A stretch of DNA of 64,000 nucleotides from the NCBI GenBank assembly GCA_963850905.1, contig CAWKMU010000003.1:992001-1056000 (forward strand), written 5' to 3'. A program made the position numbers and the translations under genes. This document shows positions 1 through 64,000 of the stretch, piece by piece (position 1 is the stretch's first letter; every line of letters begins with the position of its first letter). The DNA comes from an uncultured Gemmatimonadales bacterium (GTDB lineage Bacteria > Gemmatimonadota > Gemmatimonadetes > Gemmatimonadales > Gemmatimonadaceae). The notes below the pieces were generated by a model, which saw nothing but the letters and a program-made list of their open reading frames with translations, was not told the DNA's origin and searched no databases.

Positions 1-323
1 TCGAGTATGGAGCGGATTCGCTCCATACCGCGATCGAAATCAGACTGCAGTTCCTCGGACAGCTTCTGGCGCGTGGCCTTGTACGCCGGATACCGCTGGT
101 GCCGGAACGACCTCCCCGAGTCATGGACCCAACCGAGGAAGTCAGGGCGATGGGTCGAGCGCAGCCGCTGGAGGAAGTTGACGACGCCCCACGCGGCCGA
201 CGTATTCTCGCCACGGGCGGTGGTGAGCGGGCGGGAAATGAGTGCGTAGAACGCGCGGTAAATCAGCGCATAGCCATCGACTAGAAAGAGCCGAGGAGAC
301 ACCGGGGTCGACGGGCTAGCCAT
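1..323 (-). CDS. polA: DNA polymerase I, N-terminal 5'-3' exonuclease domain (partial, runs off left edge)
   Basis: My translation of the minus strand from ATG 323 gives MASPSTPVSPRLFLVDGYALIYRAFYALISRPLTTARGENTSAAWG...FRHQRYPAYKATR, with typical PolI LVDG..YRAF and YKATR motifs. Not in the ORF track. Confidence 0.93.
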   Translation of the reverse strand, partial: MASPSTPVSPRLFLVDGYALIYRAFYALISRPLTTARGENTSAAWGVVNFLQRLRSTHRPDFLGWVHDSGRSFRHQRYPAYKATRQKLSEELQSDFDRGMERIRSIL

Positions 324-383
324 GGAGGAAAGGTATCTGGTCGCGAACTGGCCGTTCAGCACCGGCCACAACAACGTGGTTCG

Positions 384-1304
384 CTACGCTTTCTTGCCGC
401 CCAACACGCCCTTCATTCGTGAAAAGAGCCCGGTCTTCGCACCGGGCGCGCGCGTACTCGCGGCGACGGCATCCCGAAACGCACCGGCGAATGCCTCGAC
501 GTCGGCATAACGTCCCGCCGGCTGCTTCGCCAAACCGCGCATCACCACTTCTTCGACAGGGGGCGGGAAGGTGAGCCCGGGCCGCGCCTTGTTCAGCGGG
601 GTCGGCGGCTGCGTGAGTAGCTGGGTGAACATCTCGCGCTGTGACTTGGCGACGAATGGCAAGCAGCCCGTCAGGAGATAGTAGGTGATCGTCGCGAGGC
701 TGTACTGATCCGCCGCGGGCGTCACCATCTCACCCGACAACGCTTCCGGCGCGACATACATGAGCGTGCCGACGAAGAATCCCGCCCGCGTCAAGCGATC
801 TTCCGCGGCCATGTCGGTGTCTGCCGCGATCCCGAAGTCGAGCAGCTTCACGCGTCGCGAGGTCGCATCGTACATCACGTTGTCGGGCTTGAGATCGCGA
901 TGGATGATGCCCGCCGCGTGCGCGGCGTGTACGGCGTTGGCAATCTGCCCGACGATCTCGACGACCTCATCGAGGGGCAGCGGCGCGTTGCGCTTCGCAT
1001 AACGCTCGAGCAGCTCGCCACTGGCCCACTCGATCGCCAAGAAGTGGAGCCCGGGGCCGGCCTGCCCAATCTCGATCGTGCGGACGACGTTGGGGTGGGT
1101 GACCCGAGCGCCGTAGTTGGCCTCGCGGACGAAGCGCGTCACCGCGGTCTTGTCATCGCGTAGCTTCTCGCGGAGCAGCTTGAACGCGACGGCCCCGTGC
1201 TGCGGGTGGGTCGCCCGAAAAACGGCCGCCGTGCCGCCCTCGCCGACCATGTCGCCAAGCGTGTAACCCGCCAGCGTCTTTCCTGAGAGCTGCTCTCGCG
1301 GCAC
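384..1304 (-). CDS. Hanks-type Ser/Thr protein kinase (kinase domain only)
   Basis: GEGGTAAV, VAFK, HRDLKPDN, DFG, APE and DQYS motifs. Confidence 0.92.
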   Translation of the reverse strand: MPREQLSGKTLAGYTLGDMVGEGGTAAVFRATHPQHGAVAFKLLREKLRDDKTAVTRFVREANYGARVTHPNVVRTIEIGQAGPGLHFLAIEWASGELLERYAKRNAPLPLDEVVEIVGQIANAVHAAHAAGIIHRDLKPDNVMYDATSRRVKLLDFGIAADTDMAAEDRLTRAGFFVGTLMYVAPEALSGEMVTPAADQYSLATITYYLLTGCLPFVAKSQREMFTQLLTQPPTPLNKARPGLTFPPPVEEVVMRGLAKQPAGRYADVEAFAGAFRDAVAASTRAPGAKTGLFSRMKGVLGGKKA

Positions 1305-1393
1305 GAGGGGAAACTAGAGGGACGAGGGAACGGACGCGATGCGCCCGACACGGTAGCTGGCCAGAAGGTAGAAAGTAGACAACGACCGGTGCC

Positions 1394-2557
1394 CTAAACA
1401 GGTCTACTTTGTACTTTCTGCGGATCTCCCTTCTCGGGCGCGGCTGCGTCCGCCCCTGACCCCTGATCCCCGACCCCTGGCCGCGCCGTTCTGGTCTGCG
1501 GATTCAAGTCGACCGCGTCGACAGGTAACCAGACGGTAAACGTTGACCCTTTGCCAAGGTCGCTTTCGAGGGAGATGTCGCCACCGAGGAAGCGTGCGAG
1601 TCGACGTGAGATGGTGAGGCCGAGGCCCGTGCCCCGTTTCCCGGCGTCGCCACGTGCGCCAGCGTTGACTTGCTGGAACTCCTCAAAGATCCGCTCCTGA
1701 TCGATCGCCGCAATGCCGATCCCGGTGTCACTCACCTGGATTGCCGCCCATGCGCTTGCGGTCCCAGTCGCACTCCCGGACGCGGCCGGGGCATCGCTAA
1801 TCCGGGCTGGGAGCATCGCCGGCCTCTGGACGGTCGCCGGCACCTCGGTCGCCGACACGACACGCGCTCGCAGTGCGATGGAGCCCGCAGGGGTGAACTT
1901 GACCGCGTTGCCCAGCAAGTTCACGAGAATCTGCCTGAGGTGCGTCGGGTCGGTCCGGAGCCGTGGCAGGAGAGGGCCCACACCCAGCGACACCGACAGT
2001 CCTTTCTCATTTGCCAACGGCTCGACGTCCGCAGCGACATCGAGGATGAACGGGCGCAGGTCGACCAACTCCGGGTGCACCTCGAGGCGGCCGGCGGCCA
2101 TCTTCGCCAAGTCGAGGATTTGATCCACGAGCTCCCGTAGATGATTCGCCGAGGCCTCGATGCGGTGCACCGGCGCGGCCTGCCGCGGCGTCAACTCGCC
2201 GTAGAAACCATCGCGCATGAGATCGACGAAACCGACGATCGCATTGAGCGGGGTACGCAGCTCATGTGAGACATTGGCCAGGAACTCGCTCTTGGCTCGA
2301 TTCGCACGCAGCAACTCCGCGGACAGCCGTTCCAGTTCACTGGACCGTTCCGCCACGCGACGCGTCAATCGCCGTTCGTGCGCGATGGACACCGCGAGCA
2401 CGACGAGCGAGAGGATTCCCAATGCCCAAAGCCCGACCCGCATGGTCCGGTCGCCACCCGACGCCGCGAGTGCGCGATCGGCGAGATACAGCAACGCGAT
2501 CACGAACGCGGCGACGGCTGTCACGACCAGTGTGGAGAAGCGGATCGGGGAGGGCAT
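1394..2557 (-). CDS. Membrane sensor histidine kinase (2 TM, HisKA, HATPase_c)
   Basis: FLANVSHELRTPLN H-box, NLLGNAVKF N-box, DTGIG, GTGLGL; two N-terminal hydrophobic segments. Confidence 0.92.
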   Translation of the reverse strand: MPSPIRFSTLVVTAVAAFVIALLYLADRALAASGGDRTMRVGLWALGILSLVVLAVSIAHERRLTRRVAERSSELERLSAELLRANRAKSEFLANVSHELRTPLNAIVGFVDLMRDGFYGELTPRQAAPVHRIEASANHLRELVDQILDLAKMAAGRLEVHPELVDLRPFILDVAADVEPLANEKGLSVSLGVGPLLPRLRTDPTHLRQILVNLLGNAVKFTPAGSIALRARVVSATEVPATVQRPAMLPARISDAPAASGSATGTASAWAAIQVSDTGIGIAAIDQERIFEEFQQVNAGARGDAGKRGTGLGLTISRRLARFLGGDISLESDLGKGSTFTVWLPVDAVDLNPQTRTARPGVGDQGSGADAAAPEKGDPQKVQSRPV

Positions 2558-2689
2558 GGGGGATTAGACGCTAGACGCTGGACGTTAGAGAACTAACCGA
2601 GAATTTGTCGCCGTGCACGGCGGCTGGCTTTTGTGTTAGTTCCAGCGTCTAGCGTCTAGCGTCTAACGTCCAGCGTCTAATCCCCCATG
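2555..2689. repeat. Palindromic element with (TRGACGY)n heptamer arms
   Basis: TAGACGC-type tandem left arm, GCGTCTA-type right arm, core GAACTAAC...GTTAGTTC. Confidence 0.85.
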
Positions 2690-3274
2690 CCTTCGTCCCA
2701 ACACGATCGCCTGATCCGCCTCACGGAGTTGCTGGCCTCGCGATCAGCGCGGCATGGCGACTTTACCCTCGCCTCCGGGCGGCGCTCGAACCTCTATATC
2801 GACGCTCGGTTGACGACCATGCACCCTGAGGGCCTGGCACTGATCGGACCCGCTGGCCTCAGCAGCATCCGCGCGAGTGCCTGGGGTCGAGAGGTGGCCG
2901 CCGTTGGCGGCTTGACGTTGGGCGCTGACCCGATCGCGTATGCCATCAGCTATGCGAGCGCGCTCGAGAGCCCCACCCGGCTGATCCGCGCATTCACCGT
3001 CCGCAAGGAAGCCAAGGCACACGGAACCGGGAAGCTCATCGAAGGACCATTCGAGAGCGGCGATCGGGTCGCGATCGTGGAGGATGTGATCACGACGGGT
3101 GGCTCGGCCCGTCGTGCCGTCGAAGCTGTTCGCGCCGCCGGCGGAGACGTCGCCGGCGTCCTCGCCCTCGTCGACCGTGAGGAAGGGGGACGGGAGGCGC
3201 TCGAGGCGGATGGGTTACAGGTGGAGGTGCTGGTGAGGGCGAGCGAGGTGCTGAAACTGTTGAAGGTCGGGTAA
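2687..3274 (+). CDS. pyrE: Orotate phosphoribosyltransferase
   Basis: GDFTLASGRRSNLYID, RKEAKAHG and PRPP motif VEDVITTGGS. Confidence 0.95.
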   Translation: MPSSQHDRLIRLTELLASRSARHGDFTLASGRRSNLYIDARLTTMHPEGLALIGPAGLSSIRASAWGREVAAVGGLTLGADPIAYAISYASALESPTRLIRAFTVRKEAKAHGTGKLIEGPFESGDRVAIVEDVITTGGSARRAVEAVRAAGGDVAGVLALVDREEGGREALEADGLQVEVLVRASEVLKLLKVG

Positions 3275-3375
3275 CTGGTGACGGGTTGGCCGGCGTCGGG
3301 TTCCGGGCGTGACCGCTGCGACAGTAGCGCGACACCATCCGGCGAACCGCATACAGGAACGGCCTGATGGCCGTC

Positions 3376-4251
3376 CTATGTGCCGGACGGGCGGCGAGGC
3401 TCCCGCAACGGCGAAAACGCGGCCAATACGCCAATGTACCTCTGTACGAGCTCGGCTCTGAACCGATTCAGCATCCGGCGCCCGTCATAGCTGTGCCGAA
3501 ATGCTGGGACGGTGAGGCCGAGGTGGCGCAACAGGTGCCGGCTCAGAGCCTGGGGCGATGAGTATTCGAGCGCCGTCGCTGCCGCCGCGAAGGACACCCC
3601 GGGATTTTCGAGCAGCGCGGCCGCTTTGACGAGACGTGCCCAGGACAGATAGATCTTCGGCGACGGCAAGCCGGCGCGAGCGAATCGACTAATCAACGTC
3701 GACGGTTCCACCGCGAATAGGCGGCCGAGCTGCTGGACACGCACCACCGATTCGCCCACGGCGAACACCGTCGTGAAGAAGCGCCGACAATCGTCGCTCG
3801 CACCAAGCAGATCCTCTCCCATCTGCGAGATCGCCGTGGTCACGATATCCGCAGCGGAGGACCGTTCGGCGAGCGCATCGCGGAGCGTACGCCACCCGTC
3901 GGAAGCTCGGGTGTCGACGACGGTGCGGACGCCGCTGCGACCGAGCAATAGCATTGCCGACGGCGCCCCGTCCGCCGCTTCACTCAACAGTGCCAGCGCC
4001 GTGACGCCCGGAAAATCTCGGACTATTCGGGTCAGTCGACCCTCAATGCGAGGCGTGTTGTTCGACTGGCAGCAGGCGACTGAGATGACGACGGCCCGCG
4101 CGCTGCGGCCACGTACATCCGTCATGACTTCGTCGATCGAATCCCAATGCGCCAGCTCGTACGCACCGGTTCCAACCGCATCCACGCGACGGCGCTCTGA
4201 TGCGGTCAGCATTGTCGAAACGAGCATGCGGGTGCGCATGGCCAGTACCAT
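3376..4251 (-). CDS. AraC-type HTH domain regulator
   Basis: C-terminal STLISRFARAGLPSPKIYLSWARL...LEYSSPQALSRHL resembles an AraC double HTH. Confidence 0.65.
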   Translation of the reverse strand: MVLAMRTRMLVSTMLTASERRRVDAVGTGAYELAHWDSIDEVMTDVRGRSARAVVISVACCQSNNTPRIEGRLTRIVRDFPGVTALALLSEAADGAPSAMLLLGRSGVRTVVDTRASDGWRTLRDALAERSSAADIVTTAISQMGEDLLGASDDCRRFFTTVFAVGESVVRVQQLGRLFAVEPSTLISRFARAGLPSPKIYLSWARLVKAAALLENPGVSFAAAATALEYSSPQALSRHLLRHLGLTVPAFRHSYDGRRMLNRFRAELVQRYIGVLAAFSPLREPRRPSGT

Positions 4252-4298
4252 GCGGACGGAGAGTCAGAGGGGCGTCAGCGAGGGCTGGACGCTAGAGG

Positions 4299-5276
4299 CT
4301 ATTTCGTCCGGACTATTTTCGCGCTCCACTCGGCCGGCTGATGCATGTATTGCGGCCTGCCATCGATCGTGGCGTCGATGTCGAAGACGGTGGCGGTATG
4401 ACTCGAGAGAAGCACGCCGGTCGCTTGCTCGTAGTATTGCTGGATCGTGCCGCTGCCAGTGGCGTGAATGGTCACGAGGTCGGCGTGGCGGCGCGCTTCG
4501 CCGTCCCACGACTCGCTTTTGGTGTAGCTCACCATGATGGAGGGCGCGCCGGTCGTTGGGTCGGGTGTCACCGCTCCGACCGTGCCAACCCGAATCGTTC
4601 GCGTGGTCAGGGGAATGCCGCCCAGGCACGACGCCCGTGTCAGCGTGTCGGTCCATTGCGTGCCAGCCACAAAGGACCGGGGCCGATCCGTTGCAAGTGT
4701 CTCATCCGCTTCGGCGGGGCCCGGCGGCGGACAACCCGGCACTGCCGCGGAGTCGCCCGGACGGTGAACAGCGCCCGCGAGCGTATCGATTCGCGCGTCG
4801 AAGAACGCGACCTTGACGTCCGCCGCCCCGGTGTCCGCACCGCTGCGCGGTACCGAAGGTGCTGTTGCTGGCGATTCGGCGCTCGGTGACGTGGGCGCGG
4901 CCGAGGACCGGCTCGCAGTGCTCGCGGCGGCCTGAACGCGCGCGCTGACCAGAACGCTGTACCGGACCTGGCCGGCGACGCGCAGGAGCGGCCCCTCCCA
5001 ATTCGCGTCATATGTCACCGTCGAGTGCGTCCTCACGGTGTCCGGGTGCGCAGCCGTATCGCGCGGTGAAGAGACGACACCGACGCTTTCGACATCGTAG
5101 ACGAAGTGGCCTGGCGCGTAACGAGGCGGAAGGCGCGACGCGGATGCCGGTGCCGGCCGCGGCGCGCCGGCCGCGGGGGCTGGGCCGCCAGCGGGTCGCG
5201 GTACGCACGCGACTACAGCCGCGGCAATCGCCGCAGCTGTAGCAAGCGTGAAGAGAAGGGAAGCACGACGAAACAC
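4299..5276 (-). CDS. Hypothetical secreted protein or lipoprotein
   Basis: From GTG 5276: signal peptide with lipobox-like VVAC, then Pro/Ala linkers. The longer track ORF overlaps rnpB. Confidence 0.55.
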   Translation of the reverse strand: MFRRASLLFTLATAAAIAAAVVACVPRPAGGPAPAAGAPRPAPASASRLPPRYAPGHFVYDVESVGVVSSPRDTAAHPDTVRTHSTVTYDANWEGPLLRVAGQVRYSVLVSARVQAAASTASRSSAAPTSPSAESPATAPSVPRSGADTGAADVKVAFFDARIDTLAGAVHRPGDSAAVPGCPPPGPAEADETLATDRPRSFVAGTQWTDTLTRASCLGGIPLTTRTIRVGTVGAVTPDPTTGAPSIMVSYTKSESWDGEARRHADLVTIHATGSGTIQQYYEQATGVLLSSHTATVFDIDATIDGRPQYMHQPAEWSAKIVRTK

Positions 5277-5293
5277 CGCACCCTCAATTTCCG

Positions 5294-5719
5294 GCCGCCG
5301 GTCTATAAGCCGGGTTCTGTCGGACACAAGATGCTGACTGCGTTCCCATGTCCGGACGGTCATTTCTCTCGGGATGCGGTCGCCCGCACCCTCTAGCAGC
5401 CTACCCGCGGCGTCTTGATCGGGGCGGGCCACCCCTCGCCGCATACTTGGCCTTGCTCCGACTGTGGTTTACCCTGCCACCCGCGTTGCCGCGAGTGCGG
5501 TGGTGCTCTTACCCCACCTTTTCACCCTTACCTGATCCCTCGATCGCTCGAGGGCCATCGGCGGTGTGTTTTCTGTGGCACTGTCAGTCACGCGAGTCAT
5601 GTTGCCATGCCTCCTCGTGCCCAGGCGTTACCTGGCAGCCTGCCCTGTGGAGCCCGGACTTTCCTCGATCCGTCGACCGAACTGTTCGGCCTCCGTGTCG
5701 CGACCGTCCGACCGGCGGC
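5294..5719 (-). ncRNA. rnpB: RNase P RNA
   Basis: Minus strand carries GAGGAAAGUCCGGGCUCC, AGUGCCACAGAAAA and ACAGAACCCGGCUUA; complementary ends GCCGCCGGUC/GACCGGCGGC form P1; TATATT -10-like hexamer at 5731-5736. Confidence 0.95.
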
Positions 5720-5737
5720 GTCTGGGGGGAAATATAA

Positions 5738-5995
5738 GGCGGGTTTGGGGTCTGGGGTTTGGGGTTTGGGGAAAAACAACGACTGGCCACGACCCAAACG
5801 GGCGGCCTTAAGGCCGCCCCTACATGTTGCTGCGGGCGGCTCCTGAACGGAATTCGTCGACCCGGTTCTACGACGTCGGCAGAGCACTCCGGCGGTTCAC
5901 CGTCCGCGCCGACATGTAGAGGCGGGCTTTAGCCCGCCCGCTGTTGTCGTGCCGTTGGTTGCTGTTCCCCCCAAACCCCATACCCCATACCCGCC
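5738..5995. repeat. Palindromic element with (GGGGTTT)n arms and a nested REPIN
   Basis: GGGGTYT tandem at 5741-5771, CCCCAWA tandem at 5967-5995, REPIN inside. Confidence 0.8.
5799..5940. repeat. REPIN-like doublet of GTAG-REP sequences, copy 1 (inverted relative to copies 2-5)
   Basis: GGGCGGCCTTAAGGCCGCCCCTAC...spacer...GTAGAGGCGGGCTTTAGCCCGCCC, about 142 bp. Confidence 0.85.
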
Positions 5996-6006
5996 GTTAT
6001 GCCCAA

Positions 6007-7119
6007 CTAATCCACCAACCGTAAGGGCATCACCAAGCAGAGATATTTCGCGGGATCGGACCACCCATCTGGCTCGATCGTCGCCGCGCGCTCGGGAGCC
6101 TTGAAAGTCATCTTCACTTCGTCGGTCGGCATGTATCGCAGGATCTCGAGCAGGTATGCGGCGTTGAAGCCGATGTCGAGCGGATCGCCAGTGTATCGGA
6201 TTGGCAGCTCGTCCTGGGCCTCGCCGAGATCGGGGGTCTGCACGCTGAACTTGACCGAGCCGGCGTTGAGGGACATCCGGATCCGGTGGGTTTGGTCGGA
6301 CGCGACGATCGCCATCCGGCGCAGCGCACCGGTCAACGCGCTCTTGTCCACCGTCGCAATGCGGTCGTTGTCGCGAGGGATCACCTGCTCGTAGTTCGGA
6401 TACGGCCCCTCGATCAGGCGCGTAAAGACGGAGGTGACCGGCGAGCGGAAACCGAGATGGTTGTCACCGCGAGCGATCTCCAGTTCCTCCTCGGCCGGAT
6501 AGAGGCGCCGTACCTGCTCCAGCGCTTTCGGTGGTACGATGAGGTCGCTCGACGCCGCAGCACCAGCAGCGAGTGGCTGATCCATCTTGGCCAAGCGATG
6601 CCCATTCGTCGCCACCATCCGCATGTGATCCGGCCGCAGCTCCCACAACACGCCGTTGAGAATCGGACGACTCTCCTCGGTCGACACCGCGAAGGACGTG
6701 TGCTGAATGAGCTTCTGCAGATCTCCGGACTTGATGCGCCATCCGTCCGTGAACCGGACAGCCGGGAAACTCGGAAACTCGTCGCGCGGAATACCGAGCA
6801 ACTTGAAGCGCGAACGACCACAGTCGATCGTGATGCGCTGCTCGCCCGCCGCCGCGATCTTCACGGGAGCTGGCACCAGCTCACGCGCGATCTCCGTCAG
6901 CTTCTTGGCCGGGATAGTGACGGCGCCCGCGATCTCGACGTCCGCGCTTACCTCGGTGCTGACCGCGATGTCCAGATCGGTCCCCGACAGCCGAATGCCG
7001 CGGTCAGTGGTCTCGAGTAGGATGTTCGCCAGCACCGGCAGCGTCGTCTTGCTGGGGACACTAGCCCCGACGGCCGTGAGCCCCTCTTGTAGCTTTTCCC
7101 GCGTAATCGTCAGGCGCAT
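6007..7119 (-). CDS. dnaN: DNA polymerase III beta sliding clamp
   Basis: MRLTITREKL..., GTDLD, VATNGHRLA, SRPILNG, C-terminal LVMPLRL; follows dnaA. Confidence 0.97.
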   Translation of the reverse strand: MRLTITREKLQEGLTAVGASVPSKTTLPVLANILLETTDRGIRLSGTDLDIAVSTEVSADVEIAGAVTIPAKKLTEIARELVPAPVKIAAAGEQRITIDCGRSRFKLLGIPRDEFPSFPAVRFTDGWRIKSGDLQKLIQHTSFAVSTEESRPILNGVLWELRPDHMRMVATNGHRLAKMDQPLAAGAAASSDLIVPPKALEQVRRLYPAEEELEIARGDNHLGFRSPVTSVFTRLIEGPYPNYEQVIPRDNDRIATVDKSALTGALRRMAIVASDQTHRIRMSLNAGSVKFSVQTPDLGEAQDELPIRYTGDPLDIGFNAAYLLEILRYMPTDEVKMTFKAPERAATIEPDGWSDPAKYLCLVMPLRLVD

Positions 7120-7309
7120 TCCTACCCCAGCGGCGGTTACAGTTGGCAACTCGATCCCGTGCATTCACGCCGGGTGAGCGGCCCCTCTCGCTCGTGTCGT
7201 CCCGTTGACCGAGGGCAATCGGTACACACGTCTCCGAGCACAGTTACCGTGGCCGAAACACTTGGTCCTTGGACCGGCGCATGCTTTCCGGACTCGGCGG
7301 CCACCGTCG

Positions 7310-7600
7310 CACACCAGTGCTCCACAAATCGTGTGGTGCTTCTACTACCCTTTTACTTAAGATCTAAATGATAGTAGTCGTAGTAGAGGCTGTGGATCGT
7401 GTGCAAAGTCGCGGTAACTTATGATCGCTGCAGGTCTTTGCCTAGTCTGGCCATGTCGAAAGCTGTGGGAATCGGCCCGACTATCCACATCGACTGGCAC
7501 TTTCCACGAGGACGCGTACCCCAGTCCGGAAACGCTGTGAACATACAGATGTTTATTTCCGCAGTTTTCCCAGCGTTGAACGCAGGTTTTCCACACGGCG
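7310..7600. other. Replication origin oriC (DnaA boxes, DnaA-trios, AT-rich unwinding segment)
   Basis: DnaA-box-like 9-mers at 7318, 7391, 7400, 7464, 7481, 7500, 7536 and 7587 (perfect TTTTCCACA); TAG TAG TCG TAG TAG at 7372-7386; AT-rich 7351-7371; lies between dnaA and dnaN. Confidence 0.85.
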
Positions 7601-8980
7601 AGCGAACTGGGTGTCGCGGCCAACCTCGGTCGCGACGCGATCGAGGCTATGAATGACAGTTGAGTGATCGCGGCCACCGAACGCGTTCCCGATCTCGACG
7701 AGTTGCAGGGACAGGAGCTCACGGCAGAGGTACATCGCGACCTGCCGCGGAGTCGTGAGCGCTTTTGTGCGCGTCTTCGACTTGAGTCCCTCGGATGTCA
7801 CGCCCCACTCACGGGCGGCCGCATCCTGAATGGTCGGCACGCTGAGGCCAGCACTCCGCTCGCCGTCGTCACCCTGGAGTCGCACGTCGTCACCCGCAGC
7901 CCGCAGCTTATCTCGGAGTGCTTCGCTCGCCACTTGGACAGTGATCGCCCGGTGACCCAGGGAGGCATACGCCAGCAGTTTGATAATTGAGCCCTCGAGC
8001 TCACGGATGCTCGACCGGACATGCTCGGCGATGAACCGAATGACGTCTTCGGGAATCGTGTGCTCGAGGTGATCCAGCTGCGCTTTGTGTTGCAGGATCG
8101 CGATGCGATGCTCGAGGTCCGGCGCCTCGATGTCGGCGACCATCCCCCATTCGAAGCGACTCACGAGACGCGCTTCCAGTCCCGGGATCTCGCTTGGCGG
8201 GCGATCGCTCGTCAGGATGATCTGACGGCCGGCCTCGTAGAGCGCATTGAAGGTGTGGAAGAACTCGTCCTGTGTCGCTTCCTTCCCCTTGAGGAACTGG
8301 ACGTCATCGATGAGCAGCATGTCCGTCTCGCGATAGCGCCGACGGAAGTCGTTGGTGGCGCGTACCTGAATCGACGTCACGAGCTCATTCGTGAACTGTT
8401 CGGTTCCGACATACGTGATGCGGGCATCGGGAGTGCGGCTCAACACCTCGTGCGCGACCGCCTGCATGAGGTGAGTTTTGCCGAGCCCCGTGTCGCCGTA
8501 GAGGAAGAGCGGGTTGTACGCCTTGCCCGGCGCTTGCGAGACGGCTTGCGCCGCGGCAGCGGCAAGCTCGTTGGACTTGCCGATGACGAAGTGCTCGAAG
8601 GTGTACCGCTCGCTCAGCGGCGCGACGTTCGCCCCGTTCTGGATCGCGGGGCGCTGAGTGGCGGGGGGCGCGACGAACAGATCCATCTGTGGTCGAAGCT
8701 TGCGTTCTTCGTGGACCTTGAACACGACGGTGACTGGCCGGCCCAATGCGATTGGGCCGTATGCCGACAGCAACTGCGAATGCTTCGAGTCGTTCCAATC
8801 AGCGGCAAACTGATCTGGCGCGCCGACCACGATTGTGGCCCCGTCGAAACGCAGCGCTTCAGTCGGCTCTAGCCAGGTGCGAAACGTCTGTTCGGTGAAG
8901 TCTTGCCGCGCGCGGTCGAGCAGGCGCGACCAGGCTTCTGCGGGGGTAAGAGAGTTGGATGGGTAGGCTACGTCGGGCAT
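7553..8980 (-). CDS. dnaA: Chromosomal replication initiator DnaA
   Basis: YNPLFLYGDTGLGKTHL Walker A, LLIDDVQF, FFHTFN, GGRDHSTV. Confidence 0.98.
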   Translation of the reverse strand: MPDVAYPSNSLTPAEAWSRLLDRARQDFTEQTFRTWLEPTEALRFDGATIVVGAPDQFAADWNDSKHSQLLSAYGPIALGRPVTVVFKVHEERKLRPQMDLFVAPPATQRPAIQNGANVAPLSERYTFEHFVIGKSNELAAAAAQAVSQAPGKAYNPLFLYGDTGLGKTHLMQAVAHEVLSRTPDARITYVGTEQFTNELVTSIQVRATNDFRRRYRETDMLLIDDVQFLKGKEATQDEFFHTFNALYEAGRQIILTSDRPPSEIPGLEARLVSRFEWGMVADIEAPDLEHRIAILQHKAQLDHLEHTIPEDVIRFIAEHVRSSIRELEGSIIKLLAYASLGHRAITVQVASEALRDKLRAAGDDVRLQGDDGERSAGLSVPTIQDAAAREWGVTSEGLKSKTRTKALTTPRQVAMYLCRELLSLQLVEIGNAFGGRDHSTVIHSLDRVATEVGRDTQFARRVENLRSTLGKLRK

Positions 8981-9001
8981 CGAAAATCGTGAGGGGCGGC
9001 G

Positions 9002-9030
9002 AAGATGGACCGCACCTGTGACAAAGTCAA
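9002..9030 (-). promoter_or_regulatory. Putative sigma70 promoter of dnaA with an embedded DnaA-box-like site
   Basis: Minus strand TTGACT-N17-CATCTT; TTTGTCACA (1 mismatch to TTWTNCACA) at 9017-9025. Confidence 0.5.
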
Positions 9031-9212
9031 TCGCTTGTGAGTGAGGGGTTCACGTTCAACTTGATCCATGTCTCGTGGCCCCATAGCTTTCGAGGCTCTG
9101 CAACACGAAATGCCACGGAACGTGCTGATCGGCGCCCGGTGCCATCAAGGTAACATCCCGAGCCCGCCAACGATGTTCTGCCGTTAGCCGATGATACTTG
9201 GAGTAGTGAACC

Positions 9213-9377
9213 ATGGGGAAACCCACATATCGCCCGCGTAATAAGCGCCGGATCAAGACCCACGGCTTCCGAACACGGATGGCCACTCGCTGGGGGCGAG
9301 AAGTGCTCAGCCGCCGACGCAAGAAAGGACGGAAGCGGTTGACGGTGCGACTCCCGAGCAAGTATTCGGGCGCGTAG
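9213..9377 (+). CDS. rpmH: 50S ribosomal protein L34
   Basis: My translation: [54 protein letters not shown]; divergent from dnaA. Confidence 0.97.
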
Positions 9378-9756
9378 TCGGTTTACGCGCGCGGACCGGC
9401 TCACTCGGTCGGCGGAACTTCAAGGCGTGCGCCTCAGGGGCACTCGGATTCGCGTTGAGGATTTCGACGTGCGTGCGGTGGTCACCGACCGCAAGCTGGC
9501 GCGCATCGGACTGATTGTGCCTCGATACAAGCACACGGCTGTCGATCGGAACCGGCTCAAACGCCGGCTGCGCGAGTTGGTGCGTCTACAGGTGCTGCCG
9601 CTCTGGCGGGAGCGCCTGCACGGCGTTCGCGCTGCGGATGTTGTGGTGCGCGCACTACCGGCGGCGTACCGGATGACCATGGCTGAACTGACGACGCGCA
9701 TGGACTTCGTAGCGACAGTTGTCGGGCGGCGCCTCGCCGCCGAGCCCGGCGAGTGA
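9364..9756 (+). CDS. rnpA: RNase P protein component (start uncertain: first canonical start GTG 9427, in-frame ATT 9364)
   Basis: RNR motif [20 protein letters not shown], upstream in-frame [14 protein letters not shown]; lies between rpmH and yidD. Confidence 0.88.
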
Positions 9757-10034
9757 CGGCCGTGGCAGCACCCGGCGCTCCGCCCGTTCCGTCGCCCGAG
9801 CCCCGCAAGGGCATGTCGCACGTCATCGGTCGACCGCTGATCTGGCTGGTCAGGTTGTACCAGGTGGGCCTGTCTCCTCTGTTGCCTGCGTCCTGTCGTT
9901 ATTATCCATCTTGTTCAGCGTACGCTTTGGAAGCGCTCCAGCGGTATGGAGCGTGGCGCGGGAGCTGGCTCGCCGTCCGGCGGATCGCGCGGTGTCACCC
10001 CTTCCACGCCGGGGGCTACGATCCCGTCCCCTGA
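9753..10034 (+). CDS. yidD: Membrane protein insertion efficiency factor YidD
   Basis: [14 protein letters not shown] and [17 protein letters not shown]. Confidence 0.95.
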
Positions 10035-10050
10035 TCAGTCTGTAGACCCC

Positions 10051-11928
10051 ATGACCCAGACACGCCGCTGGGTCCTCGCGCTCGCGTTGATTGCGGCGTT
10101 CTTGTTCGCCTACCAGTGGCTGTTTCCGCCGCCGAAATCACCGCGTCGATCGGCCGCGGCCGATTCCGCTGCGACTGCACCGCAGGGGACGACGGCATCC
10201 GGTGCCGCGACGGCACCGCCCGGCGCTGTGCCAAGTCCGTCGGCCATGCGAGCCGCCGCCCCGCCGGTCGCCGCGTTGCAACTGAGTGGCGGGGCTCCCG
10301 CCGTTCCCCCGGCCAAGCCCGAAACGCTCACGGTGACGACACCCACCGCGACAGTGGCATTTGCCAGCATTGGCGCGGCGCCCGTGACGGTCACGATGCG
10401 GGACTATCATGCGACGGTCCGCAACGTTGCCCAGCTATCTGCGTCCCCGCTCGTCCGGCTTGGTCAGGCAGGCGAAGCGCTCTTGAGCTACGCGATCGTC
10501 ACGCCTCGCGACACCATTGCGCTCGACGGCGTTCCGTTTCGAGGGACGGTGTCCACGTCGCATGGCGTACCGACCGTAGAGTTTCAAGGTGATGTGCCGC
10601 GGCCCGCGGGCGGCACATTGCACGTGGCGATCACCTATGCATTCAACGGCGACGGTTACCTCAGCCGCGTCGCGGGAACGGTCGTCGGTTTGGAGGGTTC
10701 GCCAGCGGGCTACCTGCTCATCTCGCTGCCGACCGGGTTCCCCTCCTTCGAGGCCGACACGGCCGACGACATCCGCCAGCTCGCGTACTCGTACAAGACG
10801 CTTCGGGAAGACGCATCCAGCGTGGCGTTCTCTCGACTCCAACCGGACAAACCCGAGTTGATCCCGGGGCCGCTGTCGTGGGTGGCGGCCAAAGACAAGT
10901 ACTTCCTCATCGGGCTTCTCTCGCAAGACACCTCTCGTACGCACCAGTTCGCGGAGATGCACCTCATCGGCGCGCCAAAGGTTGGTGGTGTCGAGAAGCA
11001 AGCAGCGGCCGCGGTCCTCCTCCCGCTTTCAGCGGCGCCGCCAGGTGCTGTAGCCGGCGCGTCTGCCTCTGAGGCGGCGACGTTCGCATTCCTGATGTAT
11101 GCGGGACCGCAGGACTATCGCAGGCTGCGCGCCCTGGGACGCGGATTCGAGAATCTCAATCCGTACGGCGGATTCTTCCACATCATCTTCCAGCCGTTCG
11201 TGACGCTGGTAGTGGTCGCGATTCTTGGCATGCGCGATCTGCTGCACATCAACTACGGATGGATTCTCATCATCCTCGGCGTCCTGACCCGGGTGGTGCT
11301 CTGGCCGCTCAACCAGCGGGCGATCAGGACGAGTCTCAAGCTCCAGGCGGTGCAGCCCGAGATTCAAGCGGTTCAGACCAAGTACAAGAGCGACCAGGCT
11401 CGCATGCAGCAGGAGCTGATGCGCGTCTACAAGGAGCATGGGATGAGTCCCTGGAGCCCGATCGCCGGGTGCCTGCCCATGCTGCTCCCGTGGCCGATCT
11501 TCGGCGCTCTCTACTTCGTTTTCCGGACGACGATCGAATTCCGGGGTGTTCCCTTCCTGTGGATGCACGACATCTCCGTGAAGGATCCTTACTATATCAT
11601 GCCCGTCCTCATGGGCCTGACCTCCTTCTTCGTGTCGTGGATCAGCATGCGCCGGATGCCGCCGAATCCACAGACCAAGATGATGTCGTACATGATGCCC
11701 GCCGTGATGACCTTCTTTTTCTGGAACATCGCGGGAGGACTGAACCTCTACTACTTCGTCCAGAACCTCGCCACCGTCCCGCAACAGTGGTATTTGTCGA
11801 ACGAGCGCGCCAAGGCCGGCGGCGCCGGGACCGCCGGCGCGCAGTCCAAGACCGGAGCGCAAGGGGCGAAGAAGACCCCGCCGAAGCTCGCGGCGCGAAG
11901 CCAGGGGATGAAGGAGCAAAGAGGCTGA
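10051..11928 (+). CDS. yidC: Membrane protein insertase YidC
   Basis: N-terminal TM, periplasmic domain, YAGP, GCLPML, FLWMHDISVKDPYYI, GLNLYY; start taken at ATG 10051. Confidence 0.95.
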   Translation: MTQTRRWVLALALIAAFLFAYQWLFPPPKSPRRSAAADSAATAPQGTTASGAATAPPGAVPSPSAMRAAAPPVAALQLSGGAPAVPPAKPETLTVTTPTATVAFASIGAAPVTVTMRDYHATVRNVAQLSASPLVRLGQAGEALLSYAIVTPRDTIALDGVPFRGTVSTSHGVPTVEFQGDVPRPAGGTLHVAITYAFNGDGYLSRVAGTVVGLEGSPAGYLLISLPTGFPSFEADTADDIRQLAYSYKTLREDASSVAFSRLQPDKPELIPGPLSWVAAKDKYFLIGLLSQDTSRTHQFAEMHLIGAPKVGGVEKQAAAAVLLPLSAAPPGAVAGASASEAATFAFLMYAGPQDYRRLRALGRGFENLNPYGGFFHIIFQPFVTLVVVAILGMRDLLHINYGWILIILGVLTRVVLWPLNQRAIRTSLKLQAVQPEIQAVQTKYKSDQARMQQELMRVYKEHGMSPWSPIAGCLPMLLPWPIFGALYFVFRTTIEFRGVPFLWMHDISVKDPYYIMPVLMGLTSFFVSWISMRRMPPNPQTKMMSYMMPAVMTFFFWNIAGGLNLYYFVQNLATVPQQWYLSNERAKAGGAGTAGAQSKTGAQGAKKTPPKLAARSQGMKEQRG

Positions 11929-11978
11929 ACTGACCGGTGACGGGTTAGGGTTAATACAACAATCGCGACGACAACGCT

Positions 11979-12120
11979 GGGCGGCCTGAAGGCCGTCCCT
12001 ACATGTCGGTGTGGACGGTGACTCTGCGGAGCGCCGCGGCGACGATTGCCGGTGTCGGTCGACAAATCCGGATTTGACGTTGCCCGCAGCAACATGTAGG
12101 GGCGGGCTTCAGCCCGCCCG
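11979..12120. repeat. REPIN-like doublet, copy 2
   Basis: Same REP palindromes and spacer as copies 4 and 5; CCCCARA heptamer arm follows at about 12146-12177. Confidence 0.85.
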
Positions 12121-12184
12121 GTGTTTGCAGCGGATGTTGGAGTCACCCCAAACCCTAGACCCCAAACCCCAGACCCGCAGTTTC

Positions 12185-13693
12185 GTGCTTCTCCCCGACA
12201 CCATCGTCGCTGTCTCCACTCCACCCGGCCGTGGTGCAATTGCGGTCGTGCGCCTGAGCGGGACGGAGGCACGGGCGATCGCGGGGGCGGTCGTGCGGCC
12301 GTGGCCTCTCGAGCCGGGTCGGGCACGACTCTGCGTAGTGGTCGATACTGCGGGAGTGGTGCTGGACCGACCGGTCGTCACGACCTACATCGCGCCGCGC
12401 TCCTACACGGGCGAAGATGTCGTCGAGCTGGCGACACACGGTGGCGTGATGGTGCCGACATCTATCGTCGCGGCACTCGTTGCAGCTGGAGCGCGGCCGG
12501 CCCTGCCGGGCGAGTTCACGCGGCGTGCGCTACTCAACGGCAAGATGGATCTGGCGCAGGCCGAGGCCGTGGGGGATCTCATCGATGCCCGCAGCGCTTC
12601 AATGCAACGGGCGGCCATGGTTCAGCTTGACGGGGGCCTCTCGCGTCGCGTCCGGGAGCTGCACGATGCCGTGCTCGAGGTCGAGGCGCTCGTGGCCTAC
12701 GACATCGACTTCCCCGAAGAGGATGATGGGCCGATCTCCAGTGATCGTGTCCTCGCCGCCACGCGCCGGGCGGCAGATCAGGTGACTGGGTTGCTCGCGA
12801 CCTCGCCCACCGGTGAATTGATCCGACACGGCGCCGTGGTCGTGATCGCGGGTCCGCCCAACGTCGGCAAATCCTCGCTCTTCAACGCATTGCTTGGGCG
12901 GGCGCGGTCGATCGTGAGCGACGTGCCAGGCACGACTCGCGATGCCGTGGAGGCGCTCGTCGAGCCGGCAAATGCGCCATTCCCGCTCCGCCTTGTCGAC
13001 ACCGCCGGTCTGCGTGACACCATCGATGCCGTGGAGCAACTCGGCATCGAAGTCAGTCGCCGCTCGCTCGCCGAAGCGCATGTCGTGCTCGCGTGCGGGG
13101 AAACCGTGGCGAGTATCCTCGACACCGTGACGCGGGTGCGCCCGCACACCGCGGCGCCCGTTGTCGGCGTGCGAACAAAATGCGATCAACGGGGGACCGC
13201 CGCCCTTCAGACGGCTGTCCCCCGACCTGTGCGTGCCAACGTGGCTGCCGAGTCGGCAGGCTCAATCGACGCCGCAGGCGGCTGGACCGACGCGGCGTCT
13301 TCGGATGGCGACGAGGGTGCGGCGACCGCCCTCGACGAGGGCGAGCTCCGGGATGCGGCGCGAGCGGAACTCCGCGTCATCGAGACCAGTGCCGAATCGG
13401 GGCGAGGCCTTCACGCCGTGATGGCAGCCGCCGTCCATGCCGTGGTTGCACAACACGGCGCGCCAGCCGTCGACGCGCCGATCATCACGCGCGTGCGCCA
13501 GCGGCGCGCGCTCGAGCGCGCGGCCGCGGAGCTCGCGGCCTTTCGAGAGGCGTGGACCGCGTGCACGCTTCCCGCGGTTGTTGCGGCGGTGCACGTGCGC
13601 GCCGCAGCGACCGCGCTAGAGGACATCATCGGCGCCATCGACGTCGACGAGGTGCTGGAACGCGTGTTCGGGGAGTTCTGCGTCGGCAAGTAG
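12185..13693 (+). CDS. mnmE: tRNA modification GTPase MnmE/TrmE
   Basis: DTIVAVSTPPGRGAIAVVRLSG, GEFTRRALLNGK, GPPNVGKSS, GTTRD, DTAG, C-terminal FCVGK; start taken at GTG 12185. Confidence 0.96.
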   Translation: MLLPDTIVAVSTPPGRGAIAVVRLSGTEARAIAGAVVRPWPLEPGRARLCVVVDTAGVVLDRPVVTTYIAPRSYTGEDVVELATHGGVMVPTSIVAALVAAGARPALPGEFTRRALLNGKMDLAQAEAVGDLIDARSASMQRAAMVQLDGGLSRRVRELHDAVLEVEALVAYDIDFPEEDDGPISSDRVLAATRRAADQVTGLLATSPTGELIRHGAVVVIAGPPNVGKSSLFNALLGRARSIVSDVPGTTRDAVEALVEPANAPFPLRLVDTAGLRDTIDAVEQLGIEVSRRSLAEAHVVLACGETVASILDTVTRVRPHTAAPVVGVRTKCDQRGTAALQTAVPRPVRANVAAESAGSIDAAGGWTDAASSDGDEGAATALDEGELRDAARAELRVIETSAESGRGLHAVMAAAVHAVVAQHGAPAVDAPIITRVRQRRALERAAAELAAFREAWTACTLPAVVAAVHVRAAATALEDIIGAIDVDEVLERVFGEFCVGK

Positions 13694-13695
13694 CG

Positions 13696-13970
13696 CGGCC
13701 GCTTCGCGGCCGAGAGAGGAGAACCACAGAAAGTAGAAAGTAGACAAAGCGCCTCGTGACGCTGCCCGCTCTCGTACTGACCGGCCACCTTCCCGAGCAC
13801 ATCACAAATTTGAAAGTAGAACTGCAAGCGGATGCGTGAGATGAGGCCCTCCGCCTTCGTCCGCTTTCTCTTGCATGCCTCGTTCTCTCGACCGACGCGG
13901 CCACGCTTCGAAGCGCTCTTGTCTACTTTCTACTTTCTGTGGTTCTCCTCTCTCGGCCGCGAAGCGGCCG
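13696..13970. repeat. Element with 52-bp perfect inverted repeats (MITE-like), arms ending in (AAAGTAG)n
   Basis: 13696-13747 is the exact reverse complement of 13919-13970; related arm at 1362-1443. Confidence 0.85.
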
Positions 13971-14127
13971 TGTGGAGAACATCCGATCTTCCACATCGTC
14001 GGGCAACGTGACGCATCGATGCGAGCGCGCGCAAAAAAAATATTTTTTTCCCTCTACCCGATTTTCCGGGAACAATTATCTTCCCGCCCCAACAGATCCC
14101 GCGCCGCCACCCGCGCCTTGGCTGTTG

Positions 14128-15066
14128 ATGCTCATCAATCTTCTTCCAGACTTTCTTTCAGTACTCAACAGCACCGATCGGATCGCCGCCTACCTTCGCT
14201 ACTTCGACGCTCACCGCCCACTCCTCGACGCCTACTGGCGAAACTACGCGCTCGATCCCGACGGTCCGCACTTCCTCAATGTCGTGCGCGCGACTGCACT
14301 GGCGGACCGACCGGATCTGGCAGCGATGCTCGAGCGAAGCAATGTGGTGGCGCTTGCGCGCGCGACGGAAACGCAGTGCGCGGAGCTACTGGCGGCCAAT
14401 GTCCCGGTCGACATCGTGCTCATGGTGGGCGTCGGCGCGGCGAACGCGGGCGAGTTGGTCGTCGACGGACGCGGCGTGGCGTTCGTGTGTCTCGAGCACT
14501 TCACCGGTGTAGCGAATCCCGAGACGCAGGGACTGGGTCTCGATTCCGAGCTCATTCCGTTATGGCTGGCGCACGAATTTGCGCACGCCATTCGGTATAC
14601 GTCGCCGACGTCGCGCAGCGAGATGGCGAAGCTCGTCACCGAATCCGGCGGCAACTACTCGTATTGGGAAACGGGACGACAGGCTCCGCTGCGTGAGTTG
14701 ATGCTCAACGAGGGGCTCGCCGTGCAGACGTCACGGGCGATCAGTCCCGGGCATGCGGCGTGGGAGTATTTCGGGTACGGGCGGCGACAGTATGCACGCA
14801 TCCGTGAGCTCGAGCCGGTCCTGCAGCGGGTGACCGCCGGCGATCTGGACCGAACGGGCCTCGGGTTGCGACTCCGGTATCTCTCCGGGGGCGTCAGCGA
14901 CCAGGCGCGCACGGTCGAGCGCCATATCCTGCCAGAGCGGAGCGGCTACTTCCTGGGCGCGCGAATGGTCGAAGCGGCGATTGCGGCCCACGGGCTCGCA
15001 TGGTCGGTCCGCGCCAGTGCAGCAGAGCTCACCGGCGCCAGCAACGCAGCCGCGGCGAGCGCGTAG
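14128..15066 (+). CDS. Putative Zn-dependent protease (gluzincin-like, DUF2268-like)
   Basis: LAHEFAH followed by NEGLA; C-terminal GYFLG. Confidence 0.6.
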   Translation: MLINLLPDFLSVLNSTDRIAAYLRYFDAHRPLLDAYWRNYALDPDGPHFLNVVRATALADRPDLAAMLERSNVVALARATETQCAELLAANVPVDIVLMVGVGAANAGELVVDGRGVAFVCLEHFTGVANPETQGLGLDSELIPLWLAHEFAHAIRYTSPTSRSEMAKLVTESGGNYSYWETGRQAPLRELMLNEGLAVQTSRAISPGHAAWEYFGYGRRQYARIRELEPVLQRVTAGDLDRTGLGLRLRYLSGGVSDQARTVERHILPERSGYFLGARMVEAAIAAHGLAWSVRASAAELTGASNAAAASA

Positions 15067-15073
15067 CGCTCGC

Positions 15074-15156
15074 AGAAAGGAGAAAGGCGAGAGGAAAAAG
15101 GGGACCTAAGGCCGATTGTCCTTGGTCTCCTTTCTCCTTTCGCCTTTCCCCTCTCT
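15074..15156. repeat. Palindromic element with (AAAGGMG)n arms
   Basis: AGAAAGGAGAAAGGCGAG...CTCCTTTCTCCTTTCGCCTTT. Confidence 0.7.
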
Positions 15157-15232
15157 AGCGCCCCGCAGGGGCGCTTGGCATGGAACTTCCCCCTCTTCGC
15201 CGCCAGCTGATTGGGACTGAAGAGGCAGGGCG

Positions 15233-15928
15233 ATGACGACGCTGCAACGCATCGAGCTGCAGTGTCCGGTGTGCGACACGCGGTTCGTCTCACAATCTGT
15301 AGTCGCGACGAACGCATTCGGCGGGAAGCGAACAGATTTCCACGAACGTGCAGCCGGGACGCAGCCACTACCGTATCTGGTCCACATGTGCAACCGCTGC
15401 GGCTACTCGGGTGCCGAACGAGACTTCAGTGAAGGAGTCGAGCCCAGCGCGGTGCTGAAGGAGCACGTCTGGAACGAGCTGGCGCCAACGCTGGCGTGCG
15501 CGACCGTGCAGTCGTCGGGGCCACACCAGCCTGGCGAGCCGCCGCAAGTCGCAGGATCGGCGAAGTATGAGGCCGCCGCAAAAGTGGCCGAGTGGCAATC
15601 AATGGAGCCCCGCTACATCGCGGACTTCTATTTGCGAGCCGCGTGGTGCTGTGTGGACGAAGGCGACACGGAAGCCGAGCGATTCTTCCGACGCAAAGCC
15701 GCGTGGATGTTCGAGCGAGCGCTGTCGTCCTTTGATGGGGTGGCCCGGGACGAGCGCTGCGTCATTACGTATCTGATCGGCGAGCTCTGGCGCCGCATCG
15801 GGGACGCCGGGGCCGCCGCCCAATGGTTTGCGCGGGTCCCGGAGGAAGTCGTCGATGGCCGGACTCAGCAATGGGTCATCGAGGCGGCGCATCAGCAGGG
15901 CCAGTCGCCGAGGGAGTGGTTTGCGTAG
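15233..15928 (+). CDS. DUF2225-like Zn-finger plus TPR-like protein
   Basis: CPVC...CNRCGYS, LRAAW, YLIGELWRRIG. Confidence 0.7.
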   Translation: MTTLQRIELQCPVCDTRFVSQSVVATNAFGGKRTDFHERAAGTQPLPYLVHMCNRCGYSGAERDFSEGVEPSAVLKEHVWNELAPTLACATVQSSGPHQPGEPPQVAGSAKYEAAAKVAEWQSMEPRYIADFYLRAAWCCVDEGDTEAERFFRRKAAWMFERALSSFDGVARDERCVITYLIGELWRRIGDAGAAAQWFARVPEEVVDGRTQQWVIEAAHQQGQSPREWFA

Positions 15929-16002
15929 GGCTAGACGCTAGCGTCCAGCGTCTAGCGTCGAGCCCTAACAACCAACTCTCCTCGCCTATACTATTTGCGC
16001 CC

Positions 16003-16230
16003 ATGAAAGAATACCAAGCCGTGATGCTGCGTCTCACGCACCATATGCAGGACGACGAGGACGCTCTCACGGACTTGTTGAATGAACGGATCCGCGGCGG
16101 ATGGGAGCCAGCGCTGATCGCGCAAAGCGCGGCAGGCCCAGGCGGTGCAGCTGGCGGCGAGCGCCTGACCGTCATTTTCCAGCGCGAGACGACGGGCGCT
16201 GACGCGGCACATAGAGAGGAGAGGGCCTGA
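16003..16230 (+). CDS. Small hypothetical protein (DUF4177-like)
   Basis: MKEYQAV...LLNERIRGGWE...VIFQRE pattern. Confidence 0.55.
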   Translation: MKEYQAVMLRLTHHMQDDEDALTDLLNERIRGGWEPALIAQSAAGPGGAAGGERLTVIFQRETTGADAAHREERA

Positions 16231-16351
16231 AAGGAGAAAGGAGACCACGACAGCAGCCGGCCTCGGCAATGGGTGGGCACCCATAGTTCGCCCCTTGTCT
16301 CCTTTCTCCTTTCAGGCCCTCTCCTCTCTATGTGGCGCGTCACCGCCCGTC
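16191..16351. repeat. 55-bp inverted repeat with (AAAGGAG)n inner arms, overlapping a CDS 3' end
   Basis: 16191-16245 versus 16297-16351, 2 mismatches. Confidence 0.85.
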
Positions 16352-16691
16352 CCCGTACTTGCGCTCTCTGGCGACCGTTGCAAATTCAAGTTTGCGCCTG
16401 AGTCGGATACCGAGGACAGAGCGCAGTCGCTCACCGAAGTTTCGCGACTCTACCCTGGTGCGAGGCCCCGTAACGCCTGCCCAGCGGACCGGCGTGTGAC
16501 GAATACCACCCGGTCGCTCTATGCATCAGACGGAACGCGCGGACAACCGCCGGCCGATTTTTGTCGTCCACCCCATTCAACACAGGGCGTGTAGACGGAC
16601 CTTGGCGTGGAACGCTACGCGCGCGCCTCCGACCAATGACAGCTGCATAGGCCAATCCCGTCTCGTGTACTCTCAACGAACAGGAGTCGAC

Positions 16692-17999
16692 ATGAAGCGA
16701 TTCGCTGTCGTAGGGATGGCAGCCCTGCTGGCAATGGTGAGCACACTCATCGTGCCCGCCGCCGTCAGCGCCCAAGCGCTCACGATGCAAATGAGCAACG
16801 GCTGGAGCTTCGGTTTTTCGGGCAACGTCAACGCCTTTCTCGTCTACCAGCTCTCGAACGTGGGCGACTCGGGCAAGACGATCAACGGAGGACTAACGCC
16901 GGTCGAGGGAACCAATCCGCGAATCCGAACCGGCCTCCTCCCGGCGTTCGCCACCTTCGATGCCAAAGGCAAGGAGGGTGGCGTCAATTTGGACGTCCAC
17001 TTCGGATTCGCTCCGGAGATCCAGAACGGCGGCGGAGCACTCGGCAACATTCACGACAACTTCGGGAATGGCACGCAGGCCGGTGCACAGATCGACATGC
17101 GGCAGGTCTACCTCACGGCCAGCGGGACGTGGGGACAGATCCTCGCCGGCCGCGAGATCGGCTTGTTCGACCGCCAAAATATTCTGCAGGACATGACGCT
17201 GTTCGGGACTGGAGCAACGGGCGGCAACATCGGCAACGGTGGAACGACCCTGGGCCGCATCGGCTACGGCTACGTGTACCCGAACTTCGTCCCCCAGATC
17301 ACGTATAGCACGCCCTCGACGAACTCGGTCGTGTGGGATATCGGCCTCTTCGACCCGAGCGCCGTCGGCGGCGCGGGCGCGGGGACATCGGCTTTCATCT
17401 ATAACAGGACGCCACGGCTGGAGTCCGAGCTCACCTGGACAAACAACTTGGGCGGCACGCCGCCACCGGCCGGGGCCACCGCGGACCAGCTCATGCTCTG
17501 GCTGGGCGGCCTGTGGCAGGAGACCTATGACTCGGCGAGTGGCGGGCAGTCGGTAACGTCGGCCGGCGGGGACGCCGGCGTGAAGCTCACGGTGTCCGCC
17601 GTCTCCATCGTGGGGGCGGGATACTACGGCAAAGGTATCGGTTCGACGCTGCTGCTCACGACGGCGCTGGCGACCGACGCCAGCGGAAACGCCCGCACGT
17701 CGTATGGTGGGTACGTGCAAGTCGTGCTCAAGTTCACGCCCCAATGGAGCATCGGCGGCAGCTTCGGTGGTGGCTGGTTGAACGAGACCAGCCAGGACAA
17801 GCTCGACCCGGTGAACGGCCCGCTCTTGCTCAAGTACAACGTCGACGGCGCAGCGATCCTGACATACCAGTGGACCAAGGCGCTGCGCTGGGTCGGCGAA
17901 TACGACTGGACGCAATCGAAGAACCAGGGCGGCCAGCTGAACCCTGCGGAGTCGATTACGGCCAGTCAGTTGTCGACCGGCTTTATGTTGTTCTTCTAG
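16692..17999 (+). CDS. Outer-membrane porin
   Basis: SD CAGGAG, signal peptide, Gly/aromatic-rich amphipathic beta strands, C-terminal Phe (GFMLFF). Confidence 0.8.
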   Translation: MKRFAVVGMAALLAMVSTLIVPAAVSAQALTMQMSNGWSFGFSGNVNAFLVYQLSNVGDSGKTINGGLTPVEGTNPRIRTGLLPAFATFDAKGKEGGVNLDVHFGFAPEIQNGGGALGNIHDNFGNGTQAGAQIDMRQVYLTASGTWGQILAGREIGLFDRQNILQDMTLFGTGATGGNIGNGGTTLGRIGYGYVYPNFVPQITYSTPSTNSVVWDIGLFDPSAVGGAGAGTSAFIYNRTPRLESELTWTNNLGGTPPPAGATADQLMLWLGGLWQETYDSASGGQSVTSAGGDAGVKLTVSAVSIVGAGYYGKGIGSTLLLTTALATDASGNARTSYGGYVQVVLKFTPQWSIGGSFGGGWLNETSQDKLDPVNGPLLLKYNVDGAAILTYQWTKALRWVGEYDWTQSKNQGGQLNPAESITASQLSTGFMLFF

Positions 18000-18242
18000 G
18001 GCCCGGATTCGAGAGAGGCGCAGGTGTGCAACGCACAGACCGACCCCAGGCTCGTGGGTGATACCATGACCGGCAGACGGGTTCCACCGTCGGCGTCGTT
18101 CGTGCGCTCGACGCTGCCGCTGCATGCCAGCGCCATCGGCACAGAGCGAAGCCCACCGGGTCTGCCGCGCGAAGCGCTCTCGGCAAATCACGCTCGGCGA
18201 CCCCAAGCGGATCGGTCACTTACTCTTTCAAAGGCGGCTCTC

Positions 18243-20096
18243 ATGATTCAGTACGCACGCCCGACACAAATCGGCGCGCTGCTCGCCGCGACACTCGCGG
18301 CCAGCGCGCCCGGTGCGGCGCAGGATCTTGGGGCCATGACCCAGAATCCCAGTCAATGGGTCATGACTGGTCGGACGTACGATCTCAATCGGTACAGTCC
18401 GCTGACCCAGATCACGACCGCCAACGTCACTCATCTGGTTCCGGCGTGGAGCTTCTCCGTCGGCACGCTGCGCGGACAGGAAGGGAATCCGCTGGTCATC
18501 GGCAGCGCGATGTACCTCTCGTCATCGTTCCCGAATAAGGTGTACGCGCTCGACCTCACGAAGGACGGCGCACCGCAGATCTGGCAGTACACGCCGAGTC
18601 AAAACGACTCCGCGATCGCCGTCGCGTGCTGCGACGTCGTCAATCGGGGACTCGCGTTCCATCCGCCGACCGCCGACCATCCGGCGGGGATCTTGTACAT
18701 CGAGTTGCTCCAAGGTGATCTGCTCGCGCTCGACGCGAAGACCGGGAAGAAGGTGTACCAGGTCAACAGCGCCAACTTCCGGAAGGGCGAGACGATGACC
18801 AACGCCCCTCTTGTAGTCCGCAACGTCGTCATCACCGGCATCTCCGGAGGTGAGTTCGGCGTGCGCGGGCGCGTAACGGCCTTCGACGCCCTGGACGGAC
18901 ATGAGCTGTGGCGCGCTTATAGCACGGGCCCTGACGCCGACGTCAAGATCGAGGGGGTCCCGAACGAGAACTATGAGTCAATGAAGGGGAAAGACCTCGG
19001 TGTCTCCACCTGGCAGGGTGACCAGTGGATGCGCGGCGGGGGCACCACGTGGGGATGGTACTCCTACGACCCTGAGCTCAATCTGTTCTACTACGGCTCG
19101 GGAAACCCAGGAACCTGGAATCCCGATCAACGACCCGGCGACAACAAGTGGTCGATGACGATCTGGGCTCGCAACCCGGAGACCGGCGTCGCGAAGTGGG
19201 CGTACCAAATGACGCCGCACGATGCGTGGGACTACGACGGGGTCAACGAGATGAACCTCGCGGAGCTCACCTTCAACGGCAAACCCACCAAGGTGCTCGT
19301 GCACTTCGATCGGAACGGGTTCGGCTACACGGTGGATCGGACGAACGGCAAGGTGCTCGTCGCGCAGCCATTCGGCCCGGTCAACTGGGCCAAGAGCATC
19401 GACTTGACCACCGGGCGCCCGGTCGAAGACGCGACCAAGCGGACGACGGCCAAGGGCAACACTGAAGGCATCTGCCCAGCCGCGATCGGGTTCAAGGACC
19501 AGCAACCGTCGGCGTACTCGCCGAAGACGAAACTCTTCTACGTCCCGACCAACAACATCTGCATGGACTACGAGGGCGTGGACGTGAAGTATCAGGCCGG
19601 CCAGGCGTACGTCGGCGCGATCGTGCGCATGTTCCCGGGCCCCGGCGGCAATCGCGGCGACTTCATTGCCTGGGACGCGACGACCGGCAAGAAGGTGTGG
19701 GACGACAAAGAGGGACTCGCTGCATACGGTGGTGCCCTCGCCACCGCCGGCGACCTCGTGTTCTACGGCACGATGGAAGGGTGGCTCAAAGCGGTGGACG
19801 CGCGAACGGGCAAGCAGTTGTGGAAGTTCAAGACCCCCTCCGGCATCATCGGCAACCCAATGACCTACGTCGGGCCTGATGGCAGGCAGTACGTCGCGGT
19901 GCTTTCAGGGATCGGCGGATGGGCGGGGATCGGCGTCGCTGCTGGTATCGGTGCCGAAGACCCGACCGCGGGACTCGGCGCCCTCGGTGCGTTTGGCGAC
20001 GCCGGCGGGTTCTCCACCCAGGGCGGCGTGCTCACCGTTTTCGCGCTGGATAACGCGGGCGCCGCGAGCCACGCCGCCGCGGCCAAGGGACGATAA
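18243..20096 (+). CDS. xoxF: Lanthanide-dependent PQQ methanol dehydrogenase XoxF
   Basis: Signal peptide, vicinal ACCDVVNRG, GGEFG, GSGNPG, RPGDNKW, and WDYDG (D-x-D lanthanide motif at 19230-19238); no mxaI-like gene follows. Confidence 0.93.
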   Translation: MIQYARPTQIGALLAATLAASAPGAAQDLGAMTQNPSQWVMTGRTYDLNRYSPLTQITTANVTHLVPAWSFSVGTLRGQEGNPLVIGSAMYLSSSFPNKVYALDLTKDGAPQIWQYTPSQNDSAIAVACCDVVNRGLAFHPPTADHPAGILYIELLQGDLLALDAKTGKKVYQVNSANFRKGETMTNAPLVVRNVVITGISGGEFGVRGRVTAFDALDGHELWRAYSTGPDADVKIEGVPNENYESMKGKDLGVSTWQGDQWMRGGGTTWGWYSYDPELNLFYYGSGNPGTWNPDQRPGDNKWSMTIWARNPETGVAKWAYQMTPHDAWDYDGVNEMNLAELTFNGKPTKVLVHFDRNGFGYTVDRTNGKVLVAQPFGPVNWAKSIDLTTGRPVEDATKRTTAKGNTEGICPAAIGFKDQQPSAYSPKTKLFYVPTNNICMDYEGVDVKYQAGQAYVGAIVRMFPGPGGNRGDFIAWDATTGKKVWDDKEGLAAYGGALATAGDLVFYGTMEGWLKAVDARTGKQLWKFKTPSGIIGNPMTYVGPDGRQYVAVLSGIGGWAGIGVAAGIGAEDPTAGLGALGAFGDAGGFSTQGGVLTVFALDNAGAASHAAAAKGR

Positions 20097-20104
20097 GCAG
20101 GTGG

Positions 20105-20130
20105 CCAGGGGTCGCTCCGGCGACCCCTGG
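20105..20130 (+). terminator. GC-rich hairpin after xoxF (terminator or mRNA-stabilising stem)
   Basis: CCAGGGGTCGC-TCCG-GCGACCCCTGG, 11-bp perfect stem, no U-tract. Confidence 0.5.
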
Positions 20131-20230
20131 GAGGAAGGTTGCAACAGGACGTCGAATCGGGTGCCGCCCGATGGCTTGAGCGGCACCCATTGCGTCACGG
20201 CTTTCGTGGGTCGGGGCAGGAACACGGAGG

Positions 20231-21097
20231 ATGAGGACACGCGTGTCGCACTCGCTCAACAGTCTCTGCTTTCGGTGTGCGGCGATTGTCGCGTCGCTGT
20301 GCGCGGCGTCTTCGCTGAGCGCGCAAGCGGACGCCCTCGGGTCGCCGCGGGCACCGCACGCGTTCCGCGTGTGCTCCGACCCCGACAACCTCCCGTTCTC
20401 GAACGAGCAGCAACAGGGGTTCGAGAACAAGATCGCCACGGTCCTGGCCAAAGACCTCGGCGACAGCCTGTCCTACGTATGGTGGCCGTCACGCCGCGGA
20501 TTCGTGCGGATGACCCTCGGCGCCTACCAATGCGACATCATCATCGGCACCCCCCAAGGCTATGACCTCGTCCTGCAGACCAGGCCTTACTACCGGACGG
20601 CGTACGTGGCATTGACGCGTCGCGACCGCCATCTCCGGATCGCATCGCTCAATGACTCGATACTCAAGTCGCTGACGATCGGCGTCAACACCATGGGAGA
20701 CAATTACGAGAACACGCCCCCGGCGCACGCGCTCGGCGCACGTGGGATCAACCAGCATATCGTCGGCTTCCCAACCTTCTACAACGCCGAGCAACGGCCG
20801 GGCGACATCGTGGAGGCCGTGGTCAAGGGGACGATCAATGTGGCGCTCGTGTGGGGTCCGGTTGCGGGCTACTTCGCGAAGCAATCCAGTGTCCCGCTCG
20901 ATATCGCCATCCTGCCGGACACAGATCGAGTAACCGGTTTCCCCTTCTCGAGCGCGATGGCAATCGGCGTCCGGCGTGCCGATCCAGGGCTGCGCGACAC
21001 GCTGAATGCCGCGCTCGACCGGCGGCGCGCGGATATCGACGCCATCCTGCACGATTTCGGTGTCCCGCTGCTGCCGCTGACGAACACGTCCCAGTGA
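20231..21097 (+). CDS. xoxJ: XoxJ/MxaJ-family periplasmic binding protein
   Basis: RVCSDPDNLPFSN, GFENKIA, TRPYYR, WGPVAGY; directly after xoxF. Confidence 0.9.
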   Translation: MRTRVSHSLNSLCFRCAAIVASLCAASSLSAQADALGSPRAPHAFRVCSDPDNLPFSNEQQQGFENKIATVLAKDLGDSLSYVWWPSRRGFVRMTLGAYQCDIIIGTPQGYDLVLQTRPYYRTAYVALTRRDRHLRIASLNDSILKSLTIGVNTMGDNYENTPPAHALGARGINQHIVGFPTFYNAEQRPGDIVEAVVKGTINVALVWGPVAGYFAKQSSVPLDIAILPDTDRVTGFPFSSAMAIGVRRADPGLRDTLNAALDRRRADIDAILHDFGVPLLPLTNTSQ

Positions 21098-21630
21098 CAC
21101 AACAACCGGCCAGGAATCGGCTCGGCGCCATCGGCATCGCCGTGCTCGCTGCCGTTACGGTGTCGGCCGCGAGTGCTCCCGGGAGCCTCGTGATCGATCG
21201 ACAATGTAGCGGCGACGCATGCGTCGCCGTTCGGGCAGACAGCATCGACCACCACGCGGTGAATGCGGTCGTGTACAATGGATGGAAGATGTTCGAGGTC
21301 TATTGCGCCCGTTGCCATGGAGAGGACGCAGTCGGGAGCAGCTTTGCGCCCGCCCTCATCAAGTCCGTAGGTCCGGACGGGCTGATTAATCATCGTGCTT
21401 TCTTCGAGACCGTGACTCATGGCCGTCCGGCCAAGGGCATGCCGACGTGGGGGAACCTGCTGTCGCCCGAGCAGAAGGAGGATGTCTGGAATTACCTGCG
21501 TGCGCGCGCTCTTGCCGGACTCGCGCCGGGCCGACCGCACATCAAGCCCGGCGCCAACCGTGACTCGACCGTGCTGCCTGCGGCCGTCGGGCAGGACACC
21601 ACCTGGCCGGGCCCGCCCGCCAATTCGTAG
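21094..21630 (+). CDS. xoxG: c-type cytochrome, XoxG-like electron acceptor
   Basis: Signal peptide, CARCH heme motif, KGMPTW; GTGA overlap with xoxJ. Confidence 0.8.
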   Translation: MTQQPARNRLGAIGIAVLAAVTVSAASAPGSLVIDRQCSGDACVAVRADSIDHHAVNAVVYNGWKMFEVYCARCHGEDAVGSSFAPALIKSVGPDGLINHRAFFETVTHGRPAKGMPTWGNLLSPEQKEDVWNYLRARALAGLAPGRPHIKPGANRDSTVLPAAVGQDTTWPGPPANS

Positions 21631-21640
21631 ACTACCTGAC

Positions 21641-22705
21641 ATGACCCGATCGCTCTCGCGCCTTCCAATCCACTCTCGTTTCTCCTCACCCCTCACTTCT
21701 CTCTCGATCGCATTAGCGATCGCGGCGTGTACGGGAGAGTCGTCACGCAGCGCGGCGACCTCGCAGACGACAGAATCGACCAGCGTCGCTAGCGCCCAGT
21801 CGCCGACGCAACACGTGACGCTGTTGGTGAGCAACGAAGGCGCCAACACGATTTCCGTCGTCGACGGGGCGACGGATTCGGTCGTCCAGACGATTCCGGT
21901 CGGGAATCGTCCGCGAGGCATCGCGCTGAGCCCGGACAGGAAGACGCTGTACGTCGCCTTGGGGCGCGACAATGCGGTGGGGGTCATCGACGTCACTACA
22001 CGCCGCGAAACCGATAAAATCCCGGCGGGTGGTGACCCTGAGCAAGTGGCGGTGTCGCCGGATGGGAAGACCTTCTACGTGTCCAACGAGGACCCGGGCA
22101 AAGCGACGGCCGTTGACATCGCGACCAAGAGGGAAGTTTTCAGCGTACCCGTCGGGAAGGAGCCCGAAGGGGTGCTCGTGACGCCGGACGGACAGTACGT
22201 CTACGTCACCAACGAGACCTCGAGCAACGTCGTCGTCCTCGACGCCCACACCGGAAGGCAGCAGACGGTCTTCCCCGTCGGCGCGCGCCCACGCTTCGTC
22301 GCATTTTCCTCGGACGGCGCGTGGGCGGTCGTGACGTCGGAGTCCGGTGGATCGGTCACGGTCGTCGATCTCCCCCGGAACGTACCGCTCAAGACCGTCC
22401 CAGTCGGCGATAGCACCCGGCCGACTGGCGTCGCGATTTCGCCCGATAGCCGGACGGTCTATTTCGCCAATGGCCGCGCCAACCGGGTGTCGGTCTTCAG
22501 TCTACCAGCCATGGCCGTCACCGACACGATTCCGGTCGGCCAGCGCCCGTGGGGAGTTGCGCTCACGGCTGATGGCAACACGCTCTATACGGCAGATGGC
22601 AAATCCAATCAGATCAGCGTAGTCGACGTCCTGCACAAGAAGGTGGTGCGGACGATCCCCGTCGGCGAAAGGCCGTATGGGGTGGTCATTGTGAAGGGCC
22701 CTTGA
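21641..22705 (+). CDS. YVTN-type beta-propeller lipoprotein (PQQ-catabolism-associated type)
   Basis: Lipobox IAAC; about 7 repeats of IPVG..P.G.A.SPDG..YV.N. Confidence 0.85.
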   Translation: MTRSLSRLPIHSRFSSPLTSLSIALAIAACTGESSRSAATSQTTESTSVASAQSPTQHVTLLVSNEGANTISVVDGATDSVVQTIPVGNRPRGIALSPDRKTLYVALGRDNAVGVIDVTTRRETDKIPAGGDPEQVAVSPDGKTFYVSNEDPGKATAVDIATKREVFSVPVGKEPEGVLVTPDGQYVYVTNETSSNVVVLDAHTGRQQTVFPVGARPRFVAFSSDGAWAVVTSESGGSVTVVDLPRNVPLKTVPVGDSTRPTGVAISPDSRTVYFANGRANRVSVFSLPAMAVTDTIPVGQRPWGVALTADGNTLYTADGKSNQISVVDVLHKKVVRTIPVGERPYGVVIVKGP

Positions 22706-22757
22706 CGGCGGGATCAGGGTCCGGGGACAACATATACGTACGTCCCCGGCATAGGGT

Positions 22758-22899
22758 GGGCGGGCTGAAGCCCGCCCCTACATGTCGGCATGAACGGTGA
22801 AACTCTGGGGTGCCCTACCGGCGCCTGACATCGACCGTCGACGAATCCGCAGGTGACGCCGTCCGCAGCAACATGTAGGGGCGGGCTTTAGCCCGCCCG
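22758..22899. repeat. REPIN-like doublet, copy 3
   Basis: GGGCGGGCTGAAGCCCGCCCCTAC...GTAGGGGCGGGCTTTAGCCCGCCC. Confidence 0.85.
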
Positions 22900-22991
22900 C
22901 TGTGTGGTTGTCGTTCCTGGGACCTGGTCCCTCGCACCTGACGCCTTGTTCTGCGTGCCCCGCGCGGGGCCCTATTCGTCCCCAGAGTACC

Positions 22992-24080
22992 TTGCCTACC
23001 GCGCCAGCCCCCGATCTCGCCTCACCCCAATCGCTGCTTCCGCTGCTCGTCGTCGACGACGACGAGGACATTCGTCGGACGTTCGCACAGATCCTCGGTC
23101 GCGCGGGGCATACCGTCGATACCGCCGCGTCCGGGGAGGCAGCGATCGAGGCCCTCGGTCGCGAGCAGTTCGCCGCTGTACTCTGTGACGTGCGGATGCC
23201 GGGCATCGACGGGCTCACCGTATTGCGGCACGCGCGCGCTCTCGATCCCCAGGTCATGCTCATCGTGATCTCGGCGGTCGACGACGCGGCGACTGCCCTC
23301 GCAGCGCTCCGGGCGGGCGCCGCCGAGTACCTCACCAAGCCGATCGACCGGGCTGCCCTCGAGTCGACAGTCGCTCGAGCCCTGGCCGAGCGGGAAACCA
23401 CGCAACGCCGCACCACCGCCGCGATCCAGGAAGCCGTCACGACGCGAACCGCTGCGCTCGAGCGCGAGAAGGCGTCGCTGCACCAGCGCAATGTCGGCAT
23501 GGCGGAAGCCCTGGTCCGCGCCATGGAAGCACGCGATCCGTACCTCAAAGGGCACTCCCAGCGAATGGCTTCGGTCGCCGCCGACATCGCCCGCGCCCTC
23601 GGCCTCGATGCCGACATGGTCGACGCCGTGAGCCTGGCGGCTCGATTGGCGGACGTCGGGAAAATCGGCACGCGCGAGAGCGTCCTCCACAAGCCGGGAC
23701 CACTCACGCCCGACGAGTACGATCATGTCCAGGATCACGTGCGGATCGGCCTCGAGATCCTGAGTCCACTGGACCACCTTGGTCCCGTCCTGGACTATGT
23801 GCGCGATCACCACGAGCACTTCGACGGCAGCGGGTACCCGCGTGCGGTTGAGCGGGAGGCCATCTCGATCGGAGGCCGCATCCTGACAGCGGCGGACGCC
23901 TTCGTCGCCCTGACGTCTCGTCGATCCTACCGTGAGCCGTTGAGCCCACCGGACGCGTTGCGCCACCTGCGGAACTACGTGGGCCGACTCCTCGATCCCA
24001 CCGTGTTTGCCGCGTTGGTCCAGGTGATGGGGCGGAAGAGCGACGGGACGAAGCGACGGGGAAAGGCCGTTACGTCGTAG
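22992..24080 (+). CDS. Response regulator with HD-GYP output domain (RpfG-like; HD motif degenerate)
   Basis: VVDDD, CDVRMP and KP receiver motifs; HHEHFDGSGYP; LADVGK in place of LHDxGK; start uncertain. Confidence 0.85.
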   Translation: MPTAPAPDLASPQSLLPLLVVDDDEDIRRTFAQILGRAGHTVDTAASGEAAIEALGREQFAAVLCDVRMPGIDGLTVLRHARALDPQVMLIVISAVDDAATALAALRAGAAEYLTKPIDRAALESTVARALAERETTQRRTTAAIQEAVTTRTAALEREKASLHQRNVGMAEALVRAMEARDPYLKGHSQRMASVAADIARALGLDADMVDAVSLAARLADVGKIGTRESVLHKPGPLTPDEYDHVQDHVRIGLEILSPLDHLGPVLDYVRDHHEHFDGSGYPRAVEREAISIGGRILTAADAFVALTSRRSYREPLSPPDALRHLRNYVGRLLDPTVFAALVQVMGRKSDGTKRRGKAVTS

Positions 24081-25074
24081 CCTCGATACGTGCACCGTCC
24101 GCGCTGAAACCCGCATCGAAGAGGATGGCGGACGGGAAACGACTGGCGAGTCGGCGCACGAGCGCGGCGCTGGTGTCGGGATCGGGCACAATCGCGTAGA
24201 CGGCCGGGCCCCACGAGCTCTGTCCGACGCCGGGCGCACCCCAGGCGGCGAGGCATTCGACAATCGCCGTGCTCGCGCCGCCCGCGTAGGCGCCACCCTG
24301 TGCGGCACTGAACCACCGCCCGTTGATGGATTGAATCTCAGTCAATGCCTCGCCAAACCCAACGAGGTCCCCGTCAGCGAGCGCCGGCAGGAGTGCCATG
24401 AGCACCAGGTGTGCGACACGTTCCGCCTCGTGCACCGGTGGCATTGGAAGTCCGGCGAACGCCGCCGCTTCGGCGGCCCCGCTGAGGCCTGGCTCACCGG
24501 GCGGCAACGCCAGCACACACCGCCACGGCTCGGGAATCGCCAGGCGGGCGAGGAGTGGTGCCGGTCGGTCGACACCAGGCTGGCGCCCGCCTTCGACAAT
24601 GAAGCCGCCATGCTCGAAGACGTAGGTCCCAATTGCGGACCGCCGGGCTCGCCCAAGGACCACGGCGAGCCCGCGGGCGTCGCATGGCAGGCCATACAAG
24701 TGGGCCACCGCCCGTGCCGCGGCGAGCGCGACTTGCGTCCCGGACCCGAGACCGCGGTGGGCGGGGAGTACCTGGTGCAGCCTGATGTGTGCGCGCTCCG
24801 TGATCCGGTAGTGTCGGAGCACGCGTTCGACGGCGTGCGCCGCCACGCCACGGGCCTCGTCGACGGTGCTTGCCGCATCGATCTGCCCCGCGTCTGCAAC
24901 CACGACGATATCATGCGCGCCGGATGCGGTCAGTCGCACCGTGGGCGGCTGCACTCCCACGCCGATCCCACCGTAGTGACGGCCGAGCGATCCACCGAGA
25001 TCGAGCATGCCGAGGTGCACACGTGCCGGCGCGTCGATCGTGACGCTCGCGTGGACCGTGTCGCGTTCTGTCAT
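24070..25074 (-). CDS. mptG: Beta-ribofuranosylaminobenzene 5'-phosphate synthase (GHMP family)
   Basis: PARVHLG, PAHRGLGSGTQ, RSAIG, GGFIVEGG, GQSSWGP. Confidence 0.9.
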   Translation of the reverse strand: MTERDTVHASVTIDAPARVHLGMLDLGGSLGRHYGGIGVGVQPPTVRLTASGAHDIVVVADAGQIDAASTVDEARGVAAHAVERVLRHYRITERAHIRLHQVLPAHRGLGSGTQVALAAARAVAHLYGLPCDARGLAVVLGRARRSAIGTYVFEHGGFIVEGGRQPGVDRPAPLLARLAIPEPWRCVLALPPGEPGLSGAAEAAAFAGLPMPPVHEAERVAHLVLMALLPALADGDLVGFGEALTEIQSINGRWFSAAQGGAYAGGASTAIVECLAAWGAPGVGQSSWGPAVYAIVPDPDTSAALVRRLASRFPSAILFDAGFSADGARIEATT

Positions 25075-25631
25075 GCAGGACCAACTGGTGAGGTCCGCAC
25101 GTACTCGGTCAGGAGCGCCATCGCCTCGCGCTCGCGAGCTCCGGCGGTCTTGTCGACGATGGTCTGCAGTCGAGCAAACGCGGCGTCGATCTCGGACCGC
25201 GGGATGAGGTGCAACCGTGTGGCCAGGATCGCCGCCTCGAGAATCGCATTGCGGGCGCGATTGAACCCGATGAACTCCCGCCGCGCGCCTTGGTGGACGA
25301 CCGTCGTCTCGATCCGAGAGCGTGGCGGCGTTGCATCGATCGATCGTACTTCGAGCTCGCGCCAGGAGCATGCCGCGTCCAGCACTACTCCCCGAACGAC
25401 GCTGGCCGGGAACGACGCATATTGCGGGTTGGAGATGGCGGCCTGCGCGAACAGCAACACGTCGTCCGTGAGATTGACCACGGCCACCCCGGTGGCGCGC
25501 ACATTGCGAAATGTTGTCGTCTCGAGGAACGGCTTGATGACGATGCGCTCCTCGCCCCACTCGACCCCCATCGGCGCGAAGTTGATCGAGCCCTCCGGGT
25601 CCATCGTGGTGATGATCGATTCGATGATCAT
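25071..25631 (-). CDS. DUF447-family protein (H4MPT-cluster Orf19-like)
   Basis: MIIESIITT...NFAPMG, GFNRARNAILEAAILATR. Confidence 0.8.
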   Translation of the reverse strand: MIIESIITTMDPEGSINFAPMGVEWGEERIVIKPFLETTTFRNVRATGVAVVNLTDDVLLFAQAAISNPQYASFPASVVRGVVLDAACSWRELEVRSIDATPPRSRIETTVVHQGARREFIGFNRARNAILEAAILATRLHLIPRSEIDAAFARLQTIVDKTAGAREREAMALLTEYVRTSPVGPA

Positions 25632-26525
25632 GCGATGAGACATCCGTCGGCCACTTCGTCCGCCACCAGTTGTCGGAACGCCTTCTGAACGCGAATGGTG
25701 AGCGGCCCGATGGCTCCGTCGCCGATCGCCGTCTCATCGACCGCCGTCACAGGGGCAATCTCACGAAGGGAGCTCGTGAGAAACATCTCGTCGGCGTCGG
25801 CCATTGCGACAGGCGACACCGGGGATTCGTCCACGCCGATCGCGAGCCTCGCGAGAATGTCGAGCACCGTCGCTCGCGTAATGCCGAGCAAGACACCACA
25901 TCGAGCGGGTGGGGTATGAACGACCCCGCGCGTCACCAGGAAGATGTTGCTCGAGCTGCCTTCGGAGAGGTGCCCGGCGGTGTCGAGGAGCAACGCGTCA
26001 TCGGCGCCTCGGGCGCGGGCGGCTGATAGCGCGACCACGGCATCTGTGTAGGCCAGGGTCTTGAGTCCCGCCGTCGGCGAGTATTCGTTCCGACGTCCGT
26101 CGGCGATGCGTACGCGCAATCCCTGCTGCGCCGTCGGGAGCGGCCCAAGTCGATCGACCAGCAGCACCGTGGTCGGGTGCGCGTCTCCGCGAGGTGCGAC
26201 GCCGGCACCGGGACCTCGCGTCACGGTCAGTCGCACGGACCGATCCGCTCGTGCCCTGCGGAGCTCGCGCACGGCGTCCGAGAGCGCCGCATCCGAGATG
26301 TGCGGGAATCGGGAGGCCGAGCCGCTCTGCCGTCGACGCCAGTCGGGCGAGATGTGCATCGAGGCGGAAGATGGTGCCTGAGTATGCCCGCATCGTCTCG
26401 AAGCATCCGTCGGCGAGTGTAAAACCACGATCCATGACGGATATCGCCGGAGTTTGTGGGTCGACCGGCAGGCCGTTGACCCAGCAGAGCGGCGGGAGGT
26501 CAGCCGGTTGGTCGGTGCGTGGCAT
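25628..26525 (-). pseudogene. Class IV aminotransferase / aminodeoxychorismate lyase, frameshifted near 26293 (or sequencing error)
   Basis: DRGFTLADGCFET..HLARL in one frame; RLTVTRG, GLKT, EGSSSNIF, LLGITR in another; deleting one base joins them. Confidence 0.75.
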
Positions 26526-26531
26526 GAACCC

Positions 26532-27236
26532 TCAGCGCACGATGGTGACGGGCGGCGGCACCGTGTCGAGTCCAGGGTCGTCACCGCGGCCGGCGCGGGC
26601 TGTCCCCGCGGCCGACCGCCGACCGTCAGCCCGATCCGGGAGCGTTGCGCGGCGTGGGTCCTGTTGCCCGAGCCAACCGTGCAGGAACGTGTCGAGCATG
26701 GCGTAGCCGTACTCCGTGAGGGCGGACTCGGGATGAAACTGCACGCCTGTGACCGGATGCGTGCGGTGCTCGACCGCCATGATTTCTCCGTCATCGCTCG
26801 TCGCAGTGATGCGGAGGCTGTCGGGGATGGTCGAGCGATCGATGACCAGCGAGTGATAGCGTGTCGTGTGCAGCGGCGAGGGCAGGCCGGAGAAAATGCT
26901 CGTGCCGTCATGCGTGACGCGCGACACCTTGCCGTGCATCGGGTGTCCGGCGCGGACGATGCGACCGCCGTAGGCCGCGCCAATGCATTGATGCCCAAGG
27001 CACACACCCAGAAGCGGTACCGTCGCCCCGAATCGTTGTACCACCGATGTCGAAATGCCGGCTTCCGCCGGCGTGCATGGACCGGGCGACAGGATGATGT
27101 GCGTCGGGTGCAGGGCCGCGATCTCGTCCAGGGTCATTGCGTCATGCCGGCGCACGACCGCGTCTTCCCCCAACTCGCGGACGTATCGTGCGAGGTTGAA
27201 GACGAACGAGTCGTAGTTATCGATGAGCAGGATCAT
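26532..27236 (-). CDS. pabA: Aminodeoxychorismate synthase glutamine amidotransferase subunit
   Basis: IDNYDSF, SPGPCTP, GVCLGHQ, RYHSL, QFHPES. Confidence 0.85.
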   Translation of the reverse strand: MILLIDNYDSFVFNLARYVRELGEDAVVRRHDAMTLDEIAALHPTHIILSPGPCTPAEAGISTSVVQRFGATVPLLGVCLGHQCIGAAYGGRIVRAGHPMHGKVSRVTHDGTSIFSGLPSPLHTTRYHSLVIDRSTIPDSLRITATSDDGEIMAVEHRTHPVTGVQFHPESALTEYGYAMLDTFLHGWLGQQDPRRATLPDRADGRRSAAGTARAGRGDDPGLDTVPPPVTIVR

Positions 27237-28800
27237 AGTCGAGCGCGCCGATCAGCGCGCGAGCTTTGTCCAGCGTCTCATGATACTCCGCTTCGGGCTC
27301 GGAGTCGGCGACGATCCCGCCGCCAGCGGAGAAGTACGCGCGGCCGTCGCGGACCAGGTACGTCCGGATGACGATGCTGGTGTCTGCGGCACCGGTGCCG
27401 CTCACGTACCCGAGCGCGCCGCAATACACGCCGCGCCGCGACGGCTCGAGCTCGGCAATGATCTCCATCGCCCGCACCTTGGGCGCACCGGTAATCGAGC
27501 CACCGGGGAATGCTGCGCGCAGGAGATCGATTGCGTCGTTGCCATCGGCCAACTGACCAACCACGGTCGACACGAGGTGGTGCACGGTGGAATAGTGCTC
27601 GAGGGTGAACAGCTCCGGCACCCGAACCGACCCCGGACGGCACGCTTTCGAAAGGTCGTTCCTCAGCAGGTCGACGATCATCAGATTTTCCGCGCGATCC
27701 TTCTCACTCTCGGTGAGGGCTCGGCCCAGGTGCGCATCGTGCTCTGGGCCGATCCCGCGCGGAGTCGTGCCCTTGATCGGCCGCGTCTCGACGTTGCCGG
27801 CGGCATCGACGCGAATGAATCGTTCCGGTGAGGCGCTGACGATGGCGAACTGTGGCGTCTCGAAATAGGCCGCAAAGGGTGCCGGGTTGAGCGTGCGCAG
27901 ATGGCGGTAGAGCGAGATCGCGTCCACGGTGAGCGCGGCCTCGAATCGCTGGGAGAGGTTGGCCTGGAAGATGTCACCGGCCAGGATGTACTCGCGCACG
28001 CGCGCGACTGCCTCCAGGTAGCCGTGATGCGAAAACGAGGACACGAGCCCGCGGTGGCCGGGCACGGGGAAAACAGGAGGCTGTTGCCGGTCACCGCCGC
28101 TTGCGGCCCGCGGCATCGCGTTCGCCGGTGCGGGGTCTGCAGCCGGCCGCTCTGCGGCGACCATCCCATCGCCTGCGAGGCGGTGACGCACCATGGCCAG
28201 TCGTTCGCGGGCCCGCGCGCGGCGTGCATCGGGATCCGTCTCTGGGGCGCCAGTCGACAGGATCCACGCGCGGGCGGCACGATGGTCCCACGACACGACC
28301 CAGTCGTAGAGCCCGAGCACGACGTCGGGGATGTTCAGGTCATCGTGGAGCGGTCTCGGGAGCCGCTCGAGCCACGCCCCGTAGTCGTACCCGACATACC
28401 CGGCCGCCCCTCCCTGAAACGGAGGCAGTTCCGGGACCGCCTCTGCGCGGAACGGCTCCAACAGTCCGCGCACGATCAGCAGCGGGTCGTCACCGGTTTG
28501 TCCCGCGCCGTTGTCGGGCCCCGTCACCCGGAACTCGTCATCGGTCACCCGGCTGTGGCGCTTCCCTGAGCCCCGATCCCCAACCCCTAACCCCGCCGTT
28601 CTGCTCTTCACCACCGTCCGCCCATCCTTCGCGACCACGACCGTTGAAGGGTCGGCCATCAGAAACGAGTACCGCCCAAGCCGAAGCGGATCGATTGCGC
28701 TATCGAGCAGCAACGCGTACGGCAGGTCGTGCACGCGATCGAGGGCCTCGAGGGGATCAGGGAGGAGCGTGAGCTCCTCGACTTCGAGCAAGCCTCGCAC
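27217..28800 (-). CDS. pabB: Aminodeoxychorismate synthase component I
   Basis: LLDSA, NPAPFAAY, SPERF, PIKGT (PabB-type Lys), AENLMIVDLLRND; start uncertain. Confidence 0.88.
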   Translation of the reverse strand: MRGLLEVEELTLLPDPLEALDRVHDLPYALLLDSAIDPLRLGRYSFLMADPSTVVVAKDGRTVVKSRTAGLGVGDRGSGKRHSRVTDDEFRVTGPDNGAGQTGDDPLLIVRGLLEPFRAEAVPELPPFQGGAAGYVGYDYGAWLERLPRPLHDDLNIPDVVLGLYDWVVSWDHRAARAWILSTGAPETDPDARRARARERLAMVRHRLAGDGMVAAERPAADPAPANAMPRAASGGDRQQPPVFPVPGHRGLVSSFSHHGYLEAVARVREYILAGDIFQANLSQRFEAALTVDAISLYRHLRTLNPAPFAAYFETPQFAIVSASPERFIRVDAAGNVETRPIKGTTPRGIGPEHDAHLGRALTESEKDRAENLMIVDLLRNDLSKACRPGSVRVPELFTLEHYSTVHHLVSTVVGQLADGNDAIDLLRAAFPGGSITGAPKVRAMEIIAELEPSRRGVYCGALGYVSGTGAADTSIVIRTYLVRDGRAYFSAGGGIVADSEPEAEYHETLDKARALIGALDYDPAHR

Positions 28801-28805
28801 GGGCG

Positions 28806-30233
28806 TTACGACTCCGGCTCCGTCCGCGTTCGTCGTGCGGTCACGCGGAGGTGTTCGCGACGTGGATCCTCGACCGGCGTGAGGTATCCCCACGCCAGCG
28901 ACCCCTCCTGGCGGTATGTCTTTCCCAGCGTGATCGCGAGCTTCGCTTTCGCCAACTCCTTTCCCAGGTAGAACGCGTGGGTCGCCTCGCCGACTGCGAG
29001 CTGCGAAAAGATCTCGTGGATGTCTGTGCCGCGGACGAAGCGCTCGCTGTTGAGCACCGTAATGGTGTCGCGGTCGGTAAAAATGCGAAAATTCGCGTCG
29101 GTGATCGATGCCTGCAGCGCCCGCAACTCCGCCTCGGAGTAGGCGAGGATCGCCGGGTCCTTCACCGTCACCAGCCGGTCGTCGATGTGCTTGGGTACGC
29201 TCCGCTTCGTCACCGCGTAATGCATGAGACGCCGTGCGATGTCGATTTCACGAACCGCGCCTCGTGCCCACGGGATCACCTCAGTCGTGAGCACAGCGCG
29301 AACGCCCAGCTCCTGACAGATGGCGATGAGGAGAGCGTGTACGCCGGTCGTGTCGGCGGCGGTGAGCTCGCTGATGTTGCCGATGCCCATGAGCAGAGCG
29401 GCACCCGGATAGCGGCGATGCACTTCGGCGTATCGCTCGATCGACGCTGCGAAGCCGAAGCCGATTGGCTCGATGATCGGGTCGATGAAGTACTCGACGC
29501 CCCAGCGCTCGAGCGCTGCGATGCTTGGGTCGAGCGTCTCGATGCCCCCGCCGAAGCTCGGGATCACGACGGCGCGCGTGCCGGTGCCTGCAAGATCGCG
29601 TGCGACAGCAAGGTTGGTATCATTGACACTGAACACGAGACGGGCCCCCGCCTCGACGGCCCGGCGGATCTCATCGACATCGAAGGAGTCGACACTCACG
29701 CGCATCCCAGCCGCGACGAGCTCGCGCACGATGTCGCCCAGACCGGGAAACGTCAGACCGGGCGTGCACCCGATATCGATGACGTCCGCCCCCGAGGCGT
29801 GAAAGTACTGCGCCATGTCCATGACCTGCTTCGGCTCGAGACGCGGCGCGTTGTTGATCTCGGCGACGATCTCGATGTTCCACTCCCCATACCCAGCCAC
29901 GAGCGGCGCCCGCCCGAAGTACTCGGGGATCTCACGCAGGTCCTTCGGACCGCGGACAACCTGCGTGTCCGGACCGGCAGTCGCGATGATGCGCTCGGCG
30001 AGCGGGGCGAGGTCGCCCTCGCACAGGCCGGGGATCATCACGAGATCGACCTCGCTCGGCACCTCGAGAAAGCGGCCGATCCATGTCGTCGTCATCAGCG
30101 CGGCGACCGTGATCTTGAGGACCGCAACCGAGTAGCTGAACGATGGCGCCATCTCGGCCAACGTCGCTCGCAACGCCGGCTCGGCGAGCCGGCCCGTGAC
30201 GAAGAGCACATGGCGCGGGCCGGCCGCGGACAT
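28806..30233 (-). CDS. Dihydropteroate-synthase-like H4MPT biosynthesis protein (Orf20-like)
   Basis: FVTGRLAE, GPKDLREIP, GADVIDIGC, DPIIEPIGFGF, HAFYLGKELAKA, YRQE. Confidence 0.85.
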   Translation of the reverse strand: MSAAGPRHVLFVTGRLAEPALRATLAEMAPSFSYSVAVLKITVAALMTTTWIGRFLEVPSEVDLVMIPGLCEGDLAPLAERIIATAGPDTQVVRGPKDLREIPEYFGRAPLVAGYGEWNIEIVAEINNAPRLEPKQVMDMAQYFHASGADVIDIGCTPGLTFPGLGDIVRELVAAGMRVSVDSFDVDEIRRAVEAGARLVFSVNDTNLAVARDLAGTGTRAVVIPSFGGGIETLDPSIAALERWGVEYFIDPIIEPIGFGFAASIERYAEVHRRYPGAALLMGIGNISELTAADTTGVHALLIAICQELGVRAVLTTEVIPWARGAVREIDIARRLMHYAVTKRSVPKHIDDRLVTVKDPAILAYSEAELRALQASITDANFRIFTDRDTITVLNSERFVRGTDIHEIFSQLAVGEATHAFYLGKELAKAKLAITLGKTYRQEGSLAWGYLTPVEDPRREHLRVTARRTRTEPES

Positions 30234-30244
30234 GGGAAGGCCGG

Positions 30245-30607
30245 TCAGCGCCGATCGCCGCTCTGTACGAACTTCTTTGGATTGCCCTCGAGCGCGCCAC
30301 CGACAGCCGGACGCCACAGGACGCTCTCTTCGATCTTGCGGGCAAGATCGAAGTCTTTGTCGGTGATGCCGCCGGCGCTGTGTGTCTGGAGCTTCACGCC
30401 GACCCGCGCCCAGGTGACGCTCAGGTCAGGGTGATGGTTGGCCGCCTCGGCGACGAACGCGATGGCATTCACGAGCATGAGCGTGATCGGCCATCCGTCT
30501 GTCTTGTAGTAGCGGCGGATCCATCCGTCCTCATAGTACCAGCCCGGCAACGTCGCGAGCTTGGTCTCGATTTCCTGCTCGGTGAGCGTCAGTTCGAGTT
30601 TAGACAT
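30245..30607 (-). CDS. Pterin-4a-carbinolamine dehydratase family protein
   Basis: AEAANHHPDL and THSAGGITDKDFDLA. Confidence 0.9.
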   Translation of the reverse strand: MSKLELTLTEQEIETKLATLPGWYYEDGWIRRYYKTDGWPITLMLVNAIAFVAEAANHHPDLSVTWARVGVKLQTHSAGGITDKDFDLARKIEESVLWRPAVGGALEGNPKKFVQSGDRR

Positions 30608-30618
30608 GGAGGGAACCC

Positions 30619-30775
30619 TGGACGTTAGACGTTGGACGCTCGACGCTAGGCCTTGGACGCTGGACGTTGGACGTTGGACGTTGGACGCTAGACGTTGGAG
30701 GACAAACGTGAAGTCAACTAAGTCCGCCGTCGCTGGCCCTCGAAGTTGTTCCAGCGTCCAGCGCCTAACGTCTAG
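30619..30775. repeat. Palindromic element with a long (TRGACGY)n arm
   Basis: About 11 degenerate heptamers on the left and 3-4 inverted units on the right; the right arm contains the SDR stop codon. Confidence 0.85.
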
Positions 30776-31569
30776 CCCATGACCACCCCACCGTTCACAA
30801 AGATAGTCTGGCCTGTCAGAAAGGCCGCGGCGGGCGAGGCCAGATACACTGCGGCAGCTGCGACGTCGTCGGGAGTTCCCCAGCGCCCAAGTGGCGTGGC
30901 TGCGGCGACCGAGTGGCGGCGAGTCTCGTCCAGCTCGCTCGCAAACGCCGTGTCGATCCAGCCCGGGGCGAGCACATTGACGCGGACCTTCGGCGCAACA
31001 GAGCGCGCGAGAGACTTGCTGAAGGCAAGCACGCCTCCCTTCACAGCCGCAAACATCTGCGGGTTCCGGCCTTCCATGCCTGTGAGCACATGGTCCCAGC
31101 TCATGTTGATGATGAGACCGCCCGCCGGCTGTGCTTCGAGGGTGCGCGCTGCATGCCACGACGCGATGATTGTTCCTCGCAGGTCGACGGCCAACAGGAG
31201 ATCGAGCTTAGCGGTCGCAGGGAGATCCGCGCCAGGTCCGGTCAGGATGTCGGCGCCGGCATTGTTGATCCACACGTCGATCTTGCCGAGGTCACGGTCG
31301 AATGCACGCGTGAGCTCGTGCAGGCTGTGCTCGACCAGCGCGCCGTCCGCCAGGTCGAGTCGTGTGACGGTTGCGCGTCGGCCTGACCGACGAATCATCG
31401 CTGCCGTTTCCTGGCCTCCGGCTTCGTCGTGCGCGAACGTGAGCGCGACGTCGGCACCGGCAGCCGCGGCCGCGACGCCGATGGCGCGGCCGATGCCACT
31501 CGACGCACCGGTCACGAGAACGGTGAGACCGGCGAGGGAAAAGGGAGGCGCGTTAGGTATGGCAGGCAT
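30772..31569 (-). CDS. Short-chain dehydrogenase/reductase with atypical FxxxK motif
   Basis: TGASSGIG, INNAG, VNVLAPGWIDT, TPLGRWG; FAAVK where YxxxK is expected. Confidence 0.88.
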   Translation of the reverse strand: MPAIPNAPPFSLAGLTVLVTGASSGIGRAIGVAAAAAGADVALTFAHDEAGGQETAAMIRRSGRRATVTRLDLADGALVEHSLHELTRAFDRDLGKIDVWINNAGADILTGPGADLPATAKLDLLLAVDLRGTIIASWHAARTLEAQPAGGLIINMSWDHVLTGMEGRNPQMFAAVKGGVLAFSKSLARSVAPKVRVNVLAPGWIDTAFASELDETRRHSVAAATPLGRWGTPDDVAAAAVYLASPAAAFLTGQTIFVNGGVVMG

Positions 31570-31585
31570 GGCAGGTATGGCAGGC

Positions 31586-31715
31586 TAGACGCTGGACGTT
31601 GAGTATTAGACGCTGGACGCTAGACGCTAGAACTAAACACAAGGGCCTGTCACAGTGCACGGCGCCAGACCCCCGGTTAGTTCTCCAGCGTCTAGCGTCT
31701 AGCGTCCAGCGTCTA
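31586..31715. repeat. Palindromic element with (TRGACGY)n arms
   Basis: Core resembles the reverse complement of the core at 2590-2642. Confidence 0.85.
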
Positions 31716-31727
31716 TTGTTTCCCCCC

Positions 31728-32462
31728 ATGCGTCTCCTGATCAGCGTCCGCAACGCGGACGAGGCGGCAGTCGCGGTCGACGCGGGGGCCGACATCGTCG
31801 ACGCCAAGGATCCGGCGCAGGGTGCGCTGGGGCCCGTGACTGCCGATGCACTCGCCGCGATCGCGAGGGCCGTGGCTGGCAGGCGGCCGGTGAGCGCCGC
31901 CCTCGGCGATCTGGGCACCGATCACCCTGCGATCGCGATCCAGGCCGCGGCGTGTGCTGCGGCGCGAGCCGGCGTCACCGTAGCGAAAGTGGGTGTCGAT
32001 CCGCGAACCCCACTTTGCGAGGATCTGACGGCCGTCGACCGTGTCCTTGCTGTTGAGCTCTGCGGCCACGCCGAAACGACTTGGCCCTTCGACGTGGTGC
32101 TTGGTCTTTACGGCGATCTGCTTTCTGCGGCCAGGTGTCCCCCCGACCTCGTCGTGGACACCGCCATCCAGTCGGGCGCTGCGGGGCTCTTGCTGGACAC
32201 GGCGCGCAAAGACGGCCGCTCGCTGTTCGACGTCATGGCGCCCAGCCGGGTTGCGGCTTGGGTGACGGCGGCACACGCAGCCGGTCTTTTCGTGACGCTC
32301 GCCGGCTCGCTTGGCGTTGATGACGTGTCAGCAGCTCGCGACTGCGGGGCCGACATCATGGGTGTCCGGGGTGCCGCGTGCTCTGGCGGCCGATGCGGCA
32401 GCATCGCGGTGGAGCGGGTCCGGGCTCTTGTGCGCGCCGTCAGGGGCGACTCGCCCCCGTAG
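31728..32462 (+). CDS. mfnB: (5-formylfuran-3-yl)methyl phosphate synthase (DUF556)
   Basis: MRLLISVRN..EA, GADIVDAKDP..GALG, LLDTARKDG, LAGSL, GVRGAAC. Confidence 0.88.
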   Translation: MRLLISVRNADEAAVAVDAGADIVDAKDPAQGALGPVTADALAAIARAVAGRRPVSAALGDLGTDHPAIAIQAAACAAARAGVTVAKVGVDPRTPLCEDLTAVDRVLAVELCGHAETTWPFDVVLGLYGDLLSAARCPPDLVVDTAIQSGAAGLLLDTARKDGRSLFDVMAPSRVAAWVTAAHAAGLFVTLAGSLGVDDVSAARDCGADIMGVRGAACSGGRCGSIAVERVRALVRAVRGDSPP

Positions 32463-35184
32463 ACGGTCCCGAATCAGGATTCGCGCTGGCTCCGAGCAGC
32501 GCGCGCTGGAAGGCAGGGTTGGTCCGCAGCCCGTCCCATTCCGGATCGGCACGAAAGTACGCCGCCGACTTGCCAGTCGGCAGCTGCAGCATCCGGATGA
32601 CTTGTGCAACTGCGTTCTTGACGTCCCCCAGGTGGTTGTATGCGTCCGCAAGCGCTTCGGCCTCGTCTGCAGTCTGGGGGGCCGGATTGTCGGGCATCGT
32701 GGCGTCCTGTTGGATCGCAGCGATACCTTGCTCGGCTACATTGCGCCGGCCCGCGGCAGCGCCCACCACAGCCATGACGCGGTGCCCGACCTCTTCGAGC
32801 GGGCCGGTAAACGCGTGGCGATGCACGAAGCGCAGCGCGCTATCGGCGTAGGCTTTCTCCAACGAGGCGCGACGCTCGCGCTCGTAGAGATCCATCTTGC
32901 CGAGATAGAAATTCGCGGTGTCGAAAAACTGCTGGGGCCGCAGGTCCGCCAGCTGCAATGATTCGAGCCGTGGCCAATCGCTGGCGCCCTGAGTTCCGAC
33001 CTCGTTCACGAACATCTGCACGTTCGTCTGCGGAATTGCGGCCCGCTCGCGATCGAGGGCCTTTCGAGCCGCGACCGTGTCGCCGTAGCCTTCGAAGGCG
33101 ATGCGCATCAAAGTCGTGTAGCCAGACCAGTCATGCGGCGCCACGGCAATCAGACGCTCGGCGTAATTCTTCGCTTCGTCGTACCGTCGGTACTGATACG
33201 TCCGATTTGCCACGGCTGCCAGCGCGTCGGCGGACTTCGGGTCCAGTTGCACCGCGCGCTCCAGATTGGCGATGCCCTCGTCCACTCGGCCGACCTGAAT
33301 TTGGGCGTCACCCAAGTGCTGCAGAAGCTCTGCGTCGTTTGGACGCTCGGCCTGCGCACGGACGAATTCGTCATACGCCTCGCGCTGGTTGTGCTCGAAC
33401 GCGAGCAGATACTGCGCCCGCTCCAGATGTCCATCCGCGAGGTTGGGATCGAGGCGCAGCGCGGAATCGAGCGCCCGTTTCGCCGCCACCTGCCGTGTCG
33501 TGTCGGACAGGTCGAGAAGAGCCCACACCACTTCGTCGCCGCCGAGCAGTGCCAGCGCCTGCGCGAACTTCGGGTCGAGCTTGGCAGCCTCTTGGTACTC
33601 CTGGATGGATCGCTGCAACAGCTCTGGTGAGAGAGTGTGCGCTGAGTCCTGTTCGGTGTCGTAGTGGCGGCCACGAAGATAGGCATCGTACGCGGCGGGC
33701 ACGTGTGTCATTCTCCTCGTTAGTGCCATCTCGTCGTGTTGCTCGAGCACGAGTCCCAACGCATCCGCGACCTTTGTCGCCACATCGGTTTGCACTTGAA
33801 AGACGTCGGAGGGCTGCACCACGTACGGCCCAGGCGCCAGCTTGGTCGTCTCATCGGCCGCGTCGACGAGCGTCGGGCTGATCTGGACTTCCGGGGCGCC
33901 GGATGAGTTCGACGCCCACCGCACGGTGCCTTCGAGGAGGTATTGTACCCCCAGATCGCGTCCGATTTGCCGTGGTGTCGCCTTCGTATCCTTGTATTGA
34001 TTCGCGCTGCGCGGATCGATCACACCGAGATGGTGAAGGCTCGCCAGGCGGTTTGTGATTGCCTCCGTCAGTCCGTCGGCGAAATACGCGTCCGAGGGAG
34101 GGCCCTCGTTCTGGAACGGGAGGACGACGATCTTGGGCTCGGAGTGCTTCTCGTGTGCAGCTCCGCGACTGCGAACGATCGCGAGCGTCGCGCCCACGAT
34201 CGAGACCGCGCCGACGACCGCAAGTGCCGCGATCAGTGCGCGCGGCAGCCGCGTGGCTCGCGCAGCATTGGCTCGCGCAGCCGGTACCGCCGCGCCGCCG
34301 TATGCCGGGTACGCGGAGGAAGTGACTGGCGTGACCGGCATGGTGTCGAGCGTCTGAACGATCTCTGACGCCGACTGAGGGCGATCGGCGGGCCGCTTCT
34401 CGAGGCAGCGCATCACCAGAGCCGCGAACGCCGCGGGAACCGCTGGCCGTCTGCGCTCGACTGGTTCAGGAGCTTCCACGGCATGCGCTGCCATCAGCGC
34501 CTGCGTCGGCCTGCCGGCAAAGGGAGGCTGGCCAGTCAACATCTCGTACGCCATCGCCCCAAACGAATAAATGTCCGCCCGCGCATCGGTGGTCGGATCA
34601 GCGGCGGCTTGCTCGGGCGCCATGTACGCTGGTGTCCCGAGCGCGATGCCGAGTCCGGTCAGTTGTCCGGTGGGGTTGGGCGTGACCGCGGCACTGAGTG
34701 CCTTGGCCACGCCGAAATCCGTGACCATGGCGGCGCCGCCGGAAATCAGGATATTGTCCGGCTTGATGTCTCGATGCACGACGCCGTTGGTGTGTGCGTA
34801 CGCCAACGCGGACGCCACTTCACGCAGGTATCGGATCGCGGTCTGGATCGGCAACTCACCGGAGCGATCGACAGCGACGCGGAGCGACTCGCCCTCGACG
34901 AACGGCATGGTGAAGTAGGGCAGGCCGTCCGTCTCGCCCGCTGTCAGCAGCGGGACGATGTGTGGATGCTGCAGGCGCGCCGCGAGCACGATCTCGCGCC
35001 GGAAGCGGTCGATGTTGACGCCCGCCGCCAGCTCGGGTGGCAACACCTTGATCACGACGGTACGATCGAGCGCTGTCTCGCGTGCGAGGAAGACGCGGCT
35101 CATCCCCCCGCCGCCGAGCTCGCGATCGAGCACGTAGGCGCTGCCCAGCGTTCGTTGCAGTGTGTCTTTCAGCCCGTCGGTCAT
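32440..35184 (-). CDS. Ser/Thr kinase with TM, TolB-N-like and TPR domains
   Basis: GGGGMS, HRDIKPDN, DFG, APEQ; VVLPFQN..YFADGLTE; TPR-like helices. Confidence 0.92.
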   Translation of the reverse strand: MTDGLKDTLQRTLGSAYVLDRELGGGGMSRVFLARETALDRTVVIKVLPPELAAGVNIDRFRREIVLAARLQHPHIVPLLTAGETDGLPYFTMPFVEGESLRVAVDRSGELPIQTAIRYLREVASALAYAHTNGVVHRDIKPDNILISGGAAMVTDFGVAKALSAAVTPNPTGQLTGLGIALGTPAYMAPEQAAADPTTDARADIYSFGAMAYEMLTGQPPFAGRPTQALMAAHAVEAPEPVERRRPAVPAAFAALVMRCLEKRPADRPQSASEIVQTLDTMPVTPVTSSAYPAYGGAAVPAARANAARATRLPRALIAALAVVGAVSIVGATLAIVRSRGAAHEKHSEPKIVVLPFQNEGPPSDAYFADGLTEAITNRLASLHHLGVIDPRSANQYKDTKATPRQIGRDLGVQYLLEGTVRWASNSSGAPEVQISPTLVDAADETTKLAPGPYVVQPSDVFQVQTDVATKVADALGLVLEQHDEMALTRRMTHVPAAYDAYLRGRHYDTEQDSAHTLSPELLQRSIQEYQEAAKLDPKFAQALALLGGDEVVWALLDLSDTTRQVAAKRALDSALRLDPNLADGHLERAQYLLAFEHNQREAYDEFVRAQAERPNDAELLQHLGDAQIQVGRVDEGIANLERAVQLDPKSADALAAVANRTYQYRRYDEAKNYAERLIAVAPHDWSGYTTLMRIAFEGYGDTVAARKALDRERAAIPQTNVQMFVNEVGTQGASDWPRLESLQLADLRPQQFFDTANFYLGKMDLYERERRASLEKAYADSALRFVHRHAFTGPLEEVGHRVMAVVGAAAGRRNVAEQGIAAIQQDATMPDNPAPQTADEAEALADAYNHLGDVKNAVAQVIRMLQLPTGKSAAYFRADPEWDGLRTNPAFQRALLGASANPDSGPSTGASRP

Positions 35185-35322
35185 AGTCGTCGATCGCTCG
35201 TCTTCACTTCTTCACTACGGTTTGCCGCACGATCAGGTTCTTGCGTCCGAGCGGGCCTGGTCGCAGCACGTCCAAGTAGTACCGGGACCAAGCGAGAAGG
35301 TGCCGGCTGGCGCCACGTTCGG

Positions 35323-35940
35323 TCAAGTTCCTCCGGTCTTCTCGGCCGTTTCCCATGCTCGAGCGACGAGCGCCCGGGGTCCAGTCACCGTTACGCGCAC
35401 GTTGCGTCCGGCCTTCGCGCCAGCTTCGAGGACCGTGTGGAAGTACGTATCTGTGACGGCGTCCGCAGGACCGGTCGTCGCTTTCACCAGCAGCAGCTCT
35501 GCCGCGCCAAGCTCGATCGCGATCCACGCCGCAATGCTGTCGCTCGTGACGGACCACGAATGCGGCAGGGGATCGCGCGCCCGCAGCCAGCGGTACGGGG
35601 CCAGCACGGGTAGGCGGTGGGCCTCATGGACCAATCGGGCCTCATCGGCGGACTCGACGAGGGCAGCGACAGGCGTTCGAGCTACCAGCAAGTGCGCATG
35701 CTGATCCATACCCAGGATCGCCATCCAATGCGCGGCATCATCTCCCGCGGCCAGCTGCCAATCGACCTCTCGGACCGTGTCCGCGAACGGGCCTCCGCCG
35801 GGCACGACCAGCAGCGGAGGGCCGTCGCGGTGCCGTGCGGCGAGTGACTCGAGGGCGTGTACCAGGCAGGCAAAGGATGCGGGATCCTCGATCAGGGCGC
35901 CGCCGACCTTGATGACTGTTTCGACACACGAATCCCTCAT
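35323..35940 (-). CDS. Amino-acid-kinase-family protein (MfnE/Orf21-like)
   Basis: VIKVGG, VPGGGPFADTVR, AHWMAILGM, PHSWSVTSDSIA. Confidence 0.85.
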   Translation of the reverse strand: MRDSCVETVIKVGGALIEDPASFACLVHALESLAARHRDGPPLLVVPGGGPFADTVREVDWQLAAGDDAAHWMAILGMDQHAHLLVARTPVAALVESADEARLVHEAHRLPVLAPYRWLRARDPLPHSWSVTSDSIAAWIAIELGAAELLLVKATTGPADAVTDTYFHTVLEAGAKAGRNVRVTVTGPRALVARAWETAEKTGGT

Positions 35941-37001
35941 ACCGTGTCCGCTCGAGCGCGGAGCAAGGCAACTGCCACCGCGGGGGCAACGTGGGCGGCA
36001 TCCACGCCCCACTCGTTGGCAAGGTGTCTCACCCGGAGTCCCGCGCCGGCTGCCGCATCGGCGGCGATGAAATCACCGACTCCCATCACGATAGCGGTCT
36101 CGATTGCGGGATGACGTGAGGCGACACGCGCGATCGCGGTCGCCGTGCGCTCGCGTTGATGTCTGGCGATCGCGGCGGCAATGTGGTCGATTGCCGCGTC
36201 ATCCAGCAGCTCGCGGTCTCCGCAGACGACACGAGCGAGCCGCTCACCCGCGGCGGCCCGCGACGCGGGGCGGCCGTCGGGCGTCGGTACGGAGTAGGCA
36301 GACTCCGGAAGCAGGCGGCGCCACAGATAGACGTCGCCCGCGAGCGCAAACGCCTCCGCACTGACGCCAGCTTCCGAATCTGTGAGCGGCACGACGTGCG
36401 TGATCGCTTCGACGGGTGTGCGGACCGCGCCCAGGTACAGGAGCTCGCCCGTGCGAAGTCGGTCGGGATCCGTCCACCCCTCGGCCCTCACCGTGCCATC
36501 GACGATCGGAATGATGTCGGTCGTTGTCGTCCCAATGTCGACGAGTATCGCGTTCTCGACTACGGAGGCGACGGCGCGCGCGGTCGCCGACCAATTTGCC
36601 GCGGCGACGGCCATGGGTCTTGCCCTGGCGTCGCCGGGAGACACAAAGGCGCCGCCCGTCGTGTAGACGCTCACCTCGGAACGCGGAAAGGAGCGCACCA
36701 CGGCGTCGAGGATGAAATCGACGCCATCGCGTTTGCGCCGGAACATCTGGGACAGCTCGGCCGTCATTGTGACGGCGTGCACGTCCGAATCGCCAGCGCC
36801 GATAGCGCCAGCGAGCGACGTCAGCAGCGATGACAGGGCGGCGGGGTCCCGTTGGATCTCAAAGGGACGGATCGCGGTGGCAAAATCCGGGGAGTTGGCG
36901 GGTCCAGCTCGCAACAGGTCTCGCTCCCCGACGGATAGGCGTGCGACCTTCGTATTCACACCCCCGATGTCCCACCCGACGACCGCGCGCTCTGTGTTCA
37001 T
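35937..37001 (-). CDS. Hydantoinase-A-like H4MPT-linked protein (MfnF/Orf9-like)
   Basis: GWDIGGVNTK, VTMTAELS, AAANW, DIGTTTTDIIP, GELLYLGAVRTP. Confidence 0.85.
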   Translation of the reverse strand: MNTERAVVGWDIGGVNTKVARLSVGERDLLRAGPANSPDFATAIRPFEIQRDPAALSSLLTSLAGAIGAGDSDVHAVTMTAELSQMFRRKRDGVDFILDAVVRSFPRSEVSVYTTGGAFVSPGDARARPMAVAAANWSATARAVASVVENAILVDIGTTTTDIIPIVDGTVRAEGWTDPDRLRTGELLYLGAVRTPVEAITHVVPLTDSEAGVSAEAFALAGDVYLWRRLLPESAYSVPTPDGRPASRAAAGERLARVVCGDRELLDDAAIDHIAAAIARHQRERTATAIARVASRHPAIETAIVMGVGDFIAADAAAGAGLRVRHLANEWGVDAAHVAPAVAVALLRARADTV

Positions 37002-37010
37002 ATTCCCGTC

Positions 37011-37736
37011 GTGCGCGTTATTGGCGTGATCGATCTCAAGGGCGGCAAGGCAGTCCACGCTCGAGGCGGCTCGCGGGAGCTGTACGAGCCCGTGCACAGC
37101 GCGCTGCTATCCGATGATCAGAGCGGAGACGCGACCGCGTTGACCCGCGCGTACCGAGATCTGCTCGGACTGCGGGAAATATACGTGGCCGATCTGGACC
37201 GCATCACGAATGGCGGTCAGCTGTCCGAAACGGTGCGCGTCATCGCCGCCGTGGGTATCCCCCTGATGGTCGACGCCGGCGTATCGTCGATCGGCTCGGC
37301 CACCGCGGTCCTGGCAACGGGCGCACAGCGCGTGGTTGTCGGACTGGAGACGCTGACATCGCTCGAGGAGCTCGGGCGCATCGTCGATGCCGTCGGTCCG
37401 TCGGGCGTCGTTTTCAGTCTGGACGTGCGCAGCGAGCAGGTCCTTACCCGGCCGGATGGTGCGCTTGTCGGAGTCGAGCCGATCACCATCGCGCGGGAGG
37501 CGCAGGCCTGCGGGATCAAATCGGTGCTTGTGCTGGATCTCGCCCGCGTGGGAGGGGGCGGGGGACCGGCGGTGTCGCTCATAGAGAAGGTTCGCGGGGC
37601 CTGTCCAACCGTCGAGCTGATCGCGGGAGGGGGAGTCCGTGACGGGCGCGACATCGACCGTTTGGCAGCCGTTGGATGCGACGCCGCCCTGGTTGGTACC
37701 GCGCTGCACCGGCCCCCAGGCCTCGGCTCGGTGTGA
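37011..37736 (+). CDS. HisA/HisF-like TIM-barrel protein (Orf17-like)
   Basis: VIDLKGGKAVHARGG.R..Y.P, YVADLD, LDLARVG, GGGVR. Confidence 0.82.
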   Translation: MRVIGVIDLKGGKAVHARGGSRELYEPVHSALLSDDQSGDATALTRAYRDLLGLREIYVADLDRITNGGQLSETVRVIAAVGIPLMVDAGVSSIGSATAVLATGAQRVVVGLETLTSLEELGRIVDAVGPSGVVFSLDVRSEQVLTRPDGALVGVEPITIAREAQACGIKSVLVLDLARVGGGGGPAVSLIEKVRGACPTVELIAGGGVRDGRDIDRLAAVGCDAALVGTALHRPPGLGSV

Positions 37737-37909
37737 TCGGCAACACAGTGTGCCCGTGCAAGTTGCGTTTTGCGAGCTCATGCGTTCGAAAGAATGTGGC
37801 CTCGATGAATCGGCATGACGGTGATCTGCCGCGAGGCACTGGGCACGGAAGGTGAAAACAGGGAGTCGTCAGGCCTGGAATGAGCGGCGCGGCCGCAGGG
37901 CGGGCGAAA

Positions 37910-38506
37910 ATGGGGCGCACAGGGAGTTGGCTGGCGAAAGCAGTGGTAGGAGTGGCTGTCGCGGCAACCGCGTCGGCGCTCGGCGCACAGACCGTGCGAT
38001 TGGGTGTGGTGATGGATGGTCCCAGGCAGGTGCTGGAAACCGCCTGGACTGAAGCGCCTCGACAGGTCGAGCGGGCCTACTGCGTAAGGGACTGGTCGTA
38101 CGGGGTGCACCACATCTCCAAGTCAGCGCCCATCCAGGACGACACGGTGTTTCGTGTGTTCGGGATCGAGCCCGCCGATGCCAGCAACGCAGGACCGATG
38201 TCAATCGACTTCAACTGCCCCGCGGGGATGCCCGAACTGCACGTCCATACGCCGACCACCTGTATGGGTGACGACGTGTCGACGTGCATGTCCGGTGGCC
38301 TCAACGCCTACAGCTGCCAGCCCAGCCGTGGCGATCTCGAAAAGCTGATTCGCCGGGGCGACCAATTCGCCGTGTTGCAGTGCGATCAGCGCGCCTTTCG
38401 ATTCTACTATCCATCCGAGTACGTCACACCGCCGACGCTCGCGACCCAGCTCGAGCAGGGACAGCGCGCTGGCGCTCTGAACCCTGCCATGAAGCCTAGC
38501 CAGTGA
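37910..38506 (+). CDS. Secreted Cys-rich hypothetical protein with JAB/MPN-like motif
   Basis: Signal peptide; E...HVH...PSRGD; 6 Cys; alternative start at 37880. Confidence 0.55.
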   Translation: MGRTGSWLAKAVVGVAVAATASALGAQTVRLGVVMDGPRQVLETAWTEAPRQVERAYCVRDWSYGVHHISKSAPIQDDTVFRVFGIEPADASNAGPMSIDFNCPAGMPELHVHTPTTCMGDDVSTCMSGGLNAYSCQPSRGDLEKLIRRGDQFAVLQCDQRAFRFYYPSEYVTPPTLATQLEQGQRAGALNPAMKPSQ

Positions 38507-38553
38507 GAAAGGCCGGGTAACGGGTAAAACTACAACAATCGCGACGACAACCT

Positions 38554-38695
38554 GGGCGGCCTGAAGGCCGCCCCTACATGTCGGTATGGACAGTGACTCT
38601 CCGGAGCGGTGCGGCGACGATTGCCGGCGTCGGTCGACGAATCCGGATTTGACGCTGCCCGCAGCAACATGTAGGGGCGGGCTTTAGCCCGCCCG
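38554..38695. repeat. REPIN-like doublet, copy 4
   Basis: Near-identical to copy 2, including the left flank TACAACAATCGCGACGACAAC. Confidence 0.85.
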
Positions 38696-38790
38696 GTTTT
38701 TTCAGTGGACGTTGCAGGTACCCGTCACCCGTCACCCGGCCGTTCCCACCCCCCCCTGACCCGGCCGTCCCTGCCTTTATACTATCCGGC

Positions 38791-39066
38791 ATGCGCAACA
38801 AGCGAGCGCTGGCCGGAGTCGTGATCGTCCTGGCGTTCTTCGGATATCTCCTGTGGTCCACGCTCGCGTCGCAACGCAGCGAATGCCGAGTGTGCGTGGC
38901 GTACAAAGGCGGCCGCAATTGCGCGACCGCGTCCGCCGCGTCGCGCAGTGAAGCCACCCGCAACGCCCAGACAACGGCCTGCGGCGTGCTGGCCTCGGGG
39001 ATGAATGACGCGATTGCGTGTGGGAACGCGGTCCCGGAGGGCGTCGAATGCAAGGGAGGGAAGTAG
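38791..39066 (+). CDS. Small membrane-anchored Cys-rich hypothetical protein
   Basis: N-terminal TM, 6 Cys, TATACT 7 nt before ATG, ends 2 nt before the next gene. Confidence 0.65.
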   Translation: MRNKRALAGVVIVLAFFGYLLWSTLASQRSECRVCVAYKGGRNCATASAASRSEATRNAQTTACGVLASGMNDAIACGNAVPEGVECKGGK

Positions 39067-39068
39067 GC

Positions 39069-39590
39069 ATGCCCCAACACACCTCATACCGGGTCCACGT
39101 CAGCAAAGACTACCTGGTCTTTTCGTCGGCCCACTTCATTACGTTCGCGGGTCACCGGTGTGAGTCCTTGCATGGTCACAACTATCGGGTCGCGATCACG
39201 CTGGACGGGGATCTGGATCCCGACGGCTGGTACGTCGTCGATTTCTCGGTGCTCAAGACTGTCACGCGCCGGTTGTGTGACGAGATCGATCACCGGGTGC
39301 TGTTGCCACTCACCAATCCGAAACTGACTGTGGCGGAGCACGGCAATGCGATCTCGGTCGCGTACATGGGCGCTCCGCGCTACGTCTTCCCGCGCCACGA
39401 TTGTGCGTTGCTGCCGGTCCCCAACACGACCGTGGAAATGCTCGCCCAGTATCTCGCGGGCCGACTGCGCACAGAATTGCCCGACGTCGCTCGGGTCGTC
39501 GCGATCGAGGTCGAGGTGGAGGAGAGCTTCGGCCAATCCGCCGTGTATCGCGACCGCCTGAACCCACCAGATCCGACCGAGACCAGATAG
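39069..39590 (+). CDS. 6-pyruvoyl-tetrahydropterin synthase / QueD family protein (CExxHGH type)
   Basis: FSSAHF, CESLHGHNY, VVDF, DHRVL, TTVEMLA. Confidence 0.88.
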   Translation: MPQHTSYRVHVSKDYLVFSSAHFITFAGHRCESLHGHNYRVAITLDGDLDPDGWYVVDFSVLKTVTRRLCDEIDHRVLLPLTNPKLTVAEHGNAISVAYMGAPRYVFPRHDCALLPVPNTTVEMLAQYLAGRLRTELPDVARVVAIEVEVEESFGQSAVYRDRLNPPDPTETR

Positions 39591-39619
39591 CGCGAGTTTG
39601 GCCGGTGAGCCCGCTCGCG

Positions 39620-40471
39620 CTAGCGCCGGTGCCCTTCCATCAGCACGACGAACAGGGCCGCCGCCGTGAGGTCCGCGGTGGTGCCCGGATTCAGCGCGTT
39701 GTGCGGATCGCGCAGCGCGAGGTCGAGCGCTTCGATCTCGCGTCTGCCGGCCGCCGTGCGCACGCCGCCGGCCACGACGACGCGGGCGGCCTGCTCGCTT
39801 ACATCGCGAGCCACTTCGACCCCCTCCTTGCGCGCAATCAGCGTGTCGGGATGTCGCGCGAGTAGCGTGAGATACAGCTCAACCGTGGCGTCCTCCCACG
39901 TCAGGTTACTCTCGCGAGCTGACCGCAGCGTCGGGGCCGCCAGGTCGAAGGTCGTCGCGAACCCCGTCGCGTACTCTCGTGCGATCGCGTCCCGCCCGGC
40001 GGCGAGGGACATCACCTCGCGCAGCGTCGCCGTCGGCTCCTCGCTGACATCCTGCGCATCGGCGCGCCCCAGGCCGCCCGCGCGCGCGAGTCGGATGGCG
40101 GCGTACACGGTGCGTGCGTCGGCGATCGTCGTCGCCGCGACGGCGACTTCGACGGCATCGCGCAGCGTGCCGGCCTCGCCCACGATCGCCGCTCGCGCGA
40201 GCGGGGCGAAGAGCAGGATGATGCCGAGGTTCGTGTTCGACGGCGTCCACCGGGCGGTTTCCTCGACTGCGGCGAGCACCGTCGGCCCGATGGGCCGCTC
40301 GCCAGCGCGCATCAGCGCCGGGCCGATCGCGGCGGCACTGGCGAGAAAGTGCTCGTACCGCGTGTCGCGAAATTGTCGAGCGGGTGAGACGTTGCCCGGT
40401 TTCGACGCGCTGACCTCGAGCAAGCACGCGAGTTGGCCCGCAGTGGCGACGGCGTCGGCGGCGAGCGCCAT
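39620..40471 (-). CDS. CitG-family protein (Orf7-like)
   Basis: EVSASKPGNV, NTNLGIILL, PDTLIARKEG, NPGTTADL. Confidence 0.88.
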   Translation of the reverse strand: MALAADAVATAGQLACLLEVSASKPGNVSPARQFRDTRYEHFLASAAAIGPALMRAGERPIGPTVLAAVEETARWTPSNTNLGIILLFAPLARAAIVGEAGTLRDAVEVAVAATTIADARTVYAAIRLARAGGLGRADAQDVSEEPTATLREVMSLAAGRDAIAREYATGFATTFDLAAPTLRSARESNLTWEDATVELYLTLLARHPDTLIARKEGVEVARDVSEQAARVVVAGGVRTAAGRREIEALDLALRDPHNALNPGTTADLTAAALFVVLMEGHRR

Positions 40472-41362
40472 CTATAAGCCTGCCTCGAGGCGCCGGAGCA
40501 GATGCCCCACGATCGCGCCGGCCACATCGATCCCCGTCGCCGTCTGCATCCCCTGCCACCCCGGAATCCCATTCACCTCGAGGACGGTCACGGTCCCGTC
40601 GCGGTCAGGGAGCAGATCCACACCGGCGTAGTCCGCGCCCACCACGTTGGCGGCGCACACCGCGAGGTCGGCCCATCGCTCGGCAAGCGTAAAAGGGCTG
40701 GCGCGCCCGCCGCGGGAGAAGTTCGTTCGCCAGACGGGCCCGCGATCTGATGCGTGGCGCTCAATGGCGCCGATGACACGGCCGCCGACGACAAAGGCGC
40801 GCACGTCGCGGCCGCCGTGATCGATCGTGCGTTGCAGATAGTACACGCCGCGGATCGCGTCGAGCGCGCGGAAGACGCGCCACGCGGTCTCTTCGTCAGC
40901 CAGTCGCACCATGCCCAGGCCCATCGACCCGAACAGCGGCTTCACGATCACGTCCCTCATCGACCGAAACGCGACGATCGCGTCCTCGCTGCGCTCGCAG
41001 ACGACTGTCTCCGGCGTGGGGATGCCAGCCTGTTCGAGCAGCGCCAATGTGTAGAACTTGTCGACTGACCGCTCGATGGCGCGCGGAGAGTTCATCACGA
41101 GGGTGCCGCGATCCTCGAGCCAGTGGAGCGCGTCCACTCGGAAAATGATCTGCTCCAACGATCCGTTGGGGATGATACGTGCGAGCACCGCATCGGCCTG
41201 GATGCCGAGCGGTGGACCTGCAGACTCGCGAGGCCGGTGCCCGATGTGCGCCACGAGGCTGTCGTAGGCGCGTACGGCGGAGTCGACGCCACGATCGTTG
41301 AGCGCGCGACGCAACTCGTTGGTGTGCCACCCTTCGCGGGCGCTGAGAATCGTGACGTGCAC
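40472..41362 (-). CDS. RimK-family ATP-grasp glutamate ligase (Orf5/MyfA-like)
   Basis: GSLEQIIFRVDAL, DKFYT, KPLFGSMG, WRTN, GVDL, EVNGIPGW. Confidence 0.88.
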   Translation of the reverse strand: MHVTILSAREGWHTNELRRALNDRGVDSAVRAYDSLVAHIGHRPRESAGPPLGIQADAVLARIIPNGSLEQIIFRVDALHWLEDRGTLVMNSPRAIERSVDKFYTLALLEQAGIPTPETVVCERSEDAIVAFRSMRDVIVKPLFGSMGLGMVRLADEETAWRVFRALDAIRGVYYLQRTIDHGGRDVRAFVVGGRVIGAIERHASDRGPVWRTNFSRGGRASPFTLAERWADLAVCAANVVGADYAGVDLLPDRDGTVTVLEVNGIPGWQGMQTATGIDVAGAIVGHLLRRLEAGL

Positions 41363-41371
41363 GCGTGGCGG

Positions 41372-42355
41372 CTACGCGAATAGCGATCGCTTCAGCACGT
41401 CCAGATTGAGCCGGCCAGCATGAAATGTGCGACCGCTCCCGCAACTGGTCAGCCAGACTTCGGCCGGGCTGAAGAGCAACGGATCGATTTTGTAGAAGTC
41501 ATTGTTGTAACGAGCGAAGATCTCATGGAACGGCGTGCCATAGTCGCGCGACGCCGCCGCAGGCAGCCGTTCTGCCAGCGACGCGAGCTCCGCGTCGCTC
41601 GCGTCGACGGCGTACCGCGCCTGAGCGCCATAGAGGATGCAGTCGTTCGTCCGCCCGATCGCCACGATATCGTCGGCAGGAACGGGTGGGACGGGCGCCG
41701 TGCCGACGCCACCGACGACGCGAGTCACGTCGAAGCCGAGTGAGTCCATCTTGTGCAGGCCAGTCTCCAGGGATCGTGCAGCAATCTGCACGCATCCGGC
41801 GATGCTTGCGGTTGGCGCGACGACCAGGGTCACCTGCGACGGGTCGAGACCCGATCGCTGCGCGATCCACGCAGCCACCTGCTCCGTCGGCATGCGGCGA
41901 GTCTCGAGTACCAGGACTCCCCGACTGGCGGCCTCCGTGTACCCGAGCTTGGTGAACAACTGGTGCTCGACCCGGGCCTGCGCGCGGAGGGGCCCAGATC
42001 CCATGCCAAAGAAGTCACCCACCTTTACGGCCCACCCAGCGTACTGTGAAGCCATGCAGCTGATCGCAGGATGGTCTGTCCACACCTGCACACCCGGGAA
42101 GATTTCCTCGCCAATGGTCACGGGTTGATAGGACACGTGGCCCAGACCCCCCATGCAAATGCGGGCGACGGCGAGGCCCGCACCGAGGCCACCGCGCGCC
42201 TCGATGCCTGCGTCGATGACACGGGCGTCGTTCTCGAGTCGGATCGTCTCTATCCCGAGCTCGGTGGAGCGGGCACACATGTCGTCTGCGGCCCGCCACG
42301 CGCGATCGTTCATCGCAAAGTCGTCGGTCGTCGGAGCGTGGCTGATCGTCGTCAT
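41372..42355 (-). CDS. mch: Methenyl-H4MPT cyclohydrolase
   Basis: CMASQYAGW, GSGP.RA, GRTNDCILYG, FYKIDPLLFSPA. Confidence 0.95.
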   Translation of the reverse strand: MTTISHAPTTDDFAMNDRAWRAADDMCARSTELGIETIRLENDARVIDAGIEARGGLGAGLAVARICMGGLGHVSYQPVTIGEEIFPGVQVWTDHPAISCMASQYAGWAVKVGDFFGMGSGPLRAQARVEHQLFTKLGYTEAASRGVLVLETRRMPTEQVAAWIAQRSGLDPSQVTLVVAPTASIAGCVQIAARSLETGLHKMDSLGFDVTRVVGGVGTAPVPPVPADDIVAIGRTNDCILYGAQARYAVDASDAELASLAERLPAAASRDYGTPFHEIFARYNNDFYKIDPLLFSPAEVWLTSCGSGRTFHAGRLNLDVLKRSLFA

Positions 42356-42404
42356 GCTGGAATTGCTCCTACGTGTCAGGCGCGTGCCACACCTGGCTGC
42401 AGGG

Positions 42405-43259
42405 TCAGTGGCTGGTGTTGCCGGCCCAGATCAGTAGCTCGCCCTTGCCCAGCTGCGAGATATCGCCGCAATACCGTGCGTAGCGCCCTGTGGCGATCCG
42501 GGCGTCGATCGGTACGGCGCGCGACCGAAGATACTGAAATAGCACCCGAAGGTAGGGCGGGCGATATGTGCACGCGTAACGATATGTAAGCGGCACGGTT
42601 GCCCCGCCAATGGTGATGATCGATCCCCGTTTGTTCCATTGGCCGATGGTGCCCGTAATCGCACCTCCGACAACCAATGTGCCTGCGATCATCGCCCGAC
42701 CGGCGTCAACCGTGTCGCCACCGACAACGACCAGGCCGCGCCGCACCGCGCCGGCCGCTTCGCGCCCCGCGCTACCGTGGACGAATATCTCGCCGCCTGT
42801 CATTCCGCGCGAGGCGCCGGGCAGAGGCCCTCCGAGCCGGTCGCCTGCACTGCCGCCAATCGTCAGCGTGCCTCCCGCCATGGCGAGACCGGCATCGGAA
42901 CCGGCTGAGCCCGACAGGTTGATCGCGCCGCCCCGCATCATGTAGCCGACGCCCACGCCTGCGTCCCCTTCGATCGTGAGGATGCCGCCGCCCATGTCTG
43001 CCCCCAAGCGATCGACTGTGCGGAGATCACCGGATACCTGCACGGTCGAGGCGCGCTCCCCACGGATGTCGAACAGCTCACCGAGTGGCGCCGCATGACG
43101 CGGCATCTCCTTCCCGTCGCCCGTCGCGCGCGACAGCCAGACCGGGAGCGCTCCGATCTCCCGATTGGACAGTGTACCGAACCGGTCGGGCGCCACGACG
43201 TCGGCCATCACCCGCGCGTCCGGCGCCGCCTTGAGCCTGAGGGTGATCCGGTCAGACAT
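42405..43259 (-). CDS. fhcC: Formyltransferase/hydrolase complex subunit C
   Basis: GxxMxxG beta-helix repeats, GMTGG, RRG; starts MSDRITLRL. Confidence 0.9.
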   Translation of the reverse strand: MSDRITLRLKAAPDARVMADVVAPDRFGTLSNREIGALPVWLSRATGDGKEMPRHAAPLGELFDIRGERASTVQVSGDLRTVDRLGADMGGGILTIEGDAGVGVGYMMRGGAINLSGSAGSDAGLAMAGGTLTIGGSAGDRLGGPLPGASRGMTGGEIFVHGSAGREAAGAVRRGLVVVGGDTVDAGRAMIAGTLVVGGAITGTIGQWNKRGSIITIGGATVPLTYRYACTYRPPYLRVLFQYLRSRAVPIDARIATGRYARYCGDISQLGKGELLIWAGNTSH

Positions 43260-44214
43260 GTGCGGCCATGATGCGGCGCAAGAAGAAGTGGTGGGGACCC
43301 AACTTGCCGCCGTAGTTGCCGGCTGTGATGGTGTGGACTCCGGGACGACACGCCGCGTCGATGCCAAGGCGCATGGCTGCGGCAATCGAGCCGAAGTCGA
43401 GCCCATCGAGCACGATCTCGAATACGGCATTCACCCCGTCCGGCAGATCGCTCGTGGTCAGCGGGCGCAGCGTGGGCGCAAACGCATCGTTGGTCGTCGC
43501 CACGAGTTTCTTGTAGCGCTTCGAGCCCACTTTGCTGCCGCTCCGGACGATGCCCCCGGGAAAGGGGAGAATCACGCCTCGCATCCCCTTCATGGCCTCG
43601 ACGGACGCCTCCGCCGCCGCGAGCGCCGTCTCCTCGGTCTCCCCGAGGACGAGGAAGTTGCCGCCGCCGATGCCGCTCGCACGGCCAAAGGTTTCCTCGA
43701 TTACGAACTCACCCTCCATCACGGGGATCCGCCAGTAGCGGCGACCGCCGATCACCTTGCTCGCCTGATAGCCGTCGCCGAAGACACGCAGGGCACGGCC
43801 GATGCTCAGGCGCTCCGCCGTACCGGGCAAGCCATCGAAGCACGCCGTCGTGGGACATGTGAGCACAGTCTGGCCGACCCTCTCGATGAGACGCGCCTGG
43901 AGCCCCGCGGTGTCCGTGGCGAACAACAAGACACTCACGCCGGGGCGGCCGTCGGGCGTCTCTTCGTTCGCCAACTCGGATTCGATGCCCGCCTCGCACT
44001 TGCACCCGATGACGGATGTTGCGAACCCTGTCATCGTTGTTGCGGCCTGGCGCGCCCAGCGCATCGTCGCGGCAGTAATGACGATCCGCGCCCCGCGCAT
44101 CGGGAACGCTTCGGCGAAGGTGTCGTCAATGTGGACTCCACGAATCGATGCGGGGGCGGGATCGCCCCCCGACGGCGTCGGGTCGGTGGAGTCGCTCGTG
44201 CGAGTCGCGCTCAT
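43252..44214 (-). CDS. fhcD: Formylmethanofuran:H4MPT formyltransferase
   Basis: IDDTFAEAF, TSVIGCKCEAG, TPDGRPG, RSGSKVGS, AGNYGGKLG. Confidence 0.95.
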   Translation of the reverse strand: MSATRTSDSTDPTPSGGDPAPASIRGVHIDDTFAEAFPMRGARIVITAATMRWARQAATTMTGFATSVIGCKCEAGIESELANEETPDGRPGVSVLLFATDTAGLQARLIERVGQTVLTCPTTACFDGLPGTAERLSIGRALRVFGDGYQASKVIGGRRYWRIPVMEGEFVIEETFGRASGIGGGNFLVLGETEETALAAAEASVEAMKGMRGVILPFPGGIVRSGSKVGSKRYKKLVATTNDAFAPTLRPLTTSDLPDGVNAVFEIVLDGLDFGSIAAAMRLGIDAACRPGVHTITAGNYGGKLGPHHFFLRRIMAAHV

Positions 44215-45830
44215 GCGCCGTAGTTCTCGAAAGACACTGTCAGGTACCGTTCCATGAATTCACGGATAGGCCGCTCGATGCTGGGGTCAAACGCCGGCCG
44301 CACCGTGTGTCGTTGCCCCCGGGGCGCTCGGCGCAGTTGTCCGTCGTCGACGACCAGTACACCTGCCTTCAGCACGTAACGGGGGGTCGAGAACATCCGT
44401 GTGCGATCGGCGTCTGGCGCGTAAATGGTGATGTCCGCGTCGGCGCCGGGGCCGAGATGTCCTTTGGTGGAGAGGCCGAGCAGCCGCGCGGGACCAGCGC
44501 GAGTAATGATTGCGATCTCGTTGAGCGAATACTCGCGCGCGAGCCCGTCGGCGATGGCACTGCCAGCGAGCATCTTGGGATTGGCAGCCTTGAGCCGTTC
44601 GTCACGATAGGTCCGATCCATCAGGAGATGGATCAGCTCCGGATAGCTCGTGAACGACCCGCCATTGGGATGATCGGTCGACAGCACGAGCCGCCACGGG
44701 TCGCTCGACAGCAGGAACAGCTCGAGACCAATGGCCCACTGCAGCGCGCTCACGGCGGCTCGATCGCGGTAGGTGTACGGGACGATGCCGCATCCCGTCT
44801 CCACCTCAATGTCGACGTTGGTCCATTTGCGCCCGCTGCTCGCGTGGAGCAGGTACTCCACCGGGCCGTCGGCCGTCACCGTGCATGCGGGGCCAAACAT
44901 CACCTGCCCCACGTCGCCGCTGAGCTCCGGGTGCGTCGCGAGATAGTCGGTGAGTTGTCGAGCCCCCGACGCCCATTGGCCGCGTGCCCCGCCGTAGCTG
45001 TGAAACTGCAAGTGGGTGAAATGCGCGCGACGACCGTCGATGGCGCGCATGCTGTCCAGCGTCATCGCGACGTTGCCGGCCACACCCAACTTGTTGCAGT
45101 GCACGTGCACCGGGTGCGGCAGCTCGAGGTCGGCGGCAGCGTCCGCGAGCGTTTCGAGAATCGCCCGCGGTGTCACGGCGGCATCTCCGACCGGGACGTC
45201 CAGGGATTCGACGTGGCGGACGTTGCGCTTCCACAGCTCGACGCCGCCCGGGTTGACAATCTTGATCGCGTAGCCCTTGGCGGCGGAGAGGAGCCACGCG
45301 GCATACGCGCGCGCTTGCTCATGCTCCCTCGCCGCGATCAGCCGATGCAGGAACGCGTCGTTGCCCATCAGGATGAAACAGCCTGTGTCGACAATCGGCG
45401 TGTCATCCAATTGCGCATGGGTCTCGCGCGCGCTGATGGCCGCCACCGCAGCATCGAACACCGTGGTGTACCCAAGCCCTGCATAGCGATAGCCCGTCGT
45501 GAACGTCGTCGGCACTACGCCAGCAGTGCCGGAGCGGGGAATCACGATCTCGCCATTGCCATCAGACGCGAGTGTGGGCGCGTTGGCCGGATGGTGGGCG
45601 TGGTCCTCGGGCATGAGGCGGCGGGCCTGGTTGACGCTGGCCGACGCGATATGGGCGTGCATGTCCACGCCACCGGCCATGACGACGAGTCCGCGCGCGT
45701 CGAGACGCGGCGCCTCGGCGCTCACCGCCGGGACGATGCGTCCATCGTGCACGCAGATATCACGGACCGCGCCGTCGACCCCGTTGGCTGGATCGTGCAC
45801 GGTTCCCCCGACGATGCGCAGCGCGGACAT
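44211..45830 (-). CDS. fhcA: Formyltransferase/hydrolase complex subunit A (amidohydrolase)
   Basis: DMHAHI, GYTTVFDAA, KIVNPGG, HVHCNKLG, HLQFHSY, TDHPNGG. Confidence 0.95.
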   Translation of the reverse strand: MSALRIVGGTVHDPANGVDGAVRDICVHDGRIVPAVSAEAPRLDARGLVVMAGGVDMHAHIASASVNQARRLMPEDHAHHPANAPTLASDGNGEIVIPRSGTAGVVPTTFTTGYRYAGLGYTTVFDAAVAAISARETHAQLDDTPIVDTGCFILMGNDAFLHRLIAAREHEQARAYAAWLLSAAKGYAIKIVNPGGVELWKRNVRHVESLDVPVGDAAVTPRAILETLADAAADLELPHPVHVHCNKLGVAGNVAMTLDSMRAIDGRRAHFTHLQFHSYGGARGQWASGARQLTDYLATHPELSGDVGQVMFGPACTVTADGPVEYLLHASSGRKWTNVDIEVETGCGIVPYTYRDRAAVSALQWAIGLELFLLSSDPWRLVLSTDHPNGGSFTSYPELIHLLMDRTYRDERLKAANPKMLAGSAIADGLAREYSLNEIAIITRAGPARLLGLSTKGHLGPGADADITIYAPDADRTRMFSTPRYVLKAGVLVVDDGQLRRAPRGQRHTVRPAFDPSIERPIREFMERYLTVSFENYGA

Positions 45831-47221
45831 CAGGACCGCGCCGCCGTGCCTATCCCGTATTCGGGGCGCGCGATCGCTGCAAGCAAGGCGCGGAGGGCGA
45901 GGTAGCCGTCCTGAGGCCGGCCGCTCCGCGCGAGCGCGTCACCCATCGCCACATCAGATCCCGCTGCCGCACGCTCGTAGACCGCCGACACGAGATCCGA
46001 TTCCAGTGCGGGACGAAGCGGAAGCGAGACGTCATCCATCCGCAAGGCACTGCCCCGTTCGTGGATACCGGCAATGCCCGTGTCGATCGCAACCGCGACC
46101 GGATAGGAGCTGTCGGAGGCGCGTGGTCCGATCGCGACGCACGACACGCCGTTGGCGAGTCCGCGTGCGACGGCGGGAGGCACGGCCCGCGCCGCCCCTA
46201 CGACGACCGCGACGTCGACCTCGCCGCTCTCGAGCAGCGCCGCGGCGGCGCGATCGGGCCGATAGCTCGGAGCCCCTCTGGAGAAATCAACCGCCATCGG
46301 GAAGCCGGTCTGCCACGTCATGACAGCGTCCGCCCCCGACCGATTCCCGCCGCCCCGTAGCGTGCTGAGCGCGCAGCGCATCGACCGGTTGAGTGCCTCA
46401 ACCAAGAGGATGAGTGACTCGCTGCGTTGCGGGTCCCGAGCTGCCGCCGGTTCGCTGTCGGCGACGATCGTAGCGTAGCGGCCGGTGCGCACGAGACCGG
46501 CGAGGCGAGCCGCGCGCGCTTCGAGCGAGTCGTCTCCGCCATCGGCCTCGAGCGCCCCGGTGACCGCCGCGCGTGCGAGCGTGAGCCCCGCTACCTCCTC
46601 ATCTGTCGCGAAGCTCACGCGTGCGTCGGCGTCGGAAGGCCCGTGGTCCCCTCCGATATCGACTGCGATCACCTGCCGGCCTGCGCGTCCCAGCGGGACA
46701 TAGAGGCCGATCGGTTGCGGCGTGTAGCGCGATGTAAATCGAGGATATCGCGTGGCCGGGTCCACTCCCCAGAACACGACGGTGTCCGCCCGGTTTCGGA
46801 TCTCACCGAGTGTCGCGGTGACGCGGCCGCGCCGTTGAGCCGCCAGGATGCCGTCCCCCGCCGTCGCCGTTGTGATGCTGTCGAGTGCGGCACCGAGGAC
46901 ATCGGCGATCGCGATCGCCACACGCTGCGATTCGCACGACAGCTCCGTGGCGATGTACACGAGTGGTCGACGAGCGCCGCGGAGGAGTTGCGCCGCCTCG
47001 CTGATCGCATCCGCGATCGTCTCGCGGCCGGACCGTGACACGATGCGTGCCGGTATGACTCCGGTCCCGAACCACTCGAGTCCCAGCGCGCATGCGTTGC
47101 GCGCTTCTGCGATGCGCCCCGAGCGGGCGACAACGGTAATGTCGTCGCAAGCGCAGCCGCATCCGAGGCAGGTGGCATGCTCGACCGTTCGGTCGGGCGT
47201 CAGGCGCGAGTCGTCAGCCAC
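45830..47221 (-). CDS. fhcB: Formyltransferase/hydrolase complex subunit B
   Basis: CLGCGCACDD, TLGEIRNRAD, WQTGFP, GIHERG..RMD. Confidence 0.9.
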   Translation of the reverse strand: MADDSRLTPDRTVEHATCLGCGCACDDITVVARSGRIAEARNACALGLEWFGTGVIPARIVSRSGRETIADAISEAAQLLRGARRPLVYIATELSCESQRVAIAIADVLGAALDSITTATAGDGILAAQRRGRVTATLGEIRNRADTVVFWGVDPATRYPRFTSRYTPQPIGLYVPLGRAGRQVIAVDIGGDHGPSDADARVSFATDEEVAGLTLARAAVTGALEADGGDDSLEARAARLAGLVRTGRYATIVADSEPAAARDPQRSESLILLVEALNRSMRCALSTLRGGGNRSGADAVMTWQTGFPMAVDFSRGAPSYRPDRAAAALLESGEVDVAVVVGAARAVPPAVARGLANGVSCVAIGPRASDSSYPVAVAIDTGIAGIHERGSALRMDDVSLPLRPALESDLVSAVYERAAAGSDVAMGDALARSGRPQDGYLALRALLAAIARPEYGIGTAARS

Positions 47222-47256
47222 TGGGAGCGTCCGAAGGTGGGCGCTGGGAATATACG

Positions 47257-48402
47257 TTACCGACGCTCAGTCTCGTCGTGGATCCTGGCGGCACGCGCCG
47301 CGAGCGCCTCGTAGCACTCGCTCATCGTCGGCGCGATCGCGAACACGGTGCAGATCGGGGCGCCTCTCCGAACGGAGAGGCCGGCTGGTGGCACATCTCG
47401 CACGTCGGTGTCGGCGAGCCAGTGGTCGGCCGATGGTGTCACGACGTCGCGCCGTGCGAACACGATTGCCTTGCCGGCTGCTGCACTGACGGATGCGGGT
47501 TTGATGAGCGCTGACAGCGTGCCGGTACAGCCCGCGACGTGTGTGCGGAAGATCGAGAGGCCGTCGCGGCGCTCGAAAAGCTCCATGGCAGCGGTGTGTC
47601 GCGGATTGATCTCGATGGGAATCACCCGGGCCCGATGCACGATAACATCCACGCCGTTGACTCCGACGAGCCCGAATGCGCGTGTCAGCACCGCGGCGAG
47701 TTGCGCGCCACGCTCGGCAAGCGGCGAGCTCGCTCCCCACTCTGTATCCTCTGGCGGCGCGAGGAGCGAACCGCAGTAGCGAAACCCGTGTGATCCAAAG
47801 CGGCGCTCGCCGACGAGTTGGCGGGTGACCCCGAGGACGATCGCGCGCTCGCCATCGGCTGCGAAGAGGACGGAGGCCGCGCGGCCGGCTATGCGCTCCT
47901 GCAGGACGCAGGACCGCGGCACCGCGAGGCCGGGGGACCAGGGGACGATGCCGTGCCCGCCCCCTGACGCACGCGGCTTGAGCAACCATCGTGAGATCGA
48001 CGAGCCGGCGACGGGGCGCGGCGGACGCTTGCGGACGAGCGCAGCCGGCAACCCAGCCGCGCGGACCACCTCGGCAAGGGCCGCAGGATCGCGCGCGCGC
48101 GCGAGCACCTGCGGCGGATTGCCCCATAGCGTGCGGCCGCGCTGCAAGCGGCGAAGCGCAGCCGGATGATTCTCGAAGTTCGATACGTAACACACCGCGC
48201 CCGCATCGAGGTCACGTGATGCGTCCGCCGCCGCGGCCGCGCTATACGGAACCACTCGGCGCACGTCGGTCGCGACGGCTTGGAGATCGAGATCGCTGAA
48301 CGCATCGACTGCGGTGACCCTGTATCCGGCTCGCACCGCTGATTCCGTCAAGCCACGCACGCTCACGCCGGCGATCAGAACGTCCTTACTCAGCCTGGTC
48401 AA
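47257..48402 (-). CDS. ATP-grasp protein (OrfY/MyfB-like)
   Basis: LIAGVSVR.L..SA.RAG, D.FSDLD, KPRASGGG, GVNGVD, EINPR. Confidence 0.8.
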   Translation of the reverse strand: MTRLSKDVLIAGVSVRGLTESAVRAGYRVTAVDAFSDLDLQAVATDVRRVVPYSAAAAADASRDLDAGAVCYVSNFENHPAALRRLQRGRTLWGNPPQVLARARDPAALAEVVRAAGLPAALVRKRPPRPVAGSSISRWLLKPRASGGGHGIVPWSPGLAVPRSCVLQERIAGRAASVLFAADGERAIVLGVTRQLVGERRFGSHGFRYCGSLLAPPEDTEWGASSPLAERGAQLAAVLTRAFGLVGVNGVDVIVHRARVIPIEINPRHTAAMELFERRDGLSIFRTHVAGCTGTLSALIKPASVSAAAGKAIVFARRDVVTPSADHWLADTDVRDVPPAGLSVRRGAPICTVFAIAPTMSECYEALAARAARIHDETERR

Positions 48403-48427
48403 GTGGCGTCGGGTCTCCTCTCTCCTG

Positions 48428-49540
48428 TCACCTTTCGTCCGTCTCCTCGGCCGCCGCCCCGGGGTGTCCGAGCCCGAGCCTGGCCCGGGCGCGCTCCGGC
48501 GTCACGACGTATAGCCAATCGAGGACGGAGCCCGAGGCGCCGCGCAGCTGGAGGAGATCGACCAGCCGTGCGTGACGGCCGCCGGCCAAGCCATCAGCAA
48601 CCAGAGCTGCGCCTTGCGCGGCCTGTTTGGCGACGTGCGCAAAGCCGTTGAGTGGCACCACTGGCGCGACATCCCCAAGACGCTCCGACAGAGCTCGGGA
48701 GACGACACTAGACCGTGCCAGTCTGCCCGACAGCAGGATCTCCGCGGGGCGCGGCAACGTCACTCGCAGCGCCGCCACCGCCTTACAGGCTCCCTCCACG
48801 AAGGCGTCCCAGGCGAGCTGGCCTCGTGCCGTGGTGGCGTGCGCAACCGCATCGATGTCCGACTCGGGCTCGCCAACCACATCGGCGACTCCGCCGCTGA
48901 ATACCATCTTCTTGGTCACCTGTCCGGCCAGCACCGCGACTTCCGCGTCGAGGGCGCCGGACGCCTTCGCGCCGATTGGGCCGGAAGAGCCGCCGATCCC
49001 GTCGATGATACGACCGCCAGCGACGGCAATCGCGGCTGTAAACGCACCACCCAGCTCCAGGAGAATGAAGGACGTGTCAGTCAGCGACAGGCGCTGGCGC
49101 TGCGACTGATCGTCGATCGCCAGCGCGGCGGCGCACACCTTGTCTGCAGTTCCGAGGTCCACGCGATTGAGCTTCCGGTGTGCGGGCACCGTGGGCAAAT
49201 GCATGACTCCAGGCGTGAACATGATCGGGAGCGAGGAGCTGGCGAGCGCACGCAGGAGGCGCCCGAGCCCGCCGATGCCCCCCGCCTCGCCCGTCGGCGA
49301 CAGCAACGCGAGGCGGATCCCCTCCTCCGAGAGCTCTGCCCCCGCCGTGAGCGGCAGCCCATACCCCGAAGGACCGACGATGCAGTGGAAGTGCCCAAGT
49401 CTGGCGATGCGCGCGATGAAGCCGTCGGGATCGGCCAACGCCGAGCGAGTCGGCACGCTCTCATCAACGACCAGCTGTCCATCATCGATCCCACAGAGAT
49501 CAATGGAGAGCGTGCCGGGATCGAGGCCTAAACAGCGCAA
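48428..49540 (-). CDS. DUF1464-like ASKHA-fold (butyrate-kinase-related) protein
   Basis: GLDPGT, GPSGYGLP, PGVMHLPTVPAHRKLNRVDLGTADK, ELGGAFTA, DGIGG, AAQGAA. Confidence 0.75.
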   Translation of the reverse strand: MRCLGLDPGTLSIDLCGIDDGQLVVDESVPTRSALADPDGFIARIARLGHFHCIVGPSGYGLPLTAGAELSEEGIRLALLSPTGEAGGIGGLGRLLRALASSSLPIMFTPGVMHLPTVPAHRKLNRVDLGTADKVCAAALAIDDQSQRQRLSLTDTSFILLELGGAFTAAIAVAGGRIIDGIGGSSGPIGAKASGALDAEVAVLAGQVTKKMVFSGGVADVVGEPESDIDAVAHATTARGQLAWDAFVEGACKAVAALRVTLPRPAEILLSGRLARSSVVSRALSERLGDVAPVVPLNGFAHVAKQAAQGAALVADGLAGGRHARLVDLLQLRGASGSVLDWLYVVTPERARARLGLGHPGAAAEETDER

Positions 49541-49541
49541 C

Positions 49542-49664
49542 GGCGGGACCAGGGGTCAGGGACCAGGGGTCAGGGAACCACGACAGACGTTCAAGGAAGG
49601 TCGCAGGACGCGAACAGCTTCACGGTTAGTTCCCTGACCCCTGATCCCTGGTCCCCGACCCCTG
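49542..49664. repeat. Palindromic element with (GGGGTCA)n arms, overlapping the mtd 3' end
   Basis: CAGGGGTCAGGGAAC...GTTCCCTGACCCCTG. Confidence 0.85.
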
Positions 49665-50510
49665 TAGTTCAAATATCTCCTCCGCGTCCAACATCGCGTC
49701 GCTCACTTCGAAGAGGCGCGCGATGCAGGCCTTGTGGATCTTCATCTTGAGTTTGCCGACAGCGAGGGCGCCGATGCATCGCACGCCATCGTGCGTGGCG
49801 CCGTCGTCGGTTGGCTGGATGCCTTCGATGCCGGCGGGTGGGACGGCGTTGAGATCGACAGCAACCTCGAGACCCCGCCGATTCGCCCACGCGCTGCGGG
49901 GCACCAGCTGCACGCCGACGGGTCCACAATTCAGGAGGACGCGAGCACCGTCCAGGCAAGCGGCGGCGCCGTCGGCGTCGGTCAGACAGTCTGCATGCAC
50001 ATTCCCGCCGAAGCGCTGGAGGATCGTTTGACGTGCCCGGTCGGCGTCTTCCCGGCGCCGCGACGTGATGTGCACCTCGGCGCCGCGCTTGGCGAGCAGC
50101 CCGGCCGCTCGTCTGCCGACGGGTCCCGTGCCCGCGGTGACCACAATCCGTTGGCCAGCGACCGCGCCTCCAACGGCTTCCATGATCTTCACAACCGCTG
50201 CAACCGCGGTGGTGTTGGAGCCGTTCGAATCGAGCATCGCGGAGACACGCATCGGGCCGAAGAACGTCTTTCGAACCGCGTCGAGCATTGCGTCTCCGAC
50301 TGCCATATCCGTTCCGCCGATGAAGATCGCGGTGTTCTTCAGGTCCTTGGGGCCCCGCGTGAAGATGCAGCCATAGACCAGGTCGCGGACATCTGCCGGT
50401 GTAACGCCCGATGTGCTCATGATCTCGTCGGCGCCGGCGTCGTACGCGACGACCTGGTCGAAGACACTCGCGTGCCGGGACGAGTCGAGTTGGAGGAGGA
50501 GCTTCTTCAT
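49626..50510 (-). CDS. Methylene-H4MPT dehydrogenase (MtdA/MtdC-type N-terminus)
   Basis: KKLLLQLD..SVFD.VVAYDAGAD, FTRGPKDLKNTAIFIGG, DSNGSNTTA, GTGPVG, DLNAVPPAG. Confidence 0.92.
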   Translation of the reverse strand: MKKLLLQLDSSRHASVFDQVVAYDAGADEIMSTSGVTPADVRDLVYGCIFTRGPKDLKNTAIFIGGTDMAVGDAMLDAVRKTFFGPMRVSAMLDSNGSNTTAVAAVVKIMEAVGGAVAGQRIVVTAGTGPVGRRAAGLLAKRGAEVHITSRRREDADRARQTILQRFGGNVHADCLTDADGAAACLDGARVLLNCGPVGVQLVPRSAWANRRGLEVAVDLNAVPPAGIEGIQPTDDGATHDGVRCIGALAVGKLKMKIHKACIARLFEVSDAMLDAEEIFELQGSGTRDQGSGN

Positions 50511-50557
50511 GTTCGGCGAGCCCGAGCTGAGCCCGTGGGAGGTCGTTGAGACTGAAG

Positions 50558-50677
50558 GGCGGGTTTAGGGATCAGGGGTCAGGGGTCAGGGAACAAACTG
50601 CAAGGCCGGTGACGCTGCGGTGCATCTCGCCTCGAGATTTGTTCCCTGACTCCTGACCCCTGATCCCTGACCCCGCC
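50558..50677. repeat. Palindromic element with (GGGGTCA)n arms
   Basis: Core GAACAAAC...TTTGTTC, between fae and mtd. Confidence 0.85.
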
Positions 50678-50729
50678 ATTTTGGTCTGACTCCTACAATC
50701 GCGAGCCGCTCGAATCCGCCGACGCCAAG

Positions 50730-51242
50730 CTACTTGTCCGCACCGCCCGCGAACGGATGGTGCGCGGTCTTGGCGCCCTGGATGACGGTGTCGACGGTCG
50801 GCAGACGCTTGAGGGCGCGCTCGATCGACTCCTTCGTCGCCCGGTAGTTGTAGTCGAAGATCTTCTTGTCATCCTTGGCGTCCCAATGAATGAACACGCC
50901 GACGCAGATGCAGTAATCCTCGACTTTGTCTCGCGGGATGACGCCACTGGATACCGAGTCCACGACCGCGCGCGCGACCGCGGCTTGAGCCGGTCCGAAC
51001 ATCTGAACGGCTTGTTTGGCGCCCTTGATGGTCACTTTGTTGTACAGGATCGTGTCGGGCTTGGCTGGCAGGTTGGGCGTCACGACGGCGAGGAGCGTGG
51101 TGAAGCCGTCCTTGTTATTCGTCAACGCATTCGCGAACGCTGCGCCCGCATGCCCGCTCTTGGCACCGATGATGAGGTCGATGTGGGCAACTTCATTGCC
51201 GTCGCCGACCAGCGACTCGCCGAGAAAGAAATCCGCTGCCAT
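50730..51242 (-). CDS. fae: Formaldehyde-activating enzyme
   Basis: [51 protein letters not shown]. Confidence 0.96.
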
Positions 51243-51398
51243 GGATCCTGCCTCCGTCCATTTTGGGTGGGGGGACAATCGCAGAGACCGGCGCGGGCGC
51301 GGCACCGGCCCAGCCAAATGAGCAGCCCTCGTGGGGCGCGGACGCACACCCCGCGAGGGCGATCCCGCGACGATCGCGGGTAGCTCGTCGAGTTTGGG

Positions 51399-51426
51399 AG
51401 AATGCCCCCACCTGGTAGGGTGTCAA
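51399..51426 (-). promoter_or_regulatory. Putative sigma70 promoter of the fae-mtd-fhc-mch gene run
   Basis: Minus strand TTGACA-N16-CATTCT. Confidence 0.4.
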
Positions 51427-51604
51427 GGGGCGCCGGCGCCCGGGTGAGCCAATTGGGGTCGAGCGTCCACGCGACCAGCGTGCCAGAGGGTCGCGGCACA
51501 CGCACCCCAGTTACTTTATGGGCGCAGATGCTGCGGTACGGGTCCAGTCCATGGTTAGCTGTCGGTCCCTAACCCCTGACCCCTAACCCCTAATCCCCGC
51601 CCTT

Positions 51605-52918
51605 TTGCATCTCCCCGTCGAGACGTTTCGGCTCGCCAACGGCCTCTTCGTCACGGTCTCGGAAGACCACACAGCGCCGATCGTCGCGGTCAACCTTTGG
51701 TATCATGTCGGATCGGCGAATGAACGGGCTGGCCGGACTGGCTTCGCGCATTTGTTCGAGCACATGCTGTTTCAGGGATCAGCCCACGTCCAGGCCAACG
51801 AGCACTTCGAGCTGATCGCGCGAGCGGGTGGGACGCTCAACGGGTCCACGTGGCTCGACCGCACCAACTACTTCGAGACGGTCCCGTCCAACCAGCTTGC
51901 GCTCGCGTTGTGGCTCGAGGCAGATCGAATGGGGCAACTCCTGCCTGCCATGACGCAGCAGAAGCTCGATACCCAGCGCGACGTGGTGAAGAACGAGCGA
52001 CGCTGGTCCGTCGACAATCAGCCGTACGGCACCTGGTGGGAAAAGCTGCCCGAGCTGGCCTTCCCGCCGGACCATCCCTTCCACCACTCGCTGATCGGGT
52101 CGATGGAGGACCTCACAGCCGCGAGTTTGGACGACGTGGTCGCCTTCTTCTCGACCTACTACGCCCCGGACAACGCGGTGCTCTCCCTGGCCGGCGATGT
52201 CGAGGTGGCAGAGGCGCGCCGGTTGGTCGAGTACTATTTCGGTGCGATTCCGCGCGGTGGTGCGCGCCCACCCCTGCCACCCATGGAGGTGCCGCCGCGA
52301 TTTGGCACGTCCCGCCGAGAAGTCGTCGCCGATGACGTCCGGTTGCCGCGGCTGTACCTCGCCTTCCGCATCCCGCCATTCGGCACCGACCTTGGCTACA
52401 CCGCGGGAGTGTGTGCGGCGGTGTTGGGGATGAGACGAGGCAGTCGGCTGCATCGCGCGCTGGTGCGAGAGCGTCAGGTGGCCGCCGAGGCGACGGCGTT
52501 CACGTTCGATCTCGCGAAAGGCAGTGACCTGCTGATCGTCGACGTGACGGCGAGGCCGGGCGTCAGTGCTGAGCGCATCGAGTCCGAAGTTGGGTCCGAG
52601 ATCGATCGGCTGCAGCGCGACGGCGCGACTGCCGCAGAAGTCGAGCGTGCGCTCGCGCTGATCGAGACGGATTTTACCGTCTCACTGCAGTCCGCGTCGG
52701 AGCGAGCTGACAAGTTGTCGCAATTCGCCACATACTTCGGTGATCCCGGTTTGGTCAATACACACGTCGATCGGTACCGTGCCGTGACGCACGAGCGCGT
52801 CTCGGCTTTCGCACGGGAGTGGTTGGGCGCGGACAATCGCGTCAGTCTCGTGTATGTGCCACGAGATCCCGTGCCGGAGGCGGCCGAGCTGGCGGCGACC
52901 GTGGGTGCAGATGCGTGA
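51605..52918 (+). CDS. M16 family Zn peptidase, catalytic subunit
   Basis: GFAHLFEH (HxxEH), NGST, DRTNY. Confidence 0.92.
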   Translation: MHLPVETFRLANGLFVTVSEDHTAPIVAVNLWYHVGSANERAGRTGFAHLFEHMLFQGSAHVQANEHFELIARAGGTLNGSTWLDRTNYFETVPSNQLALALWLEADRMGQLLPAMTQQKLDTQRDVVKNERRWSVDNQPYGTWWEKLPELAFPPDHPFHHSLIGSMEDLTAASLDDVVAFFSTYYAPDNAVLSLAGDVEVAEARRLVEYYFGAIPRGGARPPLPPMEVPPRFGTSRREVVADDVRLPRLYLAFRIPPFGTDLGYTAGVCAAVLGMRRGSRLHRALVRERQVAAEATAFTFDLAKGSDLLIVDVTARPGVSAERIESEVGSEIDRLQRDGATAAEVERALALIETDFTVSLQSASERADKLSQFATYFGDPGLVNTHVDRYRAVTHERVSAFAREWLGADNRVSLVYVPRDPVPEAAELAATVGADA

Positions 52919-54341
52919 GGCGCGGGTCTCGGTGAACGGGTCCAACGTGGCCGGGTCGACCGCGCGTGCCGGGACACTCGAGCGACCCCGCCCCACGCCG
53001 GGAGATCCGCGGCCGTACGCGTTCCCGAGGTTCGAGCGACGGTCGTTGTCCAATGGGTTGCGCCTGGTCGTTGCCCCAGTCGAGAAGCTGCCCGTCGTCA
53101 CACTGCTCGCGACGATCAATGCGGGCGCGGTCGCCGACCCGCCTGGTGAGGAGGGATTGGCGCTACTCACCGCTCGCGCCCTGAGTGAGGGCGCGGGCAA
53201 GCGCGATGGCGCGGCGCTCGCCGACTACGCGGAGCGACTGGGCACCGGCATCGAGTCTCGCGCGGACTGGGATGCCGCGACCGTTCGCCTGACTGTCATG
53301 ACATCGCGCCTGGCCGATGCGGTGTCGCTCTTGGGCGATGTGTTGATGGCACCGCTCCTGCCGACCGACGAGATCGCACGTCTCAAGGGCGAGCGCCTCG
53401 CAGAGCTCCTGCAGATCCGTGCGGAGCCGCGTGGGCTGGCCGACGAGGCGCTGGACCGGGTGGTCTATGCGTCCGACGCGCGGTACGCGCTTCCTGAGGG
53501 TGGCACGGAGAAGTCGGTTGGCAGTCTGTCCCGCGATGCGGTCGCCGCGTTTTACGGGGCGCGCTACCACCCGGCTGCTGTGACCGTTCTGGTCGTGGGG
53601 GATGTCCGCGCCGCCGAGGTCGAACGCCTGGTGGACGCGACGTTCGGGAAGTGGCGAGGCCTGGGTCAGCAGGGAGCCCTCGTGCCCGACCGAAGCCCCC
53701 CGTCGGGCCGCGCGGTGCACATCGTCACCAAGACGGGCTCGCCCCAGTCGGAGCTTCGGCTCGGGCACGTCGGACTCGCACGGACGTCGCCCGATTTCTT
53801 CTCGGTGACGGTGATGAACGCGTTGCTGGGCGGCCTGTTCTCCTCGCGCATCAATCTCAATCTGCGCGAGGCGCACGGATACACGTATGGCGCGCACTCG
53901 GGATACGAGTGGCGCCGCTGGGCCGGGCCGTTCTCCGTGGACGCGGCCGTCGGGCGCGAGGTGACCGCCGCTGCGGTACGCGAGGTGCTGGCTGAGATCG
54001 ATCGAATGCGGGCGGAGACCGTAACGCCAAGCGAGCTGTCGTTGGCGACGAGCTACCTGGATGGGATCTTCCCCATCCGCTACGAGACCACGACAGCGAT
54101 CGCCGCTGCGCTTGCCAATCTCATTGTCTACGATCTGAGCCCGGACTACTACGATAGCTATCGCGCAAACGTGCGTGCGGTGACGGCGGCCGAGGTTCTC
54201 ACGGCGGCGCGTGAGCACATCCATCCCGAGCGACTGCAGCTTGTCGTTGTGGGCGATCCGGCGGCCGTCCGCGGTCCGCTGGAGGAGATCGGATTCGGGC
54301 CGGTGACGGTCTACGATGACCACGGAGATCGAATCACGTGA
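52911..54341 (+). CDS. M16 family peptidase, non-catalytic partner
   Basis: No HxxEH; SRINLNLREAHGYTYG; overlaps the upstream gene. Confidence 0.88.
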   Translation: MREARVSVNGSNVAGSTARAGTLERPRPTPGDPRPYAFPRFERRSLSNGLRLVVAPVEKLPVVTLLATINAGAVADPPGEEGLALLTARALSEGAGKRDGAALADYAERLGTGIESRADWDAATVRLTVMTSRLADAVSLLGDVLMAPLLPTDEIARLKGERLAELLQIRAEPRGLADEALDRVVYASDARYALPEGGTEKSVGSLSRDAVAAFYGARYHPAAVTVLVVGDVRAAEVERLVDATFGKWRGLGQQGALVPDRSPPSGRAVHIVTKTGSPQSELRLGHVGLARTSPDFFSVTVMNALLGGLFSSRINLNLREAHGYTYGAHSGYEWRRWAGPFSVDAAVGREVTAAAVREVLAEIDRMRAETVTPSELSLATSYLDGIFPIRYETTTAIAAALANLIVYDLSPDYYDSYRANVRAVTAAEVLTAAREHIHPERLQLVVVGDPAAVRGPLEEIGFGPVTVYDDHGDRIT

Positions 54342-54886
54342 GCAATGCTCGGGTCGGATCACAGCGGATTTATACGGGCCGCATCTTCAACCTCGATCTC
54401 GACCAGGTCCGATTCCCCGACGGCTCCGTCGGCGAGCTCGAGATGATCCGGCACCCCGGAGCGAGTGCCGTCCTGCCCTTTCTGACCGATCCGCGCGGCG
54501 ACGATCCGCAGCTCCTGCTCATCAAGCAGTATCGATATGCGGCAGATGGCTACCTCTACGAGGTACCGGCGGGACGGCTCGAGCCGGGAGAGCTGCCCAT
54601 TGCCTGCGCCCGGCGCGAGTTGCGAGAGGAGACCGGATGCGAGGCCGAGGTTCTGGCGCCGCTCACGACGCTGTACACGACCCCGGGATTCACCGATGAG
54701 CTCATTCATCTCTTCATCGCTACCGGCGTGACGCGTGGTCAGGCGGCGACCGAGGCGGACGAATTCCTGACGGTCGAACCGACGTCCCTCGCGCGCGCCC
54801 TGGAGCTGGTGCGGCAGGGAGAGATCCGCGACGCCAAGACCGTCGTGTCTCTGCTGTACGCAGCGGGTTTCGTGGCCGGGCGCTGA
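54338..54886 (+). CDS. Nudix hydrolase (ADP-ribose pyrophosphatase-like)
   Basis: PAGRLEPGE...ARRELREETG Nudix box; QYRY, TPGF, DAKT. Confidence 0.9.
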   Translation: MSNARVGSQRIYTGRIFNLDLDQVRFPDGSVGELEMIRHPGASAVLPFLTDPRGDDPQLLLIKQYRYAADGYLYEVPAGRLEPGELPIACARRELREETGCEAEVLAPLTTLYTTPGFTDELIHLFIATGVTRGQAATEADEFLTVEPTSLARALELVRQGEIRDAKTVVSLLYAAGFVAGR

Positions 54887-54896
54887 CACGACACGC

Positions 54897-55889
54897 TTGC
54901 GCGTCCTGGTTCTCGGCAGTCACCGGACCGAGCGTATCGAGCGAGGCGTCGAGCGCGCATTCCGACGAGCCGGCCACCGCACACTGCTGATCGACGACCG
55001 TCGACTCCGTCGCAACATTGGCGTCACGCTCACGCAGAAGTGGGTGCTCGCCGCGACGCGACGATTCCGTCCCGATTTCATCTTCTTCAGCAAGGCGCTC
55101 GGGCTGACGATGGAGACGGTGGCGGCGCTCGTACGGGACCGACCGAGCGCCCTCTGGTATCAGGACCCGCAATGGTATCGCGACGAGCATTTGGCGGACA
55201 TCTCGCACACCATCAGCGTGGGCCGGCAGGTCGGAACATTCTTCGTCACCGGGTTTGAGCGCCAATGGCGTGCGATGGGGCTGAATGCAAAGCTCCTCCC
55301 GTCAGCGGCGGACCGCGACATCCGATCGGTGCGACCAGAATCACGTTTCGGTGCAGACATCGCGTTCATCGGGACTGGACCAGGCATTCGGCACGGAGGC
55401 GCCGGATTTGCCCCGGAGCGCGCCGAGTTTCTCGTCACGCTCGCCGATGCCCTCGGGTCGTCGGTGCGCGTTCGTGTCTGGGGTGGTGGGTGGCAGGGCT
55501 ACCGAGGCCGCCTTGACTGGGGCGGCCGGCCAGTCTTCGGTCGCGACCTCTCACGGGTGTGCTCTTCGAGCGGCGTCGTGCTCGGGATCAATCCTGCGCG
55601 CGCGGAGGGCGCGACGTACTACACGTCGGATCGGATCTGGATGATGATGTTGGGCGGCGGGTTTTACCTGGGTCGCCGCTCGCCGGGTTTGGATCAACTG
55701 TTGGAGGACGGACGACACTGCGCCTGGTATGAGAATGCAGAGGAGTGCGCCGCGAGAGCCCGGTTTTACCTCGCGCATGACGCGGAGCGCGAACGCGTCC
55801 GTGCATCCGGCGAAGTCCGCGTGCGCGAGTATCACACGTTTGATCAGCGGGTCGGGTATCTGTTGTCGGGCGAAGAGTGGAGCCCGTGA
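54897..55889 (+). CDS. Glycosyltransferase (CgeB-like GT-B fold)
   Basis: DIAFIGT, WGGGW, VLGIN, SDRIW..GGFYL, HTFDQR. Confidence 0.75.
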   Translation: MRVLVLGSHRTERIERGVERAFRRAGHRTLLIDDRRLRRNIGVTLTQKWVLAATRRFRPDFIFFSKALGLTMETVAALVRDRPSALWYQDPQWYRDEHLADISHTISVGRQVGTFFVTGFERQWRAMGLNAKLLPSAADRDIRSVRPESRFGADIAFIGTGPGIRHGGAGFAPERAEFLVTLADALGSSVRVRVWGGGWQGYRGRLDWGGRPVFGRDLSRVCSSSGVVLGINPARAEGATYYTSDRIWMMMLGGGFYLGRRSPGLDQLLEDGRHCAWYENAEECAARARFYLAHDAERERVRASGEVRVREYHTFDQRVGYLLSGEEWSP

Positions 55890-55919
55890 TTGGTCAAAAG
55901 ACGACGACCTGCGACAATC

Positions 55920-56060
55920 GGGCGGACTGAAGCCCGCCCCTACATGTCAGTATGGACGGTGACTCTCCGGAGCGCCGCGGCGACGATTGCAGTGCCGGTC
56001 GGCGAATCCGGATTTGACGCTGCCCGCAGCAACATGTAGGGGCGGCCTTCAGGCCGCCCG
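55920..56060. repeat. REPIN-like doublet, copy 5
   Basis: Same REPs and spacer as copies 2 and 4; (GTCACCC)n arm at about 56086-56117. Confidence 0.85.
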
Positions 56061-56095
56061 GTGGTTGTTCGTCGCCGTGGTTGGTCCGTCACCCA

Positions 56096-57202
56096 TCACC
56101 CGTCACCCGTCACCCGGCCCTTCAGCACTCTCTCGTACACTTCCGCCGTCCGCTCCGCCGTGCGTGCGATGCTGAACGTTTCCGCCCTGGCGCGGGCCGC
56201 CATAGCGTAGTCGGCTCGGCGCGTCGGGTCGGTGCGCACCTCGTTCAGAAGTGAGCCGATCGCATCGCCAAGGGCGCGGCTGTCACCAACGGGTGTGAGG
56301 CGCCCACAGTCCGCTGTGACGATCTCCGGGATGCCGCCGGCCGTGGTAGCTGCGATCGGCTTGCCAAGCGAGAGAGCGTCCAGCAGGACCGTCCCAAGCC
56401 CCTCCTCGCGCGAGCTCAGTGCGACGATGTCGGCGGCGGCGAGGAGCGCATCTGCGTCGGTCCGGTACCCTGTCAGGTGCAACGAGCCGGCGAGCCCAAG
56501 CCGGTCAATCGCGGCGTGTGCTGCGTCGCGCAGCGGGCCGTCCCCGACGAGGAGCGCCTGGATGTCGGGTACGCGCGCACGCGCCGCTGCGATCGCGTCG
56601 ACGAACGTGAGTGGGTCCTTGTGGGGCACCAATTGCGCGACTTGCACGACCAGCGGCGCCCCCCTCGGCACGCCAATCGCGGCCAGGACATCATCCGACG
56701 CGCGGTCGACCCGGCGGGCGAGATCGACGCCGCTCGGGATCACCGTGATGCGCGGTCGCGCGATGCCACTGGCAACCATCACCTCCGCGACCGCGCGCGA
56801 GATCGCGATCAGTGCGTCCGCGCGATCGTATTTCCATCGGCTTGCGGCGGTGTAGCCAAGTGGAAAATCCACTCGGCGCGTCACGACGACGCGGACAGCG
56901 GTGCCAATGGTCGCGAGTACCGCGATGGCGACTGCGTGGGCGGTATGGGCGTGTACGACTGCGACTCCATTGCGTCGCACCGCGGATCGAAGCCGCCACG
57001 CGGCGAGCAGGTCGAATTCCCCCGCGGGTCGAAGGGGTATGACCGGGATGCCGCACGCATCAGCGCGTGTCGCCAACGCCTCGCCCGGACGCGCGCCGAT
57101 CACCGATCGATGGCGCGACGGGTCCAGCGCTTGTGCCAACCACAGGACCTGACGTTCCCCGCCTCGCCACCCGCGCTCCGTGTCCACGTGGAGCACGGTC
57201 AT
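56096..57202 (-). CDS. GT4 glycosyltransferase
   Basis: WRGGERQ, VHAHT, HKD, SREEGLGTVLLDA, GGIPE. Confidence 0.88.
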   Translation of the reverse strand: MTVLHVDTERGWRGGERQVLWLAQALDPSRHRSVIGARPGEALATRADACGIPVIPLRPAGEFDLLAAWRLRSAVRRNGVAVVHAHTAHAVAIAVLATIGTAVRVVVTRRVDFPLGYTAASRWKYDRADALIAISRAVAEVMVASGIARPRITVIPSGVDLARRVDRASDDVLAAIGVPRGAPLVVQVAQLVPHKDPLTFVDAIAAARARVPDIQALLVGDGPLRDAAHAAIDRLGLAGSLHLTGYRTDADALLAAADIVALSSREEGLGTVLLDALSLGKPIAATTAGGIPEIVTADCGRLTPVGDSRALGDAIGSLLNEVRTDPTRRADYAMAARARAETFSIARTAERTAEVYERVLKGRVTGDG

Positions 57203-57228
57203 CGGGTCTCCGGCTCGCGCTGATTGGC

Positions 57229-58218
57229 TCACAGGTGATGTTGCAGTCGGTCGAAGAAGCGTTGTGCCGCAGCCTCGATCGTCAACGAAGCGAAGTGCGC
57301 CACGGGCGGTGGACCACTGGAGAGCGCGTGCTCGAGCGCCGTCGCGAGGCTGTCGTCGTCGTCGAGCGTGAAGAAATGCGCGGCCGGGCCGAGAAACTCG
57401 CGGTGCGCCGGAATGTCGGAGGCGACGACGGGGACGCCACACATCGCGGCCTCGATACCCGTCAGGCCCAGCCCCTCGAAGCGGCTGGGGCAGACAACGA
57501 CGGAAGCGCGACGGTAGGTGGCGATGAGGTCGGCCGTGGCCAAGCCGCTTCGTATCTGGCATGCAACTCCGAGGCGCTGAGCAAGTGCCTCCAGCTGAGG
57601 TTGCACCGGGCCGCGCCCGATGAGCTCGACGCAAGCCCGCAGCCGGGCGGCCGCACGCAGCACCGCCTCATGGTTCTTGGGCGCGGTCAACCGAGACACC
57701 GACAAGAGGACCGTCGGATGATCCGGCCGCCTCAGAGCGTCTCGCTCCACTCGAAGCGATGGCGTGAACAGGTCGGAGTTGAAGCAGTACGGCACTGGCA
57801 CGGCCGCCACGCCGAATCGCCGCGCGACGTCGGCGGCCGATGCGGAGCTCGGGGTCCAAACGGCTTCGGCGTGTCGCGCGGCATACCGGAGGCGACTATA
57901 GTAGCCGCGGCGAGTTGTGTAGCGGCCCCTGAGGCGCGGGAGACGCAGGAGGTGACCCCGCACCGACAGTACGTAATCGGCCCTCCCTTCGCCAAGCCGA
58001 AACGGGGGTAGGTCCCACACATACGTCAGTAGCGGCACCCGGGTCCGCCGCGCATACCGCCAGGCAGCGCCGGCCAGGTCGTGATTCATGGAGAGGGCGA
58101 CCGCGGCGGGCTCGATGCCAGTCGTCGCGATGTCCAGCCCCATCCGCCGGAGGTGAGGGAGGACGAGTTGCTCGTAGTCGTTTTGTGCGAACCAACGAAC
58201 GCCGTGCGCGCTTGGCAC
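57229..58218 (-). CDS. GT4 glycosyltransferase
   Basis: SVSRL..KN, PSRFEGLGLTGIEA, SDIPAHRE; start uncertain. Confidence 0.8.
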   Translation of the reverse strand: MPSAHGVRWFAQNDYEQLVLPHLRRMGLDIATTGIEPAAVALSMNHDLAGAAWRYARRTRVPLLTYVWDLPPFRLGEGRADYVLSVRGHLLRLPRLRGRYTTRRGYYSRLRYAARHAEAVWTPSSASAADVARRFGVAAVPVPYCFNSDLFTPSLRVERDALRRPDHPTVLLSVSRLTAPKNHEAVLRAAARLRACVELIGRGPVQPQLEALAQRLGVACQIRSGLATADLIATYRRASVVVCPSRFEGLGLTGIEAAMCGVPVVASDIPAHREFLGPAAHFFTLDDDDSLATALEHALSSGPPPVAHFASLTIEAAAQRFFDRLQHHL

Positions 58219-58731
58219 GCGACAAACTACCAAAACGACAAGGGCGCAGCGGCCTTGGATGTGTGAAAACACTTGGATCGGCGTCTCAATCCCAGGGAGG
58301 CGCCGCCTCCTGGTGTCAACAAACTCCCTGCCCGTTCGCTCCTTTCTGGGGGCGCAGGGCGGCCACGGGCGCCTGTCAGGGGGCTCGTCCGAGGTCAACC
58401 ATTATCGGAGCACCCCGTGTCATACCTAGTGGGAGCTAGCGGTTGTCGCGTCACGAATGCTTCGTGATTCGACGGGGTCTTTTGCGGCCGGTTCGATGCC
58501 TTGCGACGGCCAGGTGTCTCAGGATGGATAAGCTGAGTGTAGCCGGAAGTAGACATCTCGATGAAGGTTCGGTATATTGTCGGCGTCGGTCAAGCGGCGT
58601 AAGTAGCAGCCGCACAACCACATGTACGCCGCAACGTCACCGCGTTTCCCAAGGCATGCGGCGTGCGAGGTCGTGTGCTCGGACAACGGGTCCGTACGGC
58701 CTGATTACTCGAAGAGGGATACGAGGCGAAC

Positions 58732-59430
58732 ATGGCTGACGTCGCGCTGAAGCGAGCGACTTCCCAGGTACCGCCCACAGAACGCTTTCGTGAGGAGGCT
58801 GCGCCTCGGACTACTACGTCCGGCGGCGGGGCTCATCGGCTACGGGAGTCACTGCGGACGCAAGACGATGCCGGGGTGGTCGAAGCGTTTCTGGGGGGCG
58901 AGGAGCGGGCGTTCGAAGAGTTGGTTGAGCGGTATCAGGTCCGGTTGCTCAACTTCGTGTATCGGACGATCGGCGATCGCGAACGGGCCGAAGATCTGGT
59001 GCAGGAGGTGTTCATCCGGGTGTACCGCCACCTCCATCGGTTCGACCGGTCGAAGAAGTTCTCGACCTGGGTCTATACCATCGCGTCGAACCTGGCCAAG
59101 AACGAGTTGCGGAATCGGTCGCGGAATCCTTTGGTGTTGTTCCAGGCCATCAAGAAGACGTGGGACGACGACGAGCGGCCGGTCCAGTTCGAGGACCACG
59201 GTTCGCGCCCCGACGACTTGTATCGGAAGCGGCACCTGCGCGAGTTGGTCGAGGCCTCGGTCGCGCGCCTGCCGGCGCATCACCGCCAAGTCTTCGTGCT
59301 CCGCGAGCTCGAGGGCAAGTCGTACGAGGAAATCGCCGAGATCACCGCCTGTAACCTCGGCACCGTGAAATCGCGGCTCAATCGGGCACGGACGTCGTTT
59401 GCGGAGATTATTGGGCCGGGGCTGAAGTAA
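58732..59430 (+). CDS. ECF sigma-70 factor
   Basis: AEDLVQEVF, FSTWVYTIASN, SYEEIAEI..GTVKSRLNRAR. Confidence 0.93.
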   Translation: MADVALKRATSQVPPTERFREEAAPRTTTSGGGAHRLRESLRTQDDAGVVEAFLGGEERAFEELVERYQVRLLNFVYRTIGDRERAEDLVQEVFIRVYRHLHRFDRSKKFSTWVYTIASNLAKNELRNRSRNPLVLFQAIKKTWDDDERPVQFEDHGSRPDDLYRKRHLRELVEASVARLPAHHRQVFVLRELEGKSYEEIAEITACNLGTVKSRLNRARTSFAEIIGPGLK

Positions 59431-59439
59431 GGCCGAACT

Positions 59440-59553
59440 GCGGGTCTGGGGTTTGGGGTTTGGGAAGACAAACTGCGGGGGCTGGTTGCGGCGCGTCGCA
59501 ACCGGCCCTTCGTGTTTGTTCCCCAGACCCCAAACCCTAAACCCCAGACCCGC
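59440..59553. repeat. Palindromic element with (GGGGTYT)n arms
   Basis: Core GACAAAC...GTTTGTTC. Confidence 0.85.
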
Positions 59554-59652
59554 CGTTCAGGCTTCAAGCCAAAGCCCCGCCCGCCCCCTGGAACTAGCCC
59601 TAGCATCCCGTGTATTCTCCCGCGTCACTACCTCAGGTGCTCTGGGCACGCT

Positions 59653-60312
59653 ATGGACTGCAGGACCTTTCGGGAGAACCACGCGCAATTCGTAGACGGG
59701 CTCGTTGCTGACGAGGAGCTCGTAACGATGCAGCGACATGTTGCGGAGTGCATCGCGTGCGCGACCCATGATGCGACGATTCGACGCGCGCTGTTGTTGT
59801 TCCGCAATATGCCGGGCATCGAGCCGTCGGCCGAATTCGCAGGTCGTCTCCAAGTGCGTTTGCGCGCAGAGCGAAGGGAGCAGCGTGCCCGCGCACAGAC
59901 GGCGGGATACGGCGGCCGTGGCGCTCGCACCTTTGCGGTCGCGGGGGCAGGCTTGCTCGCCGCTGGCCTTGCCGTCTTCGCGGTGTTGGGGGTAGGCGGC
60001 CACATGTCGGCGTCGGTGTCGACTCTGTCCGCTGCGCCTATGTTGACGTTCTCGCCAGTGGTGGTTGCCGCGGCCGCGCCCCGTTCGCGGCCCGAGCGCG
60101 TCAGGACGATTGTCGGCGCGGGCGCGGCGACCCTCCTGCGCGATGCTGGCGTGCCTCGTCTCGACCCCAGGGATCCGTGGAGTTCCCTCACCGATCCTGC
60201 GTTCGCCGCCTCCGTCTCAGCTGGCATGCCCGTGTGGCCCGCCGCGGCCCTGGCAGCGCACGCGCCAACCGCGTTGGGGTCTCCGATGAAGCTGACGAAT
60301 TTGGAGAGATAG
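59653..60312 (+). CDS. Zinc-binding anti-sigma factor (ZAS) with TM helix
   Basis: MDC...HVAECIAC (HxxxCxxC), one TM; follows the ECF sigma gene. Confidence 0.8.
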   Translation: MDCRTFRENHAQFVDGLVADEELVTMQRHVAECIACATHDATIRRALLLFRNMPGIEPSAEFAGRLQVRLRAERREQRARAQTAGYGGRGARTFAVAGAGLLAAGLAVFAVLGVGGHMSASVSTLSAAPMLTFSPVVVAAAAPRSRPERVRTIVGAGAATLLRDAGVPRLDPRDPWSSLTDPAFAASVSAGMPVWPAAALAAHAPTALGSPMKLTNLER

Positions 60313-60320
60313 AAAAGGAC

Positions 60321-60448
60321 GGACGTTAGACGCTGGACGTTAGACGCTGGACGTTAGACGCTAGCACAAACCTCGAGGGCCAGTCGCGGTGCAAGCGGCT
60401 GGCCCTCGATTTGTTTTCAAGCGTCCAGCGTCTAACGTCCAGCGTCTA
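60321..60448. repeat. Palindromic element with (TRGACGY)n arms
   Basis: About 6 heptamers on the left and 4 inverted units on the right. Confidence 0.85.
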
Positions 60449-60455
60449 CTCCCCT

Positions 60456-60701
60456 ATGTCCCCCTCCAACGACTGGGTTTCCCCGAGCGACATCGCCGCC
60501 TACACCTACTGCGCGCGCGCGTACTGGCTCGAGCGGGTGCGGCACTTCGACCGCACGGGCGCGGGCACTGAGCGGCTCGAGATCGGCCAATCGCAGCACC
60601 AATTGCATGGCCGCCGGGTGGCAGCCCAACGTTGGCTGGTCCGACTGGCAATCGTGCTGTTGGTCGGGGCAGCGGGCCTGATGTGGGTGGCGAGTCGGTA
60701 G
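60456..60701 (+). CDS. Small protein matching the N-terminal module of Cas4-like nucleases, with a C-terminal TM helix
   Basis: VSPSDIAAYTYCARAYWL and GQSQH motifs; hydrophobic LAIVLLVGAAGLMWV. Confidence 0.7.
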   Translation: MSPSNDWVSPSDIAAYTYCARAYWLERVRHFDRTGAGTERLEIGQSQHQLHGRRVAAQRWLVRLAIVLLVGAAGLMWVASR

Positions 60702-61243
60702 CGGCGAGACACCGAGTCGTGATCCTGCTCGCGATTGGTCTGGTGGTGGTGGCGCTCGCGCTCCTCGTCGGGGCGCGTCGCATTGGCACGGCGACTGGCG
60801 TTCGCACGGGCGCGCCCATCGTGGCGTCGGATGTTGGCGTAGAGCCGTCGGTTCTGCTCGAGGCTCCCATATCCCGGCTTCGAGGGCGCCCAGATTACCT
60901 GCTCCGCGAGCGCGCCCGCGGACGGATCTACCCGGTCGAGGTCAAGCCGACCCGTGAGTCTGCGACGCTGTTCGAGGCGGATCTGCTGCAGATCGGGGCG
61001 TACATGCTCCTGACTGAATCGACGTATGGGCGCGAGTTTGCCGGCTATGGCCTTGTCCGCTATCGATCCGCGGAGTTCCGCGTCGCGCTCACTCGAGACC
61101 TCAGGTGGCGATGTCTCGCAGCTGCGGAAGGTGTCCGTGCGGCGCGGCGAGCGGCCGAGGTGCATCGCAGCCACCGGATTCCCGCGCGGTGCGCCGGCTG
61201 TGCAGTGCGTGGACGCTGTGCGGAGGAACTCCGGGCCTTGTAG
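60683..61243 (+). CDS. Cas4/RecB-like PD-(D/E)xK nuclease core with an N-terminal TM helix
   Basis: GRPDY, PVEVK, QIGAY, C-terminal CAGCAVRGRC; start at GTG 60683 or 60719. Confidence 0.82.
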   Translation: MGGESVAARHRVVILLAIGLVVVALALLVGARRIGTATGVRTGAPIVASDVGVEPSVLLEAPISRLRGRPDYLLRERARGRIYPVEVKPTRESATLFEADLLQIGAYMLLTESTYGREFAGYGLVRYRSAEFRVALTRDLRWRCLAAAEGVRAARRAAEVHRSHRIPARCAGCAVRGRCAEELRAL

Positions 61244-61252
61244 TTTCCTTTC

Positions 61253-62365
61253 ATGCCCACTGCCAGCGAGCACGTCTTCCGGAAGGCCGTGACGGCTCGG
61301 TCGTTTGCGGCGGTGTACTATCTCCATGGGGACGATGATTTCCGGAAGGAAGACGCCATGTCGGCAGCGCTCGCAGCGGCGGTAGAGCCAGGCTGTCGCG
61401 CGTTTGACCTCGACGTGCGCCGTGCTCAGGATCTCGACGCAGAGTCGATCGTCGCGCTACTCGAGACGCCACCACTCGCCGGATCGCGGCGAGCCGTGGC
61501 CATCCGGGATGTGCACGCGTTGAAAAAGGATGCTCGCAAGGAGCTCGAGCGGTATCTGGACCGTCCGGCAATGGATTTGCTGCTCCTGCTCGTCGGAGTC
61601 GGGGGCGAGAAAGTCGACCGGACGTTGAGCGAGCGCACCGTGGCCGTGGAATTCCCAGTCCTCACCGGCGATCGCCTACCCAGATGGATCGCGCACCGCG
61701 CTAACGAGCTCGGCGTGCCAATCACGCCAGAGGCCGCCACACTGCTGCACGAAGCGGTCGGGACTGATCTGGGCGCACTCGCCTCCGAACTGGACAAGCT
61801 CGCCAGCTACGCGCGCGGCACTGCCGCCGCCACCCGCGAGCCAGGTCAGGGGGGACCAGTCCAGATCGATGACGCAGCAGTGACCGCGGTCGTGGGTGTC
61901 CGCCGCGGCGAGACGTCGGGTGACTTGCTCGACCGCGTGGCCGAGCGCGATGCCAAGGGCGCGCTTGCGCTGGTAGAGCCGGTGCTGGCGCAACCGAAAT
62001 CGAGCGCCGTCGGCACGGTCATGGCCTTGGCCACGCAGACGCTCGCGCTTGCGTGGGGCCGCGCGAAGCGCGAACAAGGTGTGTCACGCAACCGTCTGGC
62101 ACCAGAGTTTTTTGCGCTGCTCAAGGAAACCGGCGCGAGCCCGATGCGCCCCTGGGGTGAAGCGGTCGCAACCTGGGTGCGTGCTGTCGATCTCTGGACG
62201 CCGCAAGCGCTGGACCACGCGCTGGACGCGTTGACACTCGCCGATACCGCGTTGAAGGAGACGCGTATGACAAGCGACGAACAGGCGATCGCCGCCCTCG
62301 TGCTTGCGATGTGCGTCGATGTCGAGCACTCCGCCGCGGTGCGTCACGAGGGAGCGGCCGCGTGA
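61253..62365 (+). CDS. holA: DNA polymerase III delta subunit
   Basis: VYYLHGDDDF, TPPL...RAVAIRD, LPRWI, VGTDLGALASELDKL, AD.ALK. Confidence 0.88.
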   Translation: MPTASEHVFRKAVTARSFAAVYYLHGDDDFRKEDAMSAALAAAVEPGCRAFDLDVRRAQDLDAESIVALLETPPLAGSRRAVAIRDVHALKKDARKELERYLDRPAMDLLLLLVGVGGEKVDRTLSERTVAVEFPVLTGDRLPRWIAHRANELGVPITPEAATLLHEAVGTDLGALASELDKLASYARGTAAATREPGQGGPVQIDDAAVTAVVGVRRGETSGDLLDRVAERDAKGALALVEPVLAQPKSSAVGTVMALATQTLALAWGRAKREQGVSRNRLAPEFFALLKETGASPMRPWGEAVATWVRAVDLWTPQALDHALDALTLADTALKETRMTSDEQAIAALVLAMCVDVEHSAAVRHEGAAA

Positions 62366-63573
62366 GTCGCATGCAGGCACCGACCGCACGACGGCGCCCA
62401 CGCCCACGGCAACACTGGTGCCGCGCAGTGCGGATCCGACTGTGTGCGGGTCTGGTCGCCACGGCGGTTGCCGGAGCGATCGCGTCTTCCCTGTACGCGC
62501 AGGGGACCGACAGCGCTCGTGCGACACGAGGCGATAGCGCACAGCCCACAACGCCTCGCGACACCACCCACGGCATCGCCGCGCCCCCCGCCGCGGATGC
62601 CGGGGGCGGGGCGGCACCTGGCCAGGCACGCGATACTGGCGGCGCGAGCAGTCCGCCAGCCGATACTGCCGTGCAGCGCGTGCGCTTGCTCGTGGCACAG
62701 GGGCAGACGACCGCCGCCCGGACACTCGTCGATTCGTTGTTGACGTCGACGCCGCCGACGTCACCGACATACGCGTCGATCCTGTACACGCGCGCCACGC
62801 TTGCGACAAATGCCGACAGCGCGGAGACCGACTACCGCCGCGTCATCGTGGAATACGCGGGATCCCCGCAGGCTGCCGATGCGCTCCTTCGCCTCGCGCA
62901 GCTCGAGTTGGCGCGCGGTGATCGCCAACAGGCGGCGGCGCACCTCGCGCGTCTCACGCGCGAACAGCTGCCGAATCAGACAGGGACCGCATTTGCGCGC
63001 ACCCAGCTGCAAGTGGGGCTGGCCTACTTCGACTTGCAGGATACGGCACGAGCGTGTGTCGCACTCACTGCCGCAAGCACGGCGGCGCCCTCGACTGATG
63101 TCGAGCTCCGCAACCGGATCGATTACAACACGAAACGGTGCGCATCCGCGGGCGGCGGTGCCGCGTCGAGTGCTGCGGCCGACAGCGCGCGTAAAACCGC
63201 CGCCACGCCGTCCCACCGCACGGACTCGGCGGTGAAGGCCGCAGCCGCGCGGGGCGCTGCACCGCCCACCAAGGCAGCGAGCCACGCCGGTGTGCCTGCC
63301 GCATCGACGGCTGGCGCCACCGCCACGACGCGACGAGTGCGGACGCCAGGCTTCACCGTGCAAGTGGCTGCCTATCAGACCGAAAGCGCGGCACAGGCAT
63401 TGGTCGAACACCTGCGAGCGCGTGGCTTCGTCGCGCGGATCTATGGCAGCAGCGCGCCGTTCCGCGTCCGTGTCGGTCGATTCGCGACCGAGACTCAGGC
63501 CGATTCGGCTGCGGGGTCACTCAAGAGTAAAGGCATCACGGGGTTCGTGACGCCGGCCGAGATGACGGAGTAG
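62362..63573 (+). CDS. Secreted TPR-like plus SPOR-domain protein
   Basis: Signal peptide, YAGSPQAADALLRLAQ, C-terminal FTVQVAAY...FRVRVGRF. Confidence 0.82.
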   Translation: MSRMQAPTARRRPRPRQHWCRAVRIRLCAGLVATAVAGAIASSLYAQGTDSARATRGDSAQPTTPRDTTHGIAAPPAADAGGGAAPGQARDTGGASSPPADTAVQRVRLLVAQGQTTAARTLVDSLLTSTPPTSPTYASILYTRATLATNADSAETDYRRVIVEYAGSPQAADALLRLAQLELARGDRQQAAAHLARLTREQLPNQTGTAFARTQLQVGLAYFDLQDTARACVALTAASTAAPSTDVELRNRIDYNTKRCASAGGGAASSAAADSARKTAATPSHRTDSAVKAAAARGAAPPTKAASHAGVPAASTAGATATTRRVRTPGFTVQVAAYQTESAAQALVEHLRARGFVARIYGSSAPFRVRVGRFATETQADSAAGSLKSKGITGFVTPAEMTE

Positions 63574-64000
63574 CATCGGGATTTCGGACTGCCGCCCAGG
63601 TCCAGATGGCGGCGGAAACCAAGACGCCCACTGGGATGATGAGGACGGCGCGCGCCAGCGTCGCTCGATCTGACACCCACCCGATGATGGTCGGCGAGAT
63701 GCCGTCACCCAGTGCATGAATCGTCAGAATCGATGCGGCCATCGCGGCCGCTCGCGCCGCCGGGGCGACGTCCGCGACGATCACCGCGTTGATCGGGCTC
63801 GTCGAGAGGAAGAGCAGGAAATCGGCCATGGCCAGGGCCGTCCAAAACACCGCCGGTGACGATGCCGTGAGCGCCACGTACACGAGCGGCGTCGCAACGA
63901 GCATCGAAAGCGCGCTGAGCCAGAGATAGCCATGTCGGATGCGTCGCTCGAGTGCGTCCCCGATCACGCCGCCAAGAAAAGTCCCCACGAATCCGGTAAT
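63536..64000 (-). CDS. MFS transporter (spinster-like), C-terminal part (runs off right edge)
   Basis: Multiple TMs, GTFLGG..GD, HALGDGISPTIIGWVSD. Confidence 0.8.
   Translation of the reverse strand: MTGFVGTFLGGVIGDALERRIRHGYLWLSALSMLVATPLVYVALTASSPAVFWTALAMADFLLFLSTSPINAVIVADVAPAARAAAMAASILTIHALGDGISPTIIGWVSDRATLARAVLIIPVGVLVSAAIWTWAAVRNPDATPSSRPASRTP

Follow-up and report, generated by a model that had tools for sequence, protein, structure and literature searches.

Two adjacent genes in the window, the 64,000-nucleotide stretch of an uncultured Gemmatimonadales genome that was analyzed, very probably encode a membrane-tethered, two-subunit nuclease of the Cas4 family. We tentatively propose that it serves as an accessory housekeeping DNase that would trim or clear single-stranded or branched DNA near the membrane, independently of ComEC and CRISPR, a role to which we give somewhat less than an even chance; for architecture and role taken as one statement, the balance lies just short of even.

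The first gene, ORF A (60456-60701, plus strand, 81 aa), corresponds to the N-terminal half of the Cas4 fold, and the second, ORF B (60719-61243, plus strand, 174 aa), to the C-terminal half; they lie in different frames, with a spacing of 17 nt from the TAG of ORF A. A close relative backs the GTG start of ORF B at 60719, since its reading frame is closed by a stop two codons before that position. ORF A carries the N-terminal motif SDIAAYTYCAR, which includes Cys19, a GxxxH motif (GQSQH, Gly44-His48), and a C-terminal hydrophobic helix (aa 61-79). ORF B begins with a hydrophobic helix (aa 1-19) and continues with the PD-(D/E)xK core (GRPD with Asp59, EVK with Glu74 and Lys76), the QxxxY motif (QIGAY), and CxxCx5C (Cys158/161/167). 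The profile TIGR00372, which has 180 positions, matched ORF A over model positions 2-42 (E 0.0066, 16.3 bits) and ORF B over 52-178 (E 3.8e-12, 46.4 bits), and PF12705 matched them over 2-44 (E 0.0038) and 114-246 (E 1.6e-6), respectively. The motif positions and the ends of both profile matches bear out the original prediction that the Cas4 motifs are divided between two neighboring ORFs in different frames, the 81-aa ORF carrying the first Cys motif and GxxxH before a transmembrane helix and the second ORF carrying its helix ahead of PD, EVK, QxxxY, and CxxCx5C. Both halves scored below the curated TIGR00372 cut-off of 65 bits and hence do not qualify as equivalogs of CRISPR-associated Cas4; in place of the single soluble chain of that enzyme, there are two ORFs, each with one hydrophobic helix. 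The closest named relatives were from Gemmatimonadales (64-86% identity).

The split is a conserved two-gene design and not an error. Contigs of two of the four sequencing runs bridged the junction without a gap, one spanning 60453-60812 with 1 other letter and one spanning 60359-60783 with 2, and both runs belong to one study that is possibly the window's own source. In the third run, the stop codon was covered with no difference, the overhang being too short to count as bridging, and in the fourth it lay outside the coverage. An indel fusing the ORFs, the artifact against which the original prediction had warned, was thus not seen in the bridging contigs; on its own, the run evidence for an intact junction is weak. 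ORF B matches were identified in 12 of 61 related genomes, including all 10 of its own genus (counting the window's genome, G000), and all 12 carried an A-like ORF that lies upstream of B and ends in a stop, so that the small ORF is kept beside the homologues of B, as expected of a two-gene arrangement. Three loci of the nearest named relatives, which may duplicate these genomes, were left out of the count. In genome G021, one of the two loci has A truncated where the contig stops, and the B gene of G007 is frameshifted.

The arrangement was also examined in metagenome loci. For scanning loci, the broad alignment A1 proved too diverse, and the narrower, Anaerolineae-like alignment A2 was chosen, from which the best 80 of 584 confirmed loci were taken, a set biased to split forms. 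Among these 80 loci, A was a separate ORF adjoining B in 49, and a whole unrelated gene sat between A and B in 15; the product of that gene is an L,D-transpeptidase (PF03734) in 8 loci and HEAT-like in the other 7. A further 15 lacked A and had at most 1.1 kb of upstream sequence, and one (L027) had no A-half despite 2.1 kb upstream. No fused form occurred in the 80 loci, a count to be read with the bias of the set. The frame offsets of the 49 adjacent pairs were 12/24/13 (12 of 49 in frame), and the stop codons of A were TGA in 29, TAG in 10, and TAA in 10; these varying offsets and stops exclude a conserved recoding signal. Among 8000 candidates for each half, at least 3576 stand-alone A-like clusters were counted versus at least 3534 B-like clusters, and most of the named stand-alone halves were from Chloroflexota. 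The HEAT-like protein found between the halves is unannotated, measures approximately 210 aa (e.g., L066:4310-4966), and is tandemly duplicated in L057.

Conservation was examined in alignments of 63 A rows and 88 B rows. Cys19, Gly44, and His48 of ORF A were invariant (63/63), as were D38, G56, P58, D59, K76, Y95, H152, and the three cysteines of ORF B (88/88), where E74 and Q91 were conserved at 90% or above; Asp38 and His152 are family-specific invariants. The catalytic motifs of the Cas4 family (PD-(D/E)xK and QxxxY) are therefore all present in ORF B, and the set of one N-terminal and three C-terminal cysteines is complete only across both genes, in 63/63 and 88/88 rows. In four pairwise comparisons with relatives for each gene, dN/dS was 0.12-0.28 for ORF A and 0.14-0.34 for ORF B, and both genes are under purifying selection.

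Sequencing error, frameshifting, and read-through were rejected, and the broader reading that the locus really makes one protein (by any of these routes or as a pseudogene), or that B works alone with A as a relic, is scarcely credible: the existence of fused homologues, the 12 in-frame pairs, and locus L027 are outweighed by the gap-free contigs, the 12 of 12 split relatives, the 15 of 80 loci in which a whole gene separates the halves, the three offsets and three stop codons elsewhere, the abundance of stand-alone A-like clusters, and the purifying selection on A with its invariant Cys and His.

Single-chain counterparts occur in nature. A search of 50%-identity representatives yielded 609 matches (E up to 0.001), and 23 of the 383 proteins examined contained both halves in one chain. 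The number of helices between the first Cys and the PD motif was two in 16 of these, four in 5, eight in 1, and one in 1 (a threshold call). An even helix number, present in 22 of the 23, would keep both soluble parts on one side of the membrane, and exactly one helix was found in 304 of 308 stand-alone C-halves. A separate pattern count added three further eight-helix and two further four-helix forms. Fused forms with names came from Gemmatimonadota and Methanofollis. The fallback offered with the original prediction, one chain with a transmembrane hairpin, is thus real in natural homologues elsewhere but is not the state of this locus. On a catalytic-core tree of 52 rows, of which 18 were labelled fused (one without a detected N-motif), the fused label needed seven changes, five of them forced by well-supported branches. 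This pattern suggests repeated fusion or fission; with an arbitrary root and with rows labelled split that may include mis-called starts, we claim no direction.

The AlphaFold2 model of the fused homologue P0013 (pLDDT 87.7) placed residues 4-270 on residues 5-200 of the Cas4 chain 7mi4_A with Z 18.6 and an rmsd of 2.9 Å over 182 residues, leaving a helical hairpin at approximately 53-122 unaligned, and points to a Cas4/RecB-like fold. The GxxxH motif aligned with the matching motif in 8d3l (weakly, E 0.17) and in 4r5q. The window pair itself was modeled as a complex with the 4Fe-4S cluster included and scored 0.87, versus 0.03 for the best of three controls; of the solved pairs, 116 of 157 attained the mark for this score, as did 2 of 215 mismatched ones, rates that hold only roughly here. 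Contact agreement between runs was at least 95% and partner pLDDT at least 75. The modeled contacts set B 1-23 against A 54-79, helix on helix, and B 157-169 against A 5-29, and A 33-53, which includes His48, was absent from the confident contacts. The predicted heterodimer is accordingly borne out at the level of the model, in which the part of A around Cys19 meets the three-Cys region of B. The score may reflect likeness to solved Cas4 structures, which can by itself carry two halves of a split gene over the mark, and the modeled fold and interface therefore indicate compatibility and not binding.

A charge bias flanked both helices. Of the A-halves, 61 of 62 had more Lys and Arg residues before the helix than after it (mean 3.5 vs 0.7); of the B-halves, 86 of 88 had the excess after the helix (3.2 vs 0.1). 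By the positive-inside rule, the K/R-rich flank is cytoplasmic, and the bias therefore agrees with the earlier claim that the soluble parts of A and B both face the cytoplasm. The topology would be N-in/C-out for A and N-out/C-in for B.

On the basis of these features, we propose that A and B, each translated on its own, form a single Cas4-family nuclease of the solo (non-CRISPR) type. Each subunit would enter the cytoplasmic membrane by its one helix, the two helices would pack together, and the soluble parts would come together as a single Cas4 fold on the cytoplasmic side. Cys19 of A and Cys158/161/167 of B would hold a [4Fe-4S] cluster. To the metal site, B would contribute Asp59, Glu74, and Lys76, and A probably His48. 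Neither product would then be a complete enzyme, the cluster being shared and the metal site probably so. Cluster binding, metal binding, and DNase activity are predicted from the motifs. His48 may be the equivalent of His62 of SSO0001, which binds metal with Asp99 and Glu113 according to PMC12501428. The same paper describes nuclease activity of the Methanosarcina mazei solo-Cas4 without a need for its cysteines, and the shared cluster therefore need not be a functional requirement. The substrates of the proposed enzyme would lie near the membrane and could be repair or replication by-products or newly entered DNA.

The pair resembles CRISPR-associated Cas4 (TIGR00372, PF01930; 7mi4 Cas4-Cas1, 8d3l type I-C, 4ic1 SSO0001, 4r5q) in its fold (Z 18.6 and 18.0 for the fused homologue), PD-(D/E)xK core, QxxxY motif, one-plus-three cysteines, and GxxxH helix. 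It differs in comprising two genes with two membrane helices within the fold, in scoring below the TIGR00372 cut-off, and in its surroundings. No cas1 was found in 104 pair loci (595 kb, some overlapping), versus 20 of 22 canonical Cas4 control loci, and a crude scan found array-like repeats in none of the 104 pair loci and in 1 of the 22 controls. Searches of the window's own genome, 82% complete, found neither Cas1 nor a further Cas4, and the crude scan yielded no CRISPR-like array. Within these limits, the absence of CRISPR context that had been noted for the window holds for cas1 and arrays, and the results support the conclusion that the pair is unrelated to CRISPR. Like solo-Cas4 as treated in PMC5704561 and PMC12501428, it is a Cas4-family gene outside CRISPR-cas loci, whereas the M. 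mazei solo-Cas4 is described in the latter as an oligomeric single-gene enzyme.

The nuclease domains of AddB/AdnAB, Dna2, Exo5, and MGME1 (PF12705 and kin) function in DNA end processing in repair. The pair shares their fold class and differs in being split, membrane anchored, and free of a helicase fusion. AddAB, RecB, and AdnAB have a fused or paired SF1 helicase, whereas ORF B has no helicase domain, no such helicase was among the recurring neighbors, and a DinG/YoaA-type gene accompanies the pair only on B. subtilis plasmids. Replacement of AddAB/AdnAB by the pair was unsupported, long PF12705 genes being patchy in carriers and non-carriers alike. ACE1 (9iab, 9iac; PMC12094033), reported to be an Argonaute-associated, non-CRISPR Cas4-family nuclease acting against invading DNA, also matched the fused homologue model (Z 9.4); it is a single chain with an Argonaute partner, whereas Argonaute was absent among the recurring neighbors of the pair loci.

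The immediate neighbors named in the original prediction were confirmed by profile matches. An ECF sigma factor gene and an anti-sigma-like gene (58732-60312, plus strand) precede the pair, the anti-sigma-like protein matching zf-HC2 below the Pfam cut-off, and holA (DNA polymerase III delta; 61253-62365, plus strand) starts 9 nt past the ORF B stop and is possibly co-transcribed with it. The block of sigma, anti-sigma, holA, and SPOR genes was free of the pair in seven of seven loci from other genera. The pair was therefore inserted at this site in this genus only, into an older block, and these neighbors are uninformative on function; a functional link to the ECF sigma/anti-sigma genes or to holA was rejected on the same seven loci. 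The pairs of three other genera occupy a different conserved site and belong to a different subclade. One genome, G021, holds two pairs from different subclades (C13 and C98; L016, L013).

Between the anti-sigma gene and ORF A, tandem 14-nt (2x7) units form an inverted repeat that encloses a hairpin (60321-60448). This terminator-like hairpin (60373-60409) suggests that transcripts of the sigma operon do not simply continue into the pair. A second intergenic inverted repeat of this kind, with arms of 7-nt tandem units flanking a hairpin, is at 59435-59558. The own genome contained 58 heptamer-dimer inverted pairs, with several unit sequences, versus 0 and 0 in two shuffles; these repeats form a REP-like element family in this lineage. 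Elsewhere in the window, a 56-nt imperfect inverted repeat (77% complementary) lies between two glycosyltransferase genes at 55892-56087.

Across the phylum, a full-length match was present in 7 of 401 genomes; the other 26 matching genomes gave only partial matches, mostly ordinary Cas4 or Cas4-Cas1. Among 83 clustered loci, the genes recurring near Chloroflexota-like pairs were NAD kinase (34), a recN-like gene (22), and ssb (13). Together with the plasmid neighbors described below, a YoaA/DinG-type helicase in B. subtilis and umuD plus a Y-family polymerase in Paludisphaera, these genes hint at a DNA-processing role, and stable chromosomal sites within housekeeping blocks hint at a housekeeping one. 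Most of the repair-type neighbors belong to a single group of related loci and may reflect synteny by descent, neighbors are lineage-dependent with no universal partner, and the patchy distribution fits an accessory or a mobile function as well. We rank accessory DNA processing or repair first, ahead of degradation of entering DNA, RNA processing with Trax, and ComEC-linked uptake, in that order.

Plasmid copies were found with a Chloroflexota-like query, which matched 32 plasmid records; ORF B of the window as the query gave no plasmid match. Six records were opened, and many of the 26 others are annotated cas4. Two B. subtilis plasmids carry intact pairs with the YoaA/DinG-type helicase gene two genes upstream and hfq after the pair; WP_213380651.1 and WP_213380650.1 are the accessions of such a plasmid-borne A and B. 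Intact pairs on Paludisphaera and Singulisphaera plasmids adjoin DNA methyltransferase genes, and umuD and the Y-family polymerase gene are near the Paludisphaera pair. Planctomyces has a broken copy behind IS701. The A-half on the Marinobacter plasmid NZ_CP152381.1 (L152:2475-3408) ends in CFI-box-CTERM (NF041770, E 3.2e-16) and not in a helix; this variant suggests that CFI-box-CTERM may be a membrane-anchoring signal. The phage collections searched contained no match, and viral contigs gave one weak partial match.

The same architecture could instead act as an inner-face nuclease that degrades entering phage or conjugative DNA, its plasmid copies excluding competitors. This reading draws on the patchy, apparently horizontal pattern of acquisition (7/401), the occurrence at two different insertion sites and in two subclades of a single family, the intact plasmid pairs, beside methyltransferase genes in two planctomycetes, a tethering that suits the site of entry, and a carrier genus without comEC. 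Against it, no defense genes were among the recurring neighbors of the clustered loci, and the insertion sites are housekeeping blocks and not defense islands. A PADLOC 2.0 scan, with a library of 2023 and covering the pair and two neighbors, yielded nothing beyond Cas4 models and a weak match to the DruK nuclease domain (E 2e-4), and the purifying selection on both genes also weighs against it. We regard this reading as unlikely. Its bolder version, in which the Fe-S cluster and active site would form only when both proteins meet in the bilayer, assembly being the on-switch of a CRISPR-independent nuclease that cuts DNA at entry (phage injection, conjugation), has spread horizontally among bacteria and archaea, and is borne on plasmids to exclude rivals, is somewhat less likely still.

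Alternatively, the pair could be an RNA-processing nuclease working with a Trax/C3PO-type RNase at the membrane. Among the scoreable metagenome loci, which were Chloroflexota-like, 34 of 51 had a homologue of AfTrax (E 7.6e-26) immediately upstream of the A-half, and hfq follows the pair on the B. subtilis plasmids. By contrast, a search without a positive control found Trax in none of 61 Gemmatimonadales genomes, 12 of them pair carriers, and Trax was on this count rejected as an obligatory partner. The top structural matches of fused P0013 were Cas4, Dna2, Exo5, AdnAB, and MGME1, all of which are DNases, and an RNA-processing role is improbable. The Trax/C3PO homologue itself (L023:3444-4076 and 33 other metagenome loci) is highly conserved, and Pfam barely detects it (E 7e-4).

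That the pair processes DNA in natural transformation, beside the ComEC channel, is highly improbable, and for this genus such a role is largely refuted. Membrane anchoring, the co-occurrence of pair and comEC in four genomes, and the retention of dprA in the five genus genomes tested would suit it. However, ComEC was found in none of the 10 genomes of the genus, all of which carry the pair, versus 49 of 51 others (including the unpublished G016), a result that weakens the DNA-uptake option of the original prediction. The syntenic comEC site in the own genome (G000:C3:2890857-2891264) has shrunk to a gap of 407 bp that contains no N and lies within a 3.65-Mb contig, between genes that we take from their motifs to be miaB and fbp, and tblastn of this genome with ComEC queries from seven relatives gave no match. 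ComEC was also not among the recurring neighbors of the clustered loci. With the pair present without comEC in the genus and both present in four genomes, the pair neither needs nor excludes ComEC. An in-place swap of comEC for the pair was rejected because comEC lies at another site, and coupling of comEC loss to pair gain was unsupported: four genomes have both, G026 has neither, and the genus counts as one event. The genus is apparently non-transformable, and comEC is near-universal in the rest of its order.

In the openly accessible literature searched, we found no description of a split, membrane-anchored Cas4 pair. The words "split" and "transmembrane" are absent from the main texts of PMC5704561 and PMC12501428, and no account of the split pair was found in PMC13621843, PMC4158269, or PMC10354927. 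Hudaiberdiev et al. (2017, PMC5704561) report solo-Cas4 as monophyletic in many Chloroflexi, list one for Anaerolinea thermophila, and treat solo-Cas4 function as an open question. The Chloroflexi solo-Cas4 of that report may be the C-half of a split pair.

These findings suggest that many proteins annotated as CRISPR-associated Cas4 are membrane-anchored half-enzymes whose other half is an unannotated 80-aa gene. Clustered at 90% identity, they number at least 3534, a figure that includes some ordinary Cas4. Expressed by itself, the annotated gene would yield a protein lacking one ligand of the cluster and probably one of the metal. If this is confirmed, the Fe-S cluster of the nuclease would bridge two chains, each anchored in the membrane, and versions with 1+1, 2, 4, and 8 helices would exist in nature. 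The intact copies on plasmids of B. subtilis, a laboratory species, offer a tractable test system. One of these plasmids, NZ_OX419568.1 (L153), is 64 kb long and typed non-mobilizable, yet has Flp/Tad pilus genes; it also encodes ssb, a toprim protein, hfq, and two Rap proteins.
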